Assembly: GCA_009103225.1 (NCBI GenBank)
Contig: RHPI01002503.1
Location: 188,864-252,863 of the forward strand
Direction: 5' to 3'
DNA length: 64,000 nucleotides
Source: Chlorokybus atmophyticus
Taxonomy: Eukaryota > Plantae > Mesostigma and Chlorokybus algae
Shown: positions 1-64,000 of the stretch, piece by piece
Numbering within the stretch: the stretch's first letter is position 1
How the letters are laid out: the number at the start of each line of letters is the position of its first letter
Made by a program: the position numbers and the translations under genes
The notes under the pieces: model-generated
The model's database searches: none
What the model was told of the DNA's origin: nothing
The model's input: only the letters and a program-made list of their open reading frames with translations

Positions 1-1716
1 GCTGCGTCCAACTTCAGGACATACCATACGGCTTTGAGGACGCAGGATGACTTCATTGAGGGCTTGCGCACTTCGCGCAGTTTTGCGCAGCAACAAAGCG
101 CGCACGTGGGCATGGAAGTGTTCCCGTACTCCATCTTCCACCAGTTCTTTGAGCAGTACTTGACAATCGGTTACGACTCAGCCGTCAACCTCGCGACCGT
201 CATCGGCGCAGTGTTTCTTGTATGCGCCGTGTTCACGTACAGCTTGTGGTCGGCGTCCGTCATCATGTTCGTCATAACCATGGTCGTCGTCGACATGCTT
301 GGCGTGATGCGTCTGTGGGGCATCGAGCTCAACGCCGTCTCAATGGTCAACCTGGTGATGTCTGTCGGCATTGCTGTAGAGTTTTGCGTCCACATCACGC
401 ACGCGTTCGTGCACTCTCCCGGCAAAACTCGCTCCGCACGAGCGTCGCATGCCGTCTCCACCATGGGAGCCTCTGTCTTCAGCGGCATCACATTGACAAA
501 GTTTGCGGGCGTCAGCGTGCTGTATTTTGCTCGATCTGAGATATTTGAGGTAAGGAGGGCATGACATGCAGTACAAACTTTGGACTCGTTTGTTGCTATG
601 CGCACAGAAGCACGACAATGACACCTTGGCCTGCCAGGTGTACTACTTCCGCATGTACATCAGCCTGGTTGTGCTTGGCGCGCTTCACGGGTTGGTCTTC
701 CTGCCGGTAAGCACCGACCTGATTAAATCAAGTGTTCCTGTTGTTGGTGTTAACGCGTTTGCCAAGTCTTTGTGCATACAAAGCGTGTGCAAGTGTGCAA
801 GTGTGCAAGCAAGTATCTATCGTTGAGACTCTCAACAGATACAGATAACAGGTACAGATTGAATAGCGACTCAAATATTGCCTTGCAGGTGCTGCTGAGC
901 CTAGTTGGCCCTCCTTCAGCCACACGCAAAGGGAGTGCGGGCGCGCCGACACTCGAGGACTTGGGCATTGACGCGTGCGAGGACTGTGCCTCCAGCGACG
1001 ATGACGACAACGCCGGAGACTTCTCGCAGGCGCTGCCGCTGCCGGAGGACGCACTTGAAGCAGAGGCGGACTTTGCCTCGGCCGTGCCGCTGGAGGACTC
1101 TCCGCTGCCGGTGACAAGGACAGTACCTTTTCTGCAAGATGGTGAGGCGGGTGGTGCTGATGGTGCCGGCAGCGGGTCTAAAGGCGGTGTCGCGGGTAAC
1201 GGACAAGCGGCTAACGGCAGCCCGCGGTGTCATGTGTGCCGGCTTCGGGGGCAGGAGGTCGTTCTGGATCCGTGCGAACACGTTGCCACGTGCGCTGCGT
1301 GCGGCAAGAGGTGAGGTGTGTACCCTGACCATGGCATGTTTCAAGAGGTTGAGTGATTGTCAATCTGTAGCACTTGAGTGAGCACTGCACCGCAATGAGA
1401 TGCCCTGCAGTGCTTCCTGTCATCGAGCCATTGACACATCAAATAAGCAGCAGCTACTCGAGTGCTGTATGTCAGCCAGCCTTGATAGTCCCAAAGCAGC
1501 TTTAGGATGTCATTTCATAGACCAAGTCTGGGTCTTTGTGGGGCCCATCTGAGCCGAGGAGGCAGTAGGCAATTGTCGAGTAATGTAAGCATTAACCAGG
1601 GTTGTGTTTGCACCAGGTTACTGGATGCTAAGGCAGGGTGCCCCAGATGTCGAGTTGCTGTGCAGCGAATACATCCGTTCAGTAGAAAGGCTCTCTTTGC
1701 CAAGACAGGAAGTTGA
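1..1716 (+). CDS. NPC1: Niemann-Pick C1-like sterol transporter, 3' part (5' truncated by window), extended by a C-terminal C3HC4 RING domain
   Basis: Exons 1-549, 638-706, 889-1310, 1617-1716 join in phase at GT-AG junctions. They give the NPC1 C-terminus (RTQDDF..EVFPYSIFHQFFEQYL, IELNAVSMVNLVMSVGIAVEFCVHI, GASVFSGITLTKFAGV, VYYFRMY..GALHGLVFLPVLLSLVGPP), then an acidic linker, then CHVC..PCEH..CAAC..CPRCR. Confidence 0.93.
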
Positions 1717-2362
1717 TGTGTGATGTTGTAGAGCTAGTGATGCTGCGTTGGTCATGATGCATGCAGCGTGTAGTAGTCACACAATTTGTTGCGCCGGCCG
1801 TAATGCATGTTGAAAATCTCACACGGGTCATTCTGTTGCGGATTGTTTGTACATTGTACATTGTGGAGGGTATGTGACGGCTTGCAAAGTGCATACTCCG
1901 TGCAGCCCTACAAACAAGCCAAAGGTGGCTCTCGACAAGGCTGGCAAAGTGGGTTTGGGTACTGTTACAGTTCACACTGCCGCATGTACCATAGAAAAAC
2001 ATACGACTGACAGCCCTTGTTGCCTCTACTGGGAAAATGTAATAGCTCTTCCAAACCGTGGCAATTAAGTGCTCCTGGAGACAGCAAAACTAGCAGCACT
2101 GCTATGCTGCTTCAGTTGCAATATGGCTTTGTGCTGCACACTATTGCTGATTGTGATTATGATGCGGACAGCTCTAAGCTCAGTTGCACAGTTCATCCCA
2201 ACTTGCTCGCAGGCACAAGGTTACTGGCATGCAGCCGCAACATACAGCTGGCTCATAATCTGCACATTCTAACACGCAACTGGTGTCCCCGCCATGGTTG
2301 ACAAGAAGGCCATGAGAAGTTTCAGGTTGTACAGCATGCGGTGAATAATAAGGTTAAAGCAG

Positions 2363-3442
2363 TTAGGGAAACACCAGGTTGGAGTGCAGCTCCTCCACTT
2401 CTTTTGACAGCTCCGTCAGCTCGGTCGAAAACTTGGCCTGGTCCTCTTTTGTTACCAAGTCAGGCTTTAAAGGCGCGGGGAGGATGAGCATGCAACTGGT
2501 CGGCCTTTTGGTTGCACCCGCTGTGCCCAGATCCTGTAGAAGAAGAACTCAGTAGCGGTTGAGCTCAACATATGGGAGCAGTAGTGCAAGACACATATAT
2601 GACTGACGGACACACAGATCAAAATACAACCATACATAACGACACGGACACGTTGTACGCGCCTCTTTGGATGGTACATAGATGTATGGCACATCCAACT
2701 CCTCGCAAAGGATAGGTAAGTGGGTGATGACATCGATAGGTGAAATGTCGCCTGCGATAATGCACAGCCTGGCCCAAAAAACAGCACAATCAAGTCAAAG
2801 TCAGCTCGGTAGTAAGTCACTGCGCACTGCATTGGAGCTGTGCTGAGCATCAGAAGGAGAAGCAACAAACACACCCTTTCTGGCCTTTTCGCAGCGCTTT
2901 CACAACCTCTTTCACTCCGCGCTTCAGCTGCTTCTGCTTGGCCGCTTCAAAATAGAACCAAACAATGTCAGCACACCGATGATACTGTGGACACAAAGCC
3001 TAGTGGCATAGTGTGGTATAGCACAGCGATGCTTCTGCGACTTATGAAACTAACTAACGCATCATACTCGCTTACCAAAGAGGCCAATGCAACAGTCAGC
3101 AGGACCTCACTGTGTATGCTTTACACACTTCTAGAATGTGTGGACATGCACAACGCCGATGGCAAGTCATCAGCAAGCTCTGCTGCGTATGACGTGCGTA
3201 GTGCTTTGCAGCAATGTGCACTACCGCGACTGACATAATGGAACGCCTAAGTGCATGCAAAGCGTCCGTGCCCATGCTCATGCCCATGCCCTGGCCTCCA
3301 TACGCGCACCTTTCTTCACAATCTTGAGCGCCTTCTTGTTGAGCTTCTTGCCCGCCAGGGGCTTTGCAATTATAGACACCGCTACTCGCTTCGCCTTGTC
3401 CTTCTCCACCTCCTGCTTGCTGTTGCCGTCCTCCTCGCCCAT
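2363..3442 (-). CDS. NHP2: H/ACA snoRNP subunit 2 (NHP2, L7Ae family)
   Basis: 4 exons: ..[20 protein letters not shown] / [24 protein letters not shown] / [35 protein letters not shown] / [22 protein letters not shown]. Intron 3 has a GC donor (2662-2661). Confidence 0.95.
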
Positions 3443-3846
3443 GGCGCCGACGAAGCTTGCGCTGACACACACCGGCCCCCCAACCCTAACAAGCCCTCAA
3501 CGCCGCCGCCATGGCTTGGACTCTCTGTATTTTCTCTCCTATGCTCCAACCTTCTCTAACTCACCCAGGAGGACCACCTCCGTCTCCTGCGTGTCGCCGC
3601 CCTGCTGCTCCTGCTCCTTCTCCTTCTCCTCGACCACCGCCGCCGCCACCGCCGCTTTCACTCACTCGCGTTATGTAGAGTGCGTTAGCTACCAACTATA
3701 CCGTGAAGCTAACGTGGTGCAGAGCTAACGTTTGTGCCATGTGGTCTGGTCTGGTCTGTGGCCTGGCCTGGCCTGGCCCCGTCTGGCCTGGTGTGTTCGC
3801 TCTGCACTTCCCCTCAGGACAGGCACGGGTAGGAGGTGCCGCCGCT

Positions 3847-6668
3847 ATGAGCAGCAGCAGCAGCTTGGCAGTTGCGGCGGCAGCGGCGCTGCAACTCCTC
3901 CTCCTGCTGTTTGTGGCTTGCGCTGAGGGCGGTGCGTCTCGCAGCAGCAGCTTGTTGACATGCTTGTTTACATGCATAATGCCACTTACAGCGAGCTTCA
4001 GCCTGCGCTGCAACTGAGCCTGCTGTTACCAGACGCACACACTTGCTAGTCTGTGACTTGCTCATGCGTTGCGTTTGTCAAACAAACAGATATGCTGTTT
4101 GTTTGCTTGCTTGATCGTTCATTCGCTGTGTGACAGATTCGGTTGTCGAAGGGGTTGGAATATTGGTAACCTCAGTAACCTGAAATTCACAGCTTGAGTT
4201 GTTTTGTGAAGTATCAACTTCTGTTACAAATCGCCGCAGACTGGATTACAAGCAGCAGCACTGCAGTTGAGCAAGCGTTTACTCAGCCCAGGCTCAGCAC
4301 AGGCTAATCACGAGCAGCAGTGGTTACGTTGTGTTGGTCTAGTATGACACTGTGCATGCGCTTCCGCGCTGTGTGTGTGCGTGTGTGTGTGGCTGGGCGG
4401 GTGGGTGCCAACTCGTGCATATATATCTGAAGCAGTGTACGCCACTTCTATGTGCCATGCGGTGATGATTGCTATTAACAAGTTTTCATACACGTGCCCG
4501 TTTCGTTCAGGTGCAACACCATCGCCGCTGGGTTTGGCGTACCCCTCCTCCTCGTCCTTGCCCTCATCCACGGTGTCAGCATTCATGCCGGAGCAGTACG
4601 ATGGCGAGCTCGCCCGCACCTTCGCCGAGTACGCGTCCGCGGTATCATGTCATGCCATACTTTGCCATTTGCTACTACTGCTGTTGCTGTTGCACGTCTT
4701 GCCTGCCTGTGTGTCGAGTTGGAGCCCAAATGTCATGCAAGTCGTTTGACGTCCGACCAACATGCGTTGAGCGCATCTCTCTCACACACACACACACACA
4801 CACCTGCGCAGGCGTATTGCGAGGACACGAACGCGCTTCTCGCTTGGAACTGCACGCGCTGCGCCCATCGCACAGCTGTAAGACCATCGCCAGCCCTATG
4901 AGACAAGTCATCATACTCAGTCAATGGACACGCACAAACACACGCATGCGCACTCACAAGCACACACGCACGCAATGCACGAGCCCTAACACTGCTGCAC
5001 TGCAGGGCTTCACAGTCGCGGCCGTGGTGAGTGCGCAGCAGGGCGCTCTGCGGGTGAGTAGAAGGTACCACACAAGCAGTGACCTTGGTTGAGTCTCTGA
5101 CGTACTGTGGGTGTATATGTGTTGTTGTTTGAGGCATGTGCCATTCATCGCTGCCATGCGTGCAGGCGTATGTGGGGGAGTGGTCTGTGCCAGGCCAGGC
5201 TCCCATCGTGGTTGTGGCCTTCAAAGGCACACAGTACAACAGGTAGGCAGCCATGCAGAGGACAAGTGTTATGTTGTCAACATGCTGGCGCAAATTGTGA
5301 ACACGCTTGCGCTAGAAAAAGCGGGTGGCATTACTTACACTTGTATTGCAACAGTCTGAGGACCTGGATAAAGAACTTGGACTTTCTGGAGCTGGACTAC
5401 GGGTATCCCGGCGTTGAGGGTGCAAAGGTGAGCGCACGCACGCATTCAGCACCAGTTCAGAGTAGAGTCACTCTCCGCCTCTCTGGTGAGAATCAACCGG
5501 TCACAATTCGCACTTGTCCACGACTTGCCAACCGTATCAACAATAGGAGCGCACATGCCTTGAGGCATTGAGCTTTCCACTGCACGCACGCCCAGAGTGA
5601 CACGTGTTTTGTCTCGTGCGCGCGTGCGCGTGTGTGCCTGCACAATACGCACGCTACACAGCACACATGCACTGATATGCACAAACACAGACAATGTTTC
5701 TTCAATGTGTAGTGTTAACAGTCAACACACTTAGTTTAAACCAACAATGCAGGTGCACTCGGGCTTCTTCACGAGCTACAACTTCACGGACCTAAGGCCC
5801 GGTGTGGTATCCGCCGTCACCTCCCTGCAAGGCAACAACAACCATGGCAATGGCGTCAACAACCACAACAATTACATCCGCACGCGCGTTGAAGCCAACA
5901 ACGGTCAGAAGTGCATCGTCGTGGTCGGCCACAGCCTCGGGGGCGCCTTTGCCGCATTCTGCGCACTCGACTTAAAGGTGGGGTGAAGTATAGTATTCCC
6001 AGCTTTTCAATCCCATACAAGATGTTGTGGCATGTTGACCTTTACGTGCACGCACAGTTGAACTTTGGCTATGAGAATGTGAAAATGGTGACTTTCGGGC
6101 AGCCGCGCATCGGCAATCGCAAGTTCTCGGAGTTCTTCAACTCTCAGGTTGGGTTAAGTGGCTTTTCACACTGTAGCTCTGTATATGTGTGTATGTGTGC
6201 TCTTGAGTTTGTAACAATGTGTGGTATATGACCCGTGCCAGATACCCAACGCGATGCGAATGACGCACCAGAGTGACCCCGTGCCACATTTACCCCCGCT
6301 GCTTGGCAAAGGCTACCGCCACTTTCCAACTGAGGCAAGATAGCAATAGTTATGGTTGTGGCTTTTGTGGCTTTTGCAACATGACACTAATGTTGTTGTG
6401 TGTTTTGCAATGCAGGTGTGGTTGCACTACCAGAAGGGCTTTGCTAAGTACCTGCTCGAGACGGTTTGCGACGGCTCGGGGGAGGACCCAACATGCTGCC
6501 TGTGAGCGAAGCGGACTGTTGTGTCGTAGTGTTCGTTGACATATTTGTGTGTTACCAAACGTTGTGTGACCTTGTGGGGCTGTGGTGGAGTGCAGGTCCT
6601 CCAAGGGCCGCAGCATCTTTGATCACATACACTACTTTGCGCTGCCGATGCACTCGGTCTTCTGTTGA
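3847..6668 (+). CDS. Class-3 (fungal-type) lipase with N-terminal signal peptide
   Basis: Hydrophobic leader LAVAAAAALQLLLLLFVACAEG. Spliced motifs YDGELARTFAEYASA, AWNCTRC, VVAFKGT, VHSGFF, GHSLGGA (nucleophile elbow), TFGQPRIGN, THQSDPVPHLPP, YRHFPTEVW, DHIHYF give a Ser-Asp-His triad. Confidence 0.92.
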
Positions 6669-7489
6669 GTTTTTGCGCCGCCTCGTGCTGGTTGGTGATC
6701 AGAGACAGAGGCAGCAAACGTTACGATGCTGATGTGATGGGAAGGACCACCAGACAGCAATCAATTTTGCTGCCCGTGCCGGTAGGGGAAGGGTTGGGTT
6801 TACGGTGGGTGTGCGGGTTAGCATCCGCCCGCTCGCGCATGCTTGTAGGTGTGCGCGGGGTGTCTGTCAGTGCTATGTGGAGTTCTCATATTGAATTGAG
6901 AGCCACATACACATGCAGGTGTTACTGCTTGTCTGCACTGAAGAACCTGCATAGCTTCAGCACAGAGGCCTTTTATTTGAATAAGACTCGCATTACAGCG
7001 CGTATGTAGCGAGATCATGCTGTATACTAGCCTCCTTCTTGCAGCAGGCAGGGAAACAGTTGCAGATACAACAATAAGAGTGCTGACTTCCAACTGCTGT
7101 GTCCCAAATGCTAGGCTTGGGCATGCAGTCAATGCACCATGTAATATTGGTGGTTACACTGTGGTCATGATGCAATGGCTGTGCCATGGCAGCAGTGACC
7201 TGTGATTGCGCTGTCCACGTAATAGTCAGGGTCTCGTTACATTGCAACCACTTTGGGTACTCCAACGTCATTGTGTATCTCCCGGCTGCTCGAAAGCAGC
7301 TGCTGGGTTGGCACGACTACCCCCCATGTGCAAGGAATGAAAGCAGTGCCTGTGAGGCATGTTGCTAATGGAAGGCCGTATCCGACAAGCTGTGTTTCCA
7401 GCTTAGCTCACACGAATCAGTGTGTGAGTGGGCTATACCGCGCACTCCAGTCTTGCGTCCAACATGCACATCTCTCAATGTGTATTATG

Positions 7490-8661
7490 TCAACCTGTGG
7501 ACATTGCTCGGATGCCGCTGGTGTCAATGAAGCGCTCCCACTGTGCCCCGTCAAAGGCGCACACGTCGACGGAGCGCACGGTGCCGGGGTCAAGGCAGTG
7601 CACGGTCACCGCGAAGCCGTCCGGGTTCGAACGCGGCACGTAGAAGGGGCATATACCACACACCTTGCAGAACTTGTGCTGCGTGCAGGGTGAAACGATG
7701 TCACACGTAACATGTCATTAGCGGTGCCTGTAAGAAGAGTTGTTGCATTGGCTGTTGGGGTGTGTGAGGATTGTGTCTGTGTGAGTTTGGAGTGTACCTT
7801 AGCGGTGTGGGTGCCGAAGGTGTAGGTGGACAGGCTCTTCGCGCCCTGGAGGAGGTGGAACCTACTGACGGGCACGATGAAGTGCGTGTTGCGCTTCATG
7901 CGGCATATAGAACCTGACCGTAGCATGGTTGGGATATCGCATGCGCGCACACAAAACACCCACCCATTCACGCACATGCCCCCAAATCCAGTCAGCAAGC
8001 GCAGCTAGTCAACTGAATTGCGCAGACAGTAATCATGAACTTACAGTTGCAGTCCCACGCAGTGAGATCCTCGGCTGCCTGCACCTGATACAAGTAGCAG
8101 GGAAGGTGAGTGGTTGCGCGTCTGTCATCATGTGAATATAGCACGCAGTGACTCTGTACATAGTGTGTCACACCGTTGTCACGATGACCACCTGCTTATT
8201 GCCTGCACTGGTAACCAGACAACATGCAACAAGAGACGATCAGGAACTGTCGGACTGTTTCATGTGAGCCAAGTCAGTGTCGTCTTGATATTGACGTTGT
8301 TGCACACGAAGAGCACACGAACTGGCATGCCATGCATGGCCGCATGTGAGAAGCTGCTCACTGTTCGTGCGCTTTGCACGACAAGCTGCTTGGTGCGCGT
8401 ATGTCCAATGCGCTTTCACTCTCTGCTTGCTGAGCTAAACGTGAACGGTCCCTCAACCTCGACCACTGTGACACACGCGCATGCACACTCCAACATGTCA
8501 TGCATGTGTGCATGCGCGCCCACTGTCACCTCAAAGCGCACAGCCCCGCAGTGGCAGCCCCCTCTATGCGTGACGAGGCCCTCCTTTCCCATCTCCGGCT
8601 CCACCACCTGGGCGTCCTTGTCCTGATCTGTGCGCTCCGCCTCTCCTGCCACCTCGCTCAT
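7490..8661 (-). CDS. GFA / CENP-V-like zinc protein (glutathione-dependent formaldehyde-activating enzyme family)
   Basis: Spliced exons give HRGGCHCGAVRFE / VQAAEDLTAWDCN / CSICRMKRNTHFIVP..TYTFGTHTAK / ..CRVCGICPFYVPRSNPDGFAVTVHCLDPGT..STG*. This is the CxC, CxCxxC, CxxC pattern of GFA. Confidence 0.92.
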
Positions 8662-8757
8662 GACGACCAGCCTAGTGCGCTTCTATGCTTGCACCACCCC
8701 ACCCTTGTTCTCTACTTAACCCCAACCCCCGTCTGCAGCTCTGCGACGTCCAGAGCC

Positions 8758-9327
8758 ATGTCGGCGACAACGACGCCCACGACAAGGGGGGAGAGGCGGC
8801 ATACCAGCGTGGTGAACGCGGAGGAGCTGGAGGAGGACAAGGACAAGCGGAAGGAGGTCCAGGACATTGCCTCGCCGGGCGGCGCCTACCGTGCCAGGCG
8901 TTGGAGGCTTGGGGCGGCGGCGGGGTCGTCCGCCCTGGGCTGCAGCCTGTTCGAGGTGCCAGCGGGGGCGGCGGCGTTCCCCGCCCACTACCACGCCGCC
9001 AACGAGGAGGCTCTGTACGTCCTGGACGGCGAGGGCGTCCTCCGCATAGGCCAGGAGGAGGTCAGGGTCAGGGGTGGAGACTACGTCGCTCTCCCTGCCG
9101 GCCCCAACCACGCCCACAAGCTTATCAACCCCGGCCCCAACCCACTCCGCTACCTCGCCGTCTCCACCATGAACCCCACCGACGTCGTGGTGTACCCGGA
9201 CTCCGGCAAGGTCGGCGTCCTCGCCGGCGGCGCACCGGGCAACACCGCCGCCGGCGCCAAGCGCTACGTTGCTGGCTTCGTGCACATGGACAAGCTCGAC
9301 ATGGACTACTACGCCGGGGAGGAGTAG
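8758..9327 (+). CDS. Intronless bacterial-type single-domain cupin (COG3837-like)
   Basis: 189-aa single exon from ATG 8758. Cupin motifs FPAHYHAANEEALYVLDGEG and GDYVALPAGPNHAHKLIN, then STMNPTDVVVYPDSGKVG and a terminal DYYAGEE. Codons end mostly in G/C. Confidence 0.9.
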   Translation: MSATTTPTTRGERRHTSVVNAEELEEDKDKRKEVQDIASPGGAYRARRWRLGAAAGSSALGCSLFEVPAGAAAFPAHYHAANEEALYVLDGEGVLRIGQEEVRVRGGDYVALPAGPNHAHKLINPGPNPLRYLAVSTMNPTDVVVYPDSGKVGVLAGGAPGNTAAGAKRYVAGFVHMDKLDMDYYAGEE

Positions 9328-10281
9328 GGCTAGAAGGGGGAGGAGGAGAAGGAGGTCAATCCCACGCGCTGTGCATGCACAGTGCATAACATCACAAAAC
9401 CAAGCATCAAGTGAGTATATGTGGCCGCGCATGTGCAGCATGCACAGCGCATGAGCTTCGGCCTGTAGCTGTAATTGTGTCTGATGCGTACAGTGACTCA
9501 CAGTACAGTAATGTACAGCAAGTATATAAGGTTCCGGTCGGCCGCATGCTGGCTCTCATTACAAGCTCGCTTACTACGCGACGCTTACACATGGGCACGC
9601 GAGCATGACGGCGCAAGAATTGGATGGGAAAGCCGCTTTATACATCAGAGGGCAGCACAACCTGTGCGCTGCATCCTGCGTATACTACCAGTAGTCTGGT
9701 CTCTCTAGGTTGCTGTGGTTGGTTCGTGTGTAGTTAGTTTACTGTAGTATCGCGTGTAAGGTAGTTGGTTAGATGCTTCTGTTGACCATCAGGCAATGTG
9801 TACATGCTGTGTATGGCTGCTGGTAAAGTTGCATAACCATGCATGCGCACATGCATAGTCGCGCTTACTTGACATCCATACCGCAACAGTAGGTGTTCCT
9901 CTTGCTTGTTACTCTTGTGGCAATGGGACAAGAGGCAAGTATGGGACTACAGGCGAGGCGCAGCAGGAATGTGGGTGTCGTCGCATGGGGCGCGGGGTGG
10001 GGTGGGGTGGGGTGTCTGTATATGGGGAATGCTGTTGATGGAGATGTGATAGCGTTACGGTGCAACGATGAGCACATGGTGCATCGCCATATGCTCATCA
10101 TTGAATTTGTGTAGGTTTGCAACTATAGAGTGCTTACTTGGACGCGGAGGACTACAGTGATGGCAGCAACTGGCAGAATAAGGCTGGCACTGTACAACTG
10201 ATTGCAGCATGACAGAGAACAATCCCAAGGTTCCAAACAGCCAACACCCAGCAACCGCTGGCCGACAACCAGTGCAACCTT

Positions 10282-15677
<5,396 letters not shown>

Positions 15678-16374
15678 ACACCCTTTCAGTTAACACCATC
15701 AACGCAAAACAATAAATGGTCACTAACGCTGGCAGACAGCTTGAGTTCCATACCAGATCTCTTCGCCCTACTCAACCATTGGAAGCGGCAAGGGGATGTG
15801 GTGCACAAGTTGTGTGAACTGTTCTTGTTACACTGTACAACTCGCTTGCTCCACTGCTCTGGGGAGCATGCTGATTAAAAAGAAGAAAAATTTCGTTAAG
15901 AAGTGATGACGTGAGGTGCATTGTTGTTTTGTTATTTCGAATTGAATGGTTGTTGCGTATGAGAAGGTGAGTTGGGTGTATGTATGGCGGGCTGCAACAG
16001 ATAACACCGTAGCACACAGCTACAAGCGGCTTTTTACAATGTATTTGCTACTACAACACATAGAGTTGACACGGCATGCCAGTTCATCAAGATTACAGGA
16101 GACCCCAGGGGAAGCGCAGTTTTTGGATGTACGTAGCAAATGCTGGTAGGCTACACGCGATGTTGCTTTCTTACCCGCGTGCTATGTGCTGTGTGTATGC
16201 GGGCAGCAATGCCAAGGGACATGGCATGCCTTCACACATGCCCGCATCAGCCCACAAAATCAAGTCCATTGCTCCGCCGCCTGCTCTCCACCTTCACCTT
16301 CCCCTCAGCCATCGCCGCCCTGCTAGCTGCTGCTGCAGGCCAGCTTTGTGCGCAGCGATCTCCGTGAGCTTTAT

Positions 16375-16512
16375 CCATCAGAGTGAATGTCGCCTTCAGA
16401 CCTGGTATGGTCCCCGCATCATAAATCTCTGAAGTCCGTAGCATTATAACGCGGGGACCATACAACGCGGGAAGCAGTAGCGGCAGTACGCAGGTTATCG
16501 TTCGTCATCCGG
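16375..16512 (-). ncRNA. Candidate box C/D-like structured RNA with internal 20-bp hairpin
   Basis: Minus strand: AUGACGA (C-box variant, 16508-16502) and CUGA (D box, 16381-16378) with a 3-bp terminal stem. Arms 16463-16444 and 16424-16405 pair fully on the minus strand via two G-U pairs. No family assignment. Confidence 0.35.
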
Positions 16513-16905
16513 CGGCGACGGCGGCGGCGGCGGGGTAGGCGACAAGGGACCGTGCGGCGGGGTTGGAAGCTGTTTGACCATACTGCCAGCCATTGAGTAG
16601 CAGGCGGGCTCAATCTAGCAGCAGTAGACAGTGACTTGCCTGGCTGGGCGGGTGAAGACTCGCTGCTCGGTGTGCTGCTTGGTGGGCATGCTGGGCAGTG
16701 CTGATTGGCAGTCGAGCAGCGGTGGTGGAGGAGGAGGAGAAGGTGGAGACGGAGGAGAATTTTGAGAAAGGAAGAGGGAGTAGGCAGGTAGGTGAGACAG
16801 GTGGGGCATTCGGGTTTGATGGCCGGTGCGAGCACTGCCGGCCACCTGGCAGTGTCTGAAACCTCTCTCGCCGCCGTCGTCGGCCGGAGCGCCGGCGCCT
16901 GCTCC

Positions 16906-20246
<3,341 letters not shown>

Positions 20247-21161
20247 ACTGATTGACTAACTATTGATGGTCTGCTCTATGGGCCAACGGAGCAGCTTCAT
20301 GGTTTGATTTCTAGCCGCAGAAGCTGCATACTGTGGTGTACAGCCGCGGGCATGCTACGGAGTCATAAAGAGCGTCAGGTTGGACGATGCAGTTGTTGCG
20401 GCATGGCGCTTGTATGGTATTGTGATAAACAACCTGCTAATTGCAGAGATGTGGTTGGGTTTGAGATGGCAATGCATCATGCAACAACACCCTGTCAGCA
20501 CCGCAGTGGGTGCTGTGGGTTGTGACATTGTTTCGTCAGTTGGCTGGGAGAATGCTTGGCAGTTCGGTGCACCTCTGCTGGAAAGCAGTGAATTGCACCG
20601 GTTGTGACATCCAGTGTTTAATACGCTGCACTACTCACTTTGGACAGCAAAACGCACTAACATTAGCATGTAAACGCTGCATACACCAGTTTGGACGCAA
20701 GGAGTCTAGCGCTGCAGCAGCATTTTCATTGATAGATGTCATCGGTTTGCTGTGGTTATGCCAATTTCATGGACATGTATATGCCTGTGTGCGCGTTAGC
20801 GCGCCTGTGCGTGTATATGCAAGCTGCTTGCACGCAAACTTGCATCGCGTTCACGCCAGCCGCGCTGGGTACCAATACAACACAGGTAATGTAGTAACAA
20901 CAGATCCGTAACCACAGAACTGAAACGGAAGCCAATTGTACTTCTCGTTCTGACAATACCCGTTACAACCGCCACTGCACAATTGCAGTAGTGCGTATGT
21001 TCCCCTCTCACTACTACTGTCCAACATTCCACAATAGCGTGACGACACGGCTTTCCACCCCGCTTCAAGCCTGCCCCGCTTGCATGTATGGCACTTCATT
21101 TCAATCCATCAAACAAGACACCTCAAACAACAAAACTCGTCGGTTGCGCTACATCACCGGT

Positions 21162-23129
21162 CTACCGCACGACGTGCCTCATGTGCTGCGCAGGATACCG
21201 TTCCCCGGCGACGGGCAGCTCGTTGATGATGCTGCGCACAGCGTCAACTTCACCCTTATCCAACTTCACATCCAAGGCCCCCAGGTTCTCCTTCAAATAC
21301 TTCACGCGCTTGGTACCTGCCGCAGCAAGACCTAACGATTAGAACCAGCATTGACATCGGTGTGACAATCGCCAAGCAGTGTTTTCTGTACCACACACAT
21401 ACACATGCGTGCGCACAGCAACAAACCTGGAATGGGTATAATGTCCTCCCCCTGAGCCAACACCCATGCCAGTGCCAGCTGGCCAGCAGTGCAACCTTTC
21501 TTGCTTGCTATTTCCTGTCAGAGAGCAACCCAACTGAGCTTACAACAACATGCACCAAGTATTGTGCTCTCAAAGTCTGAGGCTTCGTCCCCAGTGTACC
21601 TCAATCTTCTTGACTATCTCGAGGTTCTTGGTGAAGTTCTCCCCGGTGAAGCGCGGGTGCCCGCGGCGGCCATCATCTGCATCAAAATCCTCTGGCGACT
21701 TGAACCTGCCACCAGCATCACACATTCACTCGACACGGCAACGAAGAAGTCTCAGCTGCTTGTGATTGTGCGGGCGCGCGCGTGCGGGCGCGCGCTGTGG
21801 TTTGCATGTGGGGGGCATGTGTACTCGTGTTTTGGAGAACATTGCTTACCGGCCGGTGAGGAAGCCCCTGCCAAGGGGTGAGTAGGCTACCACGCTCACG
21901 CCAAGCTCGCGGCACGTGTCCAACACGCCGTTTGTCTCAATGTCCAGAGTCCAAGGAGAGCTGCATTGACGACAACATAAGTTCCCACCTCACCCACCCC
22001 GCGCACGCACATATTACTTAGCCAAGCCTACTATTCCATCTGCACTGCCGAAATAGGATGCACGGCATGCGCTCTTCTCAGCTGGTCTGCCGTGCACTCC
22101 GACAGCCCAAGAAACCTGCCACACAACATTGTTGCATTGGCACATACACACACAAACAAACCAACAGTGGGTGTGTGGAGTTCCCTGTCACACCTGACTT
22201 TGCCCTCCTTCACCAGCTCTGCCATGGCCTTGACCGTCTCCTCGATGGGGGTTTCCTGGTCAACGCGGTGCTGATAGTACAGGTCGATCTGATCAACACC
22301 AAGACGCTTGAGACTCTTCGCACACGCCTCCTTCACATACCTGCATCCAGTGATTATCATAAAATCCAAGCATCAGTTCAGCATGACCTCAGCCGTGCAC
22401 TACCGTGCTGCACGTGCCTGTGAGAGATTGCTTGCCAAGTGCTATACTCTGTGTAGTGACAGACATGGTTGTGAACGCATGATACTCATGCTGTTTATGT
22501 CTTACGCTGGGCTCCCGTTGCAATGGAACTGGCCGTCCACAACGGTGGCGCCGAACTTGGTGCACAGAAACACTTCACTCCGCCTGGTCGCCAGCACCTG
22601 CATGCAGATGACTCTGATTACTGGAGTTGTCATCTATGATACTGATTGCAGATGATGGTTGCAAAGAATATCCTCTCTGTTATGCGATATGTGGTCACGA
22701 ACGACTGTAACAACGACGACCATGAAAATAGAATGGCAGCCGCTTGTACGCTGTTTGCATCTTCTTAAGTCTGGACATGCATGCAGGCAGGCAGTACAGT
22801 AAGCTATATGCACCAATACACCAAGTACCAAACACACACTGCGGCGCCTAGCCACAGAGCCAAGGGAATGCGTGAGCGAATGACTGAGTAGTAGGTGAGT
22901 GACTCAGTCCTAGTGACGTCCTTGCCTTTGCCAGCAGTTCCTCGTTCTTCCCCATCCCATACAGCTCCGCCGTATCCCAGAAAGTACACCCTGCGTCCAG
23001 TGCGGCGTTGAGCGTGGCCAGCGACTCCCCCTCGTCCGCCGCGCCGTAAGCGAACGACATCCCCATGCAACCCAATCCCAGAGCCGACACGCGCACGCCG
23101 CTGCCGCGACCGAGCTCACGGGTCGCCAT
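21162..23129 (-). CDS. Aldo-keto reductase (plant/bacterial AKR13, auxin-induced/perakine-reductase-like)
   Basis: 8 exons: [110 protein letters not shown]. Confidence 0.95.
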
Positions 23130-23778
23130 GGTTGTGGACGGCATGGCTGAGACGGAGGAGCAGGAGGAGGAGGTGATGGATCAGGTTGTTGAGGAGGTTG
23201 CTTGCATGGGTTGTATGCAGCAGGCGATGTGGTGTTTTGTACTGGTGCACTGCGTACCGCCAGTGCGGAGTGCACCGACGTACGGTGCGCAGTGTACAAA
23301 AGGTACAGTGTACTGTCCGTATCAGTTGACACTACCACGTGGCTACCAAAGTGTGCGCATTGGATCAGATTTCAAGAATTTGCAAAGTCGCTCATGACAA
23401 TATGCCCATCGTACGTATTGTTTATTTGCATGCAACTACGTGGATAGGTTATTTGCATACAATTATTATTACCGGTATAGGATAGCACATGCAAGTGTGG
23501 AACTGATTATCAACTTATGCATGTCAATCACGCGCATGCACTTAGCTAGCCAGCGCCAAGGGTTTGTGTCCCAGTGTGAACTGTTTGTTGTGGGTGATGA
23601 CATGACATGCGCTGGCTGGTGTGCTTGCTTGTGACTGCTGATGCTAGGGGACCTTATACTATATGCTTGAAGCAACCGCATTTGATACCAACCTTATCAT
23701 GGGCAGTGTCACGCAGTCTGTGGTTATAGTAATAATATGATATGATATGATATAAACTTATAAAGTATTCCTTTTGCA

Positions 23779-24690
23779 ATGCAAGAAGACGTGTTTCATT
23801 ATCTTTGCAATGCTGTCAAACCTATACATGATTACAAAAACTTTTGTACATGTATTACATGAAGTGTCAATAGACCGATGTAAAATGAAGACTATTGCTA
23901 CCGCGTTTTCGTTGAAGACTTTAATAACAAGTAATCAGTAAGTTATAATCTTTCATACAATGAATATACTAGTTGTGTTTTGCACATAATCATTCAAACA
24001 TTACCTCACTGATCAACACCTAATGGACACTTGTACACATCTTTTAAAACTGTATGCCGAAAATTGTTGTATGTATCGTCTTCATGCGTCTGCACAAGAC
24101 AGTCACTAGATAATAATGTGCATACTTGTTATGAACTTTACAACGTGTAAGATTGCAACCGTTGTAAAGTGACTTGCAATAGCTGCAATAGATTTTGCCC
24201 AATGTTAATACAATGTTAACGGCAATATCATCAAGTTTGCCAATAAGTCGAGAGCGATTGGTACAAGTATAATTGCAAGCATGTTTAACGTTGTGTTGGT
24301 TTGAAAAAGCTGGGGACGAAGACGGTTTTGTGAACTTACGTGCCAACTTCCTTTTTTGCGTGAGTAAATTCAAACAATGTGCATTATGTTTGTAACAGCT
24401 GTAATTGTATATGTACATATCTAAAATCGCTCGTGTTGTGGATTGCAAGCCTTGGCGTGCATGTGTACGAGTTCAAAGATTGTCATGAATCATAACATTC
24501 CCAAACATATTTAATACACAATAATGATTCTTTAAAGACATTACGTGAGTATATGAACATCATATTCACAATACCAAACGACGTTTACTTGTTTTTGTGT
24601 TTACGTTTGCAAATCCTTGATTTATACTCGAGCTTGTTTACAACACGTCGCATTCAATGTCAATATGTAGACTTTATCATGGCATCATAA
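23779..24690 (+). pseudogene. Decayed ORF with Cys/His zinc-finger-like segment inside an AT-rich island
   Basis: One frame runs 304 codons from ATG 23779 to TAA 24688-24690, with 11 internal stops (all TAA or TGA). It contains CNRC..CNSC..C..C*RQYHQVC..W..C and a second CNSC. The surrounding ~23.4-25.1 kb region is visibly much more AT-rich than the rest of the window. Confidence 0.4.
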
Positions 24691-25321
24691 TAATAATCTA
24701 ATATACATACCGGTGTGCATGCCTTGCACTTGCATTTGCACGCGTGCATGCAACACATATGTAGGTCACAAGCCCCGATAGGCTGGCCGGTATAATTGTT
24801 GGTTTTTACTAATAAGTTTTGCTAATGTTATGTATCGTTTGCCATTGGATTTCTATAGCCTATGCATAGTTTACACAAATGTGGTTAAATGGTACCTCTC
24901 CCCTTACTACGCTTCGTCTGTCGTGGTATTTCCATCCACCTAGGGCAGCAAGGGCAGCAAGCTGAGAAAGACTGCGCCCGTACATTATGGCTGCATCACA
25001 AGTGGAGTGGGGCTCCCAAGCCATATTGTATGTCAACAAGTCTTAGAGTTTGTGGTTTTGCAGTCCTGAACTTCAGCATTGCTACCTTCGATGCCCCATC
25101 ATTACAAATGCCCGTGTAATTGCAAGTATGCAATGAGCTAGCATGACCGCTCACCAATTCTCTTTTCTACCTGTTGTGGAAATTCGTTGTTTCTTCATGA
25201 ACGACGCATATCACACCTACCCACTGAACATGTGATGGACACAACAAGCTAAGCACCATTTAGCTACCCATTGACTGGGTACGCTCAAGGCACCGTGGTC
25301 ATTCACATCCTTACGTGTGGA

Positions 25322-27522
25322 TTAACTAAGGGCGGTATTGTGTTCGGTGTGTTTCAAAGTGAGGCAATGGTCCTCATCCATACTTGCTATCTGCAAAGTG
25401 TTCTGCTTGCTCGTTAAGAGCCCTTTAACACTTTGCGGCGGCTTGGCAATACCAGCGGCAACGAGAGACCTGAAGCCTTCCAATGCGTTGGAGCCATCGA
25501 AACGCACAGAGTAGGAGACTGAGCTGGTTGAGGCATCATTATCGTCGCCATCTTCTTGCCCAAACAGAGGGTCATGCACCTGTGGGAAAGAGGCATGCAA
25601 GGTTGCGTACATGCTGGGCAAAAGCACATGAGAGTTTCCGTTGGGGCGTTTGACATGATGCTTTGAAGCACGTACCTGAAACTCTATGTGATCAAGTGCG
25701 GGAAGCGGGCCCGACCCAAAGAGCTGCTCTGCTAACACTTGAGATGCTGGCTTTGCTGTTTGTTTGTCTGCAGCTGTCACACAACACGTGCACACCGTTT
25801 GAACATAACCGCAAGTAGTAATATGGACTCTCAGCCAAACTCCACAACTCTGCACCTTTCATTGGCCGCTTCCGCTTGTTACGCTCCAATGGCCCGCCTG
25901 TCTCCACCCCTGACTGCTCAGGCAAGGAACTGCTGCTGTCCCCATGGACCAATTGAAACAGCGCATCTGCACATTTGCACACAACCAACATCACCATACC
26001 AACATGCTTGAGACGCGACAAGATGCTACTCAAGCCTGTACCTATTCGTTTGCCGCTCAGGTTCTGCTCTTCAACATGGCTGCAGCCCAGCGCGGCGCCG
26101 ACAGCATGCAGGATATACGGTTTGTGCTCGTGGCGCGGGCTCGACCACAGCACGTATGGTGACCTCGTGTGGTAGACAAGGTAGCACGCCGCCGCCTGCT
26201 GCTGCCGTGCGGTTGCGCCCGGCGTGTCTGCAGCAATGCGAAGCCACAACGCGTCGCCGGACGCCCGCACCAGAGTGTGCTGGATCAAGGAGCATCCAAC
26301 GTTCAACCGCAGCTGTGTCATATGTTTGAAAAGCCAACACTACTTCGCTTGTAGTTGGTCTTGTTACCTGATGATAGTATATGCTGAACTCTTGTGTGAT
26401 TCGCGATGCGAGCGCCGTGCCATCAATCTCAGGCCTGGCCCACTGCCCTGCATGAATGCGTGACCAACTTGTGAATAAGCAGGCACTACTGGCGTCATTG
26501 CATAGCAAGCCAATGGCAAACCCACCTGAACTTTGGGGTATATGCAGGGCGTGCCATCGCTTGGATGTCGGACGTGCACGTATATCTGCATAACAAGCAA
26601 CCATAAGATGTGTGCATGGTACCAATACTGACCCAATCACGACACAAGCCTGAATGCATGTTCTCTGTCTTGCGAACAGTTACAAGTTGCGCATGTAGAC
26701 ATGCATGCAACGTGCTGGGTGGCTTGACTCACATGCCAGATCAACCTCGGCAACCTGCTCTGGCGTAGCGCCTTCATCCTGCAGCGTATGGAATGGAAAT
26801 GCACCACGTTCGTTGTTGGTTACCAACTTGCAAGCACGCAGCAAAACCTACCTCTTACCAGATGGTCGTCGAGCATGCGATCAACAGTGGCGTGCTTGCT
26901 TTCGCTGCTCGTCACCTGCCCGCCCCATTGCCGCAGCAGCTGCATATGCAGACGTGCAACACATCAGTCAACGCTCACAAACACATACGCAATGCTTGAT
27001 TGTTAAAATGCTTTTGATTGAGAAGACGTGTGCATTGTCCAAACAATACTGTTAGCTGCGTTGGCCACCAGCAGCTGAAATTTATTGGACAGGCCTTTGC
27101 CGCATACTGCAAACAAAGGTGAGACGCCGTGCATGTCGTGCTGTTTGCAATGCCGTTTTGTCAGTCAATTCAGGGTATGATTAGTTCTGCTTGTGAGTAG
27201 CGTGGACCTGCGCATTAGCAATAAAGTTGTCAAGCAGCCATCGTTGAGACAAACTTGCTTTCCCCTCGGGGATTGGGCCGTTCGGTCACTCGGTGCTTTG
27301 GTCGCATTGCAACAGTTACTGTCAAGACAACAACACCATCCAAGTCCAGCAGAGAGCACAGCAGCAGAGCCTTGCAGACAATCACGGCTGATTCACACTG
27401 CAAGGACACAAAAAAACTGAAACGCCGTCAACAACAACCCCAGCGCCAACCTCATCTAGCTCGTGCTTGCGGAGGCGCTTCAGCATGCCGCGCAGCGTCG
27501 CCCGGTCCGTGACGCCGGCCAT
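25322..27522 (-). CDS. CENPN: Centromere protein N (CENP-N / Chl4 / Mis15)
   Basis: Spliced MAGVTDRATLRGMLKRLRKHELDE/LLRQW../DEGATPEQVAEVDLA/YIRARPTSKRWHAL../ALWLRIAAD..CYLVYHTRSPYVLWSS..ILHAVGAALG../VRFDGSNALEGFRSLVAAGIA. This is collinear with remembered vertebrate CENP-N blocks (ILKAW, LLDIIY..KVW, AVWIRIAWG..YVVYYSQTPY, FSSPHLLEALKSLAPAGIA). Confidence 0.85.
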
Positions 27523-28277
27523 GCCTGCTTAAGCTCAAGCAGCTGTAGCGAACTTTGAGGCCTGTGGTCTAAGCCTGTAGCCTAACGGCTCACGCCTAGC
27601 TTATGCGCAACTGTCTCCTAGTGGCCGGTTGGGGCAGGCGCCGGTTGGTGATTAGGCCTCCCACCTCCACCTCCACCGTCGCCCCCGCCTCCGCCCTCCA
27701 ACGACGAGGTCATTGAGGACAGAGACAAGCATGAGGCGGTGTATGAGGCGACTTGGCGCCACACGCAGCTTCGTCTGAACGCGTGTGCGTGCGCCAAGCA
27801 GTCATAGCAAGCACTTGTACAGGCTTAATCATAGGCCAGATGCATCACAGTATTCAAGTGCTAAACTAGCAAGGCACAAGCAAGCCAAGTATAAGCCAGC
27901 AACAACAACAAGCAGCCAGGACTTTATTGTAGCAGGGGCGGTGCTTAACCTATTGCTATGTGCAGTAGCTGTGCAAGTGCAAGTGCAAGTGCAAGTAGTG
28001 GGGGAGGAGGTGGAGGGGTGTGAAGAAGTTGGCAATAGGGTAGCAACCAACGTGTACATGTTGTATGCCTGCGCTACCACCACCATGCGTGTGCATTCAT
28101 TGCGCTTTTCACCAACACCGTACACACTAAGTAAGTACGAGCAAGCATGAGAGAGAGGCTCAGAGCCAGTGCAACCTTCAACCGCAACCAAGAGAAATAA
28201 ACAAAGAATCAAACACACGCAACTTCCCACTGCACAACCCAACATTCCCTCCCGGAATCAACATCCCCCAGCCGCTA

Positions 28278-28365
28278 CTAGTCATCGCCCCCGCCGCAAT
28301 CATGCCCACCGCTGTCAGGCCCGCCGCCATGATCCCATCCCCCCGAGCTGTGATGATGATGATCG

Positions 28366-28399
<34 letters not shown>

Positions 28400-29704
28400 C
28401 TCCACTACCCCACCCACTGCTCCATCCACTACCCCATCCGCTACTTCCTCCACTACTCGTTCCACTACTCGGCCCATGATCCCGGCTCTGACTGTCATGC
28501 TGATTCTCATGATGGTTGTGTGAACGGCTGGTTCCCACATCATCGTCGTCCCATGCGCTCAGCAACGCCCACCCGTCGTCGTTGTCGTCCTTGCGGTTGT
28601 TGCGTGTCGTTGTTGGGGAAGGAGGGCCGGGGAGGTAGCGGCGCTTGTTGGAGGAGGAGGAGGAGGAGCGGGGCTGAAGGGCGCGAGAGAGCCAGATGGC
28701 GAAGGTGGCAAGAAGAGCGAACCTGGTGGGTGCGGGTGTGGGTGCGGGTGTGGGTACAAGTAAGAGCGTGTGCTTGCATATGCGAGTGTGCATGCGTGCG
28801 TGCATGGTCGCATGTGCAAGCGTGCATGGGTGTACATCCTCGTATGTGTATGTGCATGTGCACTTGTGCATGCGTGCACGCATGCGTAGGTACTTGCTTC
28901 GCTACAGCAGCAGTTCAGTTATTTCTTACATGAACACTTCGCCAAGGTCAGTCACAACGCCGCCAGTGACCCAGACGACGAGCCACACCGCGAGCACGGC
29001 GCCGACGTACTTGAGGCGCATGGCGGACGTGCCTGGCGCCGCCAGCAGTTGTCTGCACGCGCACACAACCACAACATATGCCACATGCTCGAGTCAGCCG
29101 TTGACACAATAACAGCTGCAAGACAATAGATAAACTACCCGACCACCCAACATGCCAGAAACGCAGTGTGCATGCAGCGCAAGGCACAGCTTGCAGTAGG
29201 AAGTTCACACATGCAACCAATGCTGGATGGTGGGTGACACACAACACGCGCTATGCTTAGAGGCGGACATTGCATACACACAGTCCATGTTGCAAGAGTG
29301 CAACATTACTGCGTGTAGACGCAATTGCCACGGTAAAAACAAACAAACAGACACAACCACTCCTTCCATGCCACAGCCATCCCCTTCTCTCACTTGGACG
29401 TCTTGACAGTGGCTCCCCACACTTCCTGCGCCGCCGCCGCTGCTCCCGCAGCCGGTCCCCCCACCCGCGCCCCTCGTGGTTTCCTGGCGCGCTCGGTGCC
29501 GTCAGCCATGGCGACCACGCCGCCGTTGACATGGCTGCGGCGGGAGGGGAGCAGCCTTGACGGTCCTAGCCGCAATGGACTGAGACATAGACCCTTCCCG
29601 GGACTTCTGAGGGAAGTTGGCCGCTCCACTCCCCGGACACTGAACCTGGCACGGCATGCTGACGACACTAACGTCGTTGGGGACACCGCCGCCATCGCCG
29701 CCAT
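28278..29704 (-). CDS. Orphan protein: plastid-type transit peptide, two hydrophobic segments, Gly/Ser/Trp/His-rich tail
   Basis: 3 phase-compatible exons: MAAMAAVSPTTLVSSACRARFSVR..TVKTSK / QLL..YVGAVLAVWLVVWVTGGVV..FM / RFALLATFAIWLSRAL..SGWGSGWSSGWGSGG(S)n HHHH..DCGGGDD*. Confidence 0.65.
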
Positions 29705-30319
29705 CGCCGCCGCCGCCGCCGCCGCCGAGGGCGTAGTTCACTAGTTGCCGGTCTCACTCACTCAACTGGATAAAGTGAATCAAACTCAGTGAATCAAACT
29801 CGTTCGCGCGAGTCTCGACAAGTGATTCAGCAGTAGGGGATGCCCGCCCGCGCAATCAACACATAAGCTGCAGTGCGCGTCCCCCCCCCCCCGGCTTTCT
29901 GACACGTGACGCCTGCAGCAAGCGCCGCCTCGCTGCTGGCTGTTTGCCTTGGTTTTATTATGAACTAGACCTATGCAAGTGTGAAACCAACAACTCAAGG
30001 CTAGGCAGTGTGAGAAGCTTTACACTCAGACTGCACTCAGAATGCATACAATGCCGTCAACAATGGTTGCCCGAATCTGTTTGCTCTGGCGGGTTGGTGG
30101 GAAAGGGGTTACGTCCAGATTGGCTAGGGCGAGATCGACCACCAGTTGCCCTGTGCTCTACCTGACCTGTTCTGATTGATGATCGATCCAATCTGCTTGG
30201 CCAAAGCCAATTCAGCAAACGGACTACGTGCATTACTTTTGAAGATGTTGTGTACAGTAGTAGTAGTAGTAGTATAAGGCGTCCGCCTGGCAATTAGTGT
30301 TGATTATCCTTCGTCTGCA

Positions 30320-31762
30320 ATGAAGGTCAGCAGTATGAGCAAGCCATCAAAAGCATACAATCAGCAACAACCACAGCGACGCTATTTCTGCATCATCATG
30401 TTGTTTGTGACACCGCACTATCTCGTTGCTGTTGGGGTTGACACGTTGCCCAATCTCTGTGATGACGTATTGAGTGCTATGCAGGTGACGTCTCCTTTTC
30501 TTATTCGACTACACCTGGACAAGACGCACCAGCTCCTCAACGGCAGGAGCTTCCAGGTATACCCTCCAGCCTGTACTTCATAACCATGACGAATAGTATA
30601 CTAATAGTCAGTACTTACTTCATACTATACTACTAAGTTTACTGCACAGATGTTGAGGATGTACTTCAAGGCCCTGGATGTGCGCGACCACGACCGCATG
30701 GACGACATTGCCTTCCTGGCCTTCATGCGCGCAAGCACAGACCTGAGGTGGGTGGTGGATGGATGGCGCATATGATGAATGCACACACCAGCACTCCACT
30801 TAAATGTGCGTGTGCATGTGCGTGTGCGCATGCGGGATTATTTCAACAGCAGCCTTCACTGATTATCACGCACTGCGCAGCACTGCGCGGATATATAGTG
30901 TGTTTGAGATGTTCGATGTGGATGCCAGCGGGTACCTTGATTTCGACGAGTTCTACCTCCTGTGCTGCATGCTCATCTCCATCAAGGTGATACAACACTT
31001 GTCATTAACAACCACTATGGTATGGTAATCCAACTCACAAACAAGGGGTAGAAAAACACAACGGTATCCAATTATTCTCCATAAACATACCATCGCAGAA
31101 CCATGAGGAGAAGGCGTTCTCAAGCATACACTCGCGGACTTGCTTCGAGCTGCTAGACGCTGACGGGAGTGGTAGCATCACACTACAGGTGAGTGGGGGA
31201 CGTTTATACAACAAGTACTCTCCAACAGATGATGAATATCACCTTTTCACCGGCATGCTCGCAGGAGTTCCAGCGGTTTGGCTTCATGTTCAACATCTCA
31301 CAAAATGCATCGCAGAAGATCTTCCGGCACTTTGATGTCGACGACAGTCAGGTATGATTATTACCAGAAGGGAATTAATTATCTGGCAACCCTCCAATGG
31401 GCACCCATCTACTACTTGTTCACAAACACCGAGTCATGCATGTTGTGCAGGAGTTGGACTATGAGGAGTTCAGGATGTTCACTCTGGCTTGCCTGGAGAT
31501 GCAGCAGGAGATGGAGCAGCTGCAGGCCCTGCAGAAAAATATGAGTGCGTGCCATTGCATTCACTTGCTTGTGTCTCCTGTCGTGAGTTGGGTGTCGGTT
31601 TTGTTTTGTGATGATTTTGCTGTGTTCTGCTGTTTCTGTAGCTTTTCCAACTGCAACGGCTGATTAGTGTTTTACCTAACTTTACGCGCAGGCCCTCTGA
31701 GAAAGCTGAGTTTTCAGGCTCAGAGGTGGGTCAAAGACAGGGACTTGTGCCAAATCCAGTAG
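30320..31762 (+). CDS. EFCAB9: EF-hand calcium-binding protein, EFCAB9-like (CatSper channel Ca2+/pH sensor in animals)
   Basis: 8 exons (30320-30325, 30485-30556, 30650-30747, from 30881, then four more). Product: MKVTSPFLIRLHLDKTHQLLNGRSFQMLRMYFKALDV..DDIAFLAFMRASTDLSTARIYSVFEMFDVDASGYLDFDEFYLLCCML..NHEEKAFSSIHSRTCFELLDADGSG..FGFMFNI..IFRHFDVDDSQELDYEEFRMFT. It aligns end to end with remembered human EFCAB9 (FLWYLYLDK, FHILDV, TDL, VFDMLD..IDFEKFYMLVCMLL, NHLE..HSRPVFDLLD, FLFNI, LNYQEFKLY). Confidence 0.85.
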
Positions 31763-31926
31763 CAACCAGTAGCAACACGAGATTCCACTCAAGTCACTGC
31801 TGTACATACGCACTGCCCAAAGCCATACGCTGCAGACGACACCCGACTCTGCAACATGTCATGCAAGCCGCAGCAAGTCCGTTACACGAGTAACTGTTTG
31901 TGTGTGTGCATATGCGCGTTCGCCCC

Positions 31927-34900
31927 TCATGTCTCCAGGCCCAGTGGCCTTGTAAGCCAACTCAGTCCCACCTTCAGCTTGTGCTGGTTGGTGGGCAGCC
32001 GGTAGAGATACGCCAGCTTGCGGACTGCCACAACACGCACGAGAGTGTATCAGTCACTTAGATGTCAGTGTTGTGTGGGCTGTTGGGAAGAAGCAGAGAA
32101 AACATATGGGTCAACATCAAGCCCACCTGCTCCGCCCGCTGCGCCAGCGAGCTCCAGGTTGCCGGCGATGCTCAGACGCACCGCCCCGTCCATCTTGCCG
32201 AGTGTCATCATGTCGCCGAGGTGCTGGTACCTGCGTGCGGGATGCTCAGCAGCTAACAACACTCAAAACTCCGCGTGCGTGCATATATGCATGCGTGTGC
32301 GTGTGTGGACGCATGCGTGCGCGTGGGCGCATGCCTGCATTTTTGCACGCGCATACGTACGTGCGTGCGTATGCTTGCACATGTTTTGTGTGAACCCTTA
32401 GACCGCAGCATAAGTTACATTGAGGAATGCTACTCGCAACCAGCCTGACAGAATATAACCAGAATCCAGGTGTTACTTACTTGAAGGGCAGTAGTGGCTT
32501 GCCGTTTATTGCAGACCACAAGTTCCACCCAACATAGTCCGCTTGCTGAAACGCCACCTGCTCAAGTAATAAAGTCAGGACACGCGCATCCACACCCCCC
32601 ACACACACGCGCATCCACACAACTCGTTGCACACACCGCAAGAGCTCCTTGTGCACTCTCCTCACGCAGTCACAACAACACGTTAGCACGCAAGGAGCCC
32701 CTCACCTGCGCCGTGGACGGCAGATATCTCCCGTTCTCATCCACCGCGGTCGCCGAATCCCCCAACGCAAACACCCTCTGATTCCCTCTCACCCTCAGCG
32801 TGGCATCCGTCTCCGCTCTCCCCCTCGGATTCAACGGAATCATGGCCTCACCGTTCCTTCCATTCCCACTCTCAGGCACGATGGATTCGGTACCGACGGT
32901 CCAGAGGACGAGGTCGGATAGTAGAGTGGAGTAGGAGCCGTCGGAGGACTGCACGTCGATGGTGACGGGGGAATCGGGGACGCCCTCGCGAGAGACGCCG
33001 CTGAGACACTTGACGAAGGTGCCCAGGAGGAGATCGACGTTGCGGGAACGAAGGACCTGGTGGGGTTGAGAGGTGTCTGGTTGGAGTGTACGACAACAAC
33101 AGGAAGTACAAGCGCGACAACAACGACAACAACAACAACGGCAACGGCAACAACAACAACGGCAACAACAACAACATCAACTACAACAACAGCAGCAGCA
33201 GCAGTAGCAGCAACACCACCAGCAACACCACCAGCACAAGCAGCAACAACAACAACATCAGCAGCAGCAGCATCAACAACCACAACCCCACCCACCTCCC
33301 TCGCCGCGTTGCGTTGTACGTCCGGCGCAAACGGCAGGAAGTCCTTCACGGGGTCGATGACGCGTACGTTCCCGCGTTCCCCGAGCCTCTCCGCGATCGT
33401 GGCGGCCAGCTCAATGCCGGAGTAGCCCGCGCCGACCACGGACACGGAGATCGGGGGACGGCCGGGCTTCAGCTTCTGGACTTGCTCGAGATGGGTCAGA
33501 CGGGAATCCACGTTCTGGCAAAAGCAAAGGAAGAAAGGAAGAAAAGAGTCAGTTGTTGCGACACGCAAACACAACATTTGCAAAGTAGTAAATCATCAAG
33601 TGCACATATGAATAATGATGAATGAGATTATGTCATCAAACTGTCAGTGTCAGTCGTTGATGACAAAGCAGTTTCTTTGCTTGAATGAAAGCATTGATGG
33701 CAAGTCTATGTTTGGTACAAGGTGAATGCATTCACGTATTGTGTAACTGCTGCACTTGTTGTTTTGGCTAGTAAGCATCAAGCGCAATGAGCACTTCTCC
33801 CAGTACCAGCGCATCCTCTAGCGTGATGAAGGGGCAAGCATACTCTTTGGCTCCAGGGCAGATACTCAACTTTGCCTTGGCACCCAGCGCCAAAACCAGC
33901 CTGCACACCACAAACACACACTTGCCACAAAGACCTCCGCTACCGATAACACATGAGCAACACGGTGTTCATACGCAAAACAATGAAGCCGATCAGTGCC
34001 CTCAGCAATGCAGCAAAGCCAGTCTACCAATCATAGGGCAGTTCTTGACCGTTGTCAAGCTGGACAGTGCCCGCCCCGGCCCCGGGTCGCACGGACTTCA
34101 CGGTGGCCTGCACGAACTTCACGCCCGTGGAGGCAAGGAGGTCGTTGAACCGCGGGGCCACCTCCCACGGCTTGACTTCTGCGATACAGATGATAAAGTA
34201 TGGATACATAGATAGTGCATAGCAAAGCTAATGTACTATATGTCTCACCGTGGTTAAGAAGCTCGTATAACAGCGGTTTGAAGATAAAGCGTTCCGACTG
34301 ATCAACGAGTGTGACCTGTGGACACACGGTAGAAGATTGATTAATTGAGAGTGCCATGACTTGTTGGCAGCTGACAGTGGGCATGTGACAGACACACAAC
34401 CATAACAGCACAAAGTGCAGCGCACCTGCGGTCGCGTGTTGCGCGGCCAGTACAGCGCGTCCACCTTCAGCGCCGTGTACAGTCCTCCAAACCCACCACC
34501 CAGTATGCAGATCCTCGGCCCCTAGAGAATAACCTCTGTCTGTTGTCAACACATTACTGCATTGCAGCACATCTCAACAAACCATGACTATCAACACGCA
34601 CCCCAGTTGCCGAGTCCATGCGGGCAGCGCCCTGGCCTTCCAGCATAATGTCATTGTTAGAGAGCCGGCTGGCGCTGCTTCTGTGCATGGACTGACTGCT
34701 GCTGGTGCCTGTGCCTGCGCTGGTGCTGGGTCTTGTGTTTGAGAGGAAGTCTGACGAGCCTTTGGGCGTGCTCGCATGCATATCTGATGATGATGTTGCT
34801 CTTGACTGTGCACTGCAGCTGCATGGCCTCCTTGCATTTGTTCTGGTCAACGATGCGGCAGGCTGCTGCTCTGCGCACAGCAAAGCAATGTTGTGTGTAC

Positions 34901-35361
34901 TTATGCATGCAACCGACCTTTTGCTTGCTCTGCCTGCTGCTCTACATGCTAACTTTCCATAAGTGTGGTCCACACACCAGCATAAAAAAAAGCAAGGACT
35001 GACTGATTGCATCACGCGTTTCCCACCTAGCTTGTCTGGTAGAGTTCTTCTGGAAGACAGGCTCAGCTGCAGTGACAGACCACATTCAGAACTGTTACAT
35101 TGTACTTGCTGTCGCAGCTGCTACGCGCATTTCACAAGCTCAATGCAACCAAGAGTGAAATATATTGACCTCAGCATCGATATACATTTCTGCTCATGCT
35201 AGCGTTTAGGTTAGATTTAGCTGCACCATGCATGCAGCATGCAGTTGACGCTCCAACCATACCGAATCCTTTCTCCTGGTATTTAGCCGTTGCGGAGCAG
35301 CACCACATAGCCAGCTAGCGTTAATCCCACACGTAAACGTCATCGCCGCCGCCGCCGCCAT
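31927..35361 (-). CDS. NDC1: Type II NAD(P)H dehydrogenase C1 (demethylphylloquinone reductase)
   Basis: GPRICILGGGFGGLYTAL, LVDQSERFIFKPLLYELL, WEVAPRF, YDWLVLALG, VVGAGYSGIELAATIAERL, DLVLWTVG, RVFALGD, PSTAQVAFQQADYVGWNLW, HLGDMMTLG, RKLAYLYRLPT..KVGLSWL. The start codon (35361) is less certain. Confidence 0.93.
33117..33285. repeat. Compound (CAA)n/(CAG)n microsatellite in an NDC1 intron
   Basis: Seen directly between the ..NAARE and VLRSRNV exons. It generates spurious poly-T/N/V ORFs. Confidence 0.9.
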
Positions 35362-35989
35362 CCTTCCCGCTGTAACAACCACATTGATGGCCTTCCACGT
35401 GTCCTCTCAAGCTGCCAGCAACTTAGGGTTGCCCTAGGGCAGAATCGATCGATCCTGAACATCTTCAATTGAGCTGAACCGGTTTCAGCGCCTGATGCCC
35501 CCAAGTCACGTGCTTAGGATCTATTTCAAGCGCAGCGTCACGCGTGTGCCGCGACATAACGGCGGAAAGCCCGCCAGCGTGACGGCGTGACGCAGCCCGC
35601 CCTGCCCGTTGGCGCCCTGCACTGGCGGCGGCGGCGGCGGCGGCGGCATCTGCTGCGGTGGTGGGCTTCTGCTTCTGAGGAGACGGAGTGTTACATGGAC
35701 AATACATTCCGTTTGCACAGCTTGTACATAGGCCTATTGTATTCACCATTCTACTTCTACTCATCAGCAGCAACGGTTTAGGGTTGCGTTTAGGTCTAAC
35801 CTCAAGTTTTTGCTTCAAGGCTTAGTTCGTAGGGTGCAAGGCTTAGGGCTTGGAATTCCAGGCGAAGGGGTGTAAGATCTCAAACCCTCCATCCTCCTTG
35901 TCTCTCTCGTCCGCCTTCCCAAAAGCAATGAGTAGATAGGGTTCAAGGAGGGGGGGATCAGCCCTCCTCCACTACTACTTTATCCCCAC

Positions 35990-38900
35990 ATGGCCAGCGG
36001 CGGCCCCCCTCGGGGTGGCGCTAGTGCCAGTCGTATCCTCAAACACGCCACATCTAGTACCAAGGCGCATGGTGCAGCTGTCGCTAGCGCCATGCCGCTG
36101 GAGCTGGCCAGCAAAGTGAGTAACAGATTTGCTTGCGTGTTTGTGTGATGCGTGGGTGATGATGTCGCTATACTTAGGGGGGTTGTGTTACGTTAGAAAA
36201 TGGTAAGCTAGTCACTAGTGTTGAGCTTGTCATGGCATCATAAAATCAGCGTGGCTCAGGTACTATGTTGTCTCAAGTCAGTACTTTCATCAACGGCACC
36301 AACACATCCGGGTGGTACCATTGCGGGGTGGATGCTTATACAGAGTGATAACTTGCTGCCTTCGTGCGCATGCATGCGGAACAATACGTCACCTACACCC
36401 TAACCTAGTCGTAAAACAACAAGGGTGGATAGTTTCACACTGCAGCGTGCACGCACATACACATATACGCGCACACACGTACGTGAACACCACATGCATG
36501 CATTCTTGAGTCCCCAGTTCAATGCCATTCGAAGCGCTTATGGTACTCTTAGTTTACCTGTGGTTCTTACTCTGCATGCGTGCACGCACTTTAGAAGGCT
36601 GCGGCCGGCCCCTTTTCGCGCGCGTCACAAGCGAAGCCTGCCATCGTGGAGCTTCTCGACATCGCCGAGTACACTCACCAGGTACCTTGACTCCCCCACA
36701 CATGCACAACACAACACCCCCGCCCCCACACTCACATGTGCTCTCGTCCTCTTTTTACAGAAGACAAGTTCGGTGCCGCCAGGAGAGCCCCTCTTTCAGC
36801 CGTTCCCTGCACAGATCACCTTCGCCAATTACCAACCCTTCCAGGAGTACAAAGCCACCCTGCGCCTGCGCAACAACGACACCGTACGCACACATAACAT
36901 CAACATGCATGCCACAGCCTGACACATGCAGTGTCAAGTACTTGTTGTCTTCTTACAGGTGATACGACGTGTACGCGTGGTGCCGCCCAAGACGCCGTAC
37001 TTCACCGTGTCTGCACCGAGAAAAGGTGGAGCTGAGAATGGCGGCCATCATGTTGATAACGCTGCCGAGGACGGCACGAGCAAAGTCGTGGCCGGGATGG
37101 AGGTGAGTGTACTAGTAGCATTGCTGTGTGGAGAAGACAACACGTGTACAAGTCATGGACACAATGATAAATGATGTTGTGCCAGGTGTCGTATATCATC
37201 ACTTTCCGGCCCAACTCCACGGACGACTACTCTGCGGACTTGACGATTGTGACCGAGCGAGAGAAGTTTGTCGTGCGCGTGGTTGCCATCGGCGCCCGCG
37301 GTAAGTGCAAGCCCGATTGTTGTAACAGACCATAATACCACACAAGAGCAAGTTTAATCCATTCAACATCTTTGCAGCCGTGCTGAACCTGCCCGAGTCT
37401 GTACAGTTCCCCACCACACCCCTCAAGAAGACCGCAACAAAGGTGTGATACACTCTCAACAGAAACCTTGCACCAGTCGCACCATCCTCATAACATTGAC
37501 TATGATATTGAGCGTTGCTGTAACAACAGACGTTGCTAGTGACCAATACGGGTCCCCGCGGCGCCTCTTTCTCTCTTCGCTGCACGCCTTTACACAGCAT
37601 TGACTCCCCCTACACCGTCTCCCCCTCCCGCGGTTCCCTCGCGCCAGGTGACTCCCTCTCCCTCACCCTCCGCTTCACTCCTCGGCTAGCGTGCGAGGAC
37701 TACGTTGGCACGCTGCGTGTGGTGTACGACGGTGAGGGAGAGCAGAGTGAGGACACTGTTAGGTTGGTTGGGGCGGGGTGTGAGGTCAATGTGGGGTTGA
37801 GTTTCGAGAGCGTGGAGCTGGCGACGACGTTCGTCGGGCAGCGCTCTCAACGCACGCTGAAAGTAGTCAACCGAAGCAATGGACCCGTCCACTTTGAGTG
37901 GAAGAGGTTCGGGAGCGAGGGCGAGGAGCGCGAGGCACGCCTTGCTGCCGAACTCTCCGCTGCGGCTGATGCGGGTCCTGAAACGGGTCCCGACATGGAC
38001 ACACGTCCCACCACAAGCCAGTCCTCCTCCTCTTCCAACAACTCCTCCACCCCGTCCTCCTCGTCTTCTTCCTCATCCTCCTCCTCTGCTTCGCGGCCCT
38101 CCTCTTCGCGGCCCTCCACCTCTGCCTCCCGTGTGAATGTGGAGGAGAATGACGACGAGGACTCGGAGATTGATGAAGCCCTCCTGCTAGATAAGTCCCT
38201 CACCTCCCCGCAGCGACAACTACAAACACTGCGCATCGCCTCTGCGCACGACAGGCAAGCGAGCAAACAGTTCATGTGTGCATATGATGTGTACAGGTTC
38301 AGAGGACACACACATTCACATATGTATAACAAATACCAACGCGTTAATCCCAAACAGGTTCCTGTATGAGGATGCGGCGGTGAGTATATATCCCCTGGAG
38401 GGAGACATATGGCCCGGCGGCGAGTGTTTGATTACTGTTGGCTTCGCACCGGGAGCAGCGTTGGATTATACTTCTGTGGCATACTGTGACATCACCGGTA
38501 TGTGGTGATGTCGGTAGTGCGTGTGTATCTAGCATTGTGCTGATCGCATGCATGAGTGGTGGGATGAAGTGATAGGGATACAGAGATTGCTTTTTGTTGT
38601 GTACCTTTGTAGGGCGTGCGCAGAGGTTGCCGCTGAAGATCCGAGCGCGAGGTGAGGGTCCCGTGGCCGTGTTCGCGTACGACACGGTCGATGTTGGGGA
38701 CGTGTTCTTCAACTCCTTACACCGTTACGAGGTGGAGCTTCAGAACCGCGGCGGCATCCCCGCACCCTTCCGGTTACTCTCGACCCAACACTCCACGTTA
38801 TCACCCGACCGCAACAACAATAGATTCACCTTCGAGCCCGAATTTGGCGTGGTCCCGCCGGCCGAGCGTCAACCCCTCTTCATGATGTTCGAGTCCGCCA

Positions 38901-41900
38901 CGCTTGGCGCCTTTGACAAAACCTTTGCATTCAACATTGAGGGCTGTACGAAACCTTTGGAACTCCAATTCAAAGGCGTGGTGATTGGCCCCACGTTCGC
39001 GTTAGACTGTAAAGACATGCATTTCGGACTCGTGGCGCACGGGTTCCCGTACGCGCAGAGACTCGCTATCACCAACACGTCGGAGATACCAATGACCTTC
39101 GCACTGCGATGCGTTGTGGCTGCGGGTGAGGGGGTAAGTGAGAGAGTTGCTGAGGGGTTTACTATCACGCCGCAGCAGGGCGCAGTCCCGCCGGGCGGCA
39201 ACCAAGAGATTGAGGTTGTAGCTTGCCTGCGACGGGCTGGACAAGTCAGGTACCTGTTTGGTGCCTCTGCATGTTGTGAATGGGGCAACACTGTGGCTAA
39301 GTGATACGTCTTACAGGTGTACCCTCGTTGTTGATATGCCGAGTGTTGGAGAGAACCTTGCAAGCGTACCCATCTTTGCTGACTGCCAAGTACCAAAGGT
39401 TTGAAGCCTTCTCATCAACTTAGCTGTAAAAGCAGCTTACCCCTTGTATACAATCCCCACTGCATTGAAGAACTTGATTTTCCATAATTGGTTTGCATCT
39501 TCCTCTTCAGGTGTCTTTGCTTCAAGACACCCTCGACTTCGGTTCCTGCTTCTTGCGTCACCCTTACGCCTCGACTCTCACACTCGTAAACGAGTCTACC
39601 CTTCCCGCTCTCTTCACTGTTCTCCCTCAAGACGAGATGAGCCAGGGTCTCGCCGTCTACACGGCGGACCCGCCGTCGGGTCAGGTCCCAGCATTAGGTC
39701 AGTCGGATGTGACCCTCACGCTCGCGACGGAGCGATTGGGTGGAATACGTCTACCCGTTGGCGTGAGCGTTGGGGGGATGGAGGGAGTGATGGAGGTGAT
39801 ACTTGCTGCGAGGAGTACAGGACCCGTGCTGGAACTGGCGGGGATGTTGGACTTTGGTAAGGTGGATGTGTTGAAGGAGCACAAGCGCGTGGTGAAGGTG
39901 CGCAACGCGTCGTTGATACCGGCGGAGTTCAAGGTGAGAGACGGTGTGCATGTGTACGTGTATGTACATGTGCGTGCGGGACCAGGTGGGTGAGTGAGCA
40001 AACGAGTTATTTGTGAACATCATGAAGGTGTTCATCACGGGGGCTGAGTCGGTGTTCTCCGTGGATGTGAGAGAAGGTATCATCCCGCCCTCTTCTTTTC
40101 TCGAGTTGGGTGTCTCCGTCACCCTCGACGACACTGCACGCTTCGCCGATACGCTTAACGTGCTCGTCATTGAAGGCCAGGACTACGCTGTCACGCTGTC
40201 GGCCGTTGGATCCGGCTCCACCATTGTGTGTGACAAGCTCGACGAGGCCGGGAGCGTTGTACACTTTGGACATCAGTTCACCGATGCGGCCTTCTCCAAA
40301 GAGTTTGTTCTACAGAACGCTGGAAGAAGACCCCTCTCTGTCACGTGGATCAATGAGAACGACCCCGCTGCCGTCCAGGCCGCCAACGCAAAGAACAAGA
40401 AGGGTAGCAAGACTCCCAAAGATGTGAATGCCAGCCATGTGACAACAGACACCGCTATTGTCAGTGCTGCAGCTACCACTACTTTCAACAGTAGCAGCAG
40501 TGGCAAGGTTGTGTTCATGCTGTTGCCGGACAAGGCGGTGATCCCGGCAAAGTCTTCGTGGGTGTTTATTCTGTCAGGTCAGTCGTCCGTGGCTGGCGTG
40601 TTCTCCGAGACTCTCGTGTGTCGGACTGTCGGGGCTGGTGGCGGGGGTGGGAAGGCCGGCGGCAACCAGGCCAAGGACGTGTATCGTGTGGTTGTTGACG
40701 CCGACGTGGCCGTCCCGCGCGTGGGTATCTCCACCGCGGTCCTCTCTTACGTGTACGCGTGGCAACCCGGTGTACCTCTGCGCCCTCAGACTCAAGCCCT
40801 CACCCTCCGCAACGTGTCGAAGCTCCCACTAGAACTTGCTATGCGCACGACCCCACCTTTCTTCATCGACCGTCCACACTGGAACTTATCCCCCGACGAG
40901 GGCGCCACGGTCAACGTGACCTTTTCCCCCGCCGTGGCACGCGACAAGGTGTCCTCCTCGGCCTCTGGGCGCATCACCGTGTCATACGCCGACTCAGCGC
41001 AGAAGGACTACGTGGACCTCCTCGGCGAGGTGTCGCTACCCAACCTGGAGATACGGCCCAACACGGCCATCGACTTTGGCTGCGTGCAGAACGACACATC
41101 GGCGCGAAAGACACTCACGCTCACGAATGTGTCGAAAGTGGAGGTACACTACTCGTGGGCCTTCATCGAGGAGGGCACTGTTGATGATGATGCGGCCAGC
41201 ACGATCAGCAGCGCCACATCACCAAAGGGCCGTAGCAGCAAACCCCGTTTACCCGCAAACCAGGTGAGTGTGACGAGTACGTGTGTGATGAGAATGTGTG
41301 TGCTCTTGCATACCTGCAGACAACAATACGCTAACCAATCAATGTAACAGGTGTTTGACATCCTGCCATTCAGAGGGACCATCCCTCCTGGCCAGTCTGA
41401 AACCACCGAGATTGTGTACTACGCGCATCCCGGCAGCAGATACAAGTATGATGGTGATGGAAAGATTAGCATACACAGATGTTCAGACGCTAACTCATGG
41501 CTTGTTGTGACAGGGCGGTAGCAGTGTGTGAGGTGGAGGGCGGTCCCGAGTATGAGATTACAATGGAGGCCGAGGCGGGGATGATCAAGTACTCCCTCGA
41601 CGTGATGTCGATCGACGCGGGTGCGACGCTTTTCTGCCGTCCCGTCGAGAAGGAGTTCTACCTTGCCAACACGGGCAAGGTCCCCTTCGACTTCCGGGTG
41701 GACACATCCCCTCTCTCCCGCGCGGGCGTGGTGCAGGTTCACCCGCTGGGAGGCGTGTTGGCAGGCGGGGACAGGCAGCGGTTCCTCGTGCGCGTGACGC
41801 CCGGATTGCCCGAGCGCGTGGTGGAGAAGTTCCGCATTGAGGTTGCGCACTTTGAGCCGTGCGAGTTCACCGTCTACGCAGAGGGAGTTTACCCAGCAGC

Positions 41901-44900
41901 GCTATTGTCTCTCCCGCGCCCCGCAGATGACGTGGCCTTCGAAGCCTGCCTCGCACAGGCACGCGCCAACCTATCCGCACATGGGCCCCGCGGCCCCACC
42001 TCCCCTATCACAGTAAGGAGGAGCCACACCTACACCCAACACACATACCCTCCTTTTTCACACTGCTCACACTTGGTGCATGCACAGAGTCCAACAAGGA
42101 CATCTATGCAGTCGAAGACCCCTCTTCGCCGGCCACGCAGCAGCAGCCGCTCTGTCACGTCCTCGTCGGTCACGGGTGGACCCGAGGGAGGGCTTCCCGT
42201 GCTTCGGCCCAGCTCAAGCAGACACTCTTCCGTCATCGACAGCCCTCGGGCAGGGGCCATAAGGTGAGTACTTATATACATATACTTGTGCTTGCTTTTA
42301 TCTTTCTACTCCTTCTGAATATGCACAATGCCACATTCCAGCCCCGTGTACACTCCCTCGGCAGAGGAGGTTGAGACCGAGGCGGACCGCCTGGCTCTGC
42401 GCGCGCACCTGGTGGGGCGCGAGTCCAACAACAATGCATCCCTTGAAGCTACACGCGAGAGACGACGCACCATTCATGTCGCATCCGAGGGCGTCATTAG
42501 CAATGACGTACGTGTTTGGTGTTTGTTCTGTCAAGGAGCCCATCTCAGTACAAGTCTGCTTGACTGCAGTTGTATCATACCATTTTTTGCGTGCAGCAGA
42601 GTGCAGAGCAGCAAGGAGGAGGAGGAGGACCTCATGTTGCCGGTGAAGAAGGAGGCGGAGGAGGAGGAGGAGGGAGCCCCCCGCCTTCTCCAACAAGGCG
42701 TCAGCCACGTTCACGTGCATCCACAGCACCAGCAGTGGACCTGTCCGCACTAACACTCGCTCAATACGTGTGCGACTTCGGTGCGGTGACCAAGGGCACC
42801 AGTCGCCGCAAGACCTTCCGCGTGACCAACTCCTCCTTCAGCGGTGCCGTCACGGGCGGCATCTCCCTCACCGTGGCCGACAAGCATCGCTTGGCTGCCG
42901 CGGGTCTCACCGTCGACCCCGACAATGTCCTGAAGCTCCCCGAGGGCGAGAGCGTGGAGCTGTCCGTGACACTACAAACAGCCAAGGCTGATGTGGCCGT
43001 CGGGACACTCGATAAGCCACTCAGACTCACGCTGAAAGGTGGACCCGCACTCGTGGTTCATCTACGGGCTCTTGTCGAGGTCCCGGAGATGAGACTCTCG
43101 GCGGATGCGGTTGATTTTGGCAGAGTACAGGTTGGGCATTGTAAGGTTGTTACGGTGCAGCTGCACAATCATAAGAGCGTACAGTGCGAGTGGGCCGTAA
43201 AGAAACCGACTGAGGGCGTGCGAGACTGGGAGCTGTTTGAAACAACACCGGCCTCGGGCACACTCGCACCTGGAGAATGCGCCAACGTGGAGGTAAAATG
43301 CTCTGTGCGTGCGCATGTCTGAGTGTGTGTGGGTGTGTGTAATATGCTCTGTGCACGCGCGTGCCCGTGGCCGTGCGCGTGCGTGCGTGCGTGCGTGCAT
43401 GTGTCCTGCAAAATTTTTGTGTGTGAGTTAACTTTCCTGTCTGTAGATTAAGTTCACCCCCAACGCGGAGCGCGATGGCTACGCCCAGAAGATCCCCATC
43501 AAGGTCAACTACAACACCAAGGGTTACTCCCTCAATTGCAAGGCCAGCGCCTACTCCCTCCGCATCCGCGCGGACCCTCAGACCCTCTCTCTCTCCCCTC
43601 TCCTCCCCTCTGCTCCCCCGACACGCGCCCTCCTCACCCTACGCAACGACAGCGAGGCCTCCGTGGAGATACTCGCACCGGACTTCGATAAGCAGTGGAT
43701 GGTGGATGAGGATGCCGTGCGACACGGGGTGGACTGGGCGGGGAGTGTGACTGGGGATAGGGTGGCGGTGAGGCCGCGGCAACCGGGCATGGGACTGCAG
43801 GTGGGTAGGGGTTGATGTGTGTTGGTGGGGTGGAGTGGGTGGGTGGGGGCTCATGAGGGATGTGCGTAGGTGGAGATTGTGGAAGCGTATCAGAAGAAGA
43901 AACGGATGGAGAAGTTGGAGCAGGAAAGGCGGGAGCGCCTGCAGAATGCAGCGGAAGGCAAGGAGGGTAAGCAGCAACATCAAGTCAGCATTTAACCATC
44001 CGCACACCACTCACAAGGAAGGGATAAGGGCATGAAGCTGCTTACTTCCTCGGCTGAAATGATGATCATGCAACATTCCATCACTCAAAGTTTCCTGCTT
44101 ACTGCACCACTTACTGCCAGCACTTGTGCATTGCATGTTTGCTAACCACTAATACTTAACAGGAGATGCAGCTGAGGGTGCCGAGATTGGCGACTTGGAG
44201 AGTTCTTCAGACCCCACCGCAGTCACCGACGACAGCAGCGTCAACATCGTCCTGTCCGGCCCCCCTCATGCGGGTGCCTCAGCACTTGCCTCAGCACTCG
44301 CTCAGCGCTACAACCTACTCGTCGTGAACACCGCTGCTGCAGTAGACACAGCTATCACATACGCCACGGACGGCATCGACAACGCCAGTGATGCCGCACG
44401 CGCGGCCGCAACCCATCTAGACAACTTGGTCCAGGCTGCTGCGGCTGCCGCTGCCGACAAGAGCAAGAAGAAGGGCGCCGCCGCTGCTGCCAAGGAGGTC
44501 AAGGTAGAGCTCAGCGAGGACCTTGTGGCTGGACTCTTGAGGGAGGCTATGGGTGCGGGAGATGACAGTGGGGCTGACAACAAAGGATATGTGTTTGACG
44601 GAGTGGAGAGCAAGCACGCATCTGCGCATGTTGTGGCCAAGGCGATTGCGTTGGCGCTCGGCCAGGCGCAGTCAACATCAACGGAGGGCGACACGGATAT
44701 GAGCAACTCCTGCTCCTCCAAGCCTACCCGCCGACGTTTGGACTTCCTGCTGCTGCAATTACCCATGGAGGACGCCATAGCAAGGCGTGATGCCTTAGCC
44801 GCCGAAGGGGAGGCCAACGCTCCTGATCTTACATTAGAAGCTTCTGCTGGGGAGGCTGAGGGCTTGAATGATAGCGAGTTAGAGGCAAAGGCAGAGGCAG

Positions 44901-47900
44901 ACAAGGTGGAGGAGGAGGAGAAGACGCTTGAGGACACATCTGGAGACAATGAAAGCAAGCCCAGTGCCAAGTACATTGCATCTGACGAGCAGATACAAGG
45001 CTACTACGCTGCTTTGTCCTCCCTTCGCGATGCGTTAGGCTCAATTCAGGCGCCGGACGTATCCGTCCGCACACGCGACATCCCTTGCCAAGGGTTGGAA
45101 TCACCAACTGTGGAGACTCTGTTACAAGAGGCGTGCCGGACGCTGCCGGACTGGCGAACAGCCGAGGAGCGCGCGCGCGACATACCCGAGCCCTTCACCC
45201 TGCAGATATTGAAAAAACCCAAGGCGTCGCGTCCCGTACGCGCACCTGTGCTGCACTTCTCACTCTACACTCCAACTAGTAATAACGGGAGTGCGGAGGA
45301 AGGGGAGATGCAGTACTCGCAGCAGACAAGGTGGGTGGTGCCCGCGCGTGGCAGTGTGCAGGTGGAGGTGCGGTTCGCATCGGCAGAGGTGGGGACCTTT
45401 GAGGAAGCTATTGTGTTTGAGGCGCTGGGAGGGGAGAAGGCGGTGTCGGTCGCGTGTAAGGGAGTCTGCGCGTATCCGCAGATCAGCCAAGACTACCGCA
45501 ATGTGTTCTACCGCAAGGTATGCATAGCATTGGCCTGTGTGCGTGCGTGCGTACGTGCGTGCACGCGATCATACATGAACCTGCGCATATGCGTGTATGC
45601 GTGTGCGGTCATGTTTGCGTGCGCGTTGAACTCTATCTAAACGCCACCCACTGACTGTTGCACTCACAGGTTAAGGTAAGGCCCGCCTCCGCCGCCATAT
45701 CCAAGCAGTACGTTGTCTCCAAAGGCGTTTTCGACTTCGGTCCCTTGTTAGCCGGCAAGTTGCTTCCGCCATCGCGCGCACAAACTCCCTCAAAGGCCGC
45801 CCGCGACTCTTCCGCCGCCGCCGCAGCAGCAGCAGCCGCTCTCCCCTCGCAGCTACCCGAAGCCCAGGTGGCGGAGAACCGCGACCGCTTCCGCATCACC
45901 AACAATGGACTCTTTGACGTGAAGGCGGAGCTGTACTTCAAGAACCAGCGAGAGCAGCAAGGAGAGGCCCCTCAGGGTGCCAAAGAGGGAGCCAAAGGTG
46001 GACCCGCTGCGGGTGCAAAGAAAGGTACAATCAAACCTCCAGAAAGTCTTCCCGTCTTCAGCGTGGACCCTATGGAGATCCTCCTTCGTGTTGACGAGAC
46101 CCGCGACGTTGTTATCAGCGCGTTCCCGTCATCCATTGGTCTCGTCTCCGACATCCTCGTGGTCCGAATTGACTCGAATCCCGTACCCGTGGAGTTCCCC
46201 GTGCAGTGCACCGGCGCCACTCCCGTGCTTGAGGTCGAGGGGGCCGACGTGAAGTTCGAGCGGTTACTTGTTGGACATACTGACAACAAGGAGGTGAAGC
46301 TGAAGAACGCGTCGCTACTGCCACTCAAGTGGAAGATTGTGGGAGGGGAGGGACTACCGGCAGGACTCGCGGTCAGCGAGACGCAGGGAGCACTCGATGC
46401 CGGCGCTGAGACCATTGTTAAGGTGGGCACATTATTTGATGCTATCGTAGAGGTGTGACATACTGTGTTATGAAATCGGGGTGCTGAGTGTATCAGTCAT
46501 GTGCGTGCAGGTCACATTGACAGCCAGTGAGAAGGCTGTGCTGCAGCACAAGATGACGCTGCAAGTGTTTGACAGCCAGGTACGTGTAACTGGACCTGAT
46601 ACGTCTTTGTAGATATGTGCGTGTATGTGTGCCCTGAACTCTGTACGTCGTGTATAGGAGCTGCGTGGGATCGCTCAGGAGGTGCCCATCACCATTGCCG
46701 CCGAGGCGTACAAGATCGAAGTCGACGTGCAGTTCCCCTCGGGACCCGACAAGATGCCTCCTTATGGGGGCCTGGACTTTGGCGTCCTCCGCGTGCAGGT
46801 GCATTTTGGCCCTCCTACATGCACACATAGATTGTGAACTCACAATTGATGTGCACTCGCGCTGACTGCCCTCTTGCTTGTTGCGCTCAGGATGATGCAG
46901 TGCGGACCTTCACCATTGCCAACACCGGCAAGTACCGCATTGGGTTCGCTCTCTCCCTCGGCTCGACCAAACAACAACAACCCCAACCCCAACAGCAGCC
47001 CAATGGTAAAGAGATAGGCAGCCAACTGCCTCTCCCGGCACGGTCGGCAGCTACAGCCATAGAGGGCTTGTTCACTATATCTCCGATGGAGGGCGTGGTG
47101 GAGCCCGGCGCAAAGCAGCCCACCGCCGTCACGGTGCACTTCAACCGCGACAAGCTGCTCGCCAAGGAGGTGGAGCTGCGAGGAAACACGGAGATACAGC
47201 TCGCCATCGTGGAAGTCCTCACTGGAAAGGTGGAAAAGCAAAACGCATTGTCATTGCAGTAACAGCGGGTGTTGATAACGTGTTGGGGATTTTTGCAGAA
47301 GGAGCACATGATGCCTGTGAGGGTGGATTTGCGAGCTGTGTTCAGCAAGTACAACGTGCTGCCAGGTGAGCTTGGTGTGAAATCACTGCAACATTTACCA
47401 TCAGCGCTGAGAGGCAAGATACAGTAATGTTCAGTATTGCCATGTCAATTTGCTTGTAACACCATTGGTGTACTCAACATTTTCTCTCGCGTTCCAGCGC
47501 GAGGCATGAACTTTGGCCCATTGGTGTACAACACCACCTCGAACCCCCGCACCTTTGAGATCCAGAACTCCGGCGAGTTCCCTTTCGCTTACAGTCTTTT
47601 CTCATACGGCGACGGCGGTGCCGACGGATCATCAGACCCTCAACAACAGCAACCGCTCTCGCCGACGTCCCCGGGCCGGCCCGGCACGGCTTCAAAACAA
47701 GCCGCCGCTGCAACGGACCTGCGCTCCCCCGGCGGCACGCGCAAGACCTCCGTCATCGCCGGGTTCAACACGCTGCAGCTGGGGAACTTCTCGCTCACAC
47801 CGTGCTCAGGCACGGTACCCCCGGGCGCAGTACAGCAGGTGTGTGGGATGATGTTGTTGGTATAGAGATGTGTGTGTTGACTGGACTGTCCCACTCACTC

Positions 47901-50900
47901 GACTTGGCTGTTCCAGGTCAGCATTGTGTTCGTGGCGGAGAAGGCTCGTACGTACGTGGAGGTCCTGGGCATAGACATCGCCGGTCGGGACCCCGCAGAC
48001 CATCCTGTAAGCATGCAACAACAACAACACTTATTCAATCATAAACACCCCACCCAACTCACCCACCTCACCCACCTCACCCTACCTCACAGGGTGGCAT
48101 CCCCTACGAGATCGCCGGCGAGTCCTGCATCCCCGGCCTCTCCGCCTCCGACCTCGACGGCATCTTCGAGGAGCAGCGCGTGGTGGCGGCCCTTGACCCC
48201 TTCGACGTCGCGAAAACTGGTGGGGGAGTCTTCTCGAAACGAGAGAGGACGTTCTATTTTGGACCGGCCATCGCGAGGATGAACGCTGCGACGGGGGAGA
48301 AAGCGGAGGGGGGGGCGTTCTCGCACGCAGTACAGGCAAACCTCAAGTACGTGACTGTGCTTGGTACTTTTCGACAGTAACGGTTGTTGGAGGTCTGCTG
48401 TCAACACAACATGCGTTGCAATTTGCTATGAACGCTCACGGTGCTGCTTGAAATTGAATAGTGTTAGTCCTAGTACTGCTAGTAGTAGTAATAGAAGGAG
48501 CACTCGTGCGTGCATGCGTGCGTGCATTACATGTGCTTCAAGTAAAACAAATGTTGCACGTTCAGGTTGACCAATCCCAACAAGGTGGCGACGACTGTCG
48601 AATGCTCTCTCAAACCCAAGCAGCCTTCCGACGGGAAGCCTCAGGACTTCCCTATGGACGTCCAGCCTCGCAAGGTTGAGATCCCTCCCCACGAGCACCG
48701 TTATGTGACTCTCTCCTTCGCTCCAACGGCCATCCAGACCTACTGCGCCGTGTTCGAGGCCGCCGCAGAGAACGGTGGCGGGGACCCGCGCACGAGAGCC
48801 TTCTCGTGCGATGTTGTTGGGGAGGGGTGCCTACCGCACGTATCGATACACACGTCTACGGCGAGTGCGAGTAGTGAGGGAGGGGGTGTGGGGGTGAAGT
48901 TCCCGCGCGTGCTGCCGGGGAAGCGGGTGACCGCGGAGATACGAGTGAAGAACTACGGGACTCTCGCGGCCAAGACCGTGTTGGAGTGGGGCCAACCTAA
49001 CACTAGTGATAATGTGTTTGACATCACACCCAAGGAGGGTCTCACAGCAAGTCTAGAGAGCAACCAGAGTCAAGTGTATGAGGTGTCCTTCGCCCCACGT
49101 GCGCCAGGTCAGTATGCCCACGAGGCCACACTTGTCGTCAAACACAACCCCTTTGAGAGTCAGAAGATTAAGATTAGCGGCGAGTGCTACGTCGAGGACG
49201 TGACCTTTGTTGGGTTACCTGATGGTTATGACGATGAGCTTCACTTTGGCGACGGTGCTGTGGGTGAAGAGAGAACAGTTCAGTTTTTGTTGAAGAATCA
49301 CTCGGGGAGGCTCTGGCGCTTTGCGTGGCCAACGGCAATACAACATGTCACATTCACGCCGGCGATAGGGCACATACACAAGGGTGGTGAGAAGGCTGTC
49401 ACGGCGGTGTTCAGACCTGAGGAGCCTGCTTTCTACAACAACACGGAGGCTTTGCTTGCGTTGAGTGCGATTGAGTATGATGGGGATGTGGTTGAGTGGG
49501 ACGACACGCACACGTCCATGCCTGAGCCGGCGTACCTCCCCGTCGACGGCGGCAAGCTCGACAAGAAGGTTGTGTTGAAGGTCCATGGCGTTGCGGACAA
49601 CGCTCGCTACGAATGCGACGCCAAACCCGTCGTCTTCCGGCCCACCATGATGCACCAAGCACGCACGTACACCTTCCCGCTGAAGAACACCAGCAAGGCC
49701 AAGATGACATTCAACTTCTCCATACTCAAACCAGGAGAGAGAGATACAGCCGATACAACCCAACCTTATACAGTCAAACCTCAAGAGGGTGAGATTGATG
49801 CCGGGGCTGTTGTGGACGTGTGCATCCGTTTTGCTCCTCTTGAGGTGGGAGACTGTGCCCGTGTGTTGGTCTGTGACATGGGTCCGGGTCGTTTAGAGCC
49901 CGGGTTCCAACCCTTGAGGATATCTCTTGATGGGAGAGTGACAAGACCCTGGTGCCACTTTGATCTGCCGGATAGTAATTATCTGTCGGCCGGGAGGAGG
50001 AACCCGGAACTGAGGGGACCGACGGGGACGCTGGGACCGCTGGATCCCAATACGAGGGTCGTGGAGTTCGACTCGCTCGGGACTAAGGTGAAGAGCTTTT
50101 TGAATACAGCTTTTGAAGTAGATGTAGTCTCCCTCTCTGTGCGCGTGTCCACAACTAACAACAACATAGCACATCACTGCACAATTCATACCTCAATGAC
50201 ACGCTACACTATACTCATCCTAGTCACACGCAACACGACACACTAGCCACCTGTCAAACGATGTTGGTAGACTATATACATACTACACTATCCCAGTCGA
50301 GTAGTACTCAAGTTTACTCCACACATCTAATCACCTTCCCACACTGCCTGACACATTGCTTCCCATCTCCCTCCCCTCGGCAGGTCCGCAACACCCGCCG
50401 CTTCTTCGTCCTCAACCCCACCTCCATCTCCTACGAGTTCCACTGGATCGAGCTCACTCCCGACTCCACCTCATCCTCCCTCTCCCCCTTCCGTTGCGCC
50501 AACGCGGCCACGCGAGGTGTTATCACCCCCGGCCGTCGCTACGAGATGGCGTTCGAATACACGCCGGAGGTGGAGGGGACGCAGGAGAGCTTCTGGGAGT
50601 TCAGGATACCGGAAAGGGAGATCGTCGTGCCGTTCCTCATGGTGGGGAGGGTCGTGGAACCGAACGTGGGGTTTGATAGAGCCAATGTCAACTTCAAACA
50701 GGTGAGGGGATACTAGTGATACGCTTTGCAGCTTGTGTGCGTGTCTGTGTGTGTGCCCGCGCACGCGTGCATGTGCATGCCTGTGAGGGCGTATGCACTG
50801 GTGTGTGTCTGTGCACACGCCTGTGCATGTGTGCATGTGTCCCTATATGGCTGGCTTTTCACTGAGCTCCTTATGTCTGAATCAGATCTTGGTTGGTGCT

Positions 50901-53900
50901 AAAGGCAAAGAGTTGATTCACTTAGTCAATGGCGAGCACGTCCCCTTTACCTTCTCCTTAGACCGCTCTTCCTACGACACGGGCGAGTCCTCCCACCCCA
51001 CCTCAACAACAACACCTTTACTAACCTTCTCCCCTTCATCCGGCACGGTCCCCCCCAACTCCTCCCTCCCGATCGAGGTCCTCTTCGCCCCCGCCCACGA
51101 GCGCGCCTTCAACTTCAACGTCACGTGCGCCGTGCGCAAGAAGCCCGCCAAGCTGTCGCTCAACATCAAGGGGGAGGGGTACGCCATACACGACAGTCTG
51201 GTGGTGGAGATGGCGGACGGGCAAGCGGTGCAGCTGGGGAGTGCGAGTGTGAATCAGCTGGATTTTGGACAGGTATGTATGTTTCTACACACATGGGAGG
51301 ATGGCAACTTCTATGCTAATGGCTTGCATTGCAACTGTTGTGTTCAGGTGCTTATCAATGAGAAGAGCAGCAAGAAGCTGTTTTTGGTCAATGCTGGAAG
51401 TATCAACTTTGACTTCGTGTGGGACATCGGCAAGTAAGCGTGCCACAACAGAACTTTGCGTGTGTGCATATGTACGTGTGTACGTATTCGCATGCATGCA
51501 CGTGCGCACGTGCGTGTCCGTGTGCACTAGCGCGTGCGTGTGTGCGTGTGTCTCCTTGTGTGCATGCACGCGCGTTGCTGTCTTCACATGCTCACGCATG
51601 TCCTCCAACAGTGCTGCCTCCGTGACGGTCTCTCCCGCCGCCGGCACCGTCTCCAAAGGCGACCGCATCCCCATCGACCTCACCTTCTCTCCCCGTTTCC
51701 CTGAGTCCCTCGACGCCCTTGTCGCCTGCGCCGTCGTCAACAGCCGCCGCTACCGAATCCGTCTCGCCGGCGTGGGACACAGACCCAAACTCGCCTTCTC
51801 GTTCACGCACCACGACTTCGGCCTTTGCTTCATCGACCAACCGGGACTGATAGCAAAACAAGCGACTCTAGTAGTATCTAACGACGACACCGCAGACATC
51901 TCCTTCGACCTTGTATCAGAACCATCTCCCCACATCAAGATCACATCAACACCAACTGTTCTCTCACCTGGTTCACGAGTGTCTATCCCAGTTGTGTTCA
52001 CGCCTCAAGCGGCGGCGGCGTATAGAGAGATCGCCTCCTTTGACGTGAACGGCCTCTTCACGGTGAATGTTGTGTTTACGGGTGAGGGGACTCCGTTGAA
52101 AGTGGAGTTGTTGGACCCCGTCGCGCAGAAGAACCTGCAGTTCGGGGCGGTGAGGCCGGGACACGAGGTGGTGAGAGTGGTGAAGGTGGTGAATAGGAGC
52201 AGGATCGCGGCCACGGTGTCGATGAGATCGTCGTTGGCAACCATGGAGAGATATGCGATAGCGCTGCGAAACGCCAAAGACACCTTCACGATCAAGTGAG
52301 TGTGCTCTTGCTGGTATGTGTGTGTGTGTGTGCGCGTGTGACTGAGTCTGCATGCGCGCGTGTGCTGGTGACTGTGAACGGGCTTGTGCATGAGCATGCG
52401 AGTGAGCGTCTGCGAACAGGCAGGACTACTTGTGTGTGAGTGTGTGTGCGTACTTGCGCATGCGCGAGTGTGTGTGCGGACGTGTGTGCGGGCGGGCGGG
52501 TGCACGCGCGCACTCGTGTGCGTGTGTCTCTATGCACACGCACATGCTAATCCTCCTCTCCGCCCGCAGACCCAAGGACGTCCTCTCCCTCGACCTTTCT
52601 TTCCACCCCCTCCAGCGCACCCGCCCTTTCTCCGAGGACCTCCTCGTCGAGGTCGCGGGCGTCTCCTTCCCCCTCCTGACGATGTCCGGCGCCTGTCTGG
52701 GGATTGAGGTCAAGCTCGCGGGGGAGAGCCTCCCCTTCGGGACCGTCGTCGATGGGGCGAGAGCGACGAAAAGGATCCAGCTGGAGAATACGGGAGACGT
52801 GAGGACAAAGTTTACGTGGGTGAGTGACAGTGAGTGAGTGGGTGGGTGGGCGTGTAGGTGATCGCGCATCTCTGCATGCCACAAACACACACACACACAC
52901 TCACACACACACATATACACATGCACGCGTGGGCATCTGCGTGCAGAGCCTGCGCGCGTGTGTGCGTGCCTGTGAGTCTGCTGTCATGCTGCTAAAGAGC
53001 ACCACTTGAAGCAAGACTAACAACGCATTCACACATGCACAGGATGTATCAAGTCTCGCCCCCCACTTCAGCATCTCCCCCAGCGACGGTTACGTGGTCC
53101 CCAACGGCGACGCGGTCCTCGAGGTCTCTTTCCACCCTTCCGGTCCCGACCCCGACATACGCGTGGAGCGCGTGGAGTGTAGGATTGACGGCGGGGTCAC
53201 GCAGCACCTCACGCTGACGGGGGCGTGCGCTCCCAGGAGTCAAAATAAGGAGACGGTCGAGTTCACGGCGCCGGCCAGGGGGACCATGGCGAAGAAGCTG
53301 AGGGTGGTGAATGGGAGTAGTGGGGAGTGGGTAGTGAGACCGACGGTGTCGCCGTCCGAACACTGGGCGGGCGCAAGCGAGGTAAGCAACTCTCTTGAAG
53401 CAATGCACTGTTCAGAGTGAACCGATGATCACACACTTGGGCATGGTAGTCGTAGTAGTCGTGTCTGCTTTGCTGGTACTGCTGCTACCACAACCAACAT
53501 GCCGCTGTCAGCGATAGCGACGGTTCTGGCTATGGTAGTAGCAACACCAGTACTACTGGTGTCACAACGTTCACTAATGCTGCCTCCACTACAACTAGCT
53601 ATAACAGCTTCAGCGACTGCTTGCACAGCTCACACTCTTGAGTTCAGTCAACTCAGTCCACTCCTGCAATAGTATCCTGTAGACACCACTGAACTTCACC
53701 TCTCTGTGCAGGTGCTTGTAGTGCCTGCGGGCGGTGCCGCCGAGTACGCCGTCACCTACCGCCCATCCACTATGTCCACCTCCTCATCCCCTCACCTCGG
53801 CACGGCCTTCTTCCCCCTCCCCGACGGCACAGCGATCCTCTACGGTCTCTCCGGCGTAGCCACGGAGCCTCTCTCCGCGGGACCCGTCGTCAAACACGTC

Positions 53901-55150
53901 TTCAAAGCCAAATCAGCGGAGAAGGTGGCTCTGATGGTGGCCAACTGGATGAGTAGACCGCAGCGGTTTCGGGTTGTGGTGGATGTGGAGCCAACGTCCA
54001 CGTCGTCGTTGTCGTCGTCGACGTCGTTGAAAGGTGTGGAGTATATCGACGTGCCGGCGTTGTCGGCGCGCGAGGCTACGCTACGGTTTTATGCGTTTAT
54101 AGAAGGGGTGACTAAGGCGAAGGTGACTTTCATCAACGAGGACACGGGAGAGTACTTGTGGTATACTGTTGAGATTACTGCTTCAGCTCCAGGGATAGTT
54201 GAAGAAAAGACACTCGAGTGTCCCGTGCGCCAACGTGTGATGGAACGGATATCCATCACAAACCCGCTTGGAACCGATGTATCACTCAAAGTTAAGTGCG
54301 ACAGCGGGGCGATATCGGTCTCGGACTCCTTATATATCAAAGCCAGCAGCGAGGGCGCCCTCGATATTGCCTTCAGACCCCTGCTTGCATCCGCATCGGA
54401 CGCATCCCTCGTGTGCGAGTGCCCCGAACTCGGCCGATATCAGTACCTACTTCATCTCAAGGGCGCACCCGCTGGACTCGAGCGAGTAATCAACTTCAAC
54501 GTGCCGTTGGGTGGGAGGCAAACCCAACCCTTCCGTTTCATGCACTACCTGAATGCCAAGGCGGAGTACGCGTGTCGGTTCGGCAACAAGGGACAGTCGG
54601 GCTTTGAGGTGGACCCGACGGTGGTCGGACACGCAGCGGGACCCGAGGGAATTGAGGTCGAGGTTGACATTGCCTTCGAACCCACGCGGATCGGAGACTA
54701 CTTCCAGGATGTGCTCACGGTGTCCAACAATGAAGCAGGAGAACACGTCGTGCCCGTCACGGGACACTGCATCCCTCCCAAACCACAAGTAAAAACCGCA
54801 TCACTATAGTTGACGTGTGTGTCCTCAACACACACGCACAGACGCACGAGCACGCACATACACACACACTCTAACTCTCTCCCCTACAGGGTCCCTTCAC
54901 AATTAAGGCACAGGGGTCTTCAATCTCCTTCAAGAACGTGTTTGCGAAGCAGGTCGACTTCACGTTGGCGGTGGACAACCCCGCGTTCACGGTGAGCAAG
55001 AAGGAGACCATCACGCCCAAGAAGACCGTCTCGCTGGCCGTCTCCTACAAGCCCGTCGCTGGCCAGCCCGCGAACGCAACCAATGGCAAACTTATCGTCA
55101 CGTGCGCTGAGAGTCCAGCGCCGTGGGTGTTCTACCTGCAGGGGCAGTAG
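35990..55150 (+). CDS. HYDIN: Hydin, axonemal central-pair protein (full length, about 36 introns, about 4,800 aa by manual estimate)
   Basis: N-terminal PLFQPFP..ITFANYQPFQEYKATLRLRNND; many tandem ASH/Ig-like repeats (L.N.G..P..F, ..P..G.I.PG); central adenylate-kinase-like region (IVLSGPP); YPQISQDYRNVFY; PWCHFDLPDSNYLS; RRFFVLNPT; C-terminal PWVFYLQGQ*. Confidence 0.95.
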
Positions 55151-56081
55151 AAGAGAAGAAGTAGTAGTAGTAGTAGTAGTAGTTTGTATGGTAGACACAT
55201 TCTTTGTGTAGGAAAGAGTTTAGTGCTCAGCGCTTTGTACAGTTGTATGGGGACCACATGCGGAGTATGGCAGGTAAAGTGCGAGCGCATTGGCTTGCTT
55301 GTTCATCAATGATATCTACGATGGCTTACAATGTTGCTACATGCAACTTGTGGTGATGTGATCTCAGGTGTAACTGTCTGTCCGGCAAATCAACACGTTG
55401 CACATTGTCATTCACTCTGCCTACATTTGTGCGCATGCGCGTGTTCCCAGATGTGCCTCGTCTACTGCATGGGTATGTTGCTTGCTCTGCATCACCACAC
55501 TCGACAACAGCAGGTAATGTCAACATACCACCCAATTCAAAGCAATGAAACACTGTTTTACCAAGGGATGCAGGTCACTGAAGACATTGCACTCTGTGTG
55601 CATATCCTACTTGCTACTGTGTATGCCGATTGAGCCCCCAGATGGGAAAATAGCAATCAGGCAATAATGCATGCAATAATGCAGTTAACAGCAGCGGTCA
55701 TGCGCCACTCCATTTTTTGGTCCACAGCAAGTGAATAAGATACGTAGCCAGTGTCCAGTTTTGCACATATTGTGATGGAGGTGGTAGATATCCCATCAGC
55801 AGACACCTAGCCATGGTTACGGCTCCGACAAAGGACTTCAACGTCAACCCAAAACAACTAGTCTTAGACCAGATGCAGGCCCATTAACATCTTGCTCCTG
55901 CAAAGTGACGGCCTTGCATGTACGTGTGTTGTCAAATTGAAACCTCTCAACATGCAGATACAGTCTCAGATGCATGTGACATTGCAACAGACGCTGCACA
56001 AGCTCAAACTCTAAGCGCGCAACACTAAATTGAACACTGCTGTACACTATGTTGACAACAAACACAATCATAAAACAGCTG

Positions 56082-59000
56082 TTAACTCCTGTCTGCTTGC
56101 CCTATCGTCAGTGCCGGCACCGGTTCTATCGACGGCGGGCCTCCCCTACCGCCTGAACCTTCCTCGGGCTGCAGTAGCTCTGCCTCAGGGATGGTCGGTT
56201 GCTGAAAACCGTGCTTGAACTTGTCGTAATTGTTCATCTCTGCGCTCTTGTAGGGCCTCTCACCCAGAATACTGATCAAATCCTCTTGGTTTACCACCTG
56301 ACGACAAACAACAGTGTAAACAAACGACTCTCGTCATGTGTCACATAAAGTATACATGAAATTCTGCCCGAGTCAGAGGCATGATTTGCCTGCTAAGCAG
56401 ACAAAGTTCAAGCGGGTCACCTCTTTGGCCAGCAGTGTCTGTGCGAGCTTCTCAACGCCCTCTTTGTTCTCCTTGAGAAGCTTAAGCGTTCGCTCATAAG
56501 CTTCATCAACCATCTCTCGCACTTCTTGGTCAATCATGCGACTGGTCTCTTCACTGTACGGCTTCTGGAACTCTGCATCTTGCTTTGGAGGAAATGACAA
56601 CAGGCCGATGCGTTTGCTGAAACCATAAATGGCAACTTGCGAGTAAGCCAGCTTAGTAATCTTCTCAAGGTCGTTTTGTGCGCCAGTTGAGATCTTTCCC
56701 AGCATGACCTCCTCAGCAGCCCGCCCACCAAGTGTCATGCAGATCATGTCCAACAGCTGTTCTCGTGTCAACAGCAGATTTTCGCTTGGTAGGTACTGCG
56801 CGAAGCCCAGGGCTGCAGTGCCACGCGGTACAATGGAAACCTTCAGCAGCGGCTCCGCATATTGCAAAAACCAGCCAGCTACAGCGTGCCCAGCCTCGTG
56901 GTATGCCACTGTCCTGCGCTCCTCCTTGCTGATGACTTTGTTCTTCTTCTCAAGCCCGCCAATCACACGATCCACAGCCGACTCAAAGTCTATCATGTCT
57001 ACCTTGAGTTTGTTGCCACGAGCTGCAATCAGAGCAGCCTCATTACACACATTGGCTATGTCAGCGCCAGCAAACCCTGGGGTCAATGCTGCCATCCGCT
57101 GCGAGTAGTACTCCACCGGCTGATCCAACTTGAGCTTGGCTAGATATATCCTGAATATGTGTTCCCGCCCATTGATATCGGGCCTGTCGATGCTGATCTG
57201 TCGGTCAAACCTTCCAGGTCGCAGCAAGGCCTTGTCAAGGATGTCAGGCCTGTTTGTGCCAGCTAGGACTACAATGCCAGACTTGGTGCTGAAGCCATCC
57301 ATCTCAACCAGCAGCTGATTCAGAGTGTTCTCCCTTTCATCATTTCCGCCAGCAAACCCACCACGTCCACGCGCCCGTCCAATGGCATCAATCTCATCTA
57401 TAAAAATGATGCTCGGGCTGCGTTGGCGCGCTTGTGCAAACAGATCCCTTACTCGTGACGGGCCAACTCCCACAAACATCTCCATGAAGTCTGACCCGCT
57501 GATGGACAGGAAGGGCACACCTGCCTCGCCGGCTGTTGCTTTGGCAAGCAGCGTCTTCCCCGTGCCAGGTGGACCAACCAGCAAAGCTCCTTTGGGAATC
57601 TTAGCACCCAGATCCTTGAAGCGTGCAGGGCTCTTCAGGAACTCCACAAACTCCATGACTTCCTGCTTTGCCTCATCACAACCAGCAACATCCTTGAAGG
57701 TAACCTTGGACTTGGCATTCTTGTCAACAATCGTCACCTGATAAAAACACAGGCTTGAGCACTTGACTGCATGATACCACTTGCAATTGTCCAGCAGCTT
57801 GACCAATCCATACCTGAGCTTTGCCAACATTGAAAATGCCACGAGCACCACCTCCGCCACCACCACCCATCCCGCCCATGCCAGTTTGTATCTTACGCGT
57901 GACCCAAAAGAAGGCAGTCAGCATCAAGATCGTGGGTGCTATGCGCAGCAGCTCTTGCAGCCAACTGAGCTCTGTGACGTAAGTCACTGGCACAAAATTG
58001 CGCGGGTTTATGCCCAACCCATCCTCAGCATCTTCCAGCTTGCGCTCGAAGGAGTCAACACTACACATCCCATCGCAGGTCAGCATGCCATTTGCAATAT
58101 ACTACAAAGGCAGTAGAAAGCACGCAAAGTTACCTTCCAATGTTGAAGTAATACTTGTACTGACTGGTTGCCTTTGCCCCAGTGAGTTCGCCATCTGAAG
58201 CTGAAGGCTTGACATAGACTTTGGCCAAATTCTTGTTCACTACCTCTATGCGATCAACAAGCCCAGCCTCCAACAACTTGTTTTTGAAAGTCTGGAAGCT
58301 TATTTCTTGTGCATCGCTCCTCCCATTGAAGGTGGACGCTCCCGCCAGTGCTAGTATCCCAACCGACATTAGTATAGAACTCAATTTGTCATACATGCTG
58401 GCTGTATCTGTTGATTTAGCGCCCTCTGCTTTTGCTTCGCCCGCTGCAAAAAACAATACGTGTAAGTACCAGGACACAACGACTGGGCAGACTCAGTGCG
58501 TTAACTGGTGGTTGCTTGTTGAGCTTGCCTTTGGCTTCAGCCTCTGCATTCTTTGGTAGCTTCGGTCGATTTTTGGGGTAATAGCTCTCCCACTTTCTCT
58601 TCGGCCCTTCTGTGGAACACCATCTTCGGCCAGAAGGAGGTAGCTGTTGCAAATCATGAGGTGAGTACTAACTTCTTCCAAGGCATATGCGCACGTCTAC
58701 AAGTTGGAAGCACTGGCACTGAGAGAAGGCAGGGCAACAAACCTACAGCACACAAGATGTTGCAAAGGAGATGCACACACGAGATAAAAGCACACAAAAT
58801 TGACATCACGCAAACCAGATAAATACTGGCAAGCACCAACATGCGAGCATGCACAGCGTACACACCACAGCAGTGTGTGCTCACTGGGCTTTAGCATGCC
58901 ACATGTAAACCAAACCGTTGATGAATGCAAAAACGTCAGCACAGTGTAAGGATCAACTTACATGCCGCAAGCGCGGTAACGCTGGTAGATGAGGCGCGGA

Positions 59001-59216
59001 CACATTCGACTGGTGCCTGCATGCTCTGGTAGCGTAGCTTCGCGCGGCCCGTGCAAAAACCCTCTGCAGCGTCGTCGCCGACGCACCCACCCCTACCCCA
59101 GCAGCGGCGGCAGCCAACCCGCCAGCTGAGGAGCTGCACGCCAGCTGCCCAGAGGCCAAGCGCTCCTGCGTCAGCCGCGCCACCAGCGCCAGCGCTCGCC
59201 TACCAGACCCTGCCAT
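56082..59216 (-). CDS. ftsH: Mitochondrial m-AAA zinc metalloprotease (FtsH3/FtsH10, AFG3L2 type)
   Basis: Arg/Ala-rich presequence, [43 protein letters not shown], Walker A GPPGTGKT, Walker [19 protein letters not shown], zinc motif [13 protein letters not shown]. Confidence 0.97.
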
Positions 59217-59340
59217 GCTAGCACCAGCCCCTCAACACCAGCGACCAGCTCCAAGCAGCGGCCTCAGCGGGCACACCCCACCCCCACCGCCTCGCCGCCC
59301 GCGCACAGCGCCACGTACACCCACACTAGCCTGAGCTTTG

Positions 59341-59349
59341 AAACCCTAA
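59341..59349 (+). promoter_or_regulatory. Telo-box motif AAACCCTAA in the divergent promoter between ftsH and the small plus-strand gene
   Basis: Exact AAACCCTAA, 125 nt upstream of the ftsH ATG. Function not demonstrated. Confidence 0.4.
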
Positions 59350-59672
59350 TTCTAACCCTCACTCTCCGGAACGTGCGAGTGCCCGCCCGCGTAACTCCCC
59401 GATAGGCCGCAGCGCGCGCACCAAGCTCTGCTGTTTCCCGCGTGTGGGGCGTCACCACCGAAAACGGCAAACGGGATGACATCTAACCATTTGCCAGTCG
59501 CCGTTTGCACGCCGTCCTGTCACCCTGCGTGAGCTATTTTTATCGCAGGACGTGGCGTAACGCGGCGGCGGCGGCGGCGGTGGACGAGGAGGACGAGAAG
59601 GAGACGGAGACGTAACTGGAGGTAGACGTGGAGGGTAAAGTGGTGAGGGCTTGATTAGGCAGTTCTGTTGAT

Positions 59673-61585
<1,913 letters not shown>

Positions 61586-62128
61586 TGGTGCAGTAGGGGA
61601 GTCTGTTGCTTGTTAGAAAGGTTTTGGTGTAGTGTCATGTGTGCACGAACGGGCTACCTACAACACATTAGCATGTGATAGGTACCAGACCCATGCACAT
61701 AACCCACTTGGTGGTAGTTGGTCCGCGCGTGAATGTTGGTACAGAATCTGTTGTTGCTTGGCACTTGTTGTAGTTGCATGGTATGCAACGCAGACATGAC
61801 GCCCCAACAACACACAAAAGTGCAGAGGCCGCTACACAGCTTCTACCGTAGTATACCAAGTGTGGGGTATCACTTCACTAAACTAGTGTTTGGCATAAAG
61901 GCAAGCGCTTCTCGCGATCGACAATGCAACAATAATGCTCACGCGTGCGAAGCTCGCGCTCCAGTCTGGACGTCCGGGACAAAGCTGTGTTGCACCATGC
62001 TGCCACCACCACTGTCTACTGAACCCAGCTCCGTCACCAACTCGCACACGGCCAACCTAACATCAACCGAATAACGAATAGCATTCGCAGCAATGAGACT
62101 GCCAATCTGCCTATCTATCCAATGGTCG

Positions 62129-63009
62129 CTAGCCAGAACTATACTGCGCCATGCACGCCTGTAGCCTGCTCTCGGCGTCCGCCCGTAGCCGCCTCTGCTG
62201 GCTTGTAGCGCCGGAGCCCGAGGCGCTTGAGACGGCGTCGGCCTCCGCGGGGCACAGCTGCGAAACAACGCACCAGCCTGCATGCCATGAACAGTGCGGT
62301 GGTTGAGTTTGTACAGTGCGCGCGCGTGTGCAGTACAGGGTGCGCGCTGTCGTGGCCGTGTGTTTGCGCATGCATACTAGTAAGTGCCTGGGTATACGGG
62401 CATGTGTGATGAAATACGTGTGAACATACGATTGTAACCGCATGCGTATGAATGTAACCACCTGGTGGTCAAGCATTGGTGAAGCAAGACAGCTGCCTTC
62501 CATGCACGTGTTGATGCATGCGCACAGGTGAGAGGATAGTAGAGGTGATGCTTGTATAGCTTTGCTCACTGGGATACACCTCATGCACCCGTTTCATACA
62601 AGGCTGCGCTTGAAGTGACAGAAGCCCACAGTTTGTTGCCGCTAACCACCATCCGAAAATCTGACATAATCTTCCAGCACAGCATAGACATAACTCAACG
62701 CACTGACTTCTGAGGCAGCCTCCTAGACCAGCAATCACGCCCAGATCCCAGGCTCCAAGGCTACCTACACACACGCACTTGAATGCATCGCACACACAGC
62801 TCACCTGCCCGGGCGTTGAGGGCGGCGCAGACCGCGTCCCGCTCGACGGGCGTCGGGTGTCGCCGCCGGCAGCGCGTCAGCGCCTCGAACAGCACCTCGC
62901 ACGGCCTCAAGTCCACCTCCACCCCTGCTGCCTCCTCCGCCCCCGTTGCCACCGCCGCCGACGACGACGACGACGCCGAGCCCGCTGGCGCAGCGTCGGC
63001 GTCGGCCAT
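62129..63009 (-). CDS. Small twin-CX9C (CHCH) protein, probably mitochondrial intermembrane space
   Basis: Two exons joined G|GC give CEVLFEALTRC (CX9C) ..CAALNARAGWC (CX9C) VVSQLCPAEADAV..ESRLQACMAQYSSG*. Confidence 0.7.
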
Positions 63010-64000
63010 GCAAGCTTGATAGCTGAATGATAGTCGTCTGACTGATTGATCTACTCGCTGCTGGCCGTCGTGCTTGCTGCAAGTTCAGTCTCTCAGTGTC
63101 TCAAGTCAAGTGTGAACCAGCATGCACAGCCACCGCACGCACAATCAGGCTGCATCTAGTGTTCAACCTCCTTTGTGACATGCTCGCGCGTGCAAGTAGC
63201 GTGCACACGCCGGGGACGGGGATGGTATCAACATGCTGAACAGAGAACTCAAACAACAATTACCATGAGACACGCCACCACTTGCGTTGGCGACATCAGT
63301 TGCAAGGAAGAGTAACAGTAGCAAAGCAGCAGCATCAACGCGCACTGTGATATTACCACGCTAAAGTCAATGGACTTTGCATTGACATGAACATCGCGCA
63401 TCATAGTCACAATGATGATGTCATAGGACATGATGCCCACAAGCAACAGGCACAACACAAGTTCTACCACATCTCACCAGGTGCAACTTTTGCTTGCACC
63501 TGAACAGGAAGGTGTTGACACTGCTTGTCGACCCACAATGGGACTTGGTTTCCTGGTCCACTGTTTGCACGGCGTGACTTGCAAGAGGTACTCGGCTTGG
63601 GTGCTCATCACTTTGCGGTAGGTGCTGAACTACCGGCACCTGATCAGAAGCTTGCACAATGGACCATATGGCAGTACATGCTATGTGTGATACACATCGC
63701 TGCATTGCAGTTGATGGCCATGCTCGCGCAGAAGCATGGCAACCTCAGAGTGCTGGCTCAAGTCTGCACAACATGCGTGATGTGCCGTTTGTAGTGTTGC
63801 CTGCACACGCCTGTCAACGGCCATGCACGGATCGTTCACACACTACAGAAGCTCAGCAGTTGATACTCGACCTTGCTTTCACCCAATGTTACATCATTGA
63901 GTGGCATGTATCAGCCATTCGGCCACGCGTCTCCGCCCACTACCCAACCTTCCCTCCCCCTCCCTTTCCCCCTCCCACCCCCCCTCCCCCTCTTCCTCCC

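Follow-up and report, generated by a model that had tools for sequence, protein, structure and literature searches.

Human CENP-N is composed of three blocks, namely a pyrin domain, a CLN homology domain (CLN-HD) and a CENP-L dimerisation domain (PMC5777823). Its described contacts with DNA are made by K15, P17, R42, R44, K45, K81, K148, M167, R170, R194 and R196, and the L1 loop is contacted by E3, E7, R11, K143 and the beta3-beta4 loop (PMC5777823). The yeast members of the family are Chl4 of budding yeast and Mis15 of fission yeast.

A 2017 survey by van Hooff and colleagues reported the CCAN to be absent from all Archaeplastida (PMC5579357), and when the orthologue files of that study for CenpH, I, K, L, M, N, P, Q, T, U and W were searched for six Archaeplastida species names, none of the six was present. 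A 2025 study of Arabidopsis, like plant papers before it, gives a CCAN list that consists of CENP-C, O, S and X only, and the retained O, S and X of land plants do not localise to kinetochores (PMC12526889). In Arabidopsis and moss, CENP-C alone among the retained CCAN proteins is found there (PMC12526889, PMC9252888). The preliminary description of the locus reported here had given the same land-plant inventory, CENP-C and few other subunits (O, S, X), and both PMC12526889 and van Hooff 2017 agree with it. Mesostigma and Chlorokybus together form the earliest-diverging clade of streptophytes (PMC7027972); the paper describing their genomes does not mention kinetochores. In the literature that we searched, most of it outside subscription journals, we found no paper that records CENP-N in a green alga, no survey that records other CCAN subunits there, and none that already lists CENP-N across the streptophyte algae. 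A gene model and an automatic Pfam label for the Chlorokybus gene were already public; what is new is its recognition and verification as CENP-N.

The gene lies on the minus strand of a 64-kb stretch of the Chlorokybus atmophyticus genome (the window, to which all coordinates refer) and occupies positions 25322-27522. It has nine exons, from the ATG at 27522 to the stop at 25322-25324, and its eight introns, all GT-AG, measure 511, 80, 147, 78, 88, 75, 82 and 96 nt. The spliced coding sequence of 1044 nt encodes 347 amino acids and is identical in product to a public Chlorokybus model (P0001; eukprot jgi/Chlat1/6238/Chrsp44S05851). We assembled our gene model manually, using GT-AG sites and open frames, and then corrected it by means of transcript contigs. 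The preliminary description had placed a nine-exon gene at these coordinates, and both its limits and its exon count proved exact when compared with the splice sites, the transcript contigs and the public model.

Four public runs filed under one organism code include part of this stretch, and contigs from them were placed on 25200-27700. The runs are assemblies and are presumed to derive from RNA; the contigs lack introns and have canonical junctions, as is expected of spliced mRNA. One run (X1) contains a single contig of 1137 nt that extends from 27542 to 25249, crosses all eight junctions, the introns of which read CT..AC on the plus strand, and shows no mismatch. Another (X2), from a different and older study, contributes two contigs that confirm introns 1, 6, 7 and 8. 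The Chlorokybus CENP-N gene is intact and transcribed. The contigs also give minimum extents for the untranslated regions, which are 27523-27588 at the 5' end (reached to 27542 in X1 and to 27588 in X2) and 25249-25321 at the 3' end, where the X1 contig stops.

The exons follow the domain order of the protein. From exon 1 (27451-27522; 24 codons) come helix 1 of the pyrin-like domain and the beginning of helix 2; the junction of this exon, 27451/26939, is present in contigs of both X1 and X2. The pyrin-like domain continues in exon 2 (26859-26939; 27 codons), which carries the conserved Trp29 and Lys39 and is placed by its splice sites and by contigs. Exon 3 (26733-26778; 46 nt) is placed by splice sites, contigs and translation, and is followed by exon 4 (26526-26585; 60 nt), in which contigs and the alignment of homologues locate a near-invariant K-x-W motif (Lys75, Trp77). 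The CLN homology domain begins in exon 5 (26368-26447; 80 nt), defined by splice sites, contigs and translation, and its core beta-sheet, including the 'ALWLRI' strand, is encoded by exon 6 (26042-26279; 238 nt), for which the junction 26279/26368 is seen in the X1 contig. Exon 7 (25856-25966; 111 nt) supplies a linker, in which residues 205-217 have a pLDDT below 50 in the AlphaFold2 model and a basic KRKRP stretch occurs; its limits are those of the contigs. The C-terminal domain begins in exon 8 (25676-25773; 98 nt) with a conserved FG...P.L motif (Gly249, Pro254), supported by contigs and the homologue alignment. [quoted passage not shown]

For exon 6, an alternative acceptor at an in-frame AG (26312), which would give a product of 358 amino acids, was considered and rejected. 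The acceptor at 26279 was accepted because the X1 contig splices there and only that translation equals the public model. The alternative AG lies 33 nt upstream of the acceptor used, and the intervening segment (26280-26312, minus strand) would add the 11 residues LRLNVGCSLIQ. No use of the 26312 acceptor was seen in the transcript contigs; assembled contigs drop rare isoforms, so minor use is possible.

The surroundings of the gene have several features of their own. Just downstream of its 3' end, the 1.5 kb from 23500 to 25000 has a GC content of 0.37-0.39, as against 0.50-0.60 on either side. The sole long open reading frame in this low-GC stretch (24047-24448, minus strand) matches no Pfam family, and neither do the neighboring open reading frames between 22 and 29 kb of the window. 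Tandem repeats occur upstream of the gene at 27971-27996 and 28366-28470, and comprise (GTGCAA)x4, (CTA)x11 and a 12-nt unit repeated 6.6 times.

The assignment of the protein to the CENP-N family rests on profile, structure and expression, and is secure. The whole protein matches Pfam PF05238 ('Kinetochore protein CHL4 like') with 109.7 bits (E 2.8e-31), far above the curated cut-off of 25 bits for this family. The match does not depend on the gene model, as single exon pieces matched PF05238 collinearly (profile positions 152-215 and 319-392) before any model had been built, and the open stretch 26043-26312, which contains exon 6, is by itself a Pfam CENP-N match with an E-value of 1.3e-4. 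In a phmmer search of the PDB, the best match was human CENP-N (7xhn_N; E 1.5e-7), with residues 38-318 of the query aligned to 44-324 of the chain; there was no significant match in this search beyond human CENP-N chains. Family-wide motifs were found in all three domains, including those of the C-terminal domain.

An AlphaFold2 model computed from an alignment of 76 homologues has a mean pLDDT of 86 and a pTM of 0.82, with low confidence only in the linker at 205-217 and in the last 14 residues. In the predicted fold, residues 7-70 are helical, residues 77-200 make up a domain of mixed sheet and residues 239-327 a sheet/helix domain. When this model was compared with the PDB using Foldseek, human CENP-N in the CCAN structure (7pkn_N) ranked top over 339 columns (E 5e-20, TM 0.70/0.76), followed by yeast Chl4 (8ow1_N and 6qld_N; E ~1e-12, TM ~0.6) and then by the crystal structure of the human N-terminal region (6eqt_A; TMt 0.76, rmsd 3.3). 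Chains of the paralogous CENP-L/Iml3 gave E-values of only 9e-4 to 7e-3 and TM-scores below 0.3. Language-model features point the same way, with a similarity of 0.98 to CENP-N clusters versus 0.79 to CENP-L; the protein is closer to CENP-N than to its paralogue. The collinearity with all three blocks of CENP-N that was proposed in the preliminary description is thus borne out by the Pfam profile, by the alignment with human CENP-N and by the full-length Foldseek match to 7pkn_N. The Chl4/Mis15 profile search that it had suggested as a check gave the score quoted above, and both the profile and the structural matches are significant.

At all seven of the alignment columns that are at least 90% conserved among the 76 homologues, the Chlorokybus protein has the family residue (M1, W77, W125, L187, L195, G249 and P254). 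Among the human contact positions, a basic residue is kept in the HMMER alignment at K45, K81, K143 and R196 (Chlorokybus K39, K75, R138 and K190), and a hand alignment of the N-terminal 30 residues suggests that basic residues are also kept at K15 (R16) and, beyond the contacts listed, at K10 (R11). The residues corresponding to human R44, K148, R170 and R194 are S38, A143, E164 and S188 in the HMMER alignment, and are not kept. The triad E3, E7 and R11, through which human CENP-N contacts the CENP-A L1 loop, aligns by eye with V4, A8 and G12 and is likewise not kept. Since basic residues persist at several human contact positions, general DNA binding by Chlorokybus CENP-N is plausible, to judge from the sequence. 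CENH3-specific recognition, if there is any, would use different contacts, because the residues that read the L1 loop in the human protein have been replaced.

When 1.84 billion cluster representatives were searched exhaustively with phmmer, 107 proteins had E-values of 1e-3 or less, and the best relative among all of the representatives was a protein of Mesostigma viride (P0002, Mesvir1/17419; E 4e-24). Like the Chlorokybus protein, the Mesostigma protein, from the sister lineage, is recognized by the Pfam CENP-N profile on its own (45.4 bits, above the cut-off), and the two are 32% identical over 198 amino acids with a pairwise E-value of 1e-31. The public Mesostigma model differs in length, with 1133 amino acids versus 347, and its C-terminal domain is more divergent. 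Its CENP-N part corresponds approximately to residues 760-1110, within the last ~390 residues, and the first ~740 residues carry no Pfam family. The long model is probably a fused gene model, although a lineage-specific extension is a possible alternative.

Source organisms were checked for 30 of the 107 matches. Those named include animals, choanoflagellates, other holozoans, fungi, an apusomonad, a CRuMs species, a malawimonad and Telonema. Besides Mesostigma, no other green plant or alga is found among these 30; the lack of other streptophyte algae, such as Klebsormidium, Chara and Zygnematophyceae, among matches to a single query sequence is not proof of absence. The matches next in rank after Mesostigma come from a glomeromycete fungus and from deuterostomes, and in an all-against-all comparison of the remaining matches the nearest neighbor was a protein other than those of the two algae for all but one environmental cluster, described below. 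Word-index searches with the exon 6-7 frame, the full protein and the 76-sequence alignment recovered only the query itself or members of the query alignment, because the family is too divergent for words of five residues.

In a tree of 40 rows, Chlorokybus and Mesostigma both fall in a polytomy with lineages of protists, and neither lies within the well-supported clades of metazoans and of fungi. The deep branches of this tree are not resolved and give neither alga a deeper placement. A clade of Chlorokybus and Mesostigma was not rejected by the AU test (p 0.595), and the tree constrained to contain it was 3.9 lnL better than the free tree. This result fits vertical inheritance, and lends no support to contamination or transfer.

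The environmental exception (P0022/P0111) comprises 29 near-identical members of 293-294 amino acids, encoded by intronless genes on Tara Oceans metagenome contigs (L008-L013) with a GC content of 58-64%; on L008, for example, the gene lies at 3227-4108. Within the match set, the nearest relative of P0022 is the Chlorokybus protein, with which it aligns over 266 residues at 26% identity (pairwise E 3e-20). It lacks approximately the first 50 residues and scores 17.3 bits with the Pfam CENP-N profile, under the cut-off, while its language-model features are CENP-N-like (0.96). The open reading frames that adjoin the gene match no Pfam family significantly, with one sub-threshold match to a PA domain. 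A marine green alga is a possible source, as one option among several GC-rich picoeukaryotes. A second environmental group (P0005/P0108; 341-363 amino acids), on mRNA-sized contigs of ~1.3 kb (L001-L006) from JGI metatranscriptome and Logan data, was considered as a green-lineage relative on account of its good score against both algae. This was rejected, as P0005 groups with Telonema subtile with an SH-aLRT of 99%, and these sequences are probably from telonemids.

We consider it likely that the locus is the Chlorokybus orthologue of CENP-N, intact and transcribed, that it was inherited vertically from an ancestor shared with Mesostigma, and that its product would bind DNA and CENH3 as expected by homology. 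By homology, too, the pyrin-like helical bundle at the N-terminus and the CLN homology domain in the center would form a basic surface that grips DNA, and the same surface would be seated on the CENH3 nucleosome at centromeric DNA. The C-terminal domain may pair with CENP-L, and the protein would be located at the kinetochore. To our knowledge, the sole job of the C-terminal domain of CENP-N is the binding of CENP-L, and a kinetochore role is most likely, judging from the sequence, because this domain is well conserved.

Retention of the gene is not in itself proof of such a role, because the O, S and X subunits of land plants are found off the kinetochores. The protein could accordingly be a true CENP-N homologue that has no kinetochore role and is kept for some other function related to chromatin or DNA, and we regard this as improbable but deserving of serious attention. 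Other functions have been proposed for CENP-S/X, and possibly for CENP-O, in land plants, and the residues by which human CENP-N reads the L1 loop of CENP-A are not conserved in Chlorokybus. The restriction of kinetochore localisation to CENP-C among the retained CCAN proteins of Arabidopsis and moss (PMC12526889, PMC9252888) also fits a lost role, and we give this explanation some weight because, to judge from land plants, a CCAN protein can be kept and yet depart from the kinetochore. Against it, all three domains are conserved and confidently folded in the model, including the region that would pair with CENP-L. Furthermore, we know of no role for CENP-N outside the kinetochore in any organism.

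Contamination, or recent horizontal transfer from a fungus, an animal, a protist or another non-green eukaryote, is very improbable. It could draw on the rank of a glomeromycete fungus and of deuterostomes directly after Mesostigma, and on the unresolved polytomy into which the protein falls. However, the gene lies within the 64-kb window and is interrupted by eight spliceosomal introns, it belongs to the JGI Chlorokybus gene set, and two separate studies, filed under one and the same organism, have transcript contigs that match it perfectly. Its best relative is that of the sister alga, the better-scoring tree unites the two, and the protein stands outside the metazoan and fungal clades. Still more remote is the idea of a decaying relic, in which the gene would be a pseudogene that is still transcribed but nearing loss. 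Since the land plants and chlorophytes sampled have lost the family, ongoing loss is conceivable, but the frame of 347 codons is open over nine exons with canonical splice sites, the near-invariant positions of the family are kept and the fold is modelled with confidence.

Returning to the reading of an inherited CENP-N, its presence in both Chlorokybus and Mesostigma implies that their common ancestor had CENP-N, and hence that its loss from the land-plant line came after that split. The preliminary description had proposed that this alga retains a more ancestral CCAN and that this would date CCAN loss within the plant lineage; the proposal stands for CENP-N, which is verified, common to Mesostigma and lost after the split, and its extension to the complex as a whole is more tentative. 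That the CCAN of Chlorokybus and Mesostigma is still working and largely complete (CENP-LN with HIK, TW and OPQU) is a possibility that we rate slightly below its contrary. If it were so, the ancestor of green plants would have had a full inner kinetochore, and the plant kinetochore with CENP-C only would have arisen later within the streptophytes, while the chlorophytes sampled would have undergone losses of their own. In that case, the Tara Oceans sequences would be a hint of marine green algae that keep a CENP-N below detection by the standard profile.

A CENP-N that is verified and expressed, in the two algae that diverge earliest among streptophytes, alters the picture of a CCAN absent from Archaeplastida. 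It indicates that the module that reads CENP-A was present, at least in part, in the green ancestor, and provides a dated point for the simplification of the plant kinetochore. Both algae can be cultured, and a canonical inner kinetochore could be compared in them with the reduced version of plants. Our claim concerns the distribution of CENP-N and not a new mechanism, and its interest would rise if the remaining CCAN subunits were confirmed.

Among known proteins, human CENP-N (7pkn and 7qoo chain N; 6eqt, 6c0w) offers the closest structural comparison. It is of similar length (339 amino acids versus 347) and arranges its domains likewise, from the pyrin-like bundle through the CLN homology domain to the C-terminal CENP-L-binding domain, although identity in the structural alignment is only ~16-17%. 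Relative to the human protein, the Chlorokybus protein lacks seven residues between helices 2 and 3, and its linker (residues 205-237) is unrelated to that of human CENP-N. The human beta3-beta4 loop (PNQYK), which reads the RG loop of CENP-A, is replaced in Chlorokybus together with the N-terminal triad. Chl4 and Mis15 of the yeasts (8ow1 and 6qld chain N; 4je3) belong to the same family and have the same fold, but are longer and contain insertions. In both size and sequence, the Chlorokybus protein is nearer to the animal, choanoflagellate and protist type than to the yeast type. The paralogous partner CENP-L/Iml3 has the TBP-like fold of the CLN homology domain in common with CENP-N (PMC5777823, PMC6601020), but CENP-L is without a pyrin-like N-terminal domain, whereas the Chlorokybus protein has one.

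Follow-up and report, generated by a model that had tools for sequence, protein, structure and literature searches.

The flagellar Ca2+ channel CatSper is usually presented as a sperm-specific channel of animals, a picture that changes with the intact, transcribed and vertically inherited EFCAB9 gene of the streptophyte alga described here. EFCAB9 is the cytosolic Ca2+- and pH-sensing subunit of the CatSper channel (Hwang et al. 2019). A study of ARMH2 that included a co-evolution screen of 1952 species found that Efcab9 clusters with Catsper1–4 and the auxiliary subunits (PMC12638846). In the corresponding species table, Efcab9 occurs in the non-opisthokonts Thecamonas, Tritrichomonas foetus, Symbiodinium, Chrysochromulina and Guillardia, five out of five of which have CatSper pore orthogroups, and no organism is listed with Efcab9 and without a pore orthogroup (PMC12638846). 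In the same table, which did not sample Chlorokybus and Mesostigma, every CatSper and EFCAB9 column is empty for about 190 green plants and four red algae (PMC12638846). One review traces CatSper back to an ancestor common to apusozoans, animals and fungi (PMC7935092). Apart from mentions in reference lists, our literature search revealed no link between CatSper or EFCAB9 and Chlorokybus, Mesostigma, streptophytes or Viridiplantae. The preliminary description of this DNA had stated that no streptophyte case was known; none was found in the literature, and every green-plant row of the largest survey is empty (PMC12638846).

The gene under study lies in a stretch of 64,000 nucleotides from Chlorokybus atmophyticus, referred to as the window, and occupies positions 30320–31762 of its plus strand. 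The gene model, assembled from window positions 29800–32300, comprises eight exons and a 624-nt reading frame of 207 codons (207 aa), and each of the seven introns is of the GT–AG type. A spliced RNA contig of 1167 nt from the same organism spans 30043–32028 and skips exactly the seven modelled introns. Two of the seven joints are reproduced in a second RNA run; of three runs compared, two contain RNA contigs of the gene. An ORF scan of the spliced mRNA shows no other frame that approaches the 207-codon frame in length. Its product is identical to a database protein, P0001 (jgi/Chlat1/6240/Chrsp44S05848, 207 aa), which was recovered with exon 3 as the query against a library of 1.84 billion proteins.

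The 5′ untranslated region extends at least from 30043, where the RNA contig begins, to 30319; this leader contains two upstream ORFs, of 43 and 33 codons, as well as a (GTA)6 microsatellite (approximately 30258–30275), and a run of approximately 12 C (29883–29894) lies just upstream of the transcript. The coding part of exon 1 (30320–30325, placed by the model and RNA) consists of the two codons ATG AAG (Met-Lys) and is followed by a phase-0 intron of 159 nt; an N-terminal MK[VI] is conserved family-wide in the alignment. Exon 2 (30485–30556; residues 3–26) encodes the family-specific N-terminal segment (..SPFLIRLHLDKTHQLL..), defined by the model, RNA, PDB match and alignment. Exon 3 (30650–30747; residues 27–59, the last in part) encodes the degenerate EF-hand 1 with its loop at 30677–30712, as located by the model and by a PDB search with this exon. 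The canonical EF-hand 2 loop DVDASGYLDFDE (30915–30950) and the FYLLCCML helix are encoded by exon 4 (30881–30986; residues 59–94), on the evidence of the model, RNA, alignment and Pfam.

In the downstream half of the gene, all on the plus strand as well, exon 5 (31099–31188; residues 95–124) carries NHEEKAF...HSRTCFELLD and the beginning of the EF-hand 3 loop (D114 at 31156), according to the model, RNA, PDB match and alignment. This loop is split by an intron, with D114 in exon 5 and its last residue, E125, in exon 6. The remaining exons are defined by the model and RNA, with the AlphaFold model in addition for exon 7. Exon 6 (31265–31351; residues 125–153) contributes the F.FNI motif and the beginning of the EF-hand 4 loop (D148 at 31334), and exon 7 (31451–31544; residues 154–185, the last in part) the end of that loop (E159, ending at 31468) and the start of a long C-terminal helix. 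The coding part of exon 8 (31692–31762) provides residues 185–207 and the stop codon, with Cys-Gln-Ile-Gln encoded at 31748–31759. The 3′ untranslated region reaches at least from 31763 to 32028, the end of the RNA contig.

Several features of the surroundings deserve mention in their own right. A convergent minus-strand gene at approximately 32024–33580, with a match to Pyr_redox_2 (pyridine nucleotide-disulphide oxidoreductase), meets the 3′ UTR of the EFCAB9 gene with its own 3′ end, and an RNA joint of the CT..AC type at 32024/32127 is part of this neighbour. About 6 kb downstream of the EFCAB9 gene, open frames at 37533–38366 and 38594–39301 (plus strand) match HYDIN/CFAP65-type Ig-like and ASH domains (Pfam E 6e-18) and represent a large gene of the flagellar-apparatus type. 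The segment 60001–62000 of the window has a GC content of 0.32, compared with about 0.55 elsewhere, and a strong AT skew of 0.235.

When the full-length algal protein is compared with all PDB sequences, its best match is mouse EFCAB9 of the CatSpermasome (7eeb_I; E 2.4e-33, 119 bits), in an alignment that runs without a gap over 168 residues (algal 5–172, mouse 6–173). The next-best family, the plant CDPKs, follows at E 5e-12 and 50 bits, so that EFCAB9 leads every other EF-hand family by about 70 bits. The best calmodulin, calcineurin B and NCS-type scores range from 34 to 50 bits against 119 for EFCAB9; calmodulin (E values of about 1e-7 to 1e-9) and calcineurin B lie at 34–41 bits and NCS/GCAP proteins at 35–39 bits, and centrin, obelin and GCAP reach 34–41 bits in the same search. 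Exon 3 alone yields only four PDB matches at E<10, two of which are EFCAB9, aligned over residues 29–58 and equally far from the N-terminus in both proteins. Exons 4 and 5, searched singly, retrieve generic multi-EF-hand proteins only, and the Pfam matches of the protein are to generic EF-hand models only, three of them to EF-hand_1. The preliminary description had claimed a similarity to EFCAB9 that reaches past the EF-hand loops, and the blocks FL..L.LDK...LL, FY.L.C.L,.H.E..F...HSR..FELLD and F.FNI do indeed all fall inside the single gapless alignment with the mouse protein. A length near that of EFCAB9, also pointed out there, agrees with 207 aa in the alga and 216 aa in mouse. The degenerate first EF-hand is present too, the spacing of its motif as written there being slightly off.

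The AlphaFold model of the algal protein, computed from a 53-sequence alignment, has a pLDDT of 93.1 and a pTM of 0.84. Its best Foldseek matches in the PDB are both mouse EFCAB9, namely 9lwo_A (TM 0.73/0.82) and 7eeb_I (TM 0.65/0.76). Other EF-hand proteins score at most 0.55, with calmodulin, calcineurin-B-like and NCS types at TM 0.25–0.55. As predicted by this model, the fold of the algal protein is that of EFCAB9. The comparison with calmodulin and calcineurin-B-like families that had been recommended for this locus thus favours EFCAB9 in PDB scores as well as in fold; the tree described below includes family members only.

A single-sequence search recovers 41 relatives and a profile search 82, and below the family the scores drop abruptly to generic EF-hand proteins. 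Only one protein of Chlorokybus appears in the profile search, which makes it the single family member of this alga. Members that already bear the NCBI name EF-hand calcium-binding domain-containing protein 9, or 9-like, come from Xenia, Porites, Ptychodera, Antedon, Amphiura, Lingula, Tubulanus, the chytrid Polyrhizophydium and Tritrichomonas musculus. Cluster look-ups add the glaucophytes Gloeochaete and Cyanophora, Lapot (Rhizaria), the ancyromonads Nutomonas and Fabomonas, the stramenopile Cantina and the malawimonad Gefionella, and the profile search list further contains Rhodelphis, Carpediemonas and Paratrimastix. Chlorokybus and Mesostigma, which share 68% identity, are the only green-plant members found. 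The Ptychodera member matches mouse EFCAB9 at 2e-52, and the whole set of relatives is thereby tied to the characterised protein.

Some members merit separate comment. Five chytrids carry clear EFCAB9-family proteins (P0053–P0056 and P0062 in the profile search), which form one clade in the tree. A divergent EFCAB9-like subfamily is present in environmental sequences (P0041, P0042, P0066 and P0069–P0071), with 28–36% identity, lengths of 244–281 aa and N-terminal extensions; in several of its proteins the tail is rich in cysteine and closes with ...WLTDPVTY or ...TTY, and the subfamily groups with Tritrichomonas-type members in the tree. P0002 (1114 aa) was discarded as unrelated: it consists of about seven copies of a repeat (..AFKAVSVQDQERLNEIA..), and its E value of 3e-10 to exon 3 is the sum of weak repeat matches.

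A maximum-likelihood tree was built from 61 family members without outgroup EF-hand families, the separation from which rests on the gaps in score and fold. Chlorokybus and Mesostigma are sisters in this tree (support 99) and belong to a clade (support 96) that also takes in the glaucophytes, Rhodelphis and sequences that are environmental or of SAR type. The animal sequences form one clade (97) and those of chytrids another (92), and the branching of EFCAB9 follows that of the species. When the Ptychodera and Xenia proteins are mapped to their genomic loci, two phase-0 introns of the alga prove to be shared in position with animals: the one that follows residue 94 of the algal protein occupies the same alignment column in Ptychodera, and the one that follows residue 153 does so in both Ptychodera and Xenia. 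Since Mesostigma is the sister, the clade includes glaucophytes and Rhodelphis, and animals and chytrids are separate, the algal EFCAB9 has been inherited vertically and is neither a contaminant nor a product of transfer. The assignment of the gene as the Chlorokybus orthologue of EFCAB9, which the preliminary description had put forward, is strongly supported and is borne out by sequence, fold, phylogeny and shared introns alike.

The EF-hands of the algal protein follow the pattern of the family. EF1 (D36–A47) is degenerate and has no acid at position 12, as in animals, and the loops of EF2 (D71–E82), EF3 (D114–E125) and EF4 (D148–E159) are canonical. In the family alignments, positions 1, 3 and 12 of the EF2–4 loops either never vary or reach at least 90% conservation. 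Judged from these residues, the three canonical EF-hands are predicted to bind Ca2+.

The algal protein ends in Cys-Gln-Ile-Gln (CQIQ), a prenylation box of the CaaX type in an exon that is confirmed by RNA. A cysteine at position −4 from the C-terminus is found in 28 of the 64 family members of at least 170 aa, the frequency of cysteine being 2.3%. The proteins that have it include those of Chlorokybus, both glaucophytes, Lapot, Nutomonas, Cantina, Gefionella, Paratrimastix, Tritrichomonas, an unnamed eukaryote, cnidarians, Ptychodera and Antedon. The CaaX box is thus conserved in at least ten deep eukaryotic lineages, and basic residues often precede the C-terminal cysteine. The Mesostigma protein model has no CaaX box, which may reflect an annotation error or a real loss. 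In CaaX processing, Q, M, S or A as the last residue favours farnesyl, and L or I favours geranylgeranyl. The CQIQ box is therefore a candidate for farnesylation, which would put the sensor on the inner face of the membrane; a C-terminal CaaX box being a prenylation signal, such an anchor would fit a subunit that sits under a channel. The spread of the motif suggests that the ancestral EFCAB9 was prenylated. No mention of EFCAB9 prenylation emerged from our literature search. The conserved box provides a testable idea of how the sensor might be held at the membrane in organisms without CATSPER-zeta.

What is known of mouse EFCAB9, together with the published co-evolution of Efcab9 and CatSper, makes the CatSper-type channel that the preliminary description had proposed for Chlorokybus plausible, and all of the indirect evidence is in keeping with it. 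The overall explanation that we prefer, and consider probable without being sure of it, is that the gene encodes the Chlorokybus orthologue of EFCAB9 serving as the cytosolic EF-hand subunit of a CatSper-type flagellar Ca2+ channel. Chlorokybus forms biflagellate scaly zoospores and has kept 192 of 397 conserved flagellar genes (PMC7027972). EFCAB9 would dock under a CatSper-type pore in these zoospores, together with a conserved partner such as ARMH2 instead of the mammal-only CATSPER-zeta, and would make channel gating, and hence the flagellar beat, respond to intraflagellar Ca2+ and possibly to pH. Carpediemonas has both EFCAB9 and the CatSper pore; no channel gene lies near its EFCAB9 locus. 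Flagellated fungi such as Anaeromyces robustus are blank for Efcab9 in the OrthoDB-based source table of Fig. 3 (PMC12638846), yet the profile search finds a clear member in Anaeromyces (P0053), and with this missed case the true co-occurrence of Efcab9 and CatSper is tighter than published.

A genuine EFCAB9 orthologue could nevertheless act without CatSper, for example as the prenylated sensor of a four-domain voltage-gated channel, a TRP/PKD2-type channel or a transporter, an alternative that we regard as unlikely while giving it real weight. CATSPER-zeta, to our knowledge the only biochemically proven direct partner of EFCAB9, is absent outside mammals, and the 50–60% identity between plant and cnidarian EFCAB9 shows only that some conserved partner exists; both points leave room for such a role. 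The published distribution speaks against it, since Efcab9 shares its gain-and-loss cluster with Catsper1–4 and the auxiliaries and never appears in the species table without a CatSper pore orthogroup (PMC12638846). Moreover, none of the approximately 190 green plants in the table has EFCAB9, although some of them, Chlamydomonas for instance, are flagellate and possess CAV2 or PKD2 (PMC12638846); a function on those channels is hard to square with this. We accordingly continue to favour a CatSper subunit over a sensor that serves another channel or transporter.

Two further explanations would dispose of the orthologue itself, and we give hardly any credence to either. If the protein were a generic calmodulin-like, calcineurin-B-like or NCS-type protein with a superficial likeness to EFCAB9, one would expect what exons 4 and 5 show in isolation and what Pfam reports for the whole, namely matches to generic EF-hand families; the full-length protein, however, scores 119 bits to EFCAB9 and no more than 50 bits to every other PDB family, its global fold matches EFCAB9 only, the N-terminal segment, degenerate EF1 and HSRTCFELLD block are specific to the family, and the tree and shared introns agree with EFCAB9. 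A generic calmodulin or CBL identity is rejected on the basis of this combination of score, fold, family-specific segments, tree and introns. The absence of EFCAB9 from every other sampled green plant (PMC12638846) might equally raise the suspicion that this is no working gene of the alga, be it a contaminant, a gene acquired horizontally from some animal or protist, or a relic in decay. Yet the gene is embedded in a 64-kb stretch of ordinary host-type composition and introns, is present in RNA of the same organism, and has its closest relative in the Mesostigma orthologue (68% identity, support 99), nested among other Archaeplastida; its reading frame, all of its Ca2+-ligand positions and its CaaX box are intact. 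Contamination, transfer and pseudogene status are contradicted by the tree, the RNA and the intact frame.

The distribution of EFCAB9 has consequences for the age of the channel. Orthologues in the earliest-branching streptophytes, glaucophytes, Rhodelphis, malawimonads, ancyromonads and metamonads place the EFCAB9 sensor at the root of eukaryotes, and the CatSper channel probably there as well. The same distribution implies that EFCAB9 was lost in the lineage leading to Klebsormidium and land plants, and also in those chlorophytes that were sampled. It suggests that the flagellar CatSper channel arose long before animals and disappeared later from the other green plants. A more ambitious version of this history would have Chlorokybus and Mesostigma keep a complete CatSper holo-complex of LECA age that all other green plants lost, with an ancestral EFCAB9 prenyl-tethered to the flagellar membrane and CATSPER-zeta a later addition in mammals; we offer it tentatively, and lean slightly against it as a whole. 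Should the holo-complex reading hold, culturable algae would provide a non-animal system for a channel that has resisted heterologous reconstitution.

The closest described counterparts of the algal protein are mouse and human EFCAB9 (PDB 7EEB chain I and 9LWO chain A). The likeness consists of a collinear gapless alignment at 35–36% identity, a fold at TM 0.76–0.82, the N-terminal helix, a degenerate EF1 followed by three EF-hands, and the HSR..FELLD and F.FNI blocks. The differences concern the Ca2+ loops, the C-terminus and the partner. The algal loops (DVDASGYLDFDE, DADGSGSITLQE and DVDDSQELDYEE) are all canonical, whereas those of mouse EFCAB9 are more degenerate, their position 12 being Q or N alongside further substitutions. 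A CaaX box (CQIQ) ends the algal protein, and the last five residues of mouse EFCAB9 fall outside the alignments compared. CATSPER-zeta, the partner of mammalian EFCAB9, does not exist outside mammals.

Non-mammalian EFCAB9 proteins (Xenia, Porites, echinoderms, Ptychodera, chytrids, Tritrichomonas, Carpediemonas, Thecamonas and Guillardia) stand closer to the algal protein: identity is 45–61% along almost the entire sequence, the conserved columns coincide, and many lineages have the C-terminal CaaX box too; two introns are shared with Ptychodera and one with Xenia. What sets Chlorokybus and Mesostigma apart from these is that they are the only green-plant members found. Plant CBLs, NCS/recoverin proteins and petunia CaM53 are likewise EF-hand Ca2+ sensors that are held at the membrane by lipid, but they bear no specific sequence relationship to the algal protein. 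CBL and NCS proteins carry the lipid at the N-terminus, and CaM53 is a prenylated calmodulin with a C-terminal CaaX box after basic residues. Seen against these systems, the algal EFCAB9 is a member of a known family in an unexpected lineage, and its canonical EF loops and conserved prenylation box are what it adds to the description of that family.
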